This document shows positions 1 through 64,000 of a stretch of 64,000 nt of DNA, piece by piece; the first letter of the stretch is position 1; every line of letters starts with the position of its first letter. Below the pieces are notes generated by a model. That model made no database searches. It was not told the origin of the DNA and saw nothing but the letters and a program-made list of their open reading frames with translations. The DNA is from an uncultured Candidatus Micrarchaeota archaeon (lineage in GTDB: Archaea; Micrarchaeota; Micrarchaeia; Anstonellales; Bilamarchaeaceae). The stretch is taken from contig OY970229.1 of NCBI GenBank assembly GCA_963714085.1, forward strand, positions 224,001 to 288,000. Direction: 5' to 3'. Both the position numbers and the translations under genes were made by a program.

Positions 1-1
1 A

Positions 2-2218
2 GGTCTCTTCGGGGTCCTGGTAGTCGCCCCAATATTCCTTCTCACACTGCGGGGACGTTATTACGACAGCTTAAGGCCAGGTAATTCCGAAAGAGCTCCT
101 TGGTATGCCATCATACCAATCATAATCCTTTTGGGCCTTCTTGTTTACCATGCGGAATTCGGGCTGAAAACGCTCGCGGACGTAGTGGTGGTGATACTGC
201 TCCTCACCCACTGGATGACACCATATCCGCTCTTCATGGGATCGTGGATACTCGGATGGGTCGTGATTATCGCGTGCCTGGGAATCTACATAAAGCGCGT
301 CTACTTCAGCAAGCCCAAGAGGGCCAGAGGCATAAGCCTGGGAACCGCGTACCAGCATTACGTCAACACGCTCCGCTATTCGTCAGCGGTCGGGCCGCTG
401 GAGATCCCGAAGGACAAGCCGGAGGTGGCTGGCGAGACGAAAGAGTTCGTCCTGGATTACGCCGGACAACCCAACCCGCACGCATTGATTCTCGGCGGCT
501 CGGGCTCTGGCAAGACTACGACGCTGCGCGCTTTCCTAGTGAGAGCATCGCTGGAGTACAACATGAAGTTTTTGATAATAGACTGGAACGGGGAGAGTGA
601 GGGCTGGGCCCAGAACATAAACGCCACGGTCTGGAAGGCGGGGAAGCATTTCAAGATAAACCCGTTCCTGCTGCGGGGCTCGAGCGAGGCGGACAGGGCG
701 AGCAGCATAGCCGAGCTATTCCAGTTCGGCGCGCACCTGACGCCCCTGCAGTCGAACATGATAAGGAACATAGTCATGGCCCATTACCAGGCCAAGGAGA
801 CGCCCCTGCTGGTCGACATCTGGAAGGACATCAACCGCATATGCAAGGACTGGAAGCAGACCAGAGAGCAGAGGCAGTACGCCAACTGGATAGACCAGCG
901 CTTGAGGTCCGTGCAGCGCGCGTTCGGAACCGAGCCTGAGGAGTTCTGGGACAATGTGCTCAGCCGGAACAACATAATCAGCCTGACCGGGCTGAACGAG
1001 TGGGAGAAGAGCATAATCGCGTACTCCGTCTTCCAGAGGATCGTGGAGCTATTCAACGCGCAGCCGGAGCAGAACAGAAGCGTCCGGCTGCTGGTAGTCC
1101 TAGACGACGCCTGGTCCGTGCTCCAGCCGCAGAAGCAGGAGGACCAGGTGTTCGAGTCGCTGCCCAGCCAGGTGGTCAGGCTGGGGAGGAAGTACGGGTT
1201 CGGAATGGTCGTGAGCACGCAAGAGATGGGCGATCTGCCGCAGCCGTTCGTGAACTCCAGCGCCATAAAGGTCATACACAACTACCGGGACGTGGACTTC
1301 CTGCGCAAGGCGAGGAGCGCGTTCGGCCTGGGGGAGCTGGAGACTGCCTACCTCCAGACCGCCGCCACTGGCGAGGGGTTCGTGTTCGACCAGCTGCGCG
1401 CGCAGAACGGCCAGAGCTTCGCGGATTACGTCAAGGTCCGTCCGCTCGATGAGTTTGAACTGCAGAGGATGAGGGGGAAGGAGACCGCGTTCATGCCTGA
1501 GATGCTCAGCGAACCGGAGATGGTTATCGACCTGGCGGCTTTCGGTCCTGGACGGGGCGAAGCGAAAACGAAGAAGTTGCATTGGCCGCCGCCCATGGAC
1601 AGGCCGACGCCCCCCATGTTCGCCGGATTGCTGGCGATTTACAACAACAAGGGAAAAACGAAGTCCGAATTGGCAAAGATAATCAAAGAAGGCGGCATAG
1701 TGACGAGCCACCCTACGATTTATGGGTTCGCTGGGAGCCCGGGCATATTCGAGATATTGGTGAAGCTGGGTTTCGCGGTGCAGGACAACGATATTTTCAC
1801 ACTGACGGATAAGGGTCTCAAATGGGTCGACCCGGAGCGGATCCTCGACACCGACCGGCTGAGGGTAGGCGGCAGCCTGCACGAGCAGACTCTGGTGCAG
1901 ACGATCAAGGAATTGCACGCGAAGAACCTGCTGGTCGTAGTCCCGCTGCCTGAGAAGGTCGATGAATCCGGGTTGGCGGACAGCGTCGACCTGATGGCTT
2001 ATCCATTCGACGAGAAGAGGAAGGCCCTGTGGAAGGACGATATGAGGAGGGGCTACGAGATACAGACAGGCGCCCTCAACAGGGTGATAGTGGACCATGC
2101 CAAGAATGCGGAGAAATACGGCGTTCCGCTGACGTGGGTGTCCTGGGACCAGGGCGTGCTGGACGCAATAAGGAAGATACGCGGTGAAAAAGACATGTAT
2201 ATGTTAGTCCGGATATGA
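2..2218 (+). CDS. Membrane-anchored HerA/FtsK/VirB4-like P-loop ATPase with a C-terminal winged helix and putative PD-(D/E)xK domain; 5'-partial
   Basis: Walker A GGSGSGKT, IIDWNGE, Walker B LLVVLDDAW, RLGRKYG..STQ motif; hydrophobic N-terminus; the frame is open back to the window edge. Confidence 0.8.
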   Translation, partial: GLFGVLVVAPIFLLTLRGRYYDSLRPGNSERAPWYAIIPIIILLGLLVYHAEFGLKTLADVVVVILLLTHWMTPYPLFMGSWILGWVVIIACLGIYIKRVYFSKPKRARGISLGTAYQHYVNTLRYSSAVGPLEIPKDKPEVAGETKEFVLDYAGQPNPHALILGGSGSGKTTTLRAFLVRASLEYNMKFLIIDWNGESEGWAQNINATVWKAGKHFKINPFLLRGSSEADRASSIAELFQFGAHLTPLQSNMIRNIVMAHYQAKETPLLVDIWKDINRICKDWKQTREQRQYANWIDQRLRSVQRAFGTEPEEFWDNVLSRNNIISLTGLNEWEKSIIAYSVFQRIVELFNAQPEQNRSVRLLVVLDDAWSVLQPQKQEDQVFESLPSQVVRLGRKYGFGMVVSTQEMGDLPQPFVNSSAIKVIHNYRDVDFLRKARSAFGLGELETAYLQTAATGEGFVFDQLRAQNGQSFADYVKVRPLDEFELQRMRGKETAFMPEMLSEPEMVIDLAAFGPGRGEAKTKKLHWPPPMDRPTPPMFAGLLAIYNNKGKTKSELAKIIKEGGIVTSHPTIYGFAGSPGIFEILVKLGFAVQDNDIFTLTDKGLKWVDPERILDTDRLRVGGSLHEQTLVQTIKELHAKNLLVVVPLPEKVDESGLADSVDLMAYPFDEKRKALWKDDMRRGYEIQTGALNRVIVDHAKNAEKYGVPLTWVSWDQGVLDAIRKIRGEKDMYMLVRI

Positions 2219-2300
2219 CGCGTCAGCCGAGGCCAAAGGACGATGCGTGGTGAAGTTTACCGAGCTGAAGGAGATCGCCGCTAAGTCGTGAGGTATTTCC

Positions 2301-2594
2301 ATGGGGTTTATCATCGAAACAACTTGCAATGATTGCAAGGAGATATTCGAGCTATGGGACGGCGGAGGCCGTCGCTTCATTGCTATCCATTGCGATACTT
2401 GCGGAAGCAAAAAAGCAATGATGCTCGCAGATCTCAGGGAAAAAGGCATCGACTACCGAGACAAAAAAACTATCGAAGAACTTGCCGGGAAGTGCGAGTG
2501 CGGAGGTTCATTCAGATTCAATACCCCCAATCGATGCCCGAAGTGCAGATCGACGAATATAACCTTAGGGAAGCAGTTGGGCACATTCAGTTAG
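2301..2594 (+). CDS. Small zinc-ribbon protein
   Basis: CxxC, CxxC, CxC and CxxC motifs; GAGGT RBS upstream. Confidence 0.7.
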   Translation: MGFIIETTCNDCKEIFELWDGGGRRFIAIHCDTCGSKKAMMLADLREKGIDYRDKKTIEELAGKCECGGSFRFNTPNRCPKCRSTNITLGKQLGTFS

Positions 2595-2760
2595 GAACTA
2601 TCCGTGATTTTTAACCTTTACGGTCAAGAACGAGTTATAAGGGCGATTGATCCTGGGCAGGCGATTCAATATGAGAAGGCGCTGGCCGGAGTCAGGGGCG
2701 TCGCCGTGGTGAAGTTCACGGGTTGGTGAATTTGGATGCAACGTTATTGTCCTATCCATA

Positions 2761-2888
2761 GGACAAGATTCGCATATTTTGTTCTACCAATAGGACAAGA
2801 TTCGCATATTTTGTTCTACCAATAGGACAAGATTCGCATATTTTGTTCTACCAATAGGACAAGATTCGCATATTTTGTTCTACCAATA
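2761..2888. repeat. Four exact tandem copies of a 32-bp unit (GGACAAGATTCGCATATTTTGTTCTACCAATA)
   Basis: Copies start at 2761, 2793, 2825 and 2857; each junction forms the near-palindrome TTGTTCTA-CCAA-TAGGACAA. Confidence 0.95.
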
Positions 2889-3313
2889 GAACAGCACGGA
2901 TGAGCCCGTCGCCCGCGAGTCGGCGCTCGCGCTAGGGGTCGATGAAAAAGAAAAATGCTGTCTCTTGAAGGACGGCAAGATGATAGGATGAACTGAGTTT
3001 TTTGCGATAGCAATAGGCCTTTAGTAACCACCGGCTGAAACGCTCGGTTGCCCTAACGTCTTACACCGTGGTCCTATCGAACGGATCTGCTATCCGCGGC
3101 ATATGCCCCCTCGTTTTGAGATACGCTTCGACCTTAGATGCGTTCAGGTCTTATCGCACTAGCGCGTGGCTGCCCGGCAGTGCCAAATGACAACCGGTAG
3201 ACTAGAGGCGCCGAATCCCCGTTCCTCTCGTACTCAGGGATCCTTTCTCTCAAGGGGCAACACTCCCAGGAGATACTACCATACTGTCTCGCGACGTATT
3301 GAACCCAGCTCAT

Positions 3314-3359
3314 TTTCCCTACGTTAGATCCCCCAAGGTAAGCGGGGGAAAAGACGTAT
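3314..3359 (-). other. 23S rRNA BHB-type intron, 46 nt, after about E. coli C2573 (H90/H92)
   Basis: RNA reads UCCC-ACA-UACGU...ACGUA-GGGA-AAA; cutting after the 2nd bulge nt restores UUAAA-AUCCC-ACA-UGAG, and AUCCC pairs with the upstream GGGAU of H90. Confidence 0.85.
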
Positions 3360-3455
3360 GTGGGATTTTAATGGATGAACAACCCAACCCTTGGCAGGTC
3401 CTACCCTACCAGGATATCCCAAGCCGACAGCGATGTACCAAACCGCGGGGTCGAT

Positions 3456-3504
3456 ATATACGTACGACTAGTCATGTATGAAAAAAACGAATGACTGCGT
3501 CGCT
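3456..3504 (-). other. 23S rRNA BHB-type intron, 49 nt, after about E. coli 2477 (H89)
   Basis: GUAC-ACA ... GUAU-AUA motif; splicing gives GAGAGUACACAUCGAC, colinear with AAGAGUUCAUAUCGAC. Confidence 0.85.
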
Positions 3505-4032
3505 GTGTACTCTCACCCGCGACGAGCCTGTTACCTCCAGGGTAGCTTGTCTGACAGCTTGAATCCCCATCAAAAGGATTTCAAGGTTCGTTAGGCCCGA
3601 CTTTCGTCTCTGCGTTTCACGCTTTTAGAAACACAGTCAGCCAGACATTTGTCCTTAACCCTCTACTCCCGATTTCTGACCGGGATGAGTCTGACATTGG
3701 GCGCCCTTGTTTCTCTTTCGAGGGCGTACCGCCCCAGCCAAACTATCCACCTGACGCTGTCCTTTTTCAAGTAGAGCAATACGAGATGAACTAAGTGGTG
3801 TAACACTTTCGCCTATCCATACCCCGGAAGGCATGGCTTAACGGCTCCCACTTACTCTTGGTAGCCCATCTCATATCACAACATCAGGCTATAGTAAAGC
3901 TCCATGGAGTCTTCGTTTCCCTCTGGGAGATACCGGCATCTTCACCGGTCAGTGAGTTCACCAGGTCCCGTGCAGGGACATTGGGAGAGTCGTTACGCCA
4001 TTCATGCAAGCCGCCAATTAAGCGGCGAGGTA

Positions 4033-4168
4033 ATACGTCAAGGCCATCCTTTCTAAAAGGATTACCGAGGATCTCGCTACTCAATCTCATGGGCAACTTG
4101 CTTTCTAGGGCAACTCCTTCGCGCTCTCAAGGCATCCTCATATGTGAATATAAGGTCGATAGCCTTGT
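4033..4168 (-). other. 23S rRNA BHB-type intron, 136 nt, after about E. coli A1938
   Basis: GCGU-AAA-CAAGGC ... GCCUUG-ACGU-AUU; splicing gives GGUAGCGUAAUACCUCG, the same length as GGUAGCGAAAUUCCUUG. Confidence 0.85.
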
Positions 4169-6384
4169 TTACGCTACCTTAAGAGGGTCAGAGTTACCCC
4201 CGCTCTTTACTGGTCCTTTTTCGGGTTGAAACCCGCTTTCAGATACCAGCAGTGGGCAGGCGTCAGCCATCATACTCAGCCTTTCGGCCCTGCGATGACC
4301 TGTGTTTTTGGTAAACAGTCGCTCTCCCCTTGTTACTGAGACCACCGCCTTGCTCAGGCGATGGCACCCCTTATACCAAAGGTACGGGGCTAACTTGCCG
4401 AATTCCCTTGCTCGGGTTGTCCTGACACACCTTAGCCTTCTCAGCTAGAGCACCTGTACTAGTTCTCGGTACGGTTGCAGAGGGTCGTTCCGCTCCACTT
4501 TTCATGGGCCCCTGGATTTGATGGAATTGCCCCTTCGGCTTTCACCTGCTTCTCCTCACAATGAGACTCCACAGGCCTACATCCTACAGACATCTTGCGA
4601 TGCTCCACCTATCCGAAGGCGTCATGGAAACGGCTTGCGTTGCCGCGCCTACCTCCGCAGGGTCGGAATATTAACCGACTTCCCTGATTTCGGGCTTCAG
4701 GAATTGCCTTGGCCCTTAGGACCGCCTAACCCTCAGCTGAAGAACGTTGCTGAGGAATCCTTGCTCTATAAGGTGTCCAGAATTCTCGTCTGGATATGCT
4801 GCTACTAACACCAAGATATTCATAACAGGACGCTCCACACGACGTTACCGCCGTGCTTCTGCGCGACCCGTTCGCCCCCCTACTCGCATGCTTTTGGCAT
4901 CGGTGAGGTATCGGAAGCTGGTTTGAGCCCCGTGAATTTTCAGAGCCTGCACCCTCGATCGGTCCGCTGTTACGCGTTGTTTAAAGGATGGCTGCTTCTA
5001 AGCCTACCTCCCGATTGTTTTTGGATGGAAACTCCTTTACGATTAACACTTAACCAGCATTTAGGGCCCTTAGCCTCACGTATGGTCGTTCCCATACAGG
5101 CCCTCAGGCTTACCCCGAGGAACCCAACTGCCTCCTTCTACGAAGATATGGCATTCGGAGTTTGAGAGGATGGCGACCCCTTTCGGAGCCATTCCGCCCA
5201 ATCGGTGCTCTACCGCCATATCGTTCTCCAGAGACGCTGTGCTGAGACACATTTCGGAGGGAACCCGCTATCGCCGTGTTCGACAGGACTATCACCCCTA
5301 CACCCAAGTCACCTAAGTGGAATATACCAACATTAGTTGCGGGCCTCCATTGGTCGTCAGACCAACTTCGCCCTGCTCGGGTGTAGCTCACAACGGCTTC
5401 GGGTCTGTTAAGGGTGACTGATCGCGATTTACCACGACGCCCCTCGCGCATTGCTGCGTTGCGGGCACTCGCTTTCGCTTCGACTTTCATCTCGCCACAC
5501 CTAATAACTCCTTGGCTCTTGCTTCGAGAAGAAAGATACAACACTGGTGGAACCGTGTCGCTTGCGGCGTTGCCACCGTTCGCTTCCACGGTCATAAACC
5601 CTTTCATGCCGTACCATTCTGTGACCACATAATTTCAGGTTCTTTTGACACCGCTTCCGCGGTGCTTTTCAGCATTCGCTCGCGCTACTATTTCGCTATC
5701 GGTCTGAGGCCCCATGTTTAGATTTGGAGGTTGATGCCCCCACCTTCACGTCCCCTATCCGAGGGATGCTACTCTTCATGGTTCGCCCCCCTTTCCTTCG
5801 CATACGAGGCTATCACTCGCTATGGCACGGCATTCCAGCCGACTTCTGCTCGGAAAGAGGATACTACCCGCTACATCTACTCCGACGTTACCGCCGAAGA
5901 ATTCAGCGTGATCTGTCCGGCTTTCAATCGCTTTTACTTACCGGATCGCATTGCTTTCTCTTCCTTCCCCTACTAAGATGCTTCATTTCGGGGAATTGCT
6001 GCACTCTTACGTGCGCCGCCAAACCCCGGGATCGCAGACTGCGTGCGTCTCCCCCGGGCTTATCGCAGCTTGCCGCGTGGCCCTGCGGGCCTCAGCCAAG
6101 CCATCCACTATGTGGCGTAGCAAATTTGCATATCGCTACTAAACTCACTTCAGTAAAAATACCCGGATTTCTCCAGATAAATCTCCTAAAATCTTGCCGT
6201 CACTTCACACGCATCACAGCGCGCCGCACGAGGCGGCCCGCAGGCAACGGCGCAATCTGGCGCCGTCGCAGATTCCCCGAATCACGGGGAGAGACAGAAT
6301 ACTCGCTCTGGGTCCATGCATCTCTCATGCTCCGAGGAGCATACTCGACGTACAAACGAGCGGTAACCCAATAGTATGATTATA

Positions 6385-6402
6385 CTCCTTTATAAAGGTT
6401 TG
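6385..6402 (-). promoter_or_regulatory. Probable TATA box of the 23S rRNA transcript
   Basis: TTTATAAA ~260 bp upstream of the 23S 5' end. Confidence 0.5.
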
Positions 6403-6431
6403 GTTGGAATCTCGTGTAGAAGGGTGATTTA

Positions 6432-6860
6432 GTGCCAAGTGGTTTGATGTCAAGTGGTTTGCTGTTGAGAAAAAATTCGTATAATATTTGGGGGGGCGGG
6501 ACTAGTCAGAAGACTAAAAGAAAGAAATTTTCCCGTACTGTCGAGAAAACGATATATCAGAAATATCATGGTAAATGTGCGATATGTGGAAAAACTGTAG
6601 AGTTTGATTACGGGGAAGTCGACCATATTACCCCATTAGCAAAAGGCGGCTCGAACAGACCGAGCAATTTGCAATGGTTATGTCATCGTTGCAATAAGAT
6701 AAAAGGCAGTAGTAAAACAAATGCCCAGGTGAAAGAGTTGCTCGGCATTAAAACAAAAAGCAAACAAAAGAAGAAAACTGCTGGACGAAGGCCCGTTAGA
6801 AAAAGGCAAGTTAACGCCTTTGGGTTCGAGCCGATTCGAATGCCGAAACTCAGGATCTAG
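6432..6860 (+). CDS. HNH endonuclease (McrA-like, zinc-binding)
   Basis: CAICG..EVDHITPLAKGGSNRPSNLQWLCHRCNKIK; GGTGA RBS before GTG; AT-rich. Confidence 0.9.
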   Translation: MPSGLMSSGLLLRKNSYNIWGGGTSQKTKRKKFSRTVEKTIYQKYHGKCAICGKTVEFDYGEVDHITPLAKGGSNRPSNLQWLCHRCNKIKGSSKTNAQVKELLGIKTKSKQKKKTAGRRPVRKRQVNAFGFEPIRMPKLRI

Positions 6861-7125
6861 TACTCAAACTCAACTCTTTCTCTCCTTTTCGGCTTTCTAT
6901 GTGCAGCAAACTGAACCGACTCACCGTCTCTAGTCTCGAACTCAACCGGCCTTTTGGTTTTGGTCCTTTCGCTTCTAGCTAAAAACGATGCTTTTGCCAT
7001 GGTATAATATTATGATTAAGAATATTTAAACGTTTCATTATTTGATCCTCCCTAGACGCTCGCATCAGCCCGCGCCATGCGACCCCAGGCAGCATTATAA
7101 ATCCTCATACATACAATTATATTAT

Positions 7126-8160
7126 ATGACACTTAGTGTTGACCTCCGGAAGATGCCGCTCGAGACGCAGGCGAAGATGATCATAGCCCGCGACCCGGAC
7201 TGCCTCCACGGCTTTCTGGCATCGCATCCTTCGATGAGACACCCCATATGCGCCGCTGCCTATGACCTGGGTTACCGCGAGTTCGCGGTCAGGAACGCGC
7301 CGCTCCTGGACGCGGCGTTGGAAGGGATGAGGGGGAAGCTGGTCGCGCATGCGAAGGAGGTCTGCGGCACATCGGCGCCGGTCGACATGGTCGTCCGGTT
7401 ATCCACGATACCCATAAGGAACAGGGGCGTGCTTTACGAGAGGCGCGAGCCGCTGCTCAGGATGAATTTCAGCGACGGCAAAGCCGCGTACTGCAAATCG
7501 AGGAACGCGCTCCAGGAGTCCGTCGGCCTGAAGCTGCTGGCCGAAGTCGGCCTGCCCGCGTATTCATCCGCGCTGTGCGACGGCTGGATAGTCCTGGAAG
7601 GGGTGGAGGGAAGGGCCCTGACCGACCATGTGCTGTTCCCCGGAGCGGACACTGCCTCGATCACCGGCAACCGGGACGCGCTGCTGGACAACATAATCGC
7701 GGTGGTGGCGTTCGACCGCATCTTCGGGATGGTGGACAGGAACGAGCGGGGCCTGGTCATAAGCCATAGCGCCCGCGTGACCGCGATCGACCATGAGTAC
7801 CTGCTCGTCTACCCGAAACTGGGCGCGGCTGGGAAGGACCTCCCGGCCCAAGGGAGGGACCTGCTGAATTTCGGGCTCTATCTCAACGAGATCGGGATCG
7901 GGCTGAGCGTCCCGGACCATCTCGCGGGCGCGGCCAAGGTCTTCAGGCTCGCCAGGGAGCGCATGGGCGCCATCGCCGCCATCCTGGGCGATTATGTGGA
8001 TTCCAAAAAGCCGGTCGTGGACATGACGATTGGGCAGGTCAGGCTAGGCAGGGACATCGTCGCGAACGCGCAAAGGATCATCGAGGGAGGTCTGGAAAGC
8101 TTTTCCGCGGTCCTGGCCGCGCAGATGGACGAGATGGGAAAAGAGGGTTTTGCGCCCTGA
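7126..8160 (+). CDS. Atypical kinase-fold protein (HipA/PI3-PI4 kinase-like)
   Basis: AYCK, FDRIFGMVDRNERG and AIDHE resemble the D..DRH..N / IDH motifs; TATA-like TTATAAA ~30 bp before the ATG. Confidence 0.5.
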   Translation: MTLSVDLRKMPLETQAKMIIARDPDCLHGFLASHPSMRHPICAAAYDLGYREFAVRNAPLLDAALEGMRGKLVAHAKEVCGTSAPVDMVVRLSTIPIRNRGVLYERREPLLRMNFSDGKAAYCKSRNALQESVGLKLLAEVGLPAYSSALCDGWIVLEGVEGRALTDHVLFPGADTASITGNRDALLDNIIAVVAFDRIFGMVDRNERGLVISHSARVTAIDHEYLLVYPKLGAAGKDLPAQGRDLLNFGLYLNEIGIGLSVPDHLAGAAKVFRLARERMGAIAAILGDYVDSKKPVVDMTIGQVRLGRDIVANAQRIIEGGLESFSAVLAAQMDEMGKEGFAP

Positions 8161-8264
8161 GTGGTTTAACCTGTGCGCCGATTTCCCTGGCTGATCCCAC
8201 GCGTCCCGCCATGGTTTTTCTGGAAGCGCGCCGTGGCCGCCGGGAAAAATGATTGAAAGAGCGC

Positions 8265-9122
8265 TCAGAACCGGAACAGGACCCGATTTATATCGCGCTC
8301 CACGGATTTGAGCGCCTCCTCTATGACTGTGCACGCTGCCGCGGCCTCGTCGAGGAACTCCTGCGGCTCGAGCACCCGCTCGGCGTCCGCCGGCTTCCTG
8401 GCCTTCCTGGGCAGCATGTCTATCCCTGTCAATATAATCGGCACGGCCAGCAGGGCCGCGGTCACGGCAAGCGACTTGAACAGGTTCTCCTTCAGGCTGC
8501 CTTTGGCGAGCAGCAGCTCGTAACCGAAGACCGGCAGGGAGACTGTGCCGGCAGCCACGAACCAGCTCAAATGGTCCGACGGGACTCTGTACCTGCCCGC
8601 CAACCACGTGTTCGCTTCAGGAGCGTGGTGATGCCTGAATTTAATTTTACCGCCTGATGAATAGTCGGAGATGCTGACGACGTCCCTCCTCCTGCCATCT
8701 ATCACTATAACCTGCGACGTGCCGGACTTCACGATCGCCGCGCTGCGCACGTTCCTGCGCGCGCCGTACCACTTCCTGCGCGGCCTGGATGATGCGACGG
8801 TCTCGGCGTAATCGAGCGCCGACTTCATGGACCAGTAATCGTAGGGATAGTGTTGCTTGACACTCTGCGCAGATTGCACGACGCCGAGCTTGGCCGAGTC
8901 CAGCGCTGATTTCACGGACAAGAAGTGCTCGTAGGAGCACTGTAGAACGGGACCCTGCGTAGAATCCACGACGGGGATTTTGGCGAACATATCGGACGCG
9001 TCCTTGTAAACGCTCAGCCTGTGCCTCAGCTGGAACAACGAACCGAAGGTCGCTGAGAAGCCTGAGTCGTACGCCTTGGCCTGGGCTCCGGCAATCGCTT
9101 TGATAGATAGCATCTCGGTCAT
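8265..9122 (-). CDS. Hypothetical membrane protein
   Basis: 285-aa ORF with two C-terminal hydrophobic segments. Confidence 0.65.
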   Translation of the reverse strand: MTEMLSIKAIAGAQAKAYDSGFSATFGSLFQLRHRLSVYKDASDMFAKIPVVDSTQGPVLQCSYEHFLSVKSALDSAKLGVVQSAQSVKQHYPYDYWSMKSALDYAETVASSRPRRKWYGARRNVRSAAIVKSGTSQVIVIDGRRRDVVSISDYSSGGKIKFRHHHAPEANTWLAGRYRVPSDHLSWFVAAGTVSLPVFGYELLLAKGSLKENLFKSLAVTAALLAVPIILTGIDMLPRKARKPADAERVLEPQEFLDEAAAACTVIEEALKSVERDINRVLFRF

Positions 9123-9381
9123 GCATAAAATGATGTGGTACCACCTTTTTATACCTTCTGCAATCTAAGGTGGAGGGGCGGACCGCGTCACCGGCTCTTC
9201 TGGAAAGCATGCCGTTGTTTTACCAGAGAATGCTGGAGGAAGACTCTCCGGGCAGCCCGGGATCCGGAGTTTTTTGTCATCGCAATGATGGACGTCATTC
9301 CTGAATTTTGGTCGATGTGTCCACAAATAATGTTTTTTCGTAAAATGTAGACATATAGACTTTTGCAGCGCGCTGCGGTTC

Positions 9382-10509
9382 TCACTGCCCGAAGATACAA
9401 TCTAGCGCATCGCGCATCATATCTTTCGGGACCGGGGAAGCGTACTGGCCCTCCTCCACGTGCACCTTGCCGATCTCGTCTATGGTGACGAAATGCGGGA
9501 CCCCGTCGACGGCTTTCTTGTCGGTGGCGAGTTTCCCCTCGACCAGCGCCCGGTCGATATAGGGTGGGACGGACGAGGGCATATGCAGCCTGTTCAGCAG
9601 CCCGACGGCGGCGTCGAACGCCCCGGCGCTTAATCCGTTCAGGAGGCAGGAGAGGTTGAGGACCGCCCTGATCCCCAGGGCCACGGCCTCGCCATGGTAC
9701 AATCTGAAATCAGAGACGAACTCGATGGCATGGCCGAACGTGTGGCCGAAGTTCAGGCACCTGCGCTCGTTCTTCTCGTTCGGGTCCCTTCCCACCACCA
9801 TGCCCTTCAGCCGCACATTCGCCAGGGCGACCTCCTCCAGGAGGCCGGCGTCCCTCTGCAGTATGCCGTCCATGTGCCGCTCCAGGGAATCGAAGTAGCT
9901 TCTGTCGAGGACCAGGCCGGGTTTCACGGACTCCACGAGGCCGGAGCGGAAATTCCGCTCATCCAGGGATGCGAGGGTGCCCACGTCAGCCACCACGAGA
10001 TGCGGCTGGTAGAAGCTGCCGGCGGCGTTTTTTGAGACGTTGCTGTCGATGGCGCATTTGCCCCCGACGCAGGAGTCTGCCTGAGACAGGGTAGTGGTGG
10101 GGATCTGGACATAAGTCATGCCCCCTCGCTTGTAGGTGGCTGCGACAAAGCCGCCCATGTCGCCGATCACTCCGCCGCCGAGGCAGAGAAGGACGTCGCC
10201 CTTCTCAAAACCATGGGAATCCAGGAAATCGAGGATGGCTCCGTAAGTGGCGGTGTTTTTCCTGGTCTCGACAGAGCCCTGGGTGTCGGGTTCGATCACG
10301 AAGGCGGGTATCGAACCGGCTGGGTCGAGCCTGGCGAGATGGCCGCCTTTGACGACGTTCCCGTCGGTGATTATGGCCTGTCTTTTTCTGGAAACGCTGT
10401 CAGCGACGTACGCGCTGACACCTGGCAGCAGGTCGCGCCCCACGAAAACGTTGTAATTGCTCCTGGGGTCGTCCCTGAATTCTATCCTGTGGACCCTGGC
10501 ATTCCTCAT
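9382..10509 (-). CDS. aroB: 3-dehydroquinate synthase
   Basis: GGGVIGDMGGFVAATYKRG, IPTT, DSCVGGK, LNFGHTFGHAIE, HGEAVALG. Confidence 0.96.
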   Translation of the reverse strand: MRNARVHRIEFRDDPRSNYNVFVGRDLLPGVSAYVADSVSRKRQAIITDGNVVKGGHLARLDPAGSIPAFVIEPDTQGSVETRKNTATYGAILDFLDSHGFEKGDVLLCLGGGVIGDMGGFVAATYKRGGMTYVQIPTTTLSQADSCVGGKCAIDSNVSKNAAGSFYQPHLVVADVGTLASLDERNFRSGLVESVKPGLVLDRSYFDSLERHMDGILQRDAGLLEEVALANVRLKGMVVGRDPNEKNERRCLNFGHTFGHAIEFVSDFRLYHGEAVALGIRAVLNLSCLLNGLSAGAFDAAVGLLNRLHMPSSVPPYIDRALVEGKLATDKKAVDGVPHFVTIDEIGKVHVEEGQYASPVPKDMMRDALDCIFGQ

Positions 10510-10601
10510 GGCATCCCGCCTTCCCGTATTGAAGTGTGAATAGATTATTTTAAGGATTTGTTGCCGTCATGCGCGGTGCCGGGCGCCCGTAGGCTCTTCT
10601 C

Positions 10602-13031
10602 TCAATTTAACACTTTTTTGCCGAGTGGGGAACCGGCAGCCCGCCTCTGCCTCGAGCCTGAAGCCGCGTCCTTCCTCATGTGCAGCTTCCGCATCACGTC
10701 GCGCGCCTCGGCATACACGCGCTTCGCGGTTGCGACCTGCTCCCTTATCGTGGGCTCGGCCAGCTTGCTCGTGAGGACCCGACCGACCCAGTCCGGAGTC
10801 ACGGAGGCGTGGACTGCGATGAGCCTCTTTGTCTCGCTCTTTATGCCCCTGTCCTTGTCTCCCGAGAGCTCGCGTTTCCGGATCAGGGATTCGATCTGCC
10901 TGGCGTCCTTAGGATGTTTGGCTATGAAGTCCCGCATCAGCTCGTAATGGACGTCGTCGGCGACCTTTCCGATCACGTCTCCCGTCGCCCCCTCGAGCCT
11001 CGCGCCCCACCCCTTCCAGTGGGCCTCGGTGAAGCCGCGCGAAAGCGGAAGGCCGCTCGTGAGGAAGTGCCTCAGCAGGGAGGAGCGCTCTTCCTGGTTC
11101 AGCTCGCCCACTATGTCCACATATTTGAAGCGCCTGTAGATGGCGAGGGGTATCTTCGCCGGCTCGTTCGTGAAGCCCACGGTTATGATCCCCTCGTAAT
11201 CGACGATGCCGTCGAGCTTCATCTGTATCGCCTTCTGGACGCGGCGGTAGGTCTCGTCCACCCAATGGCCGTTGCTGATGTTGAACCAGCCGTCGAACTC
11301 GTCCATCAGCAGGAACACGAGCTTCTCGCCGCCGCTTGCTGCGCGCAGCGCCGCCGCCCCGTCCCATATGCGGTCGACGTTCTTCTCGAATTCCCCGAAC
11401 ATGCAGGTGAGGGCAGTGGTGACGTTGACCTCCGCGCCTATGAACCGCGGGTCGCCGCCGATCGCGCGGCCGATCTCGGTCTTTCCGCAGCCGTACGGGC
11501 CTATCGCTACCAGGTTGCTGCGGATCTTGCCCCTGGGGGCGGTGGCCCGGTAAAGGCGGGGGAAGCGCGAATATACCGCGAGATCCTCGACGTGGGCCTT
11601 CATGTCGTCGAAGCTCGCGCCGTAGACGTCTTTCATCCTGATTTTCGGGGCGGCTTCCCGGACGAAACTGAACTCCCCCCTGTCCCCGTTGCTGCCCACG
11701 TAGAACTCGTTGCGGTCCTTCGTGTCCTTTTCCATGACCCTGGTGCGGCTTGTTTTCTGCGCCTGCTCCATCGCCTCTTTCAGCCCGATCGCCTTCTCGA
11801 TTGCGGCCTTCGCGCGCTCATGGCGCATGGCCTCCGGGACCTGCGAGATGGCTTCCAGCGCCTCATGGAGGTGGCAAACCAGCTTTTTTCTCGCGGCGAA
11901 ATAGCGCCTCTCGGAATCGCTGCGGGACTTCAGGTCGTCTTCCGTCGGGCGGATGGCGTTGAAGTTTATGCCGCGCATGCGTGCGAGCATGGGGGCAGGA
12001 TTGGGCACTGCCGCTTCGAGCTTCCTCCGGTTGATTTGGATGCTGCCGCTCCTGCTCAGATAATCGAGGACAACGTTCACGGGTTCCCTCGTCCTCGCGG
12101 CCACGGTGTAGAAGTCCGAATACAAGCCGGCGACCTTATCGAAGAACACCGTCGGGTTCCTCATGTACTCCATGCAAACGGGGTCGGCGAGCTCGGCGAG
12201 TATCCCTGCCGCACGCTCGAGTTCAAAGGCATCCACGAATTTCTCTTCCTCCTTTTTCTTGCCCTTCTTTTTCTTGCCTGCTCCGTGTTTCGGCTTGGAA
12301 TAACGGCGCGGGACGTGCGCCATCATGTCCAGGAGGACGTCGGTGAGCATCGGGGAGCCAGCCACCAGTTCGATTTTCGCGCAGGTCACGACCGAGGCGA
12401 GGATGTTCGGGGGCTCCAGCTCGTCCGGAGCGGGCTGGAACAACCTGCCTGTCGGCTGCTCAATGCCGACGAAGCGTCTCTGGTAGTAGCGGTAGAGGAA
12501 TACCGCCCCCTGATAGGTCGTATTCACGATCGACGGGAAGTTAAGGCGGTTCTCCGCGATCTTGACCGCATTGCTCTCAGCCAGCGCAAGCTCGCTTGGC
12601 TCCAGTCTGGGCTCGATGCCCCTGGGTTGCGGCCTCCGCATCCCGAATCCGCCGTAGCCCGGCTCGGCGTCCTCGCTTGGGTCCGTGCCTCTCGAGTTAT
12701 ACGCCTCACGGAGGTTGACGATCTCATGCAACCGGTAAGCTGTCGGGGACACCACTGAGCCCATCAGCTCCCCGATGGCATGCAATGCGTGCAAAGAGGT
12801 GAATCCTGAGAAATCCCCTGCTTCACTGAAACGGTCTTCTCCGGATTGGAACACGCCATGGGCGGCTTCCATTCTGGCAAGCAGCTCCAGCGAAGCCTGG
12901 CCGGCATCCGCAAGCGAGAGCACCCTGCGCTCGCCCTCCAGCATCGATCGGCGTGCCCGGGAACGTTCTTCAGTCATCGGACTGATAAGGCTGAAAAGGT
13001 CAGCGAGTCCGGGATTTTTGTCCTCATCCAT
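10602..13031 (-). CDS. AAA+ ATPase with a long unique N-terminal region
   Basis: Walker A GPYGCGKT, Walker B LLMDEFD, second region of homology TNEP..AIYRRF; start chosen after a GGTGG RBS. Confidence 0.85.
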   Translation of the reverse strand: MDEDKNPGLADLFSLISPMTEERSRARRSMLEGERRVLSLADAGQASLELLARMEAAHGVFQSGEDRFSEAGDFSGFTSLHALHAIGELMGSVVSPTAYRLHEIVNLREAYNSRGTDPSEDAEPGYGGFGMRRPQPRGIEPRLEPSELALAESNAVKIAENRLNFPSIVNTTYQGAVFLYRYYQRRFVGIEQPTGRLFQPAPDELEPPNILASVVTCAKIELVAGSPMLTDVLLDMMAHVPRRYSKPKHGAGKKKKGKKKEEEKFVDAFELERAAGILAELADPVCMEYMRNPTVFFDKVAGLYSDFYTVAARTREPVNVVLDYLSRSGSIQINRRKLEAAVPNPAPMLARMRGINFNAIRPTEDDLKSRSDSERRYFAARKKLVCHLHEALEAISQVPEAMRHERAKAAIEKAIGLKEAMEQAQKTSRTRVMEKDTKDRNEFYVGSNGDRGEFSFVREAAPKIRMKDVYGASFDDMKAHVEDLAVYSRFPRLYRATAPRGKIRSNLVAIGPYGCGKTEIGRAIGGDPRFIGAEVNVTTALTCMFGEFEKNVDRIWDGAAALRAASGGEKLVFLLMDEFDGWFNISNGHWVDETYRRVQKAIQMKLDGIVDYEGIITVGFTNEPAKIPLAIYRRFKYVDIVGELNQEERSSLLRHFLTSGLPLSRGFTEAHWKGWGARLEGATGDVIGKVADDVHYELMRDFIAKHPKDARQIESLIRKRELSGDKDRGIKSETKRLIAVHASVTPDWVGRVLTSKLAEPTIREQVATAKRVYAEARDVMRKLHMRKDAASGSRQRRAAGSPLGKKVLN

Positions 13032-13272
13032 GAATTCTCCCACCAGAACCATCGTGCAGGCTGCGGTGCATCAGATGCTTTCGCAGATGCTGGATTTAGA
13101 TATGCCAAAATAAGCTTAAAAGGTTATCTTTTAACACATAACCAAACTTAAGATCTGAATGCAGGGGAAGGGACCGCGCGGTTTTCAGGAAAGCGTGCCG
13201 TCATTTATAAACCTAGTCGAAGCAGGCGAATCAGGGTGTTTTCTCGGATGCCATCGCCAAGGGGGGAGGAGT

Positions 13273-13785
13273 ATGGAAGAACTGACGGATGCAGAAAAGA
13301 AAGAACTCGCTGGTTTGGTTTCGAAGAAATTGAATGATGGGCGATACAGGGAACGGTTGAAAGGGTACGTGACGAGCCTGGATGAAAAAGGCATAGACGA
13401 CATCGTGAAAAGGATATCGAAAGACATGTCTGAAGAGATGGGCGCGCAGCCGAAACGAGGCACCGGCCCTCGCAAGGTTTTCGCCGCACGGAACGCGATG
13501 CCCGGGCAGGCCAAAAGCCATGCGGCGCCGGGCACGATCATGCTTGGTGCGTCTTCGACGTCTTTCAAAGAAAAATTCAGCGTCGAAGCGATCGAAAACA
13601 TGATCAAAGCGGCCCCGGAGTTTAAACAGGCGCTTTTGGATTCCGCCGTGGACGATGCGAAAAAGATGGTCGAGTATCTTAAAGACAAAGGCGCAGCCAG
13701 CGTCACGGTCAATTTGACCATATTCGGCGCAGGGGTCTCGATAGAGTTCGATGTAGCGTCATTGACCGATAAAAAAGGGACATAG
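13273..13785 (+). CDS. Hypothetical protein
   Basis: GGAGGAG RBS before MEELTD; helical, charged composition. Confidence 0.65.
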   Translation: MEELTDAEKKELAGLVSKKLNDGRYRERLKGYVTSLDEKGIDDIVKRISKDMSEEMGAQPKRGTGPRKVFAARNAMPGQAKSHAAPGTIMLGASSTSFKEKFSVEAIENMIKAAPEFKQALLDSAVDDAKKMVEYLKDKGAASVTVNLTIFGAGVSIEFDVASLTDKKGT

Positions 13786-13818
13786 GGCGAAGGGAATACG
13801 ACCCGGGCAGAGGCCGCC

Positions 13819-15069
13819 CTAGAATCGGTCCATCAGGCCCTCGAGGGTCTCGAAGAACCGCGGGTACGATTTCGCCACACAACCCTCGTCCAGTATATCC
13901 ACGCCCTCTTCCGAGACGAGCGCCGCCACGGCCCCTGCCATGGCGATGCGGTGGTCCTTGCGCGGGTCCAGGACGCCGCCCCTGAGCTTCCTCCCGCCGA
14001 TTATCTCCATCGTGTTTTCTTTTTCTATGATGTTTATCTCCGCGCCGATCCCGCGGAAGCCGTCCAGGAGCGCGGCCGCGCGGTCGCTCTCCTTTTTCTT
14101 GAGCCTGTCCGTCCCGTGGATCACGCTCCGGCCCTGGCACGCGCATGCGAGTGCGACAAGGGGCGGGAATAGATCCGGCGAGTGCGTGGCGTCGAACTCG
14201 AAGGCCCTGAGCCGGCCTGCGCTGACCTTGACGCCTTCTCTGAGCTGCTCCACTTTCGCTCCGGCGCCCCTGAGCACGTCAGTCACAGCCTTGTCCGGCT
14301 GGAAGTCCTCGCGGAGGTTGTCGACCTCGACCTCCCCGGCGATCGCCCCGGCCACCAGCATGAAAGCGGCCCCTGACCAGTCGCCTTCCACCGGGTATTC
14401 GCACGCCCGGTAGCGCTGCCCCCCTTTTATCGTGAATATGCTGAAGGATAGGTCCGGCGTTATATCGACGTGGAACTCGGAAAGCGCGCACTGCGTCATG
14501 TGGACGTACGCCTTGCTTTTGAGTTCCCTCACTATGACTTGTGAATCCTTGCTGCAGAGCGGGAGCGCCATGAGCAGGCCGCTCACGAACTGCGAGCTCT
14601 CCGAGCCGTCCACCAGCAGGGTGCAGCCGTTTATCGGCCCCTTGACATGGATGGGCGGCTTGCCGTTGTTCGTCGTGCACTGCGCGCCGAGGGTCGTGAG
14701 CGGACCCACGACCATCCCGACCGGCCTTTCAAGGAGCGTTCCGCTCCCGATGAGCTCGAACTCTTTTCCACGGAGGGCGGCCAGCGCCGCGGACATCCTC
14801 ATGCACGCGCCCGATTCCTTGCAATCGAGCACGTCTCCGACCGGCCCGTATCCTCCGGTTATCCGGACCTCCTTCTCGCCCTTTACCACCTTCGCTCCGA
14901 GCGCCGCGGCCACGTTCATGGCCGCGAGGGCGTCGTCGCAGAGGCTCGGGCGCTTCAGCACCGATTCGCCTTTGGCATGGGCTGCGGCCAGCACCGCCCT
15001 CAGCGTCATGCTCTTCGACGGAGGGGCCTCTATCCTGCCGGATATCCCGGACGGCCTTATGTGCCTCAT
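13819..15069 (-). CDS. aroA: EPSP synthase (3-phosphoshikimate 1-carboxyvinyltransferase)
   Basis: PPSKS, ESSQFVSGLLMA, KKESDR, DHRIAMA, KSYPRF. Confidence 0.97.
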   Translation of the reverse strand: MRHIRPSGISGRIEAPPSKSMTLRAVLAAAHAKGESVLKRPSLCDDALAAMNVAAALGAKVVKGEKEVRITGGYGPVGDVLDCKESGACMRMSAALAALRGKEFELIGSGTLLERPVGMVVGPLTTLGAQCTTNNGKPPIHVKGPINGCTLLVDGSESSQFVSGLLMALPLCSKDSQVIVRELKSKAYVHMTQCALSEFHVDITPDLSFSIFTIKGGQRYRACEYPVEGDWSGAAFMLVAGAIAGEVEVDNLREDFQPDKAVTDVLRGAGAKVEQLREGVKVSAGRLRAFEFDATHSPDLFPPLVALACACQGRSVIHGTDRLKKKESDRAAALLDGFRGIGAEINIIEKENTMEIIGGRKLRGGVLDPRKDHRIAMAGAVAALVSEEGVDILDEGCVAKSYPRFFETLEGLMDRF

Positions 15070-15325
15070 CCCGAACCCTCCCTGCGATTCCTCATCCCAA
15101 TCTTATGATAGATTGTGATTTTGAATGTAACGGTATGCGCGGGAAGCCCGGCCGTGCGATAATCACATCAATTCTATGCTCGCGGGCGGTTTCGGTGTCA
15201 GGTCCAGGAACACCCGGCCTACCGAGGCTTCGCGCCTGAGGATTTTTCCCGCGAGAAGGACGCATCCGCCGCAGCGCCAACGTTTAAAATACGGGGTTAT
15301 ATTATATGCTATCGGGTGGTGGCTT

Positions 15326-16537
15326 ATGCCTACGCTTACGAATGCGACAGCAACAACCGGAAAGAAAGTCGATTCATGCAAAATGCCCTCCGAAGCGCCA
15401 AGCCAACGGAGCCCCAGGGATATCGCGAAGATGCTGGAAAGCAGCAGCCGGGCGCAACGCATGGCCGGCGTCCGAAAATTAGCCGGGAATGCTAAGGCGC
15501 TGAAGTACGTGGTCGAACATTCCGAGCGCAGGGATGTGAGGCTAGCGGCCGCCAAAGAGCTGAGAGACGCAAGGGCCCTGGAGGACATCGCAGCATATTC
15601 CAGGCACAAGGAAGCGAGGCTGGCTGCCGTCGATGCGCTTCCCGATAGCGAGGAAAGCCTGGCTCGGGCATATGAGCGCACGGACCACTTGGACGTGAAA
15701 TATGCCATCGCCGGGAAGCTCGCCGGGATGGTCGAGCGCCTCGAATCCTCTTATGCATTGGCATGCGTGGTGGACCGCACCAAAAACGAGGATACGATGA
15801 AAACGGCAGTCAGGAAGCTTGCTTCCATGGTAGATGAAATCACGGAACGGGATGGATTGAGGTGCGTGGCCCTGCATTCCGAGGACGAGGCTGCAAGGCG
15901 CACTGCGGTCGGAAAACTGACGGATGCCAAGGCCTTGAAGGATGTGGCCGCGTACGCCGGGAGTCCGGATGCACGGCTGGCGGCGCTCGGGAAACTGACG
16001 GATTCGGACGATGTGAAGTATGTCGCTGATCGTACGGCATTCGCTGACAGCGGGGAAGCCGCAGCCAGGATGTTGACCGATGACGAGGCTTTGCAAGACG
16101 TCGCGCTGGAGGCCAAAAACAGGGCCACGAGAATCGCTGCTGCCGGAAAACTGGGCAGTGTCGATCGGATGGAGCATGTCATTTTCATGGCAACGGATAG
16201 AGCCGTCACGAAGGCTGCTATTGCGGCATTGACAGATGTGGAAACGCTGGTGAAAATCGCTGTACGTACGTTTTCAAGCATAGGGATGGATGCCTTGAAG
16301 AAACTGGCTGGAGACAAACAAGCGCAGATAAGAGTGGCGAATGAATCTAGTTGCGTTGGTACCAGTCTCGCTGTGGTAAAGGGATTGAACGACGAGGATG
16401 CGCTGGAAGACGTGGCAGAGCATAGCAGGCATCTGGAAGCGAAAGACGCCGCAAGGGAAAAGCTGAGGCGCATGAGAGGGGAAGACACGGAATTCGTGAG
16501 GGAGCTCTCTGCCATCATGATGGGGAGCCAGGTCTGA
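15326..16537 (+). CDS. HEAT/alpha-solenoid repeat protein
   Basis: Recurring ~25-aa units of the type R.AA..KL.D..AL..VA; GGTGG RBS. Confidence 0.8.
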   Translation: MPTLTNATATTGKKVDSCKMPSEAPSQRSPRDIAKMLESSSRAQRMAGVRKLAGNAKALKYVVEHSERRDVRLAAAKELRDARALEDIAAYSRHKEARLAAVDALPDSEESLARAYERTDHLDVKYAIAGKLAGMVERLESSYALACVVDRTKNEDTMKTAVRKLASMVDEITERDGLRCVALHSEDEAARRTAVGKLTDAKALKDVAAYAGSPDARLAALGKLTDSDDVKYVADRTAFADSGEAAARMLTDDEALQDVALEAKNRATRIAAAGKLGSVDRMEHVIFMATDRAVTKAAIAALTDVETLVKIAVRTFSSIGMDALKKLAGDKQAQIRVANESSCVGTSLAVVKGLNDEDALEDVAEHSRHLEAKDAAREKLRRMRGEDTEFVRELSAIMMGSQV

Positions 16538-16619
16538 TCCCCGTCCGGGCGCACGCCGCATGCTCCCTTGGCGGTCGCGTGCATAATCATTAAGAACTCT
16601 CTTATACAACAACATAAAC

Positions 16620-17108
16620 ATGGCACCTGCACACAGAACTCTCAGACCAGAGATATTTGCCACGCAACGGAGAGCGACTAGATTTGGGCCGGATGCCGAA
16701 GGCCATACCAGGAAAATGGCGAAACTGATCATAATAGACGGCGACCCGGAGATGATCGCCATGGGCAGGAGGCTGCTTGACGAGAGTTGCGATATGCCTG
16801 GGCGCATGCCGCCCGCCAAGTCCCTTGAGGAAGCCAAAGCGCTCGTGGACCTGCACGGGCCGGACATCATATTGACCGGCAGGAGAATCGGCGGCAACCT
16901 TTATGCCTGCTGCGATCTGCTTGATTATGCCAAAAGCAAGAACAATAAGACCACGGTAATCCTATGGTCTGATTGGTCGAAAGGGGGAGAGCACAGGGAA
17001 GGCGAGAACCACAGGTTTGACGCGGTGGTGGATATCAGGAAACCCGGCGAGGTCCGCGGCGTCGTCGCGTATTACAGCGGTGTTCGATTCGCGCAAGATC
17101 TCGCATAG
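16620..17108 (+). CDS. Receiver (CheY-like) domain paralogue 1, no phospho-Asp
   Basis: KLIIIDGDPEM..PDIILTG..VILWS. Confidence 0.75.
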   Translation: MAPAHRTLRPEIFATQRRATRFGPDAEGHTRKMAKLIIIDGDPEMIAMGRRLLDESCDMPGRMPPAKSLEEAKALVDLHGPDIILTGRRIGGNLYACCDLLDYAKSKNNKTTVILWSDWSKGGEHREGENHRFDAVVDIRKPGEVRGVVAYYSGVRFAQDLA

Positions 17109-17167
17109 CCCTGCCTTGGCGGTCGCGTGCATAGTCATTAAAAGCTCTTTTGCGTAACAGCAGCGTC

Positions 17168-17656
17168 ATGACGCAGATATACCGAACCCTCGGGCCGGAG
17201 CTGTTCGCCCGGCGGCGGGGGGCGATGCGCCTCGGGCCGGATTCGGAAGGCCCTGCAGCGAAAAAGATGAAGCTGCTGATAATAGATTGCGACGCGAGGA
17301 TGGTCGAGAGGGGCAGGGAGCTTTTCCGCGAGGCTTGCGACATACCGGACGAGCTCCGGCACGTCCAGTCCGTCGAGGAAGCCAAAGCGCTCGTTGACCA
17401 TCACGGACCGGACATCATCCTGAGCGGCAGGAGAATCGGGGAGGACCTGTATGGCTGCAATGACGTGCTTTACCATGCCAAAACCCGAGACCCGGGCACC
17501 ATAGTGATCCTCTGGTGTGATTTTTCGAGGGGAGGAAACCCCCGGGAAAGCTCGGAGCGCGCTTATGACGCGATAGTGGACAGCAGGAACACCAACGAGG
17601 TCTGCAAAATCGTCGGATATTACTGCGGCGTGGACTTCGGAGGGGAAAGCGCGTAG
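17168..17656 (+). CDS. Receiver-like paralogue 2, no phospho-Asp
   Basis: KLLIIDCD..PDIILSG..VILWC. Confidence 0.75.
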   Translation: MTQIYRTLGPELFARRRGAMRLGPDSEGPAAKKMKLLIIDCDARMVERGRELFREACDIPDELRHVQSVEEAKALVDHHGPDIILSGRRIGEDLYGCNDVLYHAKTRDPGTIVILWCDFSRGGNPRESSERAYDAIVDSRNTNEVCKIVGYYCGVDFGGESA

Positions 17657-17707
17657 CGTCGCTCCCGGGCAGCATCATTAAAAGCTTTTTTACGTAACAA
17701 CACGCAC

Positions 17708-18232
17708 ATGAAACAGCGAAACGCACAGGCAGTGCCATCATCTGCCCCGGAACCGAAACCGACGGCCCTCGGGCCGAAAGAGAACGGCCCGAGCGGGAAA
17801 AGGATGAAGCTGGTCATAATAGACTGCGACCCGGAGATGGTCAGGCTGGGCAGGAATCTGCTCGGCGAGACCTGCGACATACCATCCATCGCGCGCGTCT
17901 CTTCGCTCGAGGAGGCGAAAAAGATCGTCGACGAGCAGAAGCCGGACGTCGTCATCATGGGCAAGAGGATAGACGACAGGCAGGACGCATGGCGCGACCT
18001 GCTCGCCCATATCAGATCCAAAGGCCAGGTCCCGGGCGCAAAGGTGGTCCTCTGGTCCAACGGCCTTACCGGCGGCGAGAACATGGAACGCGCGCGGTAC
18101 AGGTTCGACGCGGTGGTGCACAGCACGGATATCGAAGAGCTCGTCGGACTCGTCGAGTTCTACCGGGGGGCCGGCAGGGTTTGGGGCGAGATCCGGAGCC
18201 TCACAGAATCAGCGCAGGAACCAAACCATTAA
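17708..18232 (+). CDS. Receiver-like paralogue 3, no phospho-Asp
   Basis: KLVIIDCDPEM..PDVVIMG..VVLWS. Confidence 0.75.
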   Translation: MKQRNAQAVPSSAPEPKPTALGPKENGPSGKRMKLVIIDCDPEMVRLGRNLLGETCDIPSIARVSSLEEAKKIVDEQKPDVVIMGKRIDDRQDAWRDLLAHIRSKGQVPGAKVVLWSNGLTGGENMERARYRFDAVVHSTDIEELVGLVEFYRGAGRVWGEIRSLTESAQEPNH

Positions 18233-18258
18233 AAGCTCTCTTATACAACAATAGTAAC

Positions 18259-18735
18259 ATGACATTCAAACCAGTCCAGGCAGGGTCATCTGCCACGGGA
18301 GGGAGAGACAGGAAACGCGAGCCGGACTCCGAGGCCCCGATCATGAGAAAGGCGAAACTGCTGATAATAGACAGCGACCCGAAGATGATCGACTTGGGCA
18401 GGAAGCTGCTTGGCAAGACCTGCGACATACCCGAGGGCATCCCGCACGTCACGTCCCTCGAGGGAGCCAAGACGCTTGTGACCAAGCACAAGCCGGACAT
18501 CGTCCTGAGCGGCAAGACGATAGACGCCCACCCGGAGGCTTACTACGACCTGCTGGCCGATACCAAAGGCAGGTATCCGGACACAATGTTCGTCCTATGG
18601 TCCGGCGGCATTACCGGTGACGAGGATAGGGAAGGCGCAAGGTACAAATGCGACGCGATCGTGGAGCGGACGGACATCAACGGCATCCGGAACGCTGTCC
18701 TGCTTCTGAGCGCGGGAAAAGCCGCAAGTCATTAA
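18259..18735 (+). CDS. Receiver-like paralogue 4, no phospho-Asp
   Basis: KLLIIDSDPKM..PDIVLSG..FVLWS. Confidence 0.75.
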   Translation: MTFKPVQAGSSATGGRDRKREPDSEAPIMRKAKLLIIDSDPKMIDLGRKLLGKTCDIPEGIPHVTSLEGAKTLVTKHKPDIVLSGKTIDAHPEAYYDLLADTKGRYPDTMFVLWSGGITGDEDREGARYKCDAIVERTDINGIRNAVLLLSAGKAASH

Positions 18736-18761
18736 AAACTTTTTTACACAACAGCATCAAC

Positions 18762-19214
18762 ATGAGATTCAAAACCGCTCATGCAGAGTCATTTGCCACG
18801 GAACGGAGAGCGGCGAGCATGGCTGAGCCCGAAGGAATCAGGAAGATGAAGACGCTGGTCATAATACACTACGACCCCGAGATGATCGGGCTGGGCATGA
18901 GGCTCTTCGGCAGGACCTGCGAGATACCCAAGGGCATCCTGTGTGTGAAGTCCTTGGATGCTGCCAAAGGGCTCGTGGACGCTCACAGGCCCGACATAGT
19001 CTTGGTCGGCAAAAGGATCGGGGATGGCCAGGACGGCACCTACGAAGTGCTCAGGTATGCCAAAGGCCAGAATGCCGACACCAAGGTGGTGCTGTGGTCC
19101 GGCATCCTGCACGGCGACGAGCGCAGGGAAGGCGGGGAGCACCAGTTTGACGAGATAGTGCCCAGGAAGGACCTCAACCGCATCCGCGAGGTCGTCGGGC
19201 GTTTCAGCGGATGA
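18762..19214 (+). CDS. Receiver-like paralogue 5, no phospho-Asp
   Basis: TLVIIHYDPEM..PDIVLVG..VVLWS. Confidence 0.75.
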   Translation: MRFKTAHAESFATERRAASMAEPEGIRKMKTLVIIHYDPEMIGLGMRLFGRTCEIPKGILCVKSLDAAKGLVDAHRPDIVLVGKRIGDGQDGTYEVLRYAKGQNADTKVVLWSGILHGDERREGGEHQFDEIVPRKDLNRIREVVGRFSG

Positions 19215-19657
19215 GTGCCATGGGCGGAAAAACTATCATTGCGTCAGTCCCAAGAGTGAGAGAACCGGCTCCAAAGCTTCCCATGACGGATACCGTCAGG
19301 AGGACCCTGGTCATCATAGAGAAGAACAAGAACATGCTCACCGTCCTCTCCCACGGCCTGTCCAAAATCACGGACATCCCGGAAGGCCTCAAGCCTGTCT
19401 CCTCCCTCGCTGCGGCGCTCGCGCTGATAGACGAGCACAGGCCGGACATCGTGATATGCGACGAGGGTTTCGACCACAGGAACAGGACTGCGCCGCACAG
19501 CGTGCTCGGCCGCGCGAGGGAGCTGAACCCGCGCGCCAAGGTCGTCCTCTACGCGACCAGCCTGGCGCACGATGGCATGAACGGCTATGATGCGGTTATA
19601 GACCGGCTGTACCCGGACAGGGTGCAGCGGTTCGTGGAGGGCCTCGCCGGCCAATAG
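19211..19657 (+). CDS. Receiver-like paralogue 6, retains the phospho-Asp position
   Basis: TLVIIEKN..PDIVICD..VVLYA; ATGA overlap with paralogue 5. Confidence 0.75.
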   Translation: MSAMGGKTIIASVPRVREPAPKLPMTDTVRRTLVIIEKNKNMLTVLSHGLSKITDIPEGLKPVSSLAAALALIDEHRPDIVICDEGFDHRNRTAPHSVLGRARELNPRAKVVLYATSLAHDGMNGYDAVIDRLYPDRVQRFVEGLAGQ

Positions 19658-19680
19658 AACTAATCGCATGGGCAGGCAGG

Positions 19681-20145
19681 TCAGCTGCAGACTCCGCCAG
19701 TATCCGTGAACGAACCGGTCGGCCCGGAGCCCACGCAGAGCCGGTCGCTCTCCGACCCGTAGCCGCACCTGGCCCCGGCGATTTGCAGCACTTCGATGCC
19801 GCTCTGGTTGACCTCGTCGCGGCTGTAGGTGCAATGGAACTTTGTTCCGCCTGTTGTCTGGAGGTACATGGAGCAGATGTCCCCGTTCCAGCCCATGAGC
19901 GAGACGTCCGCGTCGCCTGCGACGACGTTTATCCCCATGACGGTCTGGTTCGTATACTCGTTGATCCAGAGCGGGTAGCGCGTATAGCAGTTCTGCAGCA
20001 TGCCCTGGATTGCCGCGTTGTCCACGACGGTCTTGTTATAGCCTACGGACATGTTGACGGAATTGAGGTTCACCGTGCAGCCCGGAAGCACGGACATGGC
20101 CGAGAGCAGGAGGACGAGCGCCAGGGAACCGGGGATGCGTCTCAT
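19681..20145 (-). CDS. Cys-rich secreted lipoprotein
   Basis: MRRIPGSLALVLLLSAMSVLPGC signal and lipobox; several Cys. Confidence 0.7.
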   Translation of the reverse strand: MRRIPGSLALVLLLSAMSVLPGCTVNLNSVNMSVGYNKTVVDNAAIQGMLQNCYTRYPLWINEYTNQTVMGINVVAGDADVSLMGWNGDICSMYLQTTGGTKFHCTYSRDEVNQSGIEVLQIAGARCGYGSESDRLCVGSGPTGSFTDTGGVCS

Positions 20146-20204
20146 GTATCCCCCTACCCGGATTACCCTTATAAACATTGGTCGATAGCAATATCCGTGA
20201 TTCC

Positions 20205-20633
20205 ATGTTCGGCCTGGGGGAAGGGAAGCTGGAGATTCTATTGCCAAAGGAGGATTTCAAGGTCGGCGAGAAGATAGCGGGCCAGGTCAAGCTGACGCTG
20301 AACTCGGAGAAGCAGGCGAACGGGGTCAAGCTGAAGCTCTCGATGCAGATGCCCTACATGGTGGGCAGGAGGATGGGCGGGGAGGGCTTCAGGGCTGGCC
20401 TTGGCGAGAGGGACCGCGGGGAGAGGATGGACATCGAAACCGTCTTCCAGAAGGAGATGGTGCTCGCGCCGGCAGGGAAGTTCTCGGGCACGTCCTCCTA
20501 TGATTTCGAATTCGACACCAGCGAGCTGTCGCAGTTCGTCCAGGCGGGCGCGGTGCTCAGCGTGGACGCGTTCCTGGACATCCCGTTCTCGCTCGGCTTC
20601 CGGCAGTCCAAGGCGCTCGTTATATCGCAGTGA
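20205..20633 (+). CDS. SpoOM/arrestin-N-like beta-sandwich protein
   Basis: MFGLG.GKLEI.L....F..GE.I.G.VKLTL pattern. Confidence 0.6.
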   Translation: MFGLGEGKLEILLPKEDFKVGEKIAGQVKLTLNSEKQANGVKLKLSMQMPYMVGRRMGGEGFRAGLGERDRGERMDIETVFQKEMVLAPAGKFSGTSSYDFEFDTSELSQFVQAGAVLSVDAFLDIPFSLGFRQSKALVISQ

Positions 20634-20935
20634 GGGCCGGACATTGTTCGGCGGCGTGGTCGCCAACCCGGCACTCAACCCCTTGCACCCTTACGGCAGC
20701 GGCCTAGTGCTGGCCGAGTGCGCCATCATAGAGGCGTTCCTCTACGGGAGGATGTTCGAGCTGGACCCCAAGGAGGCTTTGCTCGTCTCGCTCTGCGCCA
20801 ATCTCGCCGGCGCCGCGCTGTTCTTCGCCTAGCCCGCTCTCCGGCCCGATGGCGTGCCTCGCTATAATCGTGCATTTTCATGGAAAAAGCGGGTTTATAA
20901 ATTCTATGTCGTAGAGTATATCCATTGGTGTAATC

Positions 20936-21493
20936 ATGGCTGACACATTCATGAAAAGAGGATACGCGCAGGTGAAAAGACTCGCGAGAAGGCTGAGGAT
21001 AACATCAACGATGAAAGAAGGTGCGGAAAATGCCGGCGGGCGGGTCCGCGTATCGGTGCCGACTCCGGTTACAGTGCCATTGGTCACGGAAGGGCGCGGA
21101 GAGAAAGGCGGGCCGGGCAAGCACAATCCAGTGGCGATGTCTGTGCCCGAGATATACGTTAAATTGGTAGCGGTAACGCTGAATGGTGGCAATGACGAAC
21201 AGTTGTCCTGGTTTGCGGCGCATCTTCTATCCGAGCTCAAAACCAGTCACGGCGCCACAGGCACCTTCTCGCCTGCTGAGTTCATAAGCGCTTGTGAAGC
21301 CTGCATCTTCGCGCTACGGTCTGGAGTTCACTTAGATATGGAGACACCGGCGCATCAAGGCCCGTTTTTCAACCAGAAGTCTGCGCCGTTCGATGGCATC
21401 GTCTCGAGGCTCACCGGGATGCTCGGCCGGCCGGATTTCGCTGAGGAGATCGGCAGGATAAAGCCGGAGTTCGCACGGGACAAGAAGGAATGA
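20936..21493 (+). CDS. Hypothetical protein
   Basis: ORF preceded by TTTATAAA and a GGTG RBS. Confidence 0.55.
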   Translation: MADTFMKRGYAQVKRLARRLRITSTMKEGAENAGGRVRVSVPTPVTVPLVTEGRGEKGGPGKHNPVAMSVPEIYVKLVAVTLNGGNDEQLSWFAAHLLSELKTSHGATGTFSPAEFISACEACIFALRSGVHLDMETPAHQGPFFNQKSAPFDGIVSRLTGMLGRPDFAEEIGRIKPEFARDKKE

Positions 21494-21515
21494 TTTTTTT
21501 CCTGAGGGTGCGATC

Positions 21516-21911
21516 GTGGCGGAACAAATCACGAAACACGGGAACAGGAACGCGGACCCCGCGGCGCAGTCTCGGATGAGGCCATCGTTGACCGCGAAAG
21601 AGCGCGCGGAAAAACTGCCGGACGGCGGCGTGGCTGCGCTGCCAGCAGCCGAGATATGCGGCAGGCTGGACAACCTCAAGCGTAAAAAGGTATGCGAGTT
21701 CGCGGCGTTGCTTTCAAAGAGGCTGAAGGACGGGGACATGGTTTCCCAGAAAGGCTTCGCCGCAGCCTGCGAGCGCCTTATCTCCGACCTGGGGAGCGGC
21801 TTCGATGAGCGCAACGAGCCGGTAGGAAGCTACCTTGTCGGCTACAAGACCAGATTATTGAGAATCATGGCTTCGGACATAACCAAAGCGGTCTTCGGAT
21901 CAGACAACTGA
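21516..21911 (+). CDS. Hypothetical protein
   Basis: GAGGGTG RBS before GTG. Confidence 0.55.
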   Translation: MAEQITKHGNRNADPAAQSRMRPSLTAKERAEKLPDGGVAALPAAEICGRLDNLKRKKVCEFAALLSKRLKDGDMVSQKGFAAACERLISDLGSGFDERNEPVGSYLVGYKTRLLRIMASDITKAVFGSDN

Positions 21912-21977
21912 CCTCCGCCCATCTTCCCGGACGCGCTCCTTCGCAATATTTTTAATCGCTCATCCCGAGTATCCTGC

Positions 21978-22355
21978 ATGGACAACCTGAGAACGAGGCT
22001 GGTCGACTCCTTGGGATTGGGGATATGTATCTGGCTCATGGGCTACATCGCGTCGCTCGTGCTCTTCTTCATCGTCCCGGCCAGCCTACTCGGGTGGGTC
22101 CTGTTCGTCATCTTCACCCCGCTGACGTTCTACATAGCGTACCTGAGGTTCGGGAAAAGGAGCGAGGACACGGGGTATTATCTCATGATAGGGGCGGTCT
22201 GGACGCTAATCGCCATCGTACTGGACTATCTCTTCGTAGTGGTCGCGTTCCACTCCGAGGCGTATTACAAGGCGGACGTGCTCGCGTACTACGCGATGAC
22301 GTTCCTGATACCGCTGTGGGTGGGGCGGAACTTCGAGAGCAAAAAGAGTAAATGA
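21978..22355 (+). CDS. Small four-TM membrane protein
   Basis: Four hydrophobic helices. Confidence 0.75.
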   Translation: MDNLRTRLVDSLGLGICIWLMGYIASLVLFFIVPASLLGWVLFVIFTPLTFYIAYLRFGKRSEDTGYYLMIGAVWTLIAIVLDYLFVVVAFHSEAYYKADVLAYYAMTFLIPLWVGRNFESKKSK

Positions 22356-22536
22356 AAAAGGATCTATTCCGCGAGCCAGCCGCGCGTCACCATGGCCCAT
22401 CTCGTTTTTTCCTTCGCTATAGCCAATGCGCCCGAATCGACTGTCCTTTCCCGTCGGGAGCGCATGCCCGCCGTATTATAAACCCTTTCTTGCATTATTA
22501 AGCACATTATCCGGAAGAGAACGACAGTGAAGCACT

Positions 22537-23658
22537 ATGCAGCAAGGAGACGATTTTTCGGTAATCGGATGGGCCTTCAATAAGGCGTACGAAGGAGTGA
22601 GCCGTGCCGGTTCTGCCATCGGTTCTAGGATCGGCAATGCTCTTAGCAAGCCTGCTGACCCAGACGCAGGGCTGCACGCCTTGGTAGCCGTCGTAGTCAT
22701 TGCCGGGCTGATCGGAGGCGGTTACGGATGCTGGGAAGGCTGCGAGGCTTACGACAAGTGGAGTTACAAACGGACGATGGAGAAAGACAAAGAGCGGAAG
22801 ATGGCGTACCAGGAAGGATTGCGGGAGCGCTTTCTTGCAGGCCAGGTGGATGGATGCCTGGTCAGAAGCGACAATATCTATGGTGACGCAGACGTGCTGT
22901 TGAAGGACGGCACTAAAAAGCGCCTTTTTCCTAATGAGATAGCTTTCTGTAACGAAGAGTTCCTTGTTGCTCGCGCCGTTGGAAAGGAGGAACTCATTTC
23001 GAAATATTGCCCTGGTTTGGATATCCGCGGAGTCCAGGTACTCGTTGCGAAAAATATCGGCACAGAAGATGGCGGCGCGCATGGGGGATGTAAACTGATA
23101 AAATCCATCTCTTTGGACACGCCAAAGTGCAATAATGGTTCTTATGAGCAATATGAGGCAAACAGATGCTACCGAAGTGCGCTGGGTTTGTATGGAGAGA
23201 ACAGCGATTACATCGTAGTGGGCTCATACGTAAGAGAAACGGTCATCTTCAAGCCAGGCCGTGCGCCTCCCGAACTTCTGGATTTAATGAAAGATCAGGA
23301 TGTCAGCTTGCGGGTCTTGGAAGATACGGAAATCCCCGGCTCCGGGAGCCGCAGGTCGCTTAAGTTAGATGCGAAGAAACCCGGACCAGAGGACACGATC
23401 AAGCTGGAGGACATCATTCCTGCCAGGAAAATCCCTGAAAAAAAGAATCCGCACCGCGGCCCTTGTACGATTAATGGCTATCCTTCTCCCCAGTACGGTG
23501 ATGAAGGAACGATGTATTGCGAGTTCCTTCGCAGAGTCGTAAATAAGCCCATCCAGGAAGTGCGCCGTGAGTATTATAAAAATTGCAGGAAGAGGCCGCA
23601 TTCCGAAGCAGGCAGGAATGCTTGCAGTACCGTACGATACCACCTGAAGCACGGCTAG
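22537..23658 (+). CDS. Hypothetical single-pass membrane protein, Cys-rich
   Basis: TM segment ALVAVVVIAGLIGGG; many Cys. Confidence 0.65.
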   Translation: MQQGDDFSVIGWAFNKAYEGVSRAGSAIGSRIGNALSKPADPDAGLHALVAVVVIAGLIGGGYGCWEGCEAYDKWSYKRTMEKDKERKMAYQEGLRERFLAGQVDGCLVRSDNIYGDADVLLKDGTKKRLFPNEIAFCNEEFLVARAVGKEELISKYCPGLDIRGVQVLVAKNIGTEDGGAHGGCKLIKSISLDTPKCNNGSYEQYEANRCYRSALGLYGENSDYIVVGSYVRETVIFKPGRAPPELLDLMKDQDVSLRVLEDTEIPGSGSRRSLKLDAKKPGPEDTIKLEDIIPARKIPEKKNPHRGPCTINGYPSPQYGDEGTMYCEFLRRVVNKPIQEVRREYYKNCRKRPHSEAGRNACSTVRYHLKHG

Positions 23659-23689
23659 GGGCAGTAAAAAAATCGATAAAAAAATGAAT

Positions 23690-24802
23690 CTATTTCACTA
23701 GCCAGCCTCTCATCACCATGGCCTCGCGGACGCGCTCCTTCGCGATGGCCAAAGCGGCGGCGCGGGTGTCGTTGTCCTTCTGCGCGCGCTCGAGCATGAC
23801 CTTGGTGTTCTTGGAGATTTTCTCCTTCACGACGTTGAACATGGTCTTCTCGTCCCAGCCCTGCGTCTCGCAGTAGCTGGAGATCACTCCGCCGGCGTTC
23901 GCCACGAAGTCCGGGAGTATCACCACGCCCTGCTTCATGAGGATTTTCTCCACGTCGTACGGGATGGGCAGGTTCGCGCCCTGCGCGATGTACTTGGCCT
24001 TCACGCGGCCCACGTTCTCGTTCGTTATCACGTTCGGCCTCGCGCCCGGCATGAGGATGTCCACGTCCAGCTCGAACAGTGCTTTCGCGTCCTTCTTCTC
24101 AACGCCGTTGTGCGCGGTGACGGTCTTCTTCTCGGCCTTCACCTTCATCATGTCCTCGTACTTGAGGCCCGCCTTGCTGTACACCATGCCCTTGGAGTCC
24201 GAGATAGCGACGACCTTCGCGCCCCATTCCTCGAAGAACTTGTGGGCGAACATGCCCACGTTCCCGTAGCCCTCTATGGCCACGGTCTTCCCGTTCAGGC
24301 TCTCGCCCTTGAATTCCGTGGCTATCTTGGTGGAGAGGACCACGCCGTAGCCCGTGGAGCCGAGCTCGTGCGGGAGGCCGCCCATGCTCGAGGGCTTGCC
24401 CGTCACGGCGAGCGGCGTCTGCAGCTCGTCGGCTATGTAGGCCATCTCCCTCTCGGTCATGTTCATGTCAGGCCCCGCGATGTAGTGCTTCGGGATTATC
24501 TCTCCGACCTTGCGCGCGAACGCGCGCACGATGGCTTCTTTCTTCTCTAGAGTGAGATTCTTCGCATCGGCCTTGATCCCTGACTTCGCGCCCCCGAACG
24601 GGAGCTCGGCCATCGCGTTCTTCCATGTCATGGCGCGCGCGAGCCCCATGACCTCTTCCACGGTCACGTCGGGCTCCATCCTCACCCCGCCCTTGCCGGG
24701 TCCGCGCGCAGTGTTGTGCACGACGCAGACTCCCTGCATGCCGGTCTTCTGGTCGTATACCTCGAACACCCTCTCGAATCCGAACTCGTCTTCCTTCTTC
24801 AT
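23690..24802 (-). CDS. gdhA: Glutamate dehydrogenase (Glu/Leu/Phe/Val family)
   Basis: GPGKGGVR, MTWKNA, LPFGGAKSG, GPDMN, EGYGNVG, PDFVANAGGV. Confidence 0.92.
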   Translation of the reverse strand: MKKEDEFGFERVFEVYDQKTGMQGVCVVHNTARGPGKGGVRMEPDVTVEEVMGLARAMTWKNAMAELPFGGAKSGIKADAKNLTLEKKEAIVRAFARKVGEIIPKHYIAGPDMNMTEREMAYIADELQTPLAVTGKPSSMGGLPHELGSTGYGVVLSTKIATEFKGESLNGKTVAIEGYGNVGMFAHKFFEEWGAKVVAISDSKGMVYSKAGLKYEDMMKVKAEKKTVTAHNGVEKKDAKALFELDVDILMPGARPNVITNENVGRVKAKYIAQGANLPIPYDVEKILMKQGVVILPDFVANAGGVISSYCETQGWDEKTMFNVVKEKISKNTKVMLERAQKDNDTRAAALAIAKERVREAMVMRGWLVK

Positions 24803-24982
24803 GGTTTCTCGCCTCAGGTTGTTTTGTCCTATATGGAATTTTAGCAGAACTTCCCCCGTAGTTTTTATAAATATGGCAGTCCTGGCTACGATGGATGACG
24901 AAAATGCGGGAATCGCGGCGCTTCCCCGTGCTTCTTGCTCTGCGCCTCCGAGGGGCTCTTTTCCCGGTCCGGATTTTGCTGG

Positions 24983-26001
24983 TGTAGTCACCTAACAGGT
25001 ATATTTATATATTTGTAGTCACCTAGATTAGCCATGCACGTCGAAATCCGGAAGGAGAGGGGTAGGAAAAAGTATTATCTGGCTTACTCATACCGAAAGG
25101 ATGGCAAAATCAGGAAAATAAGGGTGTATCTGGGCGAAGACTTATCGGAAAACCAGATAGAAGACAAGAGAGAAGAAGCCGAGATGAGGATAAGGGAGCG
25201 TCTCCAAAGCGCCAAACTCATCCATGACCCTTACCGCACCGTCCTGTCGCCTTCCGAGGCAGAAGAGCTTAAAAACCTCGAAGCCAGGGGAAAAGTCAAA
25301 CTATTGCATCTGAGCGAAGACGACTGGCGGAAGTTCACTGAAGCGTTCACTTACGACACCAATGCCATAGAGGGCTCGACCGTAACCGGAAAGGAGGTCG
25401 CTGGGATACTGGAAAAGAATAAATGGCCTGAAAAACCGAAAGGAGAGATTTCCGAGACGTATGGAGTCGCCGAAGCAGTTGCGCATATAAGGAAAACGAA
25501 AGAGCACGTATCCCTGGGATTGATGAAGGAACTGCACTGGATCGTATTCAGGAATTCGAAACCATTCGCGGGAAAGTTCAGGGAAAGAGGGATCGAGGTA
25601 GTCGTTGGGGATGCTTTCGGGAACGTCGTCCACAGGGGAGCGCCATCAAGCCAGGTAGCCCCCCTCCTGAAAGAATTGGAAGGATGGTATAAAAGAAACA
25701 GGCGCAAGTATCCTCCTCTTGTGCTGGCCGCGGTGGTGCATAACCAATTTGAGAATATTCATCCGTTCCAGGACGGGAATGGGCGAATCGGCAGGCTGCT
25801 TCTGATCAACATTCTTCTTAAGCATGGGTGCCCCCCGCTGAATATCGAGCTAAAAAACAGGAAAGAGTACTATGCCGCGTTACAGGCTTACCAAAATAGC
25901 CAAAACATCAGGCCGATGATCGAGCTGATGCTGAAGGAGTACCGTAAGCTCAAAAAGAACCTGAAAAAGAGGTGACTACAAAACGTAGGATCGTAGTCAC
26001 C
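24983..26001. repeat. Four GTAGTCACC motifs framing the fic gene, including a perfect 13-bp inverted repeat
   Basis: TTTGTAGTCACCT at 25012-25024 vs AGGTGACTACAAA at 25970-25982; further copies at 24983-24993 and 25993-26001. Confidence 0.85.
25034..25975 (+). CDS. Fic-family protein with a basic N-terminal beta-sheet domain
   Basis: Canonical HPFQDGNGRIGR; inhibitory-helix-like TNAIEGS. Confidence 0.93.
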   Translation: MHVEIRKERGRKKYYLAYSYRKDGKIRKIRVYLGEDLSENQIEDKREEAEMRIRERLQSAKLIHDPYRTVLSPSEAEELKNLEARGKVKLLHLSEDDWRKFTEAFTYDTNAIEGSTVTGKEVAGILEKNKWPEKPKGEISETYGVAEAVAHIRKTKEHVSLGLMKELHWIVFRNSKPFAGKFRERGIEVVVGDAFGNVVHRGAPSSQVAPLLKELEGWYKRNRRKYPPLVLAAVVHNQFENIHPFQDGNGRIGRLLLINILLKHGCPPLNIELKNRKEYYAALQAYQNSQNIRPMIELMLKEYRKLKKNLKKR

Positions 26002-26356
26002 CAGGATGACGAATAGGAAACGGGGCCTCTGCGCAGGCGCCTTGGCAGGGAGGCGGTTTCCGACCTGTTCTGATGCTCATATTTAAAAACTCTTTCAATA
26101 ACAATAGACATATCGAAAGGTGCAGGCTGAATGAACCGAAACGAACGAAACGGATGGAACCCTTCCGGCGCGTTCAGCTTTAGCTATTTTTATTTTGGCC
26201 GCTGCTGAAGCGGTCTGGGAATAACCCGGAATAGGAACCCGTTAATAAAAGCGCGTTCCGATCGGCCGGCTAAACCCCGGATGAAAAAAACCGCCCAGCG
26301 AGCGCTGGGCCTCTGTGTTTGTTTTCGTCTGGAGACAAAAAAAAACAAAGGTGATC

Positions 26357-27330
26357 ATGATGCAAGATATGACAAGTAGGGACAGGATGCTGAGGAACGT
26401 GCTGACTGCGGGCGCTAGGAACGAGCTGGCCAAGAGCGAATCAGCGAAAAAAGGGGAAGCGAGCCCCAGGTCAGCCCTGCGGAAAGGGTGGAGTCGTGCC
26501 TCGGGAGATACCTGGATTGCCGCACGGCGCTTTCACAAGCCGCTGATGAGCGAAAAGCCGGCCAGGCGAAGATCGCGCTACGCGAGGCCCGCCTAGACCT
26601 GCTCGAGATGGTCGATGTCATGGACAGGTTGCACCACGCGGGAGAGGGATCCGAAAACGTCAGGGCCGCGGTTGAAAACCTCCATTCCGACGCCAAGGAG
26701 CTCAGGGACACCAGCCCGGACCTGAGGAAGAAGGCTGACATCCTGCTCGCCCGCATGCAGGCGCAGGACCACGTGGCCTCTCTCCTACGTCGGGACGATC
26801 TGGGCCCTGGGCAGAAGCTGCCGCTCCTCGTGAATGCGCTCGGGGGGATCTCCCTGCTCATGGGAGGGGGCGATAACGGCCCGCCGGCATCCGCGGGCGT
26901 GCTGGCGGCCAGGGCTTTGGACATGGTCAACATGGCTGGTTCGCAGGACGATGCAGAACCGGGATGCAAGCGCGCGGCGCTCGCGGCCAGGATCATGAGG
27001 CTCGGCCGCATACCGCTGACGGTCCCCCAGGAGATGGCAGACGGGGCGAGGGCGAACCTCGTCTCGCTTGTCGGGGATGTGGCCTCTTTAACCGGGACCT
27101 CCGAGCGGTCGCTGCGGGAACGCGAAGCTGCGATCCTGAAACTCGCGAACGCGCACGCGGATTTGGTGATCCTGAACAGCGTCCTGAGGCAGGCGCAGCC
27201 GGACGGGGCGTGTACCGACAGGGACCTGGTGGTCTCGGCGCTGGACATGGTGATCGCGGGTCATCCGGACTTGATGGAGAAGGCCGCCGCAGGTCTCCTA
27301 AGGGACGGGCAGAAACCGAAAAAGAGGTGA
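26357..27330 (+). pseudogene. Helical paralogue A, apparently frameshifted (-1) between 26419 and 26488
   Basis: GGTGA RBS and ATG at 26357 are in a different frame from the conserved body (ESCLGRYLDCR); the body frame has TAG at 26416; A6G4 run at 26447-26456. Confidence 0.6.
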
Positions 27331-27332
27331 CG

Positions 27333-28523
27333 ATGATGATGGAAGACCCGAAGAATAGGACGATAAGCGCGGTTCCGGCCTCGACAGCAGCCTCTGCAGG
27401 CGGCCGGGACCGTCTGGCCTCTAGCGCATCCGCGAGGGAAGGAGGGAGCGAGCGCGCGTGCAGCGCTTCGGAAGAGGTCAGGTCGTGCCTCCGTAGATAC
27501 CTGGATTGCCGCATCGCGCTTTCGGAGGCCGGCGCTGGTGCCGAAAAAATCAAGGAGGCCAGGGGCACGCTTGACAGGGCCCTGCTTGGGAAGAGAACAA
27601 GGGCCGTCGCCTACGATGTCGGGATCCTCCAGACGGAAGCCGGGGAGCCGGATGCCCGAAGAACCGCTCACGCTGGGGATGAGGCCCTCCTCGGGCTGGC
27701 TGAGCGGGTCGAGATGGCCGCGAGCGTCAGGATCGAAATAGACGCCCTTCATGCGAAAGCCAAGGGGCGCAATGACGAAAGGACCGCCCGTGCGAAGCAT
27801 GAACTGGATGCGGCCCGCCTCGAGCTGCTTTGCCGGGTCGAGGACATGGAGGCCCTGCACTCCAAGGGGGAGGAAACCAGGGATGTCAAGGGCGCGCTCC
27901 AGGTCCTTTATGTGGAAGACAAGGAGCTCGGAGACGCAGATGCCGGCTTGAGAAAGAGGGCCAGGACGCTGCTCGCCCATATCCAGGCGTCGGAAAGCAT
28001 AAAGGCCATGGTCACGAGCGGGGACGTGGAGGCGCAAATGAAGCGGATGTTTCTCTCGCGCCAGCTCGCCGAGATCTGCCTGCTAGTGGAAAGAGACCTG
28101 CAGCCGGAAGACCCGCAGTTCAAGCTGGTGTCCGAGGCCCTGGCGATAGCGTCGGCTTTGGACAAAAGAACGGAACTGGCCGCGTTGGTGCTGTACGCAA
28201 GGCACATGGGGAATACCAAAATCCCCGTGGAGATCCCTGAGGCCGGCGCCGAAGCGGCGAGAGCGAACGTCTCCTCGCTCGTCACGGCCGTCGAGTCCAT
28301 AACAAGCAATGACAGGCGTACGGAACAGGTGCGCACCCAGGCGCTCACCAACCTCGCGAACGCATACGGGGACATGCTGGTGCTGGAGGAGGCCAGGAAC
28401 ACGCCTTCAGGCAGGCCGGAGGACCTTGCGCTGCTGCAAAGGGCGCTCGGCATCGTGGCATCGAACCCGCCAAGCGCGAGCAAGCGGGTCGCAGCAGAGA
28501 TGATGAGTGAGAGGCTTAAGTGA
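27333..28523 (+). CDS. Helical paralogue B (hypothetical)
   Basis: SCLRRYLDCR, RANVSSLV and LANAYGD shared with neighbours; GAGGTGA RBS. Confidence 0.75.
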   Translation: MMMEDPKNRTISAVPASTAASAGGRDRLASSASAREGGSERACSASEEVRSCLRRYLDCRIALSEAGAGAEKIKEARGTLDRALLGKRTRAVAYDVGILQTEAGEPDARRTAHAGDEALLGLAERVEMAASVRIEIDALHAKAKGRNDERTARAKHELDAARLELLCRVEDMEALHSKGEETRDVKGALQVLYVEDKELGDADAGLRKRARTLLAHIQASESIKAMVTSGDVEAQMKRMFLSRQLAEICLLVERDLQPEDPQFKLVSEALAIASALDKRTELAALVLYARHMGNTKIPVEIPEAGAEAARANVSSLVTAVESITSNDRRTEQVRTQALTNLANAYGDMLVLEEARNTPSGRPEDLALLQRALGIVASNPPSASKRVAAEMMSERLK

Positions 28524-28573
28524 GGATGGCATTTGTTTATATTTTGTACCATTCTTTATAGGAAAACAGAAAC

Positions 28574-29536
28574 ATGGTGATCATTATGGCGGACAGCACA
28601 GCAACACAGACGAGGACACCGGCCCCGAGGCCGGAGATGAGACCGCTGACCAGGAGCAGTTCCGCTGCGCATGGGGGGCCAGAATGGACTCCGGAACGGA
28701 TCGCAGCAGCAAAGGTCGGCCGCGCTATCGCCGGCTGCCTGAAGCTCGACATGGAGCTTCTGCGTCGCCCGGCCGAGATACATGACGATGCGGAAAAAGC
28801 GCGCACCGCCGTTTGCACGGAGCTCCTCGAATGCGTCCCGGACATGGAGACGCTGCAGCGCGCCGGGAAGCAGCCCGAGCTGGTCAAGAAGGCTCTCGGA
28901 ATCCTCGATGCGAACCAGAAGAGGTTCGATGGCGCCGGGGAAATCGATCCTCAGCTCAGGGTGCGGGCCAGGGCGCTGCTCGGCCATGTAGAGGCGAGGC
29001 ATTTGGTGGAGCGCCTGATCACCAGCACTGAGCTGGACGACACGCACAGGCGGCGGGCCCTCGCGCACGCGCTCGGCGAGGTCTCCCTGCTCCTCGGGAT
29101 GGACAAGGACGACGAGCTGGCATCCGCGGCCCTTGACACGGTGATGGCCGCTGGTTTCGATGGTCAGAGCGCGAAACCCTGGGAGAGGCGCGCCGCGCAG
29201 GCCGCGATGCTCATGGCCGGCCCAAGGGACGTGGTGCAGATAGGGCTGGAGACGGCCGAAGAGGCGAGAGAGAACCTCGCATCGCTAGTGGGCAATGTGG
29301 CCGCAGCCAAGGGGAGCGGCAAGCGGTGGGATAGGATACGCGACCAGGCGGTCCTGGAACTCGCGGAGGCGTACCATGACGTGGTCGTGCTTGACGCAGC
29401 CCGCAGGCAAGGGCTGGGGAGAGAGACCGACGAGTCGCTGATAAGGGCGGCGCTCGGGAAAGTGATCGAAAGGCCACCCACCAACGCGAAGCTGGCCGCG
29501 GCCGAGATGATGAGAGCGAAGCTGGAACAAGAATGA
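28574..29536 (+). CDS. Helical paralogue C (hypothetical)
   Basis: RENLASLVG, LAEAYHD and AAAEMM shared with A and B. Confidence 0.75.
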   Translation: MVIIMADSTATQTRTPAPRPEMRPLTRSSSAAHGGPEWTPERIAAAKVGRAIAGCLKLDMELLRRPAEIHDDAEKARTAVCTELLECVPDMETLQRAGKQPELVKKALGILDANQKRFDGAGEIDPQLRVRARALLGHVEARHLVERLITSTELDDTHRRRALAHALGEVSLLLGMDKDDELASAALDTVMAAGFDGQSAKPWERRAAQAAMLMAGPRDVVQIGLETAEEARENLASLVGNVAAAKGSGKRWDRIRDQAVLELAEAYHDVVVLDAARRQGLGRETDESLIRAALGKVIERPPTNAKLAAAEMMRAKLEQE

Positions 29537-29539
29537 GCC

Positions 29540-30163
29540 TCAGGCCACCGCGAGGAACCCGTCCGCGATGAGCTGCTGCGCCTCCACGGAAGTGAGGCCC
29601 CGCGCCTGCAAATAGAATATCTTCTCTTTCTCTATCTCCCTCACGCTCGCCGAGTGCGAGCAGTCCACGTCGTTGTTCAATATCTCCAGGACCGGATCAG
29701 CCCTCGCCTTCGCGGTTTCACCCAGAAGCAGCGCCTTGCACTCCACGCGGGAGACCGAGCCTGGAGCGGATTCCTCTATCTTCGCGAGCCCGGAGAGCTC
29801 CACGGCCGCAGAGTCCCATGCAACGCCCTTCGAATGCACAATCGAGCGGGTGTTCGGCGCGGAATGTATTATGTTCGCGCTGCACCTCTGCGCGTCCTTG
29901 CCAAGAGCGCGGCAGACGCTCGTGATGTCCACGGAAGAACCGGCTCCTGAAAGCGCGCATTCTATGGCGAGCGAGGAGCTTCCGCTGGATTCGGATTCCA
30001 ATTTCAAGGATGCGTTCTCCTCCATGGTTATCCTGAGGCATGCCTGGCCAGTGAGCAGCTTGGCCTGCATCTTCGCTGCTTTCCCTTTCGGGATGACGAA
30101 CACGTCCTGCTCCTTCTCCAGCGCGCCATCCGAGGTCAGATGGAAATCTATGGAGCGGGTCAT
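29540..30163 (-). CDS. sufD: Short SufD-like Fe-S assembly protein
   Basis: PVLEILNNDVDCSHSASV, IFYLQARG; overlaps the sufB stop. Confidence 0.85.
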   Translation of the reverse strand: MTRSIDFHLTSDGALEKEQDVFVIPKGKAAKMQAKLLTGQACLRITMEENASLKLESESSGSSSLAIECALSGAGSSVDITSVCRALGKDAQRCSANIIHSAPNTRSIVHSKGVAWDSAAVELSGLAKIEESAPGSVSRVECKALLLGETAKARADPVLEILNNDVDCSHSASVREIEKEKIFYLQARGLTSVEAQQLIADGFLAVA

Positions 30164-31554
30164 CCTACGGCACCCTCCATCTGCAGCTGTATCAAGCGGT
30201 TGAGCTCCACAGCGTATTCCATGGGGAGCTCGCGCGTGAACGACTCCATGAAGCCGAGGACCACCATGGCGAGCGCGTCTTTTTCCGGAATCCCCCTGCA
30301 CATCAGGTAGAAGAGCTTGTCCTGGCCTATCCTGCCGACCTTGGCCTCGTGGCTCACCGTCGCCTTGGGGGTATCGCTCCTTATCGTGGGGTATGTGTCC
30401 GAGCGGGAGAGCTTGTCCAGGAGGTAGGCGTTGCATTGCACGAAGCTTTTGGCGCCTTCGGCTTTCCTGTCGACCCGCACCAGGCCCCTGAAGCTGGAGC
30501 GGCCCCCGTCCTTGCACACGCTTTTTTGTATTATCTTGGAGCTCGTATTAGGAGCCAGGTGTATCGCCTTGGCGCCCGTGTCCTGGTGCTGGCCCTTCCC
30601 GGCGTATGCGACCGAGAGCACCTCGGCGCGCGCGCCCTCTCCTTGCAGTATGACGCTGGGATATTTCACCGTGACCGCGCTGCCCATGTTCCCGTCTATC
30701 CACTCGACGATGGCGTTCTCGTGCGCTACCGCCCTTTTAGTGACAAGGTTGTAGACGTTGTTGGACCAGTTCTGTATGGTCGTGTAGCGCACCTTGGAGT
30801 TCTTCTTCGCGATTATCTCGACCACGGCAGCGTGCAGGGAAGCGCTGGAATACACGGGGGCTGAACATCCTTCGACGTACGACACGCTCGCGCCTTCCTC
30901 CGCGATGATGAGCGTGCGCTCGAACTGGCCGAGCTTCTCGGTGTTTATGCGGAAGTACGCCTGGAGCGGGATATCGCAGTGCGTGTTCTTCGGGATGTAG
31001 ACGAACGAACCACCTGACCAGATGGAACTGTTCAGCGAGGCGAACTTGTTGTCGTCCAGCGGGACCACGGTGCCGAAGTATTTCTCCACGATGTCAGGGT
31101 GCTCCTTCAATCCGGTGTCCATGTCAGTGAAGATTATCCCCTTCTCCTCCCACTGCTTCTTCAGATGGTGGTAGACGCTTTCTGATTCGAATTGTGCCGA
31201 CGACCCGGCGAGGAACTTCCTCTCGGCCTCGGGTATGCCGAGCTTGTCGAAAGTCTTCCTTATGTCTGATGGGACCTTGTCCCAGGACTGCTCGTTCTTT
31301 CCAGAGGGCTTCACGTAGTAATAGAGGTCGTTCAGGTCCAGGTGCGAGAGGTCAGGACCCCAGGTAGGCAGCCGCTGTTTCAAGAAGTGCGAATGCGCCT
31401 GGAGCCGTTTCTCCAGCATCCACGCAGGCTCGCCCTTCATCTTGGAGATCTCCCGTATCACCGCGTCGTCCAGCCCCTTCTTTGAGCGGAAGGCGTAGTG
31501 CTCTGGGGTGTGGAAATCGTATTTTAACGGTTCTATTTCTGCCAAGAGGAGCAC
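30160..31554 (-). CDS. sufB: Fe-S cluster assembly protein SufB
   Basis: GQFERTLII, YVEGCSAP, YTTIQNWS, HEAKVG, LPMEYAVE. Confidence 0.97.
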   Translation of the reverse strand: MLLLAEIEPLKYDFHTPEHYAFRSKKGLDDAVIREISKMKGEPAWMLEKRLQAHSHFLKQRLPTWGPDLSHLDLNDLYYYVKPSGKNEQSWDKVPSDIRKTFDKLGIPEAERKFLAGSSAQFESESVYHHLKKQWEEKGIIFTDMDTGLKEHPDIVEKYFGTVVPLDDNKFASLNSSIWSGGSFVYIPKNTHCDIPLQAYFRINTEKLGQFERTLIIAEEGASVSYVEGCSAPVYSSASLHAAVVEIIAKKNSKVRYTTIQNWSNNVYNLVTKRAVAHENAIVEWIDGNMGSAVTVKYPSVILQGEGARAEVLSVAYAGKGQHQDTGAKAIHLAPNTSSKIIQKSVCKDGGRSSFRGLVRVDRKAEGAKSFVQCNAYLLDKLSRSDTYPTIRSDTPKATVSHEAKVGRIGQDKLFYLMCRGIPEKDALAMVVLGFMESFTRELPMEYAVELNRLIQLQMEGAVG

Positions 31555-31605
31555 CTGATTGCAGATTACACGTCGGCAAGGTTTAAAACATATGCCGTCG
31601 GAGGC

Positions 31606-33999
31606 TCAGCGCAGCCGGGTGAATTTCGCCCCTTCCCTTTCGAGGTACTCGTGCATTATGGCCCGGTACCTGTTCGCGGTCAGGTCTATCGCGAGGTTGA
31701 CTATCTCGCTGGCTGAGGTCACGTGCTTCACCAGGAATTTGGCTTCCTCGAGGTCCTTGCTCGTCTGGCTGGGCTTAGAGCCATGTTCGTTTATCTCAAT
31801 CATGAAGAACTGGCTCCTTTTCGCGGCCTCGATGAACCTGTCCTTCACCGTATTCCAGTTGCCTATATCTCCGTCCGATATCATGGAGAACATGGGGTTC
31901 TTCCTGCCCTGGAGGTTCTTGAGCACCGTGTCCAGGTCTATGGTCGTGCCTCCGGTGGCCGGGTTCAGCAGCATCCTCTTCACTTCCGCGAGCCCCTTGG
32001 TGTCAAGCGTCGCGCTGCTGAATATCGCGGCCGATACGTCTATCTTGTGCAGTATCCGCTCGCTCTCGAAGAACCTGAGGAGCCCCCAGAACGTCCATAG
32101 GGCGTAATGGTAATAGCTCTCGTTGCCCCATGGGACCAACGATCGATCACCTTTCTGCATCATGCTGCCGGAGGAGTCTATGAGGCTGAACACGAAATCC
32201 GGGAGCTCGCCCTTCTCCTTCTTTATCGGGACCTGCACGGGCCACCTGATCTTTAGTACCGACGGGATGAACGACCTGCTGAGCGGGTCCACGTGGAGCC
32301 TCGCTGCCACCGCGTCCTCGATGGAATGCACATCCGGGTCGAACCTCTCGTGCACGAGCGGCAGGACCGGGAAGTTCCGGCCCGGGGCGCTGCCTTTCAG
32401 CTTCAGAGGTATCCTTTTCGCCAGCAGCCGGTAATACGCGTCAAGCGCCTCGTCCCCCTTGATGTAGAACGGCACTCCGGCCGGCCCCGCGGTCCTGCCT
32501 CCCATCCTGCCCCCCATTATCTTCTCTATGTCGTCCGGAGTGAGGTCGCCCCCGATGGGGACGCCTCCGAAGCCGACCTTCTTGTCCCCTTCCTCCTCCG
32601 GGTCGCCCGGCCCTTCCGCGTCTTCGTCCTCCTCTTCCCCCTCAGCGCCGGGCTTGCCGCTTCCAGCCCCCGCGCCGTCCTGCTCGTCTTCCCCGCTTTG
32701 GCCGCCTTTCCCTTTCTTATCGCTCTCTTTCTTCCCGGCCTTGCCTGCGCCTTTCCCCTCTTGTTCGCCGCCCTGCCCTTCGTCCTCCTCGCTTCCGTCG
32801 GCTTTCCCTTTTTTATCGCTTTCTTTCTTCCCGGCGTTGCCTGCGCCTTTCCCCTCTTGTTCGCCGTCCTGCTCGTCTTCCCCGCTTTGGCCGCCTTTCC
32901 CTTCCTTACCGCTCTCTTTCTTCCCGGCCTTGCCCTTTTGTTCCCCGCCTTCTCCGTCTTCTTCCTCCTTTTCGCCGCCTTCCCCATTTTTCCCGCCCTT
33001 GCCCTCCTGCTTCCCGTCCCCCTGCCCGCCTTCCTTCCCCTGCTCCCCGCCTGCACCGGACTCCTCCTTCCCTTTGCCCTTGGAGGGCTTGCCCTTCTTC
33101 CCGGATGACGACTTGTCGTCCGCGGAGCGCTTGTGCCTCGGCTTGTCCTGCGGGGTGATGTACTTCAGCGCCTCTTCGGCGTATAGCGCGGCGAGGTTGG
33201 CCCATTGCGCCCGGTCGTATATCGCGGCGGTGGTGAACGCCTCGCGCAGCTTCCCGAGCGACTCGGGGAGCTTCTCGTCCCTGGAGAAGAACTTCCTAAG
33301 CAGGCCCGTGTCGTCCTTGTCGCCGAACAGCCCGAGGTTGTGCATGACGAAAAGCGTGTACTCGGCGCCATAGTCCCCGCAGTGCTGACCCTGCAGGTAC
33401 CAGAACAGCATCTGGCCTGTCGGCCGCTCGTCAGACTGCGCCAGCAGGTTCGCCATGTTGTAGTTGTCTATCACGTCCATGACCGCGTTCGCGAGGTTCG
33501 CGGACATGGACTTGCAGAAATCGTCGCTGAATTTGTTTGCCGACTTGAGCTTGCCGTGTATCGGCTCTATGAAGGACGTGTAGTAGGCGACCTTGTCGTA
33601 GGGGCATCCGAACCCCGAGCCCCTGGGCAGCTCCCAGTGGCCCATCTCGTGGTATGCGGTGGTCCTGAGCAGCTCCATGCACGGGTCCGCCACGCCCCTC
33701 CTGTCCATGAACCTGAGCAGGTTCGGGTCCTCGTTGAACACGAGATGCGCGTCTATGACGAACCTCGCGTCCCACGTGTCCGGGTCTATGCCGGCGAACA
33801 GGGGCGTCCTCGCATGCTCCCTGGCCTCCAGAGTGATGACCGACTTCGTGGGGCCGTGCCTCTTGAAGAGGTCCTCGACCATGAGCTTGTATTCGAAAAG
33901 CTTCTCGGGCTTGAGCGCGAGGCTTGCCTTGAGCAGGTTCGGGTCGCTCCGCACGCGCGGCCTCGATGTCCCGTTCCCCTCACTTCTTTGCGCCATCAT
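31606..33999 (-). CDS. VWA-domain protein with an N-terminal HEXXH domain and a G/E/K-rich linker (MoxR partner)
   Basis: YHEMGHW; MIDAS DSSGS, GGT, ISDG. Confidence 0.85.
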   Translation of the reverse strand: MMAQRSEGNGTSRPRVRSDPNLLKASLALKPEKLFEYKLMVEDLFKRHGPTKSVITLEAREHARTPLFAGIDPDTWDARFVIDAHLVFNEDPNLLRFMDRRGVADPCMELLRTTAYHEMGHWELPRGSGFGCPYDKVAYYTSFIEPIHGKLKSANKFSDDFCKSMSANLANAVMDVIDNYNMANLLAQSDERPTGQMLFWYLQGQHCGDYGAEYTLFVMHNLGLFGDKDDTGLLRKFFSRDEKLPESLGKLREAFTTAAIYDRAQWANLAALYAEEALKYITPQDKPRHKRSADDKSSSGKKGKPSKGKGKEESGAGGEQGKEGGQGDGKQEGKGGKNGEGGEKEEEDGEGGEQKGKAGKKESGKEGKGGQSGEDEQDGEQEGKGAGNAGKKESDKKGKADGSEEDEGQGGEQEGKGAGKAGKKESDKKGKGGQSGEDEQDGAGAGSGKPGAEGEEEDEDAEGPGDPEEEGDKKVGFGGVPIGGDLTPDDIEKIMGGRMGGRTAGPAGVPFYIKGDEALDAYYRLLAKRIPLKLKGSAPGRNFPVLPLVHERFDPDVHSIEDAVAARLHVDPLSRSFIPSVLKIRWPVQVPIKKEKGELPDFVFSLIDSSGSMMQKGDRSLVPWGNESYYHYALWTFWGLLRFFESERILHKIDVSAAIFSSATLDTKGLAEVKRMLLNPATGGTTIDLDTVLKNLQGRKNPMFSMISDGDIGNWNTVKDRFIEAAKRSQFFMIEINEHGSKPSQTSKDLEEAKFLVKHVTSASEIVNLAIDLTANRYRAIMHEYLEREGAKFTRLR
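32680..32935. repeat. Imperfect intragenic tandem repeats encoding GKAGKKES(D/G)K units
   Basis: CTGCTCGTCTTCCCCGCTTTGGCCGCCTTTCCCT occurs twice; TTCTTCCCGGC(C/G)TTGCC three times. Confidence 0.8.
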
Positions 34000-36900
34000 T
34001 CCACTTCCCGTAAAGGAATGCGGCTACTTCCGTGCGGCCTTTTCCCATGGCTTTTTCCCATGTCTCGTACCTCACTCTGGCCCCTTTCTCGACCAGAAGC
34101 CGGATAAAATTCAGCTGCCCCTCCTCTGCGGCATGGTCCATGTAGGCGGGCTCTATTCTCGCGCCCTTCTCAATCAGCCACCTGGCTATCCCTTCGTTCC
34201 TGATGCCCAGGGCGTATGCCAGCGGCGTCCTGCCCGACCATGTCCTCATGTTGGGGTTCACCCCGTTGTCCACGAGGAGCCGTATGCCCTTTTCGTATTC
34301 CAGGCCGTAGTCCCCGGCCATCTCGAGCAGGTCCCTCATGAGCATATGGCCTTCCGATTCCGCCAGGCTGGTGCCGCTGACCCAGGATGAGGGCAGCGCC
34401 ACGCGGGCCAGCCTCGTCAAGCCGACCGTGGCGCGCTCCGCGGCCGAACCGCTCGTGCCGATGTCGACATAATCATGCGCGGTGAATCCGCATCCGCCCA
34501 GCATTATCTCGTCTTGCCGCTTCCTTTCCATCAGGTATTCGAAGCATTCCCTGTTCCCGCTGGCCGCCGCGTGCATCGCGGTGTTCCAGCCGGCCTTGTT
34601 CCTCGCCGAAAACCAGCCGAGCTGGTGGGTCGAAGCGTATTCCAACACTTTTTCGAGGGTCTTGGCATTGCCCCGGGCCGCGCTCATCAGCAGCGTGGTG
34701 CCGTCCGTCGCTTTCCTGTACGGTTTCCCGGGCTGCGAAAGCAGTAACTCCACGGTCTCCGTGTGGCCTTTCGCGGCTGCCATCATGACCGCGGTCTCCC
34801 CGTTCGCCCCGTTCTCTGCAATGTTCCTCCATACCCTCCGGTTCGCCTTGTCTATCAATCCCGCCACGCCTACGACCGCGAGGCCCGTGGCGATGACCAT
34901 GAGGCCGCCGACAAAACCCTTGTCGTTGCTGGGGAGCATGGACCTCAGCATGTTCGTGAATCCGTATTTATACCAATCGTGTGCCATGCCCGCAACATCG
35001 ATTAAAATCCCTAAGCCGCTCCCGATGAGCCCCATGAACGCGGCATACTGTGAGAACGGTCCGGTCACGCGTGCTGCCCACGTCTTTGCCATTTCCGAGG
35101 CCGTCCTTCCCTTCCGCGCATGCACTTTCGCCCCGTGCTTGGCCAGGGCTTCTACTATCTTTGTATGCCCTTTCTGTGCGGCGAGCATCAATGCGGTCTC
35201 GTTCGAATCGTTCCTCGCATTGATCCTGGCGGGCCTGCTCCTTTTCGGGCCAGGTGATTTCGAAAGCAGGGCGACAACCGCCTCATCGTGTCCTTCTGCC
35301 GCCGCCTTCATGAGCGGGGTGTTACCGCAAAGATCCCTTGCGTTCGCGTTCGCGCCGTACCCGCGGAGCAGCGTTACCACGTCGCATTTCCCTTTCTCCG
35401 CGGCCTTCATGAGCGCGGTCTGCTGATAGCCGATCCGCACGTCCACCTTCGCGCCCTTCTCCAGGAGCAGCTTCGCGACCTCGAGGTCCCCATGCTCGGC
35501 CGCGAGCGCGAGCACGCTTGTGAGCTCCTTTTGCACGTTGACCTCCGCGCTAACCGCGTTCACGTCCGCCCCGAGCTCGACCAATTTCCTGGCGGACGCC
35601 GCCTTGCCGCACTCTATGGCGTGCATGAGCGCGGTCCTGCAATCCCCGTCGCGCTGCTCGATGTTCGCGGGTTTCGTGCCCCGGGTCAGCAGCACGTTCA
35701 CTGCTTCGGCCTCGCCGCTTTCCGCCGCGTAGAAGAGCGGCGTCTTCTTGTTATCGTTCGCGTTTGCACGGTTGACATCGGCGCCCGCGCCTATCAGGGC
35801 CTGTATTGCATCCGCATGCCCATTCTTGGCCGCCACGTCCAATGCGGTGAGCCCGTCATGCCTCGATGCATAGCGTATGCCGTCCTGATTCATCTTATGC
35901 CTCAGCACCCTTATGGAATGCGGGTCCCCGCGTTCCGCGGCGTACATCAGGGCGGTCCAGTTACGTCCGTCAGTCCAGCCAGGACGTGCGCCATTCTCGA
36001 GCAGCAATGCCACGATATCAGAATTTGCGTTCGCGGCGGCGAGCATCAGCGCGTTCGGCCCGTTATGCCCGGGCCCAGAGCACAGGTGGACGTCCGCCCT
36101 TGCGCTTAGCAGCTTATCCACCACGCTCATCTTCCCGCCCGCGGCGGCCCTCATGAGGGCGGTCCTGCCTTCCGCATCCATTGCGTCGATTCTTGCTCCG
36201 CGCTTGATGAGGATGGCGGCGGAATCGCCGTGTTCCGCGTGCATTAGCGGTGTGGATCTCGTCTGGTCAGGATGGTTCACGTCCGCGCCGTTGTCGAGCA
36301 GCATCGTGATGCATCCAGTATCGTTGCAGGAGGCGGCCAGCGCCAGGGCGGTCTCGCCCTTCTTGTTCGTATCGTCGACCCGCCTGCCCATGAATGTCAC
36401 GATCGACGCCGCGGCTTCCGGCTTGCGGTTGCGCACGGCCACCATCAGCGGCGTGTCGCCGTTGTTGTCGGCTATCCTCTCCAGCCCGCTCTTGGTGTCG
36501 ATGCTGAGCAATAGACCGGCCATGGTCGGCGGCGTCCCGTCATCCGAGCATATGGTGCTGAACATAGAGCCCGATGCGGCCGCATGCGTCACGGCGGTCC
36601 ATCCGTTTTTGTCCCGCATGGACAGGACCGCGTTCGCCCGGTCCTTGCCCAACGCAAGCAAAGCGACTAGAAGAGGGATCCCTTTGATGTCTTGCTTCGC
36701 CGCCTTCATCCAGGCGCTCTCCCCGTCCTTGTCCTGTGCCGCGGGGTCCGCGCCTTTTCCCAGCAATGTGCCGTATACCGAGACATCTTCCAGTCCAATC
36801 GCCTTCATCAGGGGTGTTTCCATATTCTCGTCCCTGGCGTTGGCATCCGCCCCCTTCTCCAGCAGCATTCCCGCTATCTTCCCGGTATCGGCGGCCCCGC

Positions 36901-37888
36901 TCCCGAGGCAGACCATCAGCGCGCTTCCCTTGGGGTTGTCGATATCCGGCTTCGCCCCTATGGCCAGCAGGGACTGGACCCGTTCGGCATTGCCTTGGCT
37001 GCACGCCGTGAACAGCGGGGTCATCCCCTTCTTGTTAGGGTGGTTTATGTCCGCGCCGGCCGCGACGAGAAGGCCGATGATGCCGAAGTTATCGGTACGG
37101 GACAGCGCCGTGTTCCCGTCGGCGTCCTCGGCGTTCGTATTGGCTGCATGCTTGATGAGGAGTTCGATCGATTCGATATTCCCGCTGTCCACCGCCTCCA
37201 TGAGCGGGGTCTGCTTCTTCTTGTCGCAATTGTGCGGGTTCGCCCCCTGCTCCAGGAGGACCCTGAGGCATCCGGTCCGGCCCTGGCGCGCGGCCAGGTA
37301 CACCGCGGACTGGGACTCTTCTTCCACGAGGTCCGGGTCGGCGTTGTTGTCGATGAGGAACCTGACCATGTCGTCCTCCCCCATGAGCGCGGCCACCATG
37401 AGCGCGGTGAGCTGCCCTTTCGGGGATTTCAGGTCGACATCTGCATTCTCGAGCAGGACCCCGGCCACCTCGATGTTCCCCTTGTCCGCAGCGACCATGA
37501 GTGGGCTGAACGGGAACCTGCCGCTGAGGAAGGACCCTGCGCAGGCGTCCACGTCCGCCCCGTTGTTCATGAGCAGTCTGACGATGCCGACATCGCCCGC
37601 CTCGGTCGCGAGTATCAGCGGGGTCTTGCCAGAGGCGTCCTTCGCCTCCATCTCCGCCCCGTTCCGGATGGCGATGATCGCGCCGTCCCTGTCCTTCTTT
37701 TTCACGCTCTCCAGCAGCCTTCCGTTGAATTCCTTCTGCTCCGCTGGGCCGAGCGTCCTCTTGAAACCCTTTATCTGGTCCCCGCTGGGCATCCTCCTGA
37801 TGAAGTCCGTCCTCTGGAACAGCGCCTTGTCCTTCCTCGCGAACGCGCCCGCGATGTCATCCCGGGTCTTCGGGTCTATAAGCGCCAT
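33980..37888 (-). CDS. Large ankyrin-repeat protein (1302 aa) with an internal two-TM hairpin
   Basis: Many G.TPL/TALM.AA..G...V.LL...GAD repeats; hydrophobic FMGLIGSGLGILI and GLMVIATGLAVVGVAGLI segments. Confidence 0.95.
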   Translation of the reverse strand: MALIDPKTRDDIAGAFARKDKALFQRTDFIRRMPSGDQIKGFKRTLGPAEQKEFNGRLLESVKKKDRDGAIIAIRNGAEMEAKDASGKTPLILATEAGDVGIVRLLMNNGADVDACAGSFLSGRFPFSPLMVAADKGNIEVAGVLLENADVDLKSPKGQLTALMVAALMGEDDMVRFLIDNNADPDLVEEESQSAVYLAARQGRTGCLRVLLEQGANPHNCDKKKQTPLMEAVDSGNIESIELLIKHAANTNAEDADGNTALSRTDNFGIIGLLVAAGADINHPNKKGMTPLFTACSQGNAERVQSLLAIGAKPDIDNPKGSALMVCLGSGAADTGKIAGMLLEKGADANARDENMETPLMKAIGLEDVSVYGTLLGKGADPAAQDKDGESAWMKAAKQDIKGIPLLVALLALGKDRANAVLSMRDKNGWTAVTHAAASGSMFSTICSDDGTPPTMAGLLLSIDTKSGLERIADNNGDTPLMVAVRNRKPEAAASIVTFMGRRVDDTNKKGETALALAASCNDTGCITMLLDNGADVNHPDQTRSTPLMHAEHGDSAAILIKRGARIDAMDAEGRTALMRAAAGGKMSVVDKLLSARADVHLCSGPGHNGPNALMLAAANANSDIVALLLENGARPGWTDGRNWTALMYAAERGDPHSIRVLRHKMNQDGIRYASRHDGLTALDVAAKNGHADAIQALIGAGADVNRANANDNKKTPLFYAAESGEAEAVNVLLTRGTKPANIEQRDGDCRTALMHAIECGKAASARKLVELGADVNAVSAEVNVQKELTSVLALAAEHGDLEVAKLLLEKGAKVDVRIGYQQTALMKAAEKGKCDVVTLLRGYGANANARDLCGNTPLMKAAAEGHDEAVVALLSKSPGPKRSRPARINARNDSNETALMLAAQKGHTKIVEALAKHGAKVHARKGRTASEMAKTWAARVTGPFSQYAAFMGLIGSGLGILIDVAGMAHDWYKYGFTNMLRSMLPSNDKGFVGGLMVIATGLAVVGVAGLIDKANRRVWRNIAENGANGETAVMMAAAKGHTETVELLLSQPGKPYRKATDGTTLLMSAARGNAKTLEKVLEYASTHQLGWFSARNKAGWNTAMHAAASGNRECFEYLMERKRQDEIMLGGCGFTAHDYVDIGTSGSAAERATVGLTRLARVALPSSWVSGTSLAESEGHMLMRDLLEMAGDYGLEYEKGIRLLVDNGVNPNMRTWSGRTPLAYALGIRNEGIARWLIEKGARIEPAYMDHAAEEGQLNFIRLLVEKGARVRYETWEKAMGKGRTEVAAFLYGKWNDGAKK

Positions 37889-37889
37889 C

Positions 37890-39302
37890 TCAATCCACCT
37901 TCCCCGCCATGTTGTCCAGGAACTCGCCGTCCTGGCGCTCCATGGACTCCCTGAGCTTCCCGCCCATGATCCTCGCGCATACGGCGAATATCGGGTTCTC
38001 CCTCGCGCCCTCGTTCACGAATGCCACCATCTCCTGCATCTTCCTGTCGTTCTTCTTGCCCGCGAGCTCCATGAACTCCATGAGGAGTACGACCGCGGTG
38101 GTGAATTTGGAGGGGTCTATCATGCCCGGGAGCTCGTGGTCGAATATCGTGTCGAGTATGTCCTTGTGCGTCCTCTTGTGCTTGTCCTCCACGTCCTTGG
38201 GAAGGAAGCGGCGGTCGTAGCTGAGGGCGAGCTTGAGGCCGGCGACGTACGACTTCACGAACGCGTCCATCCCGACCGGCGCGATGTCCTTGCCTTGGGG
38301 CGAGCGCCTGCGGAGCTCTGTCTCTATGTCCATTATCTTGCACATCGCGAACGCGAGCTTGCCCGCGCTCTGCAGCGTCCTCACGGAGATGTCGGAGCAG
38401 TCCGATATCAGGGAGCCGGCCGCGTGGCTGCCTGGCGCGGCCTGCATATCCGCCCTCCAGGTCCTGGACTGCGCCTTGTCCACGGTCCGCTTGTTCGTGG
38501 AGTCCACGTTTATCTCCACGTATCGGAAGAGCTGGTACATGAACTCCTTGAGCACCGCGCCCGCCATCATCGCGTCGCGGTCCGAACGCCTGGCCTCGGT
38601 GAGGTACTTGTAGGAGCCGACCGCCTCCTTGCGCATGTCCCCGGGCGCCAGCTCGTTCTTCTCCAGGTCCTTCTCGCCTATGGAGAACACGTCCCCCTCG
38701 CCCAGGGGTATCTCGTCGGTGTTGATGATGAGCGGGATGCGGTCCAGCAGCGCGAGGTCCTCGCTGAACGTCCCTGTGTACCCGTCCTCCTCGTCCGTGG
38801 GGTTGCCTGTGGCGACCATCAGGAGGTACTCGTTGTTGCCCAGGTAGTACTTCCTGCCCCTTATCTCCACGTAGCCGTCCACTATGTTCAGGAACTGGTT
38901 CTGCAGCACGGCGGGAACGCGGTTGAGCTCGTCGATGAGCGTGAGGTTGAACCGTATCTTGTCCTTCGCGATCTGGTACACCTCTTCCTCGTTTTTCCCC
39001 TGGAGGTCGAGCTTGGTGAAGAGGTCCTTGAGCTGGAGGTTTATGTCGCCGCGGAGGTACAGCGCGTCCTCTTTGAATATCCCCCTCCAGATCGCCTCGG
39101 CGAGAAGCGTCTTGCCGGTCCCCCTGGAGCCTATGAGGTACATGTTCGTCTTGGATTGTATGCCCAGGGCCGCGACGTCGGTTATGGAGAAGCTCCTCGG
39201 GCCGACGCTGGCCAGGGGCGTCTTGTTCCTGAAGGAATCCGCCAGCTTGCCGGAGATCTGCCGGAAATGCTGGTAGAATTGCGTCTCTTTTTGAGTAACT
39301 AT
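37890..39302 (-). CDS. MoxR-family AAA+ ATPase (probable ATA start)
   Basis: GSRGTGKT, LIDELNR..QN, ATGNP, ALLDR; frame open 53 codons above the first ATG up to GGTGGG-ATC-ATA. Confidence 0.88.
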   Translation of the reverse strand: MVTQKETQFYQHFRQISGKLADSFRNKTPLASVGPRSFSITDVAALGIQSKTNMYLIGSRGTGKTLLAEAIWRGIFKEDALYLRGDINLQLKDLFTKLDLQGKNEEEVYQIAKDKIRFNLTLIDELNRVPAVLQNQFLNIVDGYVEIRGRKYYLGNNEYLLMVATGNPTDEEDGYTGTFSEDLALLDRIPLIINTDEIPLGEGDVFSIGEKDLEKNELAPGDMRKEAVGSYKYLTEARRSDRDAMMAGAVLKEFMYQLFRYVEINVDSTNKRTVDKAQSRTWRADMQAAPGSHAAGSLISDCSDISVRTLQSAGKLAFAMCKIMDIETELRRRSPQGKDIAPVGMDAFVKSYVAGLKLALSYDRRFLPKDVEDKHKRTHKDILDTIFDHELPGMIDPSKFTTAVVLLMEFMELAGKKNDRKMQEMVAFVNEGARENPIFAVCARIMGGKLRESMERQDGEFLDNMAGKVD

Positions 39303-39449
39303 GATCCCACCCGGGATTGATGTGTATAAAACTACATTTAAATGTATTGTTTATTGATGGTAGTGCGCGGTTTGGACCCCGCGGGAATTCCCGATACGTT
39401 CCCGGCGCGCCGCGTATTTCCAGGCATGGGATTGCCCGTGCCCCATGGT

Positions 39450-40724
39450 GTGGACTACCCACGCCTAAAGGCGTGGGCTTCCTGTTTCATTGAAGATACT
39501 TGCCAGTTATGCTTATAACCAGTAGAGGTCTCTTCTCCGCAGGCCTTACTTCCCGGCGTCCCGCCGGTAGCTCGTTGGAGTATGTTCATCGCCGCATTGA
39601 GGTCCCTGTGCATGGATGCCCCGCATGGACAATCGTGCCACCTCTCCGCAAGCGTTTTTTTCCGTATCAGACCGCAGTTGCTGCACCTCTGGGATGTGTA
39701 AGCAGGATCCACCAGCACGACTTCGCAACCAGCTTCCGCCGCTTTGTAGCTGATCATGCTTGTGAACTCCGCCCAGCTGCAGTCCGATACCTCTTTTGCC
39801 AGGAAACCACGCGCTAATCCCTCGTTGTTGAGCGCTTCCATGGCTATGAATGAATGATTCTCCACAAGGGCGCGGCTTGCCTTGTGCAGGAAATCCCGCC
39901 TCTTGTCCGTTAATCTCTCGTATACTATCGCAACTGCTTTTCTGGCTTTGGCCCTGTTCGAGCTGCCCTTCTTCTTGTTCGACATCCTCCTTTGGGCGAG
40001 CTTCAGCCGTTCTTCTGCCAATCTGAGATTGCGCGGATTCTCTATTCGTGAGCCGTCGCTCAGATAGGCGAATGTCTCTATGCCAAGGTCAATCCCGACC
40101 TTAGGCATCTTGTTCCTCTCGGTTGTCTTTCTCTCGCATTCGGTCGTGAAAATCGCATGCCATTTTCCTGAAGCTGATTTCTTTATGGTCAGGGTCTTGA
40201 TCTCACCATTCATCTTCCTGTGTTTCCTGATTGCCACGCTCCCGATTCCTGACAACTCCAGCTTGTCTTTGAGGTTGAAGCCGAACTGGGGATAGGTGAA
40301 TGATTTCATCCGTTCAAATGATTTGAACCGTGGGAATCCTGCCTTCCTGCCGCCTTTTTTCCTGGCAACCACTCCTTTCAGGGATTTCACAAGCCTGTCT
40401 GCGACGTTCTGGGCTACCTGGGAGTAAAGCCCCGTATCCTTTGCCAGAATATAGAGCTGCTTTCGGGTTGGGAATTTCTTTGTTTCTTCGTAATGTTCCT
40501 TCGTGTGCTCCAGCAGGGAATTCCAGAGTGTTTTGCATTCATAAAAGTGGTGATTCAGAATCTTTTCCTGGCTTCTTGAAGGGTAAATCCTGTACTTCCA
40601 GGCCCGAGTCACTCTCATAAGAATTTGCCGGAAAGGCCGTTTATAAGCGTTTCCCGGGTGCATTTCCGCGGTGCTCACGACGGAGCTGACACATTCGGCC
40701 CTTTCATCCAACGGCTAAAGCCGT
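39450..40724 (-). mobile_element. Non-autonomous IS1341-type element (tnpB only)
   Basis: Right-end hairpin CCCACGCC-TAAA-GGCGTGGG at 39458-39477, minus-strand terminus TAGTCCAC; left-end hairpin ACGGC-TAAA-GCCGT at 40711-40724; no tnpA. Confidence 0.8.
39455..40618 (-). CDS. tnpB: IS200/IS605-family TnpB RNA-guided nuclease
   Basis: KYRIYP, GFPRFKS, RuvC GIDLG / AMEAL / RDLNAA, zinc finger CSNC..CPC. Confidence 0.96.
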   Translation of the reverse strand: MRVTRAWKYRIYPSRSQEKILNHHFYECKTLWNSLLEHTKEHYEETKKFPTRKQLYILAKDTGLYSQVAQNVADRLVKSLKGVVARKKGGRKAGFPRFKSFERMKSFTYPQFGFNLKDKLELSGIGSVAIRKHRKMNGEIKTLTIKKSASGKWHAIFTTECERKTTERNKMPKVGIDLGIETFAYLSDGSRIENPRNLRLAEERLKLAQRRMSNKKKGSSNRAKARKAVAIVYERLTDKRRDFLHKASRALVENHSFIAMEALNNEGLARGFLAKEVSDCSWAEFTSMISYKAAEAGCEVVLVDPAYTSQRCSNCGLIRKKTLAERWHDCPCGASMHRDLNAAMNILQRATGGTPGSKACGEETSTGYKHNWQVSSMKQEAHAFRRG

Positions 40725-40795
40725 ACCTTAGGTTTGACTTAGGATGGATTTTCCGGGCCTAAGCAATTAAAACATATTCACTCTGAGATATAGCC

Positions 40796-41542
40796 ATGCT
40801 CGAAGTGGACAAGGTCACGGTCAGCGCCGGAGACAGGAAAGTCATAGATTCGGTCAGCCTCAGCGTGAAGCCCGGGGAGGTGCACGCGCTCATGGGCCCG
40901 AACGGCGCTGGCAAGTCCACGCTCGCCCTCGCGCTCATGGGATACCCCGGATTGACAGTCAAGGGGAGCGTGAAGCTCGAGGGCAAGGACATCACGAAGC
41001 TCGCCACGGACGAGCGGGCGAGGAAGGGCATGTTCCTCGGTTTCCAGTACCCCCAGGAGATAGAGGGAGTGAAGGTGAGCGGCCTCATCCGGAAGGCCAA
41101 AAGCGCGGACGGGGAGAAGCAGACCATGGACGCTATGATGGCAGGCATGAAGGCGCTTGAGAAAAGCATGGAGAGGGCCGGGCTCGGCAAGGAGTTCATG
41201 CAGAGGGAGCTCAACGTCGGATTCTCCGGCGGGGAGAAGAAGCGCCTCGAGATAGTGCAGATGATGGAGCTGAAGCCGAAGATAGCCATCCTCGACGAGA
41301 TAGACTCCGGGCTGGACGTGGACGGCGTGAGGCTGGTCGCCGGCGCCATAGAAGGCATGCGGGACGGCAAGCGCGCGTTCCTTATAATAACGCATTACCC
41401 CAGGCTGTTCAAGTACCTCAAGCCGGACTACGTGCACGTGATGGTGAAGGGGAGACTGGTGAAGACCGGCGGGCCGGAGCTGCTCAAGCTCCTGGATGAA
41501 AAAGGCTATTCGGCTTTCTCTAAAGGTGCCAAGGATGTATGA
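40796..41542 (+). CDS. sufC: Fe-S cluster assembly ATPase SufC
   Basis: GPNGAGKST, FQYPQEI, GFSGGEKKR, LDEIDSGLDVD. Confidence 0.97.
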   Translation: MLEVDKVTVSAGDRKVIDSVSLSVKPGEVHALMGPNGAGKSTLALALMGYPGLTVKGSVKLEGKDITKLATDERARKGMFLGFQYPQEIEGVKVSGLIRKAKSADGEKQTMDAMMAGMKALEKSMERAGLGKEFMQRELNVGFSGGEKKRLEIVQMMELKPKIAILDEIDSGLDVDGVRLVAGAIEGMRDGKRAFLIITHYPRLFKYLKPDYVHVMVKGRLVKTGGPELLKLLDEKGYSAFSKGAKDV

Positions 41543-42758
41543 TGTCGACAGGATAAGGCAGGATTTCCCCATACTCAGGGAGAAGATAGGCGGGAAGGCC
41601 CTGGTCTACCTGGACTCGGCCGCGACGTCGCAGAAGCCGAAGCAGGTCATAGACACGGTGAGCGAGTTCTATTTGAAATCCAACGCGAACGTCGCCCGGG
41701 GATTGCACCGCCTCGGCGAGGAGGCGACGAGGAGATACGAGGAGGTGCGCTTCAAGTCCAAGGACTTCATCAACGCGAGGAGCGAGAAGGAGATACTCTT
41801 CGTGAAGAACACCACGGAAGCCGCGAACATGATCATGTACGGCTGGGGCATGAAGAACGTGAAACAGGGCGACAGGATAGTCACCACCATACTGGAGCAC
41901 CACAGCAACTTCGTGCCGTGGCAGCAATTAGCCAAGATGAAGAAGGCCAAGCTCGAGGTCATAGACATCGACGCGGAAGGATACCTGAAGGAGGACGAGC
42001 TGGACAAGATAAATGGAGCGAAGCTCGTGGCGCTCAGCGCGGCGTCCAATGTTTTAGGCACCCTGCCGGATGTGAAAAGGATATGCAGACTGGCGCGGGA
42101 CGCTGGCACGGTGAGCTTCGTGGACGGAGCCCAGTCCGTACCGTCCATGAAGACGGACGTGCGCGACATGGGATGCGACTTCCTCGCGTTCTCCGGCCAC
42201 AAGATGCTCGCGCCCTTCGGCACCGGGGTGCTCTATGGCAGGGAGGAGGTCCTCCAGGCGATGGACCCGTTCCTCTACGGAAGCGAGATGATACACAAGG
42301 TCACGGTGGAGGATTCCACCTGGAACGAGCTGCCCTACAAGTTCGAGGCCGGGACCCCGATAGTCGCGGAGACCATGGGGCTAGGCACGGCGATGGATTA
42401 CATGAAGAAGCTCGGCATGGACAGCATCAAGAGGCACAAGGAGGACGTCACCTCATATGCGCTCAAGCGCCTGGGAGAGACGAAGGGAGTGAACATACTC
42501 GGGCCCAAGGACGCCACCAAGCGCGCGGGCCTGGTCGCATTCGAATTGGAGAAGGTCCATCCGCACGACGTCGCGGCCATACTGGACGACTCCGGGATCG
42601 CGATACGCTCCGGCCACCACTGCGCCATGCCGCTGCATCTGCGCCTGAACATACCGGCGAGCAGCAGGGCCAGCTTCCACGTCTACACCAAGAAGGAGGA
42701 GATAGACGCGCTCATAACCGGGCTCGAGAAGGTCAAGATGATCTTCGGTGCGCAGTGA
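41535..42758 (+). CDS. sufS: Cysteine desulfurase SufS
   Basis: YLDSAATSQKP, FSGHKM, RSGHHCAMP. Confidence 0.97.
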   Translation: MYDVDRIRQDFPILREKIGGKALVYLDSAATSQKPKQVIDTVSEFYLKSNANVARGLHRLGEEATRRYEEVRFKSKDFINARSEKEILFVKNTTEAANMIMYGWGMKNVKQGDRIVTTILEHHSNFVPWQQLAKMKKAKLEVIDIDAEGYLKEDELDKINGAKLVALSAASNVLGTLPDVKRICRLARDAGTVSFVDGAQSVPSMKTDVRDMGCDFLAFSGHKMLAPFGTGVLYGREEVLQAMDPFLYGSEMIHKVTVEDSTWNELPYKFEAGTPIVAETMGLGTAMDYMKKLGMDSIKRHKEDVTSYALKRLGETKGVNILGPKDATKRAGLVAFELEKVHPHDVAAILDDSGIAIRSGHHCAMPLHLRLNIPASSRASFHVYTKKEEIDALITGLEKVKMIFGAQ

Positions 42759-43141
42759 TGCCAGACCAGGAGCTTTACCAGGAGTTCATCATCGAATTGT
42801 TCAAGAACCCGCTCAACTACGGAACAATAGCGGACGCGGATTACAAGGCCGAGATGTACAACACCGCATGCGGCGACCGGGTCGTGATATACCTCAAAGT
42901 GAAGGACGGGAAGATAATAGACGCCAAGCACGACGGGAACGGATGCGCGATATCCCAGGCGAGCGCCTCGCTCTTCACCGAGCACATCCGCGGCATGGGC
43001 CTGGAGCAGGTAAAAAAGCTCGGCAAGGACGACGTGCTCGGGCTGCTCAAACTCGACCTGAGCAGGAACCCGACGCGCATACGCTGCGCGCTCCTTCCGC
43101 TGGACGCGCTCAAGAGGGCGCTCAAGGCCCCGGAAAAATGA
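42758..43141 (+). CDS. sufU: SufU/IscU-type scaffold protein
   Basis: NTACGD, GCAISQASAS, RIRCALL; TGATG coupling to sufS. Confidence 0.93.
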   Translation: MPDQELYQEFIIELFKNPLNYGTIADADYKAEMYNTACGDRVVIYLKVKDGKIIDAKHDGNGCAISQASASLFTEHIRGMGLEQVKKLGKDDVLGLLKLDLSRNPTRIRCALLPLDALKRALKAPEK

Positions 43142-43163
43142 ATCCTGCGGGAATCGTGAGCAA

Positions 43164-43997
43164 ATGACCGACATCCTGCCCGCCATCGGCTCGTTCCTCT
43201 CCTTCGGGATCAACGGCACGGCCAACAAGAATTCCATGAACAAGGTGGGGCGGCACAAGGCGATAGTGTACGGCTATGCCATAATATCCATAATCCTCCT
43301 CGCCGGCGCTTTCGTCTTCCGGCTGGACCTGTCCATCCCGCGGCAGCTGCTCCCCCTGTATCTGCTGGAGATAGTCATCGGCGCCGGGGCGGTCATCGCG
43401 TACTACAAGGCCATGGACCTGGGGCGCGCGGCCAGCACCCTCGCGCTCTCCCAGTCCTACGTGCTCCTGGTCCTGCTCGCAGGCGTGCTGCTGCTCGGCG
43501 AGAAACTGAGCCTGTTGCAGATAGCGGGCTCGCTCATCATACTGTCCTCGGCCATCGCCATCAGCGTCTCAAAAGCAGGGAGGCTGGAGGGCGGGACGAT
43601 CATCCTGCCCATCACAATCGTCGGCTGGGCCGCGTATTACTCCATCATAAAGATTTTCGTGGACGCCATGGGGCCGTACAGCGCCACGGTCGTGCTCGAA
43701 TCCGGGATATTCGTCATGGTAGCGCTGTTCTACTTCGCCAGGGGCAAGGACCTCTCGTTCCCGGACAGGAAGGGATGGCCGAGCATCGGGGTGCAGCAGG
43801 TCACCGCGTGCATCGGCGCGGTCCTCTATTCCCTTTCCGTCCTCGAGATAGGGGCAGGGCTCACGGCGGCCATCGGGTCCGGCAGCCTGATAATCAATTC
43901 CGTGGCGTCCTACTTCTGGCTCGGCGAGAAGCTCGAGACCCACACCTATATCGCGATCGTCGCCATGGTGGTGGGATTGGTGCTGATAGCGCTGTGA
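43164..43997 (+). CDS. EamA/DMT-family transporter
   Basis: About 10 TM segments, two LGEKL repeats. Confidence 0.85.
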   Translation: MTDILPAIGSFLSFGINGTANKNSMNKVGRHKAIVYGYAIISIILLAGAFVFRLDLSIPRQLLPLYLLEIVIGAGAVIAYYKAMDLGRAASTLALSQSYVLLVLLAGVLLLGEKLSLLQIAGSLIILSSAIAISVSKAGRLEGGTIILPITIVGWAAYYSIIKIFVDAMGPYSATVVLESGIFVMVALFYFARGKDLSFPDRKGWPSIGVQQVTACIGAVLYSLSVLEIGAGLTAAIGSGSLIINSVASYFWLGEKLETHTYIAIVAMVVGLVLIAL

Positions 43998-44166
43998 ACG
44001 CGTTCCAGGTGCGGTAAGGAGACGATTATACGTGCTCATATTCTTTTAGCGCTTTAAGAACCTCATTTGCGACAAGCCCGAAAGAAGGCACTTTCATTAG
44101 GAATCGCCCCGGCTCAATTTCAATGCCGTGAAATCCAGGTCTTCAGAACGTCCAGCCTGACCAGGT

Positions 44167-44190
44167 AAAGTTAACAAAATAGTTAACTTT
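44167..44190. promoter_or_regulatory. Palindromic operator-like site next to a TATA-like element
   Basis: AAAGTTAAC-N6-GTTAACTTT followed by TAATA, ~35 bp before the MNT gene. Confidence 0.6.
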
Positions 44191-44225
44191 TAATAATCTT
44201 CTATTACATATATTCTACGATACGC

Positions 44226-45137
44226 ATGATGATGTTAGAAGAAAAATACATTAAGACATACATGAAATTCAAAAAGGGCAGGTTTAATGCCATCGACTTC
44301 GCACGATTGCACGGAATTTCTTCGCAGAGCTCAAAGGTGTTGATCCACAGACTGTCAAAAAACAACCAATTTTTTAGAGCGGCTAGAGGCGAGTATGTGG
44401 CTCTTAGCCCGGAGAGTTTTCTGAAACTCGAAGAGGTGGGAAGAAAAAACAAAAAAATGCTGCAGATCGTATTGGAATTGCTAAGGATATTCCCGGAGCT
44501 GAGGACGATAGTGCTTTATGGCTCCAGAATACGGGGCCAAGCTGACAAGCTTAGCGATTACGACGTATTGCTGATCCTCAAAGAAAAAACAGTGGAAACT
44601 ACCGAGTTGAGAGAACGGATTGAAAAAAAGCTGAGAATAAAGTTGCATCTCACAGTCTACTCGGAAAGAGGGTACAGGAATGCGGTGCTCTCAGAGCCGT
44701 ATATTCGTTTTTGGCTTTCAGAAGCCACGTATCTGGATGAAGGCAAAGTTCTTCAGTCCCCCCTTCCGCCGATACCCAAGATGGCATACCAGGAATGGCT
44801 ATCCACGGCGAAGACGTATATGGAAAATGCGAAGATCGCTGATCAAACTGGAAAGAGATGCAAGTATTATTTTACTGCCTTGGAAGTCCTAGAATTCATC
44901 AGGGCTGCTTTGCAATTGAGCTATGATTTCGGGGTTGTGAAGCAAAGACTCATCGATATTCTTGGATTGAAAATGGTAAAGAAAATACGGGTGATGGGTA
45001 AGTTGAGCACAAAGGATACAAAAGTTCTTGAGCATGCGTGCAGTATCGGATTTCGGACTGTAGCAGCGCTTCTTGATAAAATGGGGGACAATGAAACGGA
45101 TGTTTATTGGAAAGCCCAGCTTTCGGTGATTTCATAA
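44226..45137 (+). CDS. wHTH plus minimal nucleotidyltransferase (MNT) with a helical C-terminal domain
   Basis: LYGSRIRG..SDYDVLLI; N-terminal LIHRL..RAARGEY winged helix. Confidence 0.85.
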   Translation: MMMLEEKYIKTYMKFKKGRFNAIDFARLHGISSQSSKVLIHRLSKNNQFFRAARGEYVALSPESFLKLEEVGRKNKKMLQIVLELLRIFPELRTIVLYGSRIRGQADKLSDYDVLLILKEKTVETTELRERIEKKLRIKLHLTVYSERGYRNAVLSEPYIRFWLSEATYLDEGKVLQSPLPPIPKMAYQEWLSTAKTYMENAKIADQTGKRCKYYFTALEVLEFIRAALQLSYDFGVVKQRLIDILGLKMVKKIRVMGKLSTKDTKVLEHACSIGFRTVAALLDKMGDNETDVYWKAQLSVIS

Positions 45138-45484
45138 GCAGGAAACAAGAGATACGGGAGATGGCGAACCTTGTGGGGAATGCGGCGGCTCACGTAGCGC
45201 TCCTACCAGATGAAAAGTTCGCACAGAAAGAGGCGACCACATACTCTGATGATGCTGCAGATACGGCAAGGGAAAGGACATGGACGAAAAGCGAGATAAA
45301 CGATTTCACCATCCTCGCTAAGAAAAGGGCTGAAACGGAGATTAAAACTAGGATGAAGAGGTATGGGTTTTCTGAAAGCCAGATGCCTAATTTCGTTGCA
45401 AAAGCTGAAGTGTACATATCTTCATTTATCGATAAGGATATGAGAAAAATGAGAGGGAAAGATGACAAATTCCCATTTGTCTAG
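45134..45484 (+). CDS. Small helical protein coupled to the MNT gene (probable ATA start; alternative ATG at 45161)
   Basis: GGTGA RBS then ATA overlapping the upstream TAA. Confidence 0.65.
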   Translation: MSRKQEIREMANLVGNAAAHVALLPDEKFAQKEATTYSDDAADTARERTWTKSEINDFTILAKKRAETEIKTRMKRYGFSESQMPNFVAKAEVYISSFIDKDMRKMRGKDDKFPFV

Positions 45485-45610
45485 CCAGTAGATAGCCAGC
45501 TATCCGATAATCGCGCGGAACCGCAAGGATGTATCGGATAGAGCAGATTTTGGCTTATCCGATACCGTGAAAAATCAGCTACGTCGCTGGCCAGTCTCTG
45601 AGCCGAGATA

Positions 45611-46321
45611 TCAGTTCCTTCTTATATCGGATACGATGCACGCCTTTGCGCCGTATTCATATTGTAGCGCAGCCACCAAGTCCCTGTAATTCATCCTGCC
45701 CGAGAGGTGGTGCGCTGCTTGGTCTACGCCGCCGATGGAGAAATCCGCTTCCGGGTCCCCGAACCCTCCATTCTTCATTTTCCGCTCTAGCATACTGGCT
45801 GGGGATTCGATGACCACCATCGCCAGCCCCGCAAGGAACTCCGGAGACACGAACGGGCTGCAGGTCCCGAATTCCATGCCCGGAGGAAGCTCTTCCTTCG
45901 TGCACATCTCGAGCATCGGGGAATCGGGCACCAGGCCGCTGAGGTCGAGCCTCCCCTTTCCCGAGGCCACGACCAGGTACCGCTTATCCGGGGAGAACGC
46001 GTCTTTCACATAAAGCGCCTTCACGGTCGTTTCCACCGGGATGCCGGCCGCCCTGGCCTTCTCCTTGCAGGTGCTGGTGGTCTCGCTCGTGAACACGATG
46101 CTTGCCGTGCCCTCCCTGACGAACCTCGCAAGGACAGGTGACGTCACAAGCCTCTTTCCCATCTGGAGATCGTGCCAGTCGGTCGAGTCCCGGGCTATGG
46201 TCCTGACGCTGGAAATGCCTTCAGTGGGGAGTTTGAATCCGGCGCCCCCGAACCTGGGCCAGTCCGAGAACCGGGACAGGTTGGCACGGGTGCTTCTGAG
46301 TGTGTATCCGTTCACAATCAT
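45611..46321 (-). CDS. YbaK/ProX-like aminoacyl-tRNA editing domain protein
   Basis: TVKALYV and FGTCSPF motifs. Confidence 0.65.
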   Translation of the reverse strand: MIVNGYTLRSTRANLSRFSDWPRFGGAGFKLPTEGISSVRTIARDSTDWHDLQMGKRLVTSPVLARFVREGTASIVFTSETTSTCKEKARAAGIPVETTVKALYVKDAFSPDKRYLVVASGKGRLDLSGLVPDSPMLEMCTKEELPPGMEFGTCSPFVSPEFLAGLAMVVIESPASMLERKMKNGGFGDPEADFSIGGVDQAAHHLSGRMNYRDLVAALQYEYGAKACIVSDIRRN

Positions 46322-46465
46322 GATTATACTTTAACTTACATCATATTTAACCTTTTCGGAAAGCGTGGCTTTGCGCCTTCACTCAAAGCCGCCTCCGCGA
46401 TGGAGTTCTGGTGCAAAACTGCTCCACTGCCAACCTTAATAAAAGAACGAATCGGAACACCCTTT

Positions 46466-47383
46466 ATGTCAGATGAAAGGACGGCTTATATCTACCTGGC
46501 CCTGACGATCCTATTATGGTCCGCGACCCCGGCGGTGGCGAAGCTCGGCCTGGTCGAGATAAACAACATGCAGATGCTTTTCTACAACAGCATAGTGGCC
46601 ATAATCTCGCTTTCCGCCCTTGTCCTCGTCCAAAAGAAGCAGCACCTGTTTTCCGAATATTCTAAAGCCGATTACCTTAGGATGTTCGGGATGGGGTTCC
46701 TCGGCCTCTACATGTACTATATCCTGCTCTACGGGAGCTTCAGCATAGCTCCGGCAGGAGAAGCCAACATGATAAACTACCTGTGGCCGGTTTTCGTGGT
46801 ATTATTCTCCATCTTGATCCTCAAGGAGAAGGCCACGCTGAAGACGCTCATCGCCATCCTCCTCAGTTTCGCCGGGGCTATCATCATCTTCACCAAGGGC
46901 GACCTCTCGGGCTTCCAAAACGGGTATACGCCCGGATATCTCCTGGCGCTGGGCGCTGCGGTCTGCTACGGACTCTTCTCGGTGCTCGGCAAGAAGCTCA
47001 ATTACGAGAAGTTCACCAGCATGCTCGTCTTCTACGTCTCCGCCTTCATCCTCATCACCCTGACTATGTTAACATTCTCGAAATTCGTGATCCCGAAATC
47101 GCCGACTACCTGGCTCGTTATAATATTTCTAGGAGGGTTCGCGAATTCGCTCGGTTCGGTGTTCTGGTTCAAGGCGCTGGAGAAGGGCAGGACGCACAGC
47201 CTGGCGAACCTGATTTATGCCACTCCGTTCGTCGCGCTGGTGTTCGTATTCCTCCTGGACAAGGAGGTCATCCCGGTGATTTCCATAATCGGGCTGGTTC
47301 TCATAGTGGCCGGGATATTTGTGCAGCTTGTCGGAAGCAAGACCAATGACGGGCGCCCATCGCGCTCTGATTCTGTTATCTAA
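46466..47383 (+). CDS. EamA/DMT-family transporter
   Basis: LLWS..K, INYLWP..LKEK; about 10 TM segments. Confidence 0.9.
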   Translation: MSDERTAYIYLALTILLWSATPAVAKLGLVEINNMQMLFYNSIVAIISLSALVLVQKKQHLFSEYSKADYLRMFGMGFLGLYMYYILLYGSFSIAPAGEANMINYLWPVFVVLFSILILKEKATLKTLIAILLSFAGAIIIFTKGDLSGFQNGYTPGYLLALGAAVCYGLFSVLGKKLNYEKFTSMLVFYVSAFILITLTMLTFSKFVIPKSPTTWLVIIFLGGFANSLGSVFWFKALEKGRTHSLANLIYATPFVALVFVFLLDKEVIPVISIIGLVLIVAGIFVQLVGSKTNDGRPSRSDSVI

Positions 47384-47431
47384 AATAGGATAACGTGTGC
47401 ATTTAAAAACCGTTTCCATCACAATAGCATC

Positions 47432-48223
47432 ATGCATGCCCGACAATTATCCAAGCCTGGCCTTGATGTCGCAAAGGCGGTGATCAGGACCGGAGGCTTC
47501 CAGGTCTTTTACCATGCCTGCGGCAGGCCGGACCTTAGCGAAGATGGCGATCCTGACAACCACATCCGGGCTCATCATCGCGTGCGGGAGCATATTGGCG
47601 CCCACAACAATATCGAGCAAGGGTGCCGCTTGGCATTCGCTGGCGGCAACATAGGCATTCCGGGATTCCCCCGCGATGTAGCAGGTTTTGGCATCCTGCT
47701 CGAACACCATTGGCGTGTGAGTTATTATGAAGAAAAGAAGAAGGGCGGCTGGACCGGCCTGTGGGGCCTGCTCGACAAGGGAAGGATACCCAAACCATAT
47801 ATGAAGAAAGAAGCCGACATACCCTTCAAGATAGGGGAGGTGCTGACGCTCGACCAGGACGGCGAAGCCGCGTTCCTGCGCATGGTGTTGAGGCTGCGGC
47901 ACGCGATCGAGCATAGCTGCGGGGGCGGCAAGGACATGCAGCCGACGTTGACGCTGGTGGGGGGCAAGCCGGTGATAAGCGCGGTGGTCCGCCACCTCAG
48001 GGCAGAGCCCGAGGATTATTACCCGATGGTGCGGGCGATCCTTCCGCCGGACAGGTTTCCAAAAATAAACAGCATAATTCTAAGCGGAATCGAGCCGGGA
48101 GACGGGCTGATGCTGGTCTCCGGCCCGAAAGTCCGGGAGCTTGTAAGGACGAACAGGCAGTATGCCGATATATACCATGACAGGGCCATGTTGGAGGCCG
48201 TATTAGAGGCAAGCAAGATCTGA
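47432..48223 (+). CDS. Hypothetical protein
   Basis: TTTAAAAA ~30 bp before the ATG (leaderless pattern). Confidence 0.6.
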   Translation: MHARQLSKPGLDVAKAVIRTGGFQVFYHACGRPDLSEDGDPDNHIRAHHRVREHIGAHNNIEQGCRLAFAGGNIGIPGFPRDVAGFGILLEHHWRVSYYEEKKKGGWTGLWGLLDKGRIPKPYMKKEADIPFKIGEVLTLDQDGEAAFLRMVLRLRHAIEHSCGGGKDMQPTLTLVGGKPVISAVVRHLRAEPEDYYPMVRAILPPDRFPKINSIILSGIEPGDGLMLVSGPKVRELVRTNRQYADIYHDRAMLEAVLEASKI

Positions 48224-48283
48224 TTTCGATATTTTCGGTGCATCTTGCTTCGTCTATCGTTTGCCATGTAACCGATCTTATCA

Positions 48284-48315
48284 TTCATCCAACGTCTGAA
48301 GACGTTGGATTTCTC
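48284..48315. mobile_element. Solo IS200/IS605-type end palindrome
   Basis: TTCATCCAACGTC-TGAA-GACGTTGGAT; same TTCATCCAACG start as the tnpB left end. Confidence 0.6.
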
Positions 48316-48365
48316 GGGTCTAAGTTATTTAAACTCGAAGCAGCATTATACCATAGGATGAGTTC

Positions 48366-48605
48366 ATGGCATCGGAAGAGGAGGAGAAGGACAAGAAAAA
48401 AGCCGCTCCGCGGAAATTGTTCACTGACTTGGAGCAGCGCAAGCCGGTCGTGGTGAAAATCAAGATGCCGAAGCCCAAGATAGCCAAGGACCTGAACGCG
48501 CCCAAGCCGGCCCCCGTGCCGCAGAAAATATTCCACAGCCTGGACCAGCCCGCGCCGGCAGCGAAGCCCGCCAGACGGAAACGCAAAATCTTCGAGAATC
48601 TGTGA
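48366..48605 (+). CDS. Small basic, Pro-rich hypothetical protein
   Basis: GC3-rich codon usage; TATA-like TTTAAA upstream. Confidence 0.5.
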   Translation: MASEEEEKDKKKAAPRKLFTDLEQRKPVVVKIKMPKPKIAKDLNAPKPAPVPQKIFHSLDQPAPAAKPARRKRKIFENL

Positions 48606-48630
48606 ACGCGGCTCCGCCCATGGTGGGGGC

Positions 48631-49269
48631 TCACTGCACGTAGACCTTGGTCATCCTGTCGCCCTGCCGCAGCTGGTCGACGACGTCCATGCCCTCGGTG
48701 ACGTTGCCGAACACCGCGTACTGGCCGTCCAGGAAGTGCGCCTCGCCTATGACAACGTAGAACTGCGAGGAGGCGCTGTCCGGGTCCTGGGACCTCGCCA
48801 TGCCGAGCGCCCCGATGTTGTGCGTGAGCCCGGGGGCTATCTCGAGCGGGATGGTCTTATTCGAGCCGCCGGTCCCGTCCCCTTTCGGGTCGCCTCCTTG
48901 TATCACGAAACCCGCCACGTAGCGGTGGAACGTCAGCCCGTTGTAGAACCCTGAGTTCACGAGGCCCAGGAAGTTCCCTGCCGTTATCGGCGCCTGCTTC
49001 TGGAATATCTCGGCCTTGAAAGTGCCCTTCGTAGTCTCGAAAACCACTGTCGGATTGGTAACCATGCTCATGCCTCCTGAAATGTTCTGCGCCGCGTTCG
49101 TGGCGTTGCTGCTCGCCTGCTTGCCCACTGTCGGAGTGGTCTGCATGCCTCCTGAAAAGTTCTGCGCCGCGTTGAGCGTAGCGTTGCCAGCCTGCTGCGG
49201 CTGGCTCGTGCAGCCGGAAAGCGCCAGCACTATGAATAAAGCGGCCAGAATCATCAGTTTGTTTCCCAT
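48631..49269 (-). CDS. Cyclophilin-type peptidyl-prolyl isomerase, lipoprotein
   Basis: [37 protein letters not shown] lipobox; duplicated NAAQN(F/I)SGGM linker. Confidence 0.95.
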
Positions 49270-49323
49270 GTAACGCGCCTCTGGAATGGTTGGAACCAAA
49301 AAGTATAAATTGTTTGCGAAACG

Positions 49324-50094
49324 CTACAGCTCCGGCGCCTTCTTTATCGCGCGCACTATGTTCCTCGCGGCCTCGGCTATGTTCAGGACCCCTTTCTTCA
49401 GGTACCACTTGCGCCGCTCCGCCATGAGCTCGAGCAGGCCCTCGGGCGTCGTGCCATCGGTTATCTTGAAGTCGTACTCCTCTTCCATCCACGCCCTGAG
49501 CACCGGGCTGGCGAGTATCTTCGCAGCTATGACGTACGCGTACGCCTCCTCGTCCCCGTGCACGTTCACCGCGCCCTTTATCACCAGGGACTGCCGCTCC
49601 TCCTTCTCAGGGAACACCCCGCGGTAATCCGTTATGGTGAGTTCCTCATTCATGCGGATCCACTGGACGTCCCTGGTAGTGCCCGCGATCGGCGAGACCC
49701 GCGCAGCGTGCCTTCCCGAGAGCGAGTTTATCAGCGTGCTTTTGCCTATGTTCGGGTAGCCCAGGAGCAGCGCGCGCGCCGGGCGTTTTTTCGTCCTCGA
49801 GAGGATGGCCTCCAGCAGCGCCCTCTTGTCCTCCGGCACGGCGCTCTTGGCGCTTATCACGAACAGGCGGTCCGCGGTCTTCACCTTCGCGCCCTCCGGA
49901 AGAAGGTCCGCCTTGTTCGCGACTATGAGCAGCCGCGCGCTGCCGATCCATTTCTCGGTGAAGCGCAACCGGGTGCCCTCCACGTCGCGCGCGTCCACGA
50001 TCTCCACTATGACGTCAGCCTCGTGTATGAGCTTCCTGAGCGATGCCCACCTGTCGCGGGGACGATGGGCGCGGGCCCCCTTTGTATTGCGCAT
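49324..50094 (-). CDS. RbgA/YlqF circularly permuted ribosome biogenesis GTPase
   Basis: DAR, NKAD, then GYPNIGKSTLIN, GTT, DYRG. Confidence 0.9.
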   Translation of the reverse strand: MRNTKGARAHRPRDRWASLRKLIHEADVIVEIVDARDVEGTRLRFTEKWIGSARLLIVANKADLLPEGAKVKTADRLFVISAKSAVPEDKRALLEAILSRTKKRPARALLLGYPNIGKSTLINSLSGRHAARVSPIAGTTRDVQWIRMNEELTITDYRGVFPEKEERQSLVIKGAVNVHGDEEAYAYVIAAKILASPVLRAWMEEEYDFKITDGTTPEGLLELMAERRKWYLKKGVLNIAEAARNIVRAIKKAPEL

Positions 50095-50130
50095 GGGTTG
50101 GTATTGTGCGGACGGGGTTATTAATTGACT

Positions 50131-50880
50131 TCATCCCACCCGCTTGGAGATCGACCAGAGGTGCTCGAAGTATTTCGTAAAGGACTCACGAACAAATTTG
50201 TCTTCCATAACGGTGGCGACTGGCGGGTCGCTGTACACCATGATGGCGACCTTGTCCGAGTAGACCAGGATCTCGGTGACCAGGTTCGAGGCAGAAGGGA
50301 GAAGGCGAAGCTGCGTACGCTTCGGGCTCGCGATGGGAAGGGACTCGATCCTGAAATCGCTGTTGAGCAGGAGCCTCTCCCTTACTTTTTTCCTCTTGAT
50401 CTGCATTATGAAATTCTTCCAGAATTCCGTCCCCATGATCTCCGTGGACGCGTTTGACACGCCCATGGCGAAATAATCGCCGGAGCTTATCACCTCGCGC
50501 AGCAGCCCCTTGAACGCCTTCGTGCCGCGGTATATCGTGGCGGACTGCCTCTGCCTGGATTTGGCGAGTTCCGCGGATATCTGCGGCGCCAGGACCGATA
50601 CGACTTTCTTCCGGCTCTCTAATTCGTTGGATTCACGCTCCAGCATCGCAGCAAGGGCCTCGGGAGGCGCGATTGCGAACCTGCGCTTCCCCTCCTCGTT
50701 TATGTAGGTGACGAGCCCGCGCTCGACCAGCTTGTCGAGGTTATCATAGATTATGTTGCGGTGGAAGCCGGTTATCCTCACCAGCTCGCTGGCTATCGCG
50801 GGGCCGTTCTTCAGCAGGGCCAGGAACACCTTCGCCTCGTTGCGGTTCAGGCCTATCCTCTCCAGGTCGGACGAGTCCAT
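50131..50880 (-). CDS. TrmB-family transcriptional regulator
   Basis: GLNRNEAKVFLALL..IYDNLDKLVERGLV; C-terminal YSDKVAI..FEHLW. Confidence 0.9.
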   Translation of the reverse strand: MDSSDLERIGLNRNEAKVFLALLKNGPAIASELVRITGFHRNIIYDNLDKLVERGLVTYINEEGKRRFAIAPPEALAAMLERESNELESRKKVVSVLAPQISAELAKSRQRQSATIYRGTKAFKGLLREVISSGDYFAMGVSNASTEIMGTEFWKNFIMQIKRKKVRERLLLNSDFRIESLPIASPKRTQLRLLPSASNLVTEILVYSDKVAIMVYSDPPVATVMEDKFVRESFTKYFEHLWSISKRVG

Positions 50881-50969
50881 GGGTATGGAATGGAACGAAG
50901 GGGTTTTAATTGCTGTCATAGGTTATTGCGACAGAATAATAAATAGCAAGTGATAGAACATAGAACAGC

Positions 50970-52340
50970 ATGAGTGATGATGGAAACAACGGCCCGCGAG
51001 TTTTCATAGCCACATCCATTACCGACAAGATAGGAAAGGAGAAAGAGATCGAGCGCCTGCGGCAGATAGTTGAGATCATAGCCGACGTGGTCGAACGTCA
51101 CGGCGGCAGCACGCAGTGCGCTTTCAGGGAGGAGAACTGGCAGGATGAGAAACAGCCAGAGGTGTACGTGCGCCGGGATTTCAAGTGGTGCAGGGACTGC
51201 GATGGCGCAATTATCATAGCTGAGGATTCCCACGGTGTGCGGATAGAAGAGGGATGGCTTTCCGCGATGGAGAAGCCCATGCTTAGGCTGTTCGAAGGAA
51301 CTGCGAGCTTCCGCAGTGGGCTGGACCAACACTTGGGGATGCTGACTCCGGTCAGCGAGCTGGCATTCGATTGCTTGTCCGAACTCGAAACAGGGGTGGG
51401 GAAATTTGTCGGAACATTGACAGCCGGGCATAAACCGCATGCAGACCAGGTGATAGCCAGCGGCCTGGAGGACGCGTTCCATTCCCTGCTGGAAAGATTC
51501 GAGCACGGAGATGACGTGCGGGAGGCCGCGCCGCGGGGGCAGAGGAGCAAGGACCTGTTCAACTGCCAGGTGCTCATCGAGAATCCGCGGGACAGGCTCA
51601 TATTCAATCCGATAAGGAGAATCAACCTCGCTGCGATAATCGGGGAGACGCTCTGGTACCTGAGAGGGAGCGACTCCTTGGCAGAGATCGCTTATTACGT
51701 GCCGCAGATGGAGAGGTTCAGCGACGACGGGGCCACGATAAACAGCGCCTATGGCAAGCGGCTCGTGCACATGAAGGGGATAGTGGAACAGCTGCGCCTG
51801 GACCCGGACACGAAACGTGCGTATCATCCCATCCTCTTTCCCCACGACCTGGAGACGCTCCCGGATACGAAGGATTTCCCATGCAACCTCGGCGTGCAGT
51901 GGCTCAATCACGGGAACGGGCTCGATATGATAGGATACATGCGGTCATCCGACGTCTTCTGGGGCCTGCAGCACAACGTTTTCTTCTTCACGTTCCTGCA
52001 GGAGATGATGGCGCTTGAGACCGGCCTGCAGCTCGGGAGCTACCGGCACGTGGCTGGAGTGTTCAACATCTATGAGAGGCATTACGGGAAGGCAGAAAGG
52101 ATACGGCACGGCCCCAAAGAGGCCAGCACACCGATGTGCGCGCTCAGGAGCCTGGACGAATTGGAGGAACTGAAGCGGCAGGAGCCGCTCATCCGCAGCG
52201 GGAACGTCAAAACCCGGGAACTCGAGGATGGATTGCTGGAGGATTTCCGGCTCGTGCTGCTTCATAAACGGACAAAGGATGAAGGATACCTCCGGGCGCT
52301 TTCCACAAAGGCCATGAAAAGGATGGCGGTGGGACGATGA
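50970..52340 (+). CDS. Fusion of a MilB/DNPH1-like nucleotide N-hydrolase and a thymidylate synthase/hydroxymethylase-fold domain
   Basis: N-terminal VFIATSI..AFREENW..RRDF..SHGVRIEEGWLSAMEKP; C-terminal ETLWYL, SAYGKR, DFPC, MRSSD..HN, NIYERH. Confidence 0.8.
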   Translation: MSDDGNNGPRVFIATSITDKIGKEKEIERLRQIVEIIADVVERHGGSTQCAFREENWQDEKQPEVYVRRDFKWCRDCDGAIIIAEDSHGVRIEEGWLSAMEKPMLRLFEGTASFRSGLDQHLGMLTPVSELAFDCLSELETGVGKFVGTLTAGHKPHADQVIASGLEDAFHSLLERFEHGDDVREAAPRGQRSKDLFNCQVLIENPRDRLIFNPIRRINLAAIIGETLWYLRGSDSLAEIAYYVPQMERFSDDGATINSAYGKRLVHMKGIVEQLRLDPDTKRAYHPILFPHDLETLPDTKDFPCNLGVQWLNHGNGLDMIGYMRSSDVFWGLQHNVFFFTFLQEMMALETGLQLGSYRHVAGVFNIYERHYGKAERIRHGPKEASTPMCALRSLDELEELKRQEPLIRSGNVKTRELEDGLLEDFRLVLLHKRTKDEGYLRALSTKAMKRMAVGR

Positions 52341-53044
52341 GCGTGTTCAGGAGCAGGGAGTTCGCCCTGCGATGGCGGGAGCACGTTCAAGGCGCTGGCA
52401 GCATGATCAGGGCGAAACTCCTCAATCCCAGGCTGGAGGGCCTCATAGGGGGTATAAAGGGCAAGAACGTCCTGGACATCGGGTGCGGCGAGGGATTTTC
52501 TACAAAGCTCCTTGCCAACAAAGGAGCGAAAAGCGTTATCGGTGCGGACGTGAACCCGCATTCTGTCGGATTCGCCGCTCGGGACGTCAGGGAAGCGGTT
52601 TTCCTGGCCGCCAGCGTGGACAGGCTGCCGTTCCCGGATTCCAGCTTCGACCTCGCCTTGTGCTGCAACGTGCTGGTGAACTGCTCGGACGACGAAGTCA
52701 AGGGCGGGGTTAGCGAATTGCGCAGGGTGCTGGTCCCGGACGGCAAAGCCATCGTATCGATAATGCACCCGCTCTACTCGCTGTTCGGCAATGGGATGGG
52801 CGAAGAGGCGGAAAAAGCGAGGCGTTACCAGTTCAACGAGAAGATTTTAGTAGATACGATAGACGGGTTCAAGGATTTCTTCGATTACCGGAGGCCGCTT
52901 TGCTATTATGCCAACGCGTTCACCGATGGCGGCTTCCGCATACGTTCCTTCGACGAGGTGTTCGTTTCCGAATTCGACGGGATCGACGATAAGCACTGGA
53001 AGCGTATCGGGCTGCCGATATTCGCGGTGTTCGGATTGGGCTGA
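52337..53044 (+). CDS. Class I SAM-dependent methyltransferase
   Basis: VLDIGCGEG, LPFPDSSFD, RVLVPDG, HP; ATGA overlap. Confidence 0.92.
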   Translation: MSVFRSREFALRWREHVQGAGSMIRAKLLNPRLEGLIGGIKGKNVLDIGCGEGFSTKLLANKGAKSVIGADVNPHSVGFAARDVREAVFLAASVDRLPFPDSSFDLALCCNVLVNCSDDEVKGGVSELRRVLVPDGKAIVSIMHPLYSLFGNGMGEEAEKARRYQFNEKILVDTIDGFKDFFDYRRPLCYYANAFTDGGFRIRSFDEVFVSEFDGIDDKHWKRIGLPIFAVFGLG

Positions 53045-53045
53045 T

Positions 53046-53855
53046 TCAGCCCGCTCCGAGCAGCCCTGCCGCGATCATGATGATGCCGAGCAGGAACACG
53101 ATATAGGCCAGGTTTATCTTCTTCACCGCCTTCAGGATGATGTCCAATGCGAGATAGCCGAAGACGAAGCTCGAGAGCGCGAGCAGGATGCCGTCCACAA
53201 CGGGGAACGAGGCGATGCTGCCGCTGATGTAGAAGACCATCTCGGCGAGGACCACCGTGGGTATGCTGAGCAGGAAGCTCAGGTCGAAGCTGCTCTCGCT
53301 GTCGAAGCCGCGCCATATCAGGCCAGTGGTGCTCGTCCCTGCGCGGGAGACGCCCGGGAGTATGCTCAGCCCCTGGAGCAGGCCTGTGAAGATTCCGTCC
53401 TTCCAGTCCGCGCTCTCCGCCTTGCGCATGGCAGCGCCTTTCTGCCTGAGAAGCAGGAAGCCGGTCACGAGCAGGCCGAGGCCCATGATTGCGAAAAGCA
53501 GTCCTCCGTTGATGGACGGAAGGAATTTCTTCTCGATGAGCAGCAATGGCAATCCGACTATGCCGGTCCCGAGCAAAGCTGCGACTATGAAGCCTATTTT
53601 CCCGTCGGCGTGCGTCTTGAAGTCGAGGGGCTGCTTCAGGAACGCGGATAAGAGGCTCATTATCTCCTTGCGGAAATAGATTATCGCGGCAAGCACGGTC
53701 CCGATGTGCAGGTAGAGAAGGATCGCGATTACCGAGGACGGGTCGCCGTGTAGGAACTTCAGGTAGACGAAGGTGTCCTGGGTCTTGGAGCTGACCGGTA
53801 TCCATTCGGTTATCCCCTGCACCAGGCCCAGTATTATTATTGAGAGAATGTCCAT
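53046..53855 (-). CDS. uppP: Undecaprenyl-diphosphate phosphatase (BacA family)
   Basis: QGITEWIPVSS, LHIGT, PGVSRAG, SFLLSIP. Confidence 0.92.
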   Translation of the reverse strand: MDILSIIILGLVQGITEWIPVSSKTQDTFVYLKFLHGDPSSVIAILLYLHIGTVLAAIIYFRKEIMSLLSAFLKQPLDFKTHADGKIGFIVAALLGTGIVGLPLLLIEKKFLPSINGGLLFAIMGLGLLVTGFLLLRQKGAAMRKAESADWKDGIFTGLLQGLSILPGVSRAGTSTTGLIWRGFDSESSFDLSFLLSIPTVVLAEMVFYISGSIASFPVVDGILLALSSFVFGYLALDIILKAVKKINLAYIVFLLGIIMIAAGLLGAG

Positions 53856-53864
53856 TGCTACTGG

Positions 53865-55163
53865 TTACACCCGCGGTTTTTTTAAATGGTGGGCAGCTTC
53901 TTTTCGAACAGGTTGACTATGGATTGTATCCATTCTCTTGATTGAATCGATATCTAAAGAAAGTAAGGTCCTCAGATTTAAGGGGCGATAACCAATCAAC
54001 TCGATACTAACATTTATGGTCCGTTTATCCCCGTTTATGAACGGATAATCACGAATATCATTGTTGTGCTTATGGCCATGAATTATCCAACCGTCCCACC
54101 TGATGGGTATTTTGTTTGGATCGTGAATAAGAAGGAAATCGTGCCCGCCAAAATTGAGTATTTTATACTCTTTTTTATTGGGTAGACCAGCGTCATGGTT
54201 TCCACCAATATAAACGATTTTTCCGTTAAGTTGTCTGGTCCAATATGAATGCGAATGGGAACTCTTGCCATAAACCAGGTCTCCCAGGAAATACACTGTA
54301 TCACCGCTGTCGATTGTGTTATTCCAGTTATTGATGAGTACTCGGTTCATTTCTTCGGTATCTTTAGATAAAAAGGGACGGTAACAGTAGCGGATTATGT
54401 TCGTATGGTCAAGATGAAGGTCGGATACTATGAACGGATCATCGTGGGATAGTTTTGGTTTGTTTGTAAGTTCGGTCCCGGTCTTAAACCTTAGAAGCGC
54501 TAATGTTCGTTTCATCTGTCTTGAGCTTAATGCTTCTTCACGGCTCAGGAAACGTTTTTGCAAAAGGTCATACTCGAAGACTATCTTGCTTCGGTCGTTC
54601 AACAATGTTATCCTAGTGCCAAATCCGAGTAGATACGGGATTACTTTATTGTAGCGTTTCTTTCCGGTAAATAGCGATAAAACAGAATCGAGTATACCTT
54701 TATCGTCTTTGTTTAAGTAGTTCCAGATGAGAGTATAGCTTTTGTCGGATAGATGATTTCCGATAGTGATATGGAACCATGCTTCACCTTTCCTGTCGAA
54801 AGACTTTGTTTGAGGGGTTATTCTTAGCAACTTTGCCGTTATCTCCTTCTTGAATTTCAGTAGGGAATCCGAAGGGCGGACTTTGAATGCGATTACTTTT
54901 CCTCTCCCATCGGCGTTGTTTTTCCATTCATAACCGTCTACAGTGAATTCGAATGAATCGTACTTTTTTGCAGTTTCTTCTATGCAGTCTCTCAATTGGG
55001 ACAACCGAGTATTTCCAAGATTGAAAGTACCGTATAGAGTGAAATGAGGAACAGTATGAGTAAGTTTAAGGTGGCCTGCTTTCTTTGCATTGATGATAAT
55101 TTGGCGTAGTTTGAACTTCTCGGGACCCATTCGAATTTCTAATAGCACAATAAGATTCCTCAA
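53865..55163 (-). CDS. 2H phosphoesterase (LigT-like) fused to a calcineurin-like metallophosphoesterase
   Basis: PHFTL and FHITI; SDLHLDH, LGD, GNHD, HGHKH; AT-rich. Confidence 0.85.
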   Translation of the reverse strand: MRNLIVLLEIRMGPEKFKLRQIIINAKKAGHLKLTHTVPHFTLYGTFNLGNTRLSQLRDCIEETAKKYDSFEFTVDGYEWKNNADGRGKVIAFKVRPSDSLLKFKKEITAKLLRITPQTKSFDRKGEAWFHITIGNHLSDKSYTLIWNYLNKDDKGILDSVLSLFTGKKRYNKVIPYLLGFGTRITLLNDRSKIVFEYDLLQKRFLSREEALSSRQMKRTLALLRFKTGTELTNKPKLSHDDPFIVSDLHLDHTNIIRYCYRPFLSKDTEEMNRVLINNWNNTIDSGDTVYFLGDLVYGKSSHSHSYWTRQLNGKIVYIGGNHDAGLPNKKEYKILNFGGHDFLLIHDPNKIPIRWDGWIIHGHKHNNDIRDYPFINGDKRTINVSIELIGYRPLNLRTLLSLDIDSIKRMDTIHSQPVRKEAAHHLKKPRV

Positions 55164-55344
55164 TCTCAGTTAATAAAATTACCCTTGGAAGTTCAGCATT
55201 CTATGAGTTCAAATTTGGGTCCGTCATACCAGCATAACAGAATCGTTATTTCCGTATTTTTAGAGAGTTTTTGGAATGCCGGGAGATATGAGGTCTACGA
55301 TATACCGTACACCCAACCGGCAGGTAGACTTTTTGCATCCACTT

Positions 55345-56019
55345 TCAGCTTCTCCTCTTGCCCATCAGCTTCAGCAGGTCCAGGAAGAGGTTCACGAAAT
55401 CCAGGTAGAGTGTGAGCGCCGCCAGCACTTCCTTTTTAGTCTCCTCTTCCGTGCCTTCCTCGTCCGGGAGCATCATCGCCTTGATCTTCTGCGTGTCGTA
55501 GGCCGCTAGGCCGGAGAAGACCACGACCCCGATTATGCTGACGATGAAATCAAGGGACGAGCTGTGGAGGAACAGGTTCGCCACAGATGCGATGACGATG
55601 CCGAAAAGCCCCATTATCAGGATGTGCCCCACGTTGGTGAGGTCGGTCTTCGTGAAATAGCCGAAAACGCTCATGAATGCGAACATCGCGGCGGCTATGA
55701 AGAAGACCATGCCGATGGACCCGAGCGTATAGACGAGGAATATCACGGAAAGCGTCAGGCCTGTGATGAAGCAGTAGAAGACGAAGACGAGCTCGCCCAG
55801 GAAGGCCGGGATGCGCTCGATGAACAGGACCAGCCCGCCCACGACCAGGATCTGGAAGATGAGCAGGCCGAAAAAGACCAGGCTGTTCCCTACGATGAGG
55901 TCGGACAGGCCCGGTTCGATTGAAACCACGTAGGCGGTCAGCCCCGAGACCACCAGTCCCAGGAACATCCAGAAATAGACCTTCTGGATGTACGTGTTCG
56001 TCTCTTGGACCGTATTCAT
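55345..56019 (-). CDS. Bax inhibitor-1/YccA family membrane protein
   Basis: KVYFWM, AYDTQKIK, ALTLYLDFVNLF. Confidence 0.93.
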   Translation of the reverse strand: MNTVQETNTYIQKVYFWMFLGLVVSGLTAYVVSIEPGLSDLIVGNSLVFFGLLIFQILVVGGLVLFIERIPAFLGELVFVFYCFITGLTLSVIFLVYTLGSIGMVFFIAAAMFAFMSVFGYFTKTDLTNVGHILIMGLFGIVIASVANLFLHSSSLDFIVSIIGVVVFSGLAAYDTQKIKAMMLPDEEGTEEETKKEVLAALTLYLDFVNLFLDLLKLMGKRRS

Positions 56020-56141
56020 GAGCGGACATATACGGCAAAGACGATTTAATCATATCAGTTCAGGGAATCCTCAGGCGCCATGGGACGGCCTTTCATCAGA
56101 TTTATAAGTTATAAGCACGTCATCTGATGCAAGGTGGAATA

Positions 56142-57560
56142 ATGTCCGAAGACAAGCTGCTGAAGACTCTTAACCCGCATCAGAGGGCGTACGTGGATCT
56201 GGACCTCGCCAACCCGGCGAACGGGGAATACATGCTCGGCGCGTTCCGTCTCGTCCCTGCGGACGGGTGCAACGTGCTCCAGGCGGCCTGCGAGGTCGCC
56301 GCGGAATCGTCCACCGGGACCAATTTCCTGGTGAAGACCGAGACCCCGTTCTCCAAGCGGATGAACGCGCTGGTCTACAAGGTGGATTATGCGAAGAAGC
56401 TGGTATTCATCGCCTATCCGTGGAGGCTTTTCGACAGGCACGGGAACGTCCAGAACATACTGACGTACATCGTCGGGAACGTGCTCGGGATGAAGCAGGT
56501 CTCTGAGCTGAAGCTCATCGACGTCTGGTTCCCGCCGTCCATGCTCGAGCAGTACGACGGGCCGAGCTACACCCTGGACGACATGAGGGCGTACCTGAAC
56601 GCCTACGGAAGGCCGATCCTCGGCACCATAGTGAAGCCCAAGATGGGGCTCACGTCCGCGGAATACGCCGAGGTCTGCTACGACTTCTGGGTCGGCGGTG
56701 GCGACTTCGTGAAGAACGACGAGCCGCAGGCTGACCAGGACTTCTGCCCCTATGACAAGATGGTGAGGCACGTGAAGAAGGCCATGGACGCGGCCGTGAA
56801 GAAGACAGGGAAGAAGAAGGTCCACTCGTTCAACGTGTCCGCGGCGGACTTCGACATCATGATATCCAGGTGCGAGATGATACGCAATGCCGGGTTCGAG
56901 CCAGGGAGCTACGCCTTCCTCATAGACGGCCTGACCGCGGGCTGGATGGCGGTGCAGACCCTGAGGAGGAGGTATCCGGACGTGTTCATACACTTCCACC
57001 GCGCGGGCCATGGCGCCTTCACGAGGCCGGAGAACCCGATAGGCTTCTCCGTGCTGGTGCTCTCCAAATTCGCAAGATTGGCCGGCGCCTCCGGCGTGCA
57101 CACCGGCACGGCCGGGGTCGGGAAGATGGCCGGGAGCCCGGAGGAGGACATAATCTCCGCGCACAACATCCTGCGCTTCAAGGAGATGGGGCACATCTTC
57201 GAGCAGAGCTGGGCCACGATACCGGATAATAACAGGTACGCGCAGGAGCTAGTGCGCAACGACCTTGCGCACAAGGTCATACTCAAGGAGGACGACTGGC
57301 GCGGCATAAAGAAATGCTGCCCCATAGTGTCCGGCGGCCTCAACCCGACGCTCCTGGCCGAGTTCATAGACCTCATGGGGGGCGTGGACTTCATAACCAC
57401 CATGGGCGCGGGCTGCAACGCGCATCCGGAAGGAACGCAGGCCGGTGCGACCGCGCTGGTCCAGGCGTGCGAGGCTTATTCCAAAGGCATAGACATCAGG
57501 AAATACGCCAAGAACCATAAGGAGCTGGCGGAAGCGATAGAGTTCTTCTCGAAGAAGTAG
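56142..57560 (+). CDS. rbcL: RuBisCO large subunit, form II/III
   Basis: AAESSTGT, GTIVKPKMGL, GGDFVKNDE, HFHRAGHG, GKM, SGG; insertion before DWRG. Confidence 0.95.
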   Translation: MSEDKLLKTLNPHQRAYVDLDLANPANGEYMLGAFRLVPADGCNVLQAACEVAAESSTGTNFLVKTETPFSKRMNALVYKVDYAKKLVFIAYPWRLFDRHGNVQNILTYIVGNVLGMKQVSELKLIDVWFPPSMLEQYDGPSYTLDDMRAYLNAYGRPILGTIVKPKMGLTSAEYAEVCYDFWVGGGDFVKNDEPQADQDFCPYDKMVRHVKKAMDAAVKKTGKKKVHSFNVSAADFDIMISRCEMIRNAGFEPGSYAFLIDGLTAGWMAVQTLRRRYPDVFIHFHRAGHGAFTRPENPIGFSVLVLSKFARLAGASGVHTGTAGVGKMAGSPEEDIISAHNILRFKEMGHIFEQSWATIPDNNRYAQELVRNDLAHKVILKEDDWRGIKKCCPIVSGGLNPTLLAEFIDLMGGVDFITTMGAGCNAHPEGTQAGATALVQACEAYSKGIDIRKYAKNHKELAEAIEFFSKK

Positions 57561-57586
57561 CGGCTTCGGTTAGAAGCGTCAGGCGC

Positions 57587-57775
57587 TTATCTTCGCCTCC
57601 TCTTCGCGGCCGGCTTGACCGCGATCCTTGCCTCGCGCTCCTCCATGTTGTGGTTGTCGTCAACCCCCCTGTCCTGCGTCGCCGCGAGCGCCAGATTGTC
57701 CCCGAGAAGCGAATTGTTCAGCCTTTTAGCGTCCTTGAGGCTCTCGGCCTTCCTTTTCTTGGACATGCATATCAC
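57587..57775 (-). CDS. Small basic hypothetical protein
   Basis: Short ORF with a GGTGA RBS. Confidence 0.4.
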   Translation of the reverse strand: MICMSKKRKAESLKDAKRLNNSLLGDNLALAATQDRGVDDNHNMEEREARIAVKPAAKRRRR

Positions 57776-57891
57776 CGATGGATCGAACCAGGCAAGAGTT
57801 AAGAACCGATTGCAGCGGATATCCGCGGGGCTTGCGATGAGTCGCCATATATGGCAAATAGAGAAGGATTATAAAAGGTTCCGGGCATAAC

Positions 57892-58908
57892 ATGCTTATG
57901 ACATATGAGTCAACACTAGCCCTGGCTGAGGGTTACCTCAGAAAGCACATCGTGCCAGAGGCGGAGTTCGGCCTCGCGCACACCATAGAGACGGACGACT
58001 GGATGTTCCTGGCGGACCCTCGCGTACCCGACAGGCGCATGCAGCTCACGCTCGCGCATACGGGCTCCTACAACGATTGCCTCTCCATCGCGGAGAGGCT
58101 GTACCTCGACATCAGTTCGCGCAATCCGGAACTGGGACCCGCGATGGCCATGAGCACGGGCGCCGACGTGCACAACTGGGTGCAGATACGCGACCCGGAG
58201 ACCCGCGAGATGGCGCAGATAGACGCCACGCCCTGGTTCGCGCGCCTGAACCCGGGGCACGATGGCGCTGAATGGCAGTACGAGCCGCTGCCGATGCTGG
58301 TCCAGCTGATGATGATCCCATTCAGCGTCAGGAAGACAAGGCACGACAGGTTCATCACCGTGGGGCTGGAGGGGATCCTGCCGAGGTGCAGGGACGCAGC
58401 GGAGAAGGACGGCCCCGCGGCAGGTGAGGACGGGCCGCTATTCAGCTTCATTTTCCAGATCCGGAAGGACCTAGGCTTCGGGACCAAGCCGGAACAGGCG
58501 ATGCACGTCTTCATCGACGTCCTGGATATCGACCGGCTGCACGGATCGCTCAAGTCCAAGGGGTCGATGGACGACCTGATTGCGGCCAGGGCGATAAGGG
58601 CCGGTTTCACCGCCTTCTCGGACGAGGGGACCGCGTTCCTCGCGCTTAGCAGCATGGGGGCCATGCACCAGGCGGCCGGGCAGACGCGGGATACTGAGCT
58701 TTTCGCGGAGTTCGACCGTTCTGTGCCGACCATCTTGAAATTATTGTCCGGCGCGGGCTCGCCGCTTCCCATCGCGGGGAGGCTGGACCAGGAGCTGGAC
58801 GTGGCCAACGGGAGAATCAACGCGAGCGACGGCAGGAAATACCGCGATTTCATCAGATTGCTGGACAGGAAGCTGCAGGAGCCGAGAAAGAGGATACGAA
58901 CGGGATGA
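57892..58908 (+). CDS. Hypothetical protein, possible transglutaminase/papain-like fold
   Basis: DCLSIA..HNWVQI..IDATP spacing resembles a Cys-His-Asp triad. Confidence 0.5.
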   Translation: MLMTYESTLALAEGYLRKHIVPEAEFGLAHTIETDDWMFLADPRVPDRRMQLTLAHTGSYNDCLSIAERLYLDISSRNPELGPAMAMSTGADVHNWVQIRDPETREMAQIDATPWFARLNPGHDGAEWQYEPLPMLVQLMMIPFSVRKTRHDRFITVGLEGILPRCRDAAEKDGPAAGEDGPLFSFIFQIRKDLGFGTKPEQAMHVFIDVLDIDRLHGSLKSKGSMDDLIAARAIRAGFTAFSDEGTAFLALSSMGAMHQAAGQTRDTELFAEFDRSVPTILKLLSGAGSPLPIAGRLDQELDVANGRINASDGRKYRDFIRLLDRKLQEPRKRIRTG

Positions 58909-58925
58909 TATCCCTAGCATAAAAC

Positions 58926-59030
58926 CAGATAATAAGTGCAGGGGACGAAATCTCCGGGCAGGTCTGACCTTTCCTTAGCGCTGCGATGTCAAATTTGGCA
59001 TCAAGTAAAATATAGCCCATCTGCCGGAGT
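58926..59030 (+). repeat. Diverged partial copy of the 3' half of the integrase leader (60589-60700)
   Basis: TGCAGGGGACGA, GCAGGTCTGA, TTAGCGCT, GATGTCAAATTTGGCATCA and GCCGGA shared in the same order. Confidence 0.9.
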
Positions 59031-59227
59031 TAACCGGTTGCTGCCCATATATAGCACGACCTAACAGGAGCTGGCAAAATTAATTCAAAATATTGCTAGG
59101 CAATGATAACTGAGGATTTGAGCATTGATCCTCTCTTATCGTTAATCTTCATCCTGCTAAACTGATACAGAAACCATAAAACTATAATCATTCGATTACG
59201 TTATCGTTCTATATCAGGAAAAGTAAT

Positions 59228-60397
59228 CTACTTCGATTCTGCGAGCTGCTTGACCTGTTCAAGCACTCCTAAATCGAATACTTCTTCAAAAGGAGCATTA
59301 AAGTTGTTCACGCAGAACTTATGCAGCATTTTTCTCGCAATTTCATGTACATGCTCCGGATCGCTTTCAGTCAACATCGGCACAGGACCGAAACCGATTC
59401 CTTGTAATGCCTGGAGTATAAGCGCCTCGGATCCACCGTGTTCGGTGACCTTATTCAGAACACCTGCTGATTCACCTTGAACAGCAACATACATCATTAA
59501 TGCCAACTGATGAAAAGGTCGTTTACCATATGAGAGCTCTGCGCTAAGCGGAAACACTTCCTCACTTATCGCTAGCCTGGACTTCAGCTTAGCATGGATC
59601 AGTTCGTGGAAGATTAGGTCGTAGAGCATATCATGGATCGCTTTTTCTCTGTCATCTTCGGTCTTAAACTTGTTGTTCGCACGTGCATCACGGACGTACA
59701 ACGCAATCGCAAGCAGCATCTTGAGGGCATTCTGCTCTGGAACACCCCCATCCAAAGAGATCCGCCTAGCGAGTGAGAAGTATTCATCGGCAGAAGGCTC
59801 GGCGGGAGTAATGAATGCCTGAATGTCATTAGCATGTTGGTCTAATACGACCTGTGGAATTTGAAATGATTTAGAAAGCATCCCGGTTTTCAGATGTTCT
59901 CTGCCCATTTCATATTGTGCAAATTCACGCAGTTTGTCCTCATAAATCAGAATAACCTTCGCTTCATTGAAAGTTCGCCCTAGGATGCCATCCTTAACCT
60001 CTCCTTCTGTCCTTGACAGGACATAGACGTGAGTATCGCCTACAAGGGAATTCTTTCGTACCGTTCCCACAACTACATCTTCGTCTGGAAAGCTTATCAG
60101 AAGGATTTGATCCTTATCTCGGATAAAATGTTCTCCTTCAGGCCTGGAAGCTAACTTCCCGGCAAGTGATTTTACCGCAGGGTTGAGGGCAAACGAAAGC
60201 TGACGTTCCCAATTATCCAAGGAGGTTTCACTAATACTCAGCTTTTCTTTCCGAAGCCAATCGCTAAATTCTTTCATAGACTCCTCTGAAGTACCCATGC
60301 GCTTTGATCCAAAAACACTACGGCAGTTTGCGGCAGCGATTGCGTAAGGCATCGCAACCAGAGGGATTAGGACCTGACGTCTTGAATAAGTTTGCAT
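59228..60397 (-). CDS. Putative Tat-exported HEXXH zinc metallopeptidase-like protein
   Basis: SRRQVL twin-Arg signal followed by Cys; FHELIHA..EE; lower GC than the core genes. Confidence 0.6.
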   Translation of the reverse strand: MQTYSRRQVLIPLVAMPYAIAAANCRSVFGSKRMGTSEESMKEFSDWLRKEKLSISETSLDNWERQLSFALNPAVKSLAGKLASRPEGEHFIRDKDQILLISFPDEDVVVGTVRKNSLVGDTHVYVLSRTEGEVKDGILGRTFNEAKVILIYEDKLREFAQYEMGREHLKTGMLSKSFQIPQVVLDQHANDIQAFITPAEPSADEYFSLARRISLDGGVPEQNALKMLLAIALYVRDARANNKFKTEDDREKAIHDMLYDLIFHELIHAKLKSRLAISEEVFPLSAELSYGKRPFHQLALMMYVAVQGESAGVLNKVTEHGGSEALILQALQGIGFGPVPMLTESDPEHVHEIARKMLHKFCVNNFNAPFEEVFDLGVLEQVKQLAESK

Positions 60398-60482
60398 ATG
60401 TATATAATAATGGCTAAACTTTATAAAACGAATTTATCTTTGCCCTCGACCCTCGCTTTAAAAGCTCTGCTCTCCAGACCGT

Positions 60483-60699
60483 CTTTCGGTCGGACGGACC
60501 CATTGGCCTGAACTCAGGCCAGATCTGAAAGCGCTAGGGCAGGATTTGAGACCAGCTCTGAGGACACCACCAGGGTAAGACCTCAGAGCAGATCAGAATG
60601 CAGGGGACGAGTTCCCCGAGCAGGTCTGAGGTCTGAACCGTCTTTAGCGCTCTGATGTCAAATTTGGCATCAGTCATAAAATAGTCCGTCGGCCGGAAG
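60483..60699 (+). ncRNA. Putative structured leader RNA or recombination site upstream of the integrase
   Basis: Closing stem 60483-60499/60684-60699 encloses several helices; G.T pairs favour the + strand; TTTAAAA at 60457. Confidence 0.6.
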
Positions 60700-60706
60700 T
60701 GATGGC

Positions 60707-61906
60707 ATGGCGGATATAGATTTGTATAACTACCCGAGAAGGCTGAAAAGTGCGATTGATAAGGCGGATAAAGACGCGAAGGTCTGCCCGGACAACAAGC
60801 GGGACATCGTCTCTTTTTCCAAGATCCGGCTCGCGAAGGGTTCGAGCCACGGGCGGGTCGCCAAGGTAGTCTATTGCATGACGAAGTGGGCGAGATGGCT
60901 GGGAAAACCGTTCAGGGAAGCGACCAAAGACGAGCTTATCATGGCCGTGGGCAGCCTGGAAGACGAGGAGCTGTCCGAGTACACGAAATATGATCTGAAA
61001 ATCGTCCTGAAGATGTTCTACAAGTGGCTGGAAGGCAACGACGAGGTGATGCCCGCCAAGATAATCTGGCTCAAGCCGAAGATAAAGAACGAGAGCCACA
61101 AACTGCCGGAGGAACTGCTTAATGAAGAGGAGATTTTGAAGATAGCCGAGGCTACCGAGAACGTCAGGGATAAGGCGTTCGTGCTTATCCTGTATGAATC
61201 CGGCTGCAGAATAGGGGAATTGCTTACTTTGAGGATGAAAAACATCCAATTTGACCAGTACGGGGCCATCCTAAGGGTAAATGGAAAGACGGGGGACAGA
61301 CGGGTAAGGGTTATTAGCTCGGCCCCAGCCTTGGCTTCGTGGATCGGGCTTCACCCTATGGGAAAAGAGCCTGACGCCATGTTATGGCATTCGACCTGGA
61401 GAAACATCAATAGAGGCCAGAGGAACCTGTGCCATGGAACGGTTTACACCTTGCTTAAGCAGTATGCAGCCAAAGCAGGGATAAAGAAACGGATTTATCC
61501 GCACTTATTCAGGCATTCCAGGGCTACTTCTTTGGCTTGTAAATTGACCGAGGCACAGATGAAAGAGCATTTTGGGTGGGTGCAGGGCTCGGATATGGCA
61601 GCCACATATGTTCATCTTTCCGGGCGGGATGTTGACAATGCTCTTCTGAAATTGCAGGGACTGGTTCAAACTCAAGAGACAAAATCCGAGAAACTCAGTG
61701 TACGAGTATGTCCACGGTGCAAGGATCACAATTCGCCGGTCTCGAAATATTGTACTAAGTGCGGCCTTCCACTGGACGAGAACATGATAGCGAAAATCGA
61801 GGAGATGAAAGGGAAGAGTAATAACCTGATGAACCGGCTGATGGATGACGACGAATTCAAGAATTTCATGGTAAAGAGGATATCAGACCTTGGGCTTAGC
61901 CTTTGA
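60707..61906 (+). CDS. Tyrosine recombinase/integrase with a C-terminal zinc ribbon
   Basis: ESGCRIGE, GKTG.R, PHLFRHSRAT, FGW, YVHL; CPRC..CTKCG. Confidence 0.96.
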   Translation: MADIDLYNYPRRLKSAIDKADKDAKVCPDNKRDIVSFSKIRLAKGSSHGRVAKVVYCMTKWARWLGKPFREATKDELIMAVGSLEDEELSEYTKYDLKIVLKMFYKWLEGNDEVMPAKIIWLKPKIKNESHKLPEELLNEEEILKIAEATENVRDKAFVLILYESGCRIGELLTLRMKNIQFDQYGAILRVNGKTGDRRVRVISSAPALASWIGLHPMGKEPDAMLWHSTWRNINRGQRNLCHGTVYTLLKQYAAKAGIKKRIYPHLFRHSRATSLACKLTEAQMKEHFGWVQGSDMAATYVHLSGRDVDNALLKLQGLVQTQETKSEKLSVRVCPRCKDHNSPVSKYCTKCGLPLDENMIAKIEEMKGKSNNLMNRLMDDDEFKNFMVKRISDLGLSL

Positions 61907-62293
61907 TTTGCTTTCCTCTATGAGTTTATTGAGTTTAACCGCCCAAGCCGGGAGCTGCTTTTCGAGCTCTTTTTGTTCGGAGTCTGACATGATTGAAATC
62001 AGATTGAAGGACTACTTATTGGTTGATGGAAAATTTGATGCTGGGATGTTAAAGGTTCGAATCGTCCGAAAATGGCATATGCTCGGAAATCTGATTTCGG
62101 GTCAGTGCGCCTTACAAGGGAAGGTAACAACCTTTTTCGACCTTCGACACAGGTCGACTAGCGCCTAATGGCGTTAGAGCGTCATGGGCTAATCTTCAAA
62201 TAGGCTGCAGTCTAATATGATAATAGCGAGGAAAGGAACTGGAATCGAACAGCCCAGGAAAAGATAAAAGAATATTGGAAAGCGGACGAAATA

Positions 62294-63130
62294 GTGATTT
62301 ATATGGACCGCATCGATCAAGCATTAGCGAATCAAATACTAGACATGGGAAAGTTAATTCACATGTGGGGAGTTGAGGATGCGAGTTCATCTTTAAACTC
62401 AGCAAAAAGAGATTATTCAGCTAATGATTATAACCACGCAGTCGATTCGATGACTGATTGTAGCGAACGAATAGCCAAAGGCACCATTTTGTTACACCTA
62501 ATAGCTCTAGACCCCAAAAAGTTCAGATTCAATTTGAGACGTAAGAAAGAACTTCTTGATAACTACTCCCATTACCGTTCTCTTATTGAAAAAGGTATCG
62601 GGCACGATACGCCGAAGATTTTTCATGAAATATTGAGCTATTATTCGGAATCTACTGGGACTGTCGATTACCAGGCCTTTCAAGCATTCGAGAAAAATTT
62701 AGGTTGCGATGAAGATGGTATACTGAAAAACTTGGATAAGATTAAATATGACGAAGTCCATGCAGCTGTTACCGCGGCTCTTAACCAAATAAAAACATCA
62801 ACAGAATCCTCAGTTGGTTCAACTGCCGATGCGATGCTCGCAAATTCCGGAATGTTTAATCCGGTTGCAGCATCACTAGGCATCGAGAAAAAAACTGCGT
62901 TAGATACATATGAGAAGCATCACCTACTGGATCTTGATTCCGACGTATTAATACATACGAAAATATTTTCCTACTGGTATAGGAACTCAATCAGATACCG
63001 AGACAATCCCAAAAGAATAGATTTTAACAAAGAAGAATATCGTTGGTTTGTCGATGTGATTCCCGAGAACTTCGCGCTATTTGAAAAGGACATTGCCATA
63101 CTGCGTGGAATCTCTCGTAAAAAGGATTGA
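62294..63130 (+). CDS. HEPN-like domain protein
   Basis: SLNSAKRDY..DYNHAV..SERIAKG..GHD..IRY pattern; AT-rich. Confidence 0.55.
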   Translation: MIYMDRIDQALANQILDMGKLIHMWGVEDASSSLNSAKRDYSANDYNHAVDSMTDCSERIAKGTILLHLIALDPKKFRFNLRRKKELLDNYSHYRSLIEKGIGHDTPKIFHEILSYYSESTGTVDYQAFQAFEKNLGCDEDGILKNLDKIKYDEVHAAVTAALNQIKTSTESSVGSTADAMLANSGMFNPVAASLGIEKKTALDTYEKHHLLDLDSDVLIHTKIFSYWYRNSIRYRDNPKRIDFNKEEYRWFVDVIPENFALFEKDIAILRGISRKKD

Positions 63131-63134
63131 GAAA

Positions 63135-63875
63135 ATGAATGATGAAACTACCAAGAAACTTCAAGAGATTCGGAACCGGTTCGACAAACTAGAAGAAGCT
63201 GTTAAAATTAAAGACGTCGCTATCAGAAAGATAGTTGATGAAGTTGGCTTAGCTAATGTAAAACCGCGTAGCCTTGCTCACTATCTTCTTCTATGGGGGT
63301 TATTCTCAAAATCCAATGTTATTGATAAAGAGTTGCGGCGTGAGCTTGAAGAAAGTAATCCTTGGCCTTTTTTTATTCTACTCAGGCATCAACTTGAGAT
63401 GTCTGCTACGGTAAATTGGGTACTAAAAAATGAAGATGTTGAAAAAATTGCATTTGGAACAAAACCTTACGATAAAGAAGACAAACGACTTGGAATGCCC
63501 ATAGGGTATCTTTCTAGGCCAGATATCGTGTGGCTTAACATTCCACATATAATGGACTTAATCCGGGAAATGGATAAAGAAATTAGGAAAAAAAGATCTC
63601 CCAATGATATTGAAAAGGATGGTTTTACATCAATTGAAGCAATTTATGGATTATTATCAGATTTATGCCACCCAAACGCCTTCGGACTTCATCTTTTTTT
63701 TAATTCAGCAGCGCGCACACCAAGAAAATTTACTACACACCCAAAATTTGAAGGTGAGCAACTAGATTATTGCACAAAATTTTATATTGAAATCTCAGAA
63801 TTCCTTATAACAGCGTTAGAGCTATACGTTTCTCATATTGAGGAAAAAATTGAAGAACTAGCAAAAAGAGTCTGA
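63135..63875 (+). CDS. Helical accessory protein (DUF5677/HEPN-like)
   Basis: LLRHQLE and IYGLLSDLCHPN motifs; very AT-rich. Confidence 0.5.
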   Translation: MNDETTKKLQEIRNRFDKLEEAVKIKDVAIRKIVDEVGLANVKPRSLAHYLLLWGLFSKSNVIDKELRRELEESNPWPFFILLRHQLEMSATVNWVLKNEDVEKIAFGTKPYDKEDKRLGMPIGYLSRPDIVWLNIPHIMDLIREMDKEIRKKRSPNDIEKDGFTSIEAIYGLLSDLCHPNAFGLHLFFNSAARTPRKFTTHPKFEGEQLDYCTKFYIEISEFLITALELYVSHIEEKIEELAKRV

Positions 63876-64000
63876 TAAGCATGGTAGGGTACGAGAATCA
63901 TAAGTGGAAGTCGAATCCCTTCGTGATCGACCCGGTGCCGGACAGACACCTCCATAATCGAGGACATCCGCTCTAAGGTGGAGCTTCTTTAGTAATTTGA

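What the first reader, a model, noticed from the sequence alone, without database searches (positions are those of the whole stretch)
60483..61906. Tyrosine recombinase preceded by a ~215-nt fully enclosed, possibly switchable structured leader
Seen: between a TATA box (60457) and the integrase ATG (60707) almost every segment can pair. A 16-bp closing stem with one bulge (60483-60499/60684-60699) overlaps the GGAAGTGA RBS. Inside are TGGCCTG/CAGGCCA, AGCGCTAGGG/CTTTAGCGCT, GCTCTGAGG/CCTCAGAGC, GGGGA/TCCCC and CTGATGTCA/TGGCATCAG. AGACCTCAGA (60578-87) can alternatively pair perfectly with TCTGAGGTCT (60625-34), a mutually exclusive fold. Non-Watson-Crick pairs are G.T on the + strand. Known: tyrosine recombinases are not generally described with a cognate structured RNA, although integron integrases use folded ssDNA sites and IS110 recombinases use bridge RNAs. 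Inference: an undescribed cis-regulatory RNA, recombinase-associated ncRNA or folded att site.
Basis: partly seen in the sequence, partly recalled or inferred. Interest (0 to 1): 0.8.

Follow-up and report, generated by a model that had tools for sequence, protein, structure and literature searches.

The report
Split RNA helix joined by excision
The folded stretch is the joined attachment site of a mobile element in a tiny archaeon, and across this integrase family the element's two far-apart ends carry matching halves of one helix that can only form once the ends are joined, probably as an RNA that ties integrase production to excision.

Summary
The fold is real (z -7.7), but this is not a fixed leader. 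It is an attP-like junction: arm A + 14-bp core (3' end of tRNA-Leu) + arm B. It arose where a 20-kb conjugative-type element integrated behind a 1.66-kb integrase-less unit; only 3 of 12 close homologues show such a junction in the chromosome. Inner stems and the 'switch' are largely the dyad symmetry of an att site.

The closing helix (P1) is the new part. In 17 elements with both ends (integrases 51-100% identical), the far end carries a TATA box. About 29 nt later starts a strand complementary to the bases just before the integrase Shine-Dalgarno. Sequences differ wholesale between subfamilies, yet cognate pairs bind far better than non-cognate ones (-17.7 vs -8.5 kcal/mol). The rule located att ends in 7 of 48 held-out loci (0.5 expected).

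Best reading: a Pcirc-like junction transcript with a conserved structured 5' leader, formed only after excision or tandem stacking. There are no RNA data, wobble asymmetry is not significant, and RBS sequestration is not supported. The scan noted such element stacks before on other DNA; I found no note or paper on the split helix.

The parts
58936..59033 (+). Left end of the small integrase-less unit: core copy plus a degenerate arm B (palindrome and P1 3' strand kept, start codon lost)
   Evidence: 75% identical to 60589-60697
59228..60397 (-). Only cargo ORF (389 aa) of the 1,662-bp integrase-less unit; no family hit
   Evidence: no homologue in the fetched loci or elsewhere in the genome; unit size
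60457..60464 (+). TATA box at the distal end of arm A (proposed Pcirc-like promoter facing the core)
   Evidence: conserved with fixed spacing in arm A copies; tRNA-promoter PWM 7.9 forward, 9.1 reverse, so orientation is not fixed by score; the same motif lies 30-33 nt before the ATG of a related integrase subfamily
60486..60499 (+). P1 5' strand, beginning at the predicted transcription start (about 60486-60488)
60500..60597 (+). Rest of arm A: hairpin 60504-60521, cross-arm strand 60530-60539, hairpin 60555-60589; three 15-bp quasi-palindromic repeats start at 60514, 60547 and 60583
   Evidence: local hairpins covary in 17 arm A copies
60598..60611 (+). att core, 14 bp, reverse complement of the 3' end of tRNA-Leu(GAG); centre of the dyad symmetry
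   Evidence: identical at genome 304,581-304,594, overlapping tRNA-Leu c304,582-304,665
60612..60683 (+). Arm B: core-flanking inverted site, cross-arm strand 60642-60651, conserved palindrome 60652-60673, A/T box 60677-60684 (weak internal TATA candidate)
60684..60696 (+). P1 3' strand, ending at the edge of the Shine-Dalgarno
60695..60702 (+). Shine-Dalgarno of the integrase
   Evidence: 7 of 8 complementary to the 16S 3' end found at genome 1,510,791
60707..61906 (+). Intact tyrosine integrase, 399 aa, XerA-like fold, with a C-terminal four-cysteine zinc-ribbon-like segment and helical tail
   Evidence: PF00589; invariant R168, K194, H266, R269, Y301 and C335, C338, C349, C352 in 34 homologues
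61907..64000 (.). Start of the cargo of the 19,983-bp element. It runs past the window to its own arm A and tRNA-Leu at genome 304,416-304,665, and encodes VirB4-like ATPase, pilin-like and Orc1/Cdc6-like proteins

Best explanation
SHOWN: 60457-60706 is an attP-type junction (arm A - tRNA-Leu 3' core - arm B). It was rebuilt in the chromosome because the 20-kb integrase element sits in tandem behind a small integrase-less unit at the same tRNA. Normally arm B lies before the integrase and arm A at the far end, so the two meet only in the excised circle. SHOWN by comparison: across the integrase clade, arm A carries a TATA box, and about 29 nt later a strand complementary to the bases just before the integrase SD in arm B; the sequence turns over but the pairing is kept. 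INFERRED: the TATA is a Pcirc-like promoter. After excision (or tandem stacking) it makes an RNA that runs through the att site into the integrase. P1 pairs the first nucleotides of this RNA with the SD-adjacent bases, closing the hairpin-rich att sequence into one domain with the SD just outside. This would give a protected, translatable integrase mRNA only when the ends are joined, favouring re-integration. Most inner stems come from the dyad symmetry that the recombinase uses in dsDNA.
For: Junction. P1 cognate vs non-cognate ends, three tests: blind TATA choice -13.3 vs -8.4 kcal/mol, 0 of 20,000 permutations, n=21; strand-neutral score 7.8 vs 5.9, 0 of 20,000; hand-set TATA -17.7 vs -8.5, cognate ranked 1st in 10 and 1st or 2nd in 15 of 17. 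Anchoring: TATA to P1 29.6+/-0.8 nt and P1 to ATG 11.7+/-1.7 nt, while distances to the core vary 43-114 and 77-193 nt; 12 of 14 strand-neutral hits lie 28-31 nt after a TATA. Cognate specificity stops at the predicted start (p=0.10 upstream). Held-out prediction of far ends: 7 of 48 vs 0.5 expected; 6 of the 7 hits at or below -16 kcal/mol. Rebuilt junction RNAs fold at mean z -6.7 vs -2.9 for the integrated ends, SD more open in 15 of 17 and 5 of 6 held-out. Bulges and 50-60-nt hairpin inserts are tolerated in the arms. The four elements without P1 fall outside the P1 clade; three have a canonical TATA about 30 nt before the ATG and the fourth further up. The Pcirc precedent is in PMC5812530 (passages).
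Against: No G.T over A.C excess, so the strand is not fixed by wobble pairs; the top strand folds better in only 13 of 17. TATA orientation is ambiguous by PWM (forward higher in 8 of 13 correctly picked boxes). P1 sequence changes follow integrase subfamilies, as co-evolving protein-binding sites would. 17 of 19 integrase-less units keep TATA plus the P1 5' strand but only 5 keep its partner, which hints at a second, partner-free role. An anti-SD switch in arm B alone is not supported (7 of 17), and in the window arm B alone leaves the SD open (0.66). The hybrid junction in L124 does not form P1. TATA and P1 limits were set by hand, and kin are not independent.
Confidence: 0.6

Rival explanations
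1. Pure dsDNA symmetry. All stems, P1 included, are inverted binding sites (core-type, arm-type or operator) for the integrase, perhaps its C-terminal zinc ribbon, or for an accessory protein. They co-evolve with the protein, and any fold is a by-product.
For: Arm A and the reverse complement of arm B are homologous end to end. Seven TCWGA pentamers and three 15-bp dyads lie in the junction, against 0.9 pentamers per kb genome-wide. The symmetry centre lies in the core. No wobble asymmetry. Arm A is kept without its partner in most integrase-less units.
Against: P1 is spaced to the TATA and the ATG, not to the core. It carries one-sided bulges that would break a protein's register. Complementarity ends at the predicted start. 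A middle cross-arm stem changes wholesale on both sides in one lineage (by eye). The predicted integrase model shows no lambda-type N-terminal arm-binding domain.
Confidence: 0.2
2. The junction transcript is a discrete non-coding RNA of about 210 nt, closed by P1, that binds the integrase (for example through the zinc ribbon) as a cofactor, inhibitor or directionality factor. The integrase mRNA is then made separately, leaderless, from the A/T box 30 nt before the ATG.
For: 5'-3' closing helix beginning at the predicted start, typical of stable RNAs (established knowledge). Covarying local hairpins: 88.9% paired vs 79.4% shuffled, 28 vs 10.9 double changes, often with GAAA loops (by eye). A TATA-like box about 30 nt before the ATG across the family. 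An invariant C-terminal zinc ribbon. IS110 recombinases use a cognate RNA (PMC11208158, search listing only; its junction origin is recalled).
Against: No terminator after P1; a conserved SD follows at once. Length and inner structure vary greatly (153-265 nt). I saw no loop outside the core that tracks the tRNA target (by eye). The transcript is antisense to the tRNA in some subfamilies and sense in others.
Confidence: 0.12
3. Folded single-stranded DNA attP (CTXphi- or integron-like), formed after conjugative ssDNA transfer or by cruciform extrusion and used as the integration substrate.
For: The element encodes a VirB4-like ATPase and a pilin-like protein. The top strand folds at -52 vs -46 kcal/mol with DNA parameters. 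Long-range arm complementarity is conserved.
Against: The crossover core sits at the apex, in a loop or short hairpin, not in a duplex site made from two distant copies as in CTXphi (PMC5357621 passages). Ordinary attL and attR with direct core repeats are left. The integron-integrase model scores 44.7 bits vs cutoff 265. P1 is anchored to transcription and translation signals.
Confidence: 0.08

Closest known systems
ICEclc Pcirc/Pint arrangement (intB13), PMC5812530, passages read
   Same: An outward-facing promoter at the far end of a tRNA-integrated element is placed before the integrase gene on excision; a weaker promoter lies directly before the gene.
   Different: The passages describe no paired RNA helix split between the two ends. 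Here a covarying 5'-to-SD helix is conserved, in an archaeal family, and the promoter activity is only predicted.
Tandem accretion of ICE/IME with CIMEs and chimerical attI sites, PMC5704250, passages read
   Same: An incoming element integrates at the att site of a decayed, integrase-less resident at a tRNA 3' end, leaving a chimeric attI between them. This is the window's anatomy.
   Different: Here the chimeric site also rebuilds a promoter-helix-SD unit in front of the integrase.
Classical (non-suicidal, pNOB8/SNJ2-type) archaeal tRNA-targeting integrases and cryptic or conjugative integrated elements; PMC8371274 and PMC6563490, passages read
   Same: Intact XerA-like integrase, short core at a tRNA 3' end, tandem arrays.
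   Different: C-terminal zinc ribbon and long symmetric arms with P1. The words 'zinc' and 'DPANN' do not occur in PMC8371274; membership of a named family was not tested.
CTXphi attP(+) and integron attC folded ssDNA sites; PMC5357621 passages for CTXphi, attC recalled
   Same: Long intrastrand pairing at an attachment site of a tyrosine recombinase.
   Different: There the fold creates the duplex recombination site. Here the crossover lies at the apex of the fold.
IS110 bridge RNA (PMC11208158, search listing only) and lambda sib retroregulation (recalled)
   Same: RNA structure whose existence or effect depends on the recombination state of the element (recalled for both).
   Different: No programmable target loops were seen; sib acts 3' of int, while this helix acts 5'.

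Membership tests
tRNA-targeting integrative element with tyrosine integrase (classical type) | Intact tyrosine recombinase with catalytic R-K-H-R-Y residues | tested here: met
tRNA-targeting integrative element with tyrosine integrase (classical type) | Direct core repeats, one overlapping a restored tRNA 3' end | tested here: met
tRNA-targeting integrative element with tyrosine integrase (classical type) | Excision to a circle | tested here: inconclusive
   no joints in two contig sets, one partial
Tandem CIME-ICE accretion with chimeric attI | Integrase-less unit with both att ends stacked before an intact element at one target | tested here: met
Pcirc-type junction promoter | Promoter at the far end, facing the core, fused to the integrase on joining | tested here: inconclusive
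   conserved TATA at fixed spacing; orientation ambiguous by PWM
Pcirc-type junction promoter | Higher integrase transcription from the joined form | not testable with these tools
   no RNA holder listed
Integron (IntI/attC) | Integron integrase family | tested here: not met
   TIGR02249 44.7 bits vs cutoff 265
Integron or CTXphi-type folded ssDNA site | Crossover inside a duplex formed by the fold | tested here: not met
   core at the apex of the fold
IS110 bridge-RNA systems | DEDD recombinase | tested here: not met
   tyrosine recombinase
IS110 bridge-RNA systems | RNA loops that covary with target and donor | tested here: inconclusive
   none seen by eye outside the core-flanking dyad; no formal test
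Known Rfam RNA family | Match at gathering score | tested here: not met
Cis-regulatory structured RNA | Pairing kept through changes on both sides | tested here: met
   no phylogeny-corrected test
Cis-regulatory structured RNA | Strand-specific wobble bias | tested here: inconclusive
   15 vs 13 and 12 vs 7

The most novel reading that the evidence does not exclude
A widespread archaeal tyrosine-integrase clade makes a cognate structured RNA whose two halves are encoded at opposite ends of the element and are joined only by recombination. The RNA is bound by the integrase (C-terminal zinc ribbon) and sets the direction or rate of recombination, and integrase-less satellites keep the promoter half to switch on the integrase of whichever element lands next to them.
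Probability: 0.12. Interest if true: 0.9.

Novelty: new variant of a known kind. Interest (0 to 1): 0.62.

Why it matters
Junction-made promoters and tandem accretion are known, but a conserved helix split between attL and attR would add an RNA-structure layer to how integrative elements sense their own excision. It would be a recombination-gated RNA module in archaea, testable with a small reporter and compensatory mutants. It is also useful at once: the pairing rule finds the far ends of these elements from the 18 bases before the integrase. The integrase family matched in 123 of 401 genomes sampled from the phylum, so the module may be common in DPANN archaea.

Tried and rejected
Rfam scans: nothing. 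SRP or RNase P identity was considered by eye and not supported by Rfam. Folding the 250 nt upstream of homologues: the four closest give z -1.5 to +0.1, so it is not a fixed leader. Viral contigs: no relative. Sequencing runs: no RNA holder listed; contigs of two DNA runs gave no joints; neither is evidence either way. RBS-sequestration model: upstream-of-start bases are not cognate-specific for the SD region (p=0.10). Anti-anti-SD switch model: arm B alone masks the SD more than shuffles in only 7 of 17. G.T strand test: not significant. Guide-RNA covariation with the target: none seen by eye. Of 116 integrase loci, 23 gave a candidate far end. I dropped 4 as spurious or wrong-copy repeats (L131, L173, L106, the tRNA-Asn locus of the own genome) and added 2 by hand (L009, L012), giving 21; 4 of these lack P1, leaving 17. 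The blind TATA pick missed the hand-set box in 4 of 17. L131 counts among the held-out hits, but its far end had been seen. 41 of 48 held-out loci gave no att repeat at the predicted site; many fetched stretches may not reach the far end. Scripts 47 and 97 crashed (97 after two duplex rows). Paper searches that found no description of this RNA or family: (listings only). No supplements were read. The covariance model R1 was built but not used.

Full report
OBSERVATION. The region folds at -119.3 kcal/mol, z -7.69, with 0 of 200 shuffles as good; the other strand gives z -3.99. Rfam has no family for it. The ORF at 60707-61906 is a tyrosine recombinase (PF00589). Its catalytic residues and four C-terminal cysteines are invariant in 34 homologues. 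The predicted model (pLDDT 80.7) starts directly with a helical domain and matches XerA best. Most of the 26 genome relatives are titled Micrarchaeota.

WHAT THE REGION IS. The window is G000:C1:224001-288000. The left part of the 'leader' recurs at genome 304,432-304,594 (86%), where it abuts tRNA-Leu(GAG). The right part recurs at window 58926-59028. The shared 14 bases (60598-60611) are the reverse complement of the tRNA 3' end. The order is therefore: core-armB, a 1,662-bp unit with one ORF, armA-core-armB, the integrase and 20 kb of low-GC cargo with VirB4-like, pilin-like and Orc1-like genes, then armA-core-tRNA. This is tandem accretion with a chimeric attI, as described in PMC5704250 (passages). 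The closest homologues carry only core plus arm B upstream and do not fold (z -1.5 to +0.1). Three of 12 loci at 70% identity or more have the full junction: the window, L066 and L124. One of L066's two junctions folds alike (z -8.4); L124's does not form the closing helix.

WHAT IS ORDINARY SYMMETRY. Arm A and the reverse complement of arm B are homologous. The 'alternative' pair 60578-87/60625-34 is centred on 60606, inside the core, as inverted core-flanking sites of a tyrosine-recombinase att should be (established knowledge). Three 15-bp quasi-palindromes and seven TCWGA pentamers lie in the junction, and such repeats can pair in several ways. I read the 'switch' as a by-product. The crossover lies at the apex of the fold, unlike CTXphi, where pairing of two distant sites makes the duplex substrate (PMC5357621 passages).

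WHAT IS NOT ORDINARY. I searched 116 integrase loci for both ends using only direct repeats and tRNA overlap. This gave 23; 4 were dropped and 2 added by hand, leaving 21. With TATA boxes chosen blind by a matrix trained on this genome's tRNA promoters, the 20 nt after TATA+27 at the far end pair with the bases before the same element's SD at -13.3 kcal/mol. Non-cognate pairs give -8.4, and 0 of 20,000 permutations reach the cognate mean. A Watson-Crick-only test agrees (7.8 vs 5.9; 14 of 21 score 7 or more, against 22% of non-cognate pairs), and 12 of these 14 start 28-31 nt after a TATA. Seventeen elements show the helix (integrases 51-100% identical to the window's). With hand-set boxes their cognate energy is -17.7 vs -8.5, ranked first in 10 and in the top two in 15. 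The helix sequence differs between subfamilies while pairing is kept. It is fixed to the TATA (29.6+/-0.8 nt) and the ATG (11.7+/-1.7 nt) but not to the core (43-114 and 77-193 nt) (limits hand-set). tRNA genes here start mostly 32-44 nt after their TATA, so the helix begins at about the expected transcription start. Complementarity upstream of that point is not cognate-specific (p=0.10).

As a held-out test I used only the 18 bases before the SD and the TATA matrix. The best site downstream was followed by an att repeat in 7 of 48 loci (0.5 expected), including 6 of the 7 hits at or below -16 kcal/mol. All six fold with the closing helix; one, L131, had been seen before. The 23 helix-bearing integrases form one clade in a midpoint-rooted tree, and the four without it lie outside, so they are a weak, non-independent control. 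Local hairpins of arm A also covary (88.9% paired vs 79.4%; 28 vs 10.9 double changes), a control that ignores kinship.

MECHANISM. An outward promoter fused to the integrase on excision is known for ICEclc (PMC5812530 passages). I infer the same here. The TATA motif of arm A also sits 30-33 nt before the ATG of a related subfamily, which supports its direction, although the matrix does not. Rebuilt junction RNAs fold at mean z -6.7, against -5.2 for the other strand and -2.9 for the integrated ends. The SD is more open than in the integrated state in 15 of 17. In the window the SD is 0.84-0.89 unpaired for starts at 60486 or later and 0.26-0.37 for starts at 60483 or earlier. The likeliest role of P1 is to close the hairpin-rich att sequence into one domain, shield the 5' end and leave the SD free (inference).

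AGAINST. No RNA data exist in reach. Wobble pairs do not pick a strand (15 vs 13; 12 vs 7). An anti-SD switch is not supported (7 of 17). Seventeen of 19 integrase-less units keep the TATA and P1 5' strand while only 5 keep the partner strand. This fits a protein-binding or promoter role for arm A, or, speculatively, pairing with the next element's arm B: the window's hybrid pairs at -21.9 against -12.5 for the small unit's own ends, but L124's hybrid is poor. Helix variants track integrase subfamilies, as co-evolving DNA sites would.

COMPARISON AND NOVELTY. The element is a new member of an ordinary kind (PMC8371274 and PMC6563490, passages; PMC8138268 passages gave no match to this family). 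It fails tests for integron and IS110 membership. The split helix was not found in paper searches (listings only) or in the scan's notes. Earlier notes describe the same stack here and similar stacks in other genomes; my junction reading was written before I saw them. Lambda sib and the junction origin of IS110 bridge RNA are recalled, not read.

VERDICT. The att-junction identity is near certain. The structured junction leader is the best explanation at 0.6. Novelty: new variant of a known kind. Interest 0.62.

Noticed in passing
L055, L061, L066, L119, L120, L124 (att arms); L039, L048, L057, L005 (tRNA T-arms): Near-perfect double-hairpin inserts of about 50-60 nt recur inside att arms and inside tRNA 3' halves; the same insert appears in several genomes at the same arm positions. 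Possibly a tiny palindromic mobile element or non-canonical tRNA introns.
   Followed up: no
L022, L090, L092, L096, L098, L101, L102, L104, L106, L110, L112, just upstream of the recombinase: A family at about 40% identity has a self-contained long hairpin with compensatory changes between two TATA-like boxes directly before the gene, with no tRNA seen nearby. It may be a fused version of the module or a dif/attI-like site.
   Followed up: no
genome G000 487,070-498,410 and 637,309-638,360 (outside the window): Further stacks of units from this and a sister arm family at tRNA-Leu genes, with no hit to this integrase; one tRNA is intron-bearing and called Pro by ARAGORN although it looks like Leu.
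   Followed up: partly
L119, L120, L121, L123, L135: Arrays of three to six small units (1-4 kb) separated by core copies, mostly next to tRNA-Leu/Ser genes, resembling cassette arrays.
   Followed up: partly
genome G000 1,308,139-1,315,360: A second element of the same integrase clade (61% identity) at tRNA-Glu, 6.9 kb, with its own TATA and a 10-bp perfect P1.
   Followed up: yes
L175, L176, L184, L190, L167, L171, L173: A subfamily with a canonical TATA directly before the integrase (about 30 nt before the ATG in most) and, where the far end was found, no P1; likely leaderless and junction-independent.
   Followed up: partly
window 60652-60673: The palindrome before the A/T box is conserved in outline across nearly all subfamilies; in several its 3' half can instead pair with arm A. 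Candidate operator or real conformational switch.
   Followed up: partly
window 56127-57560 and 3002-6132: A RuBisCO large-subunit gene lies just left of the island. The 23S rRNA gene is far from the 16S 3' end at genome 1.51 Mb.
   Followed up: no
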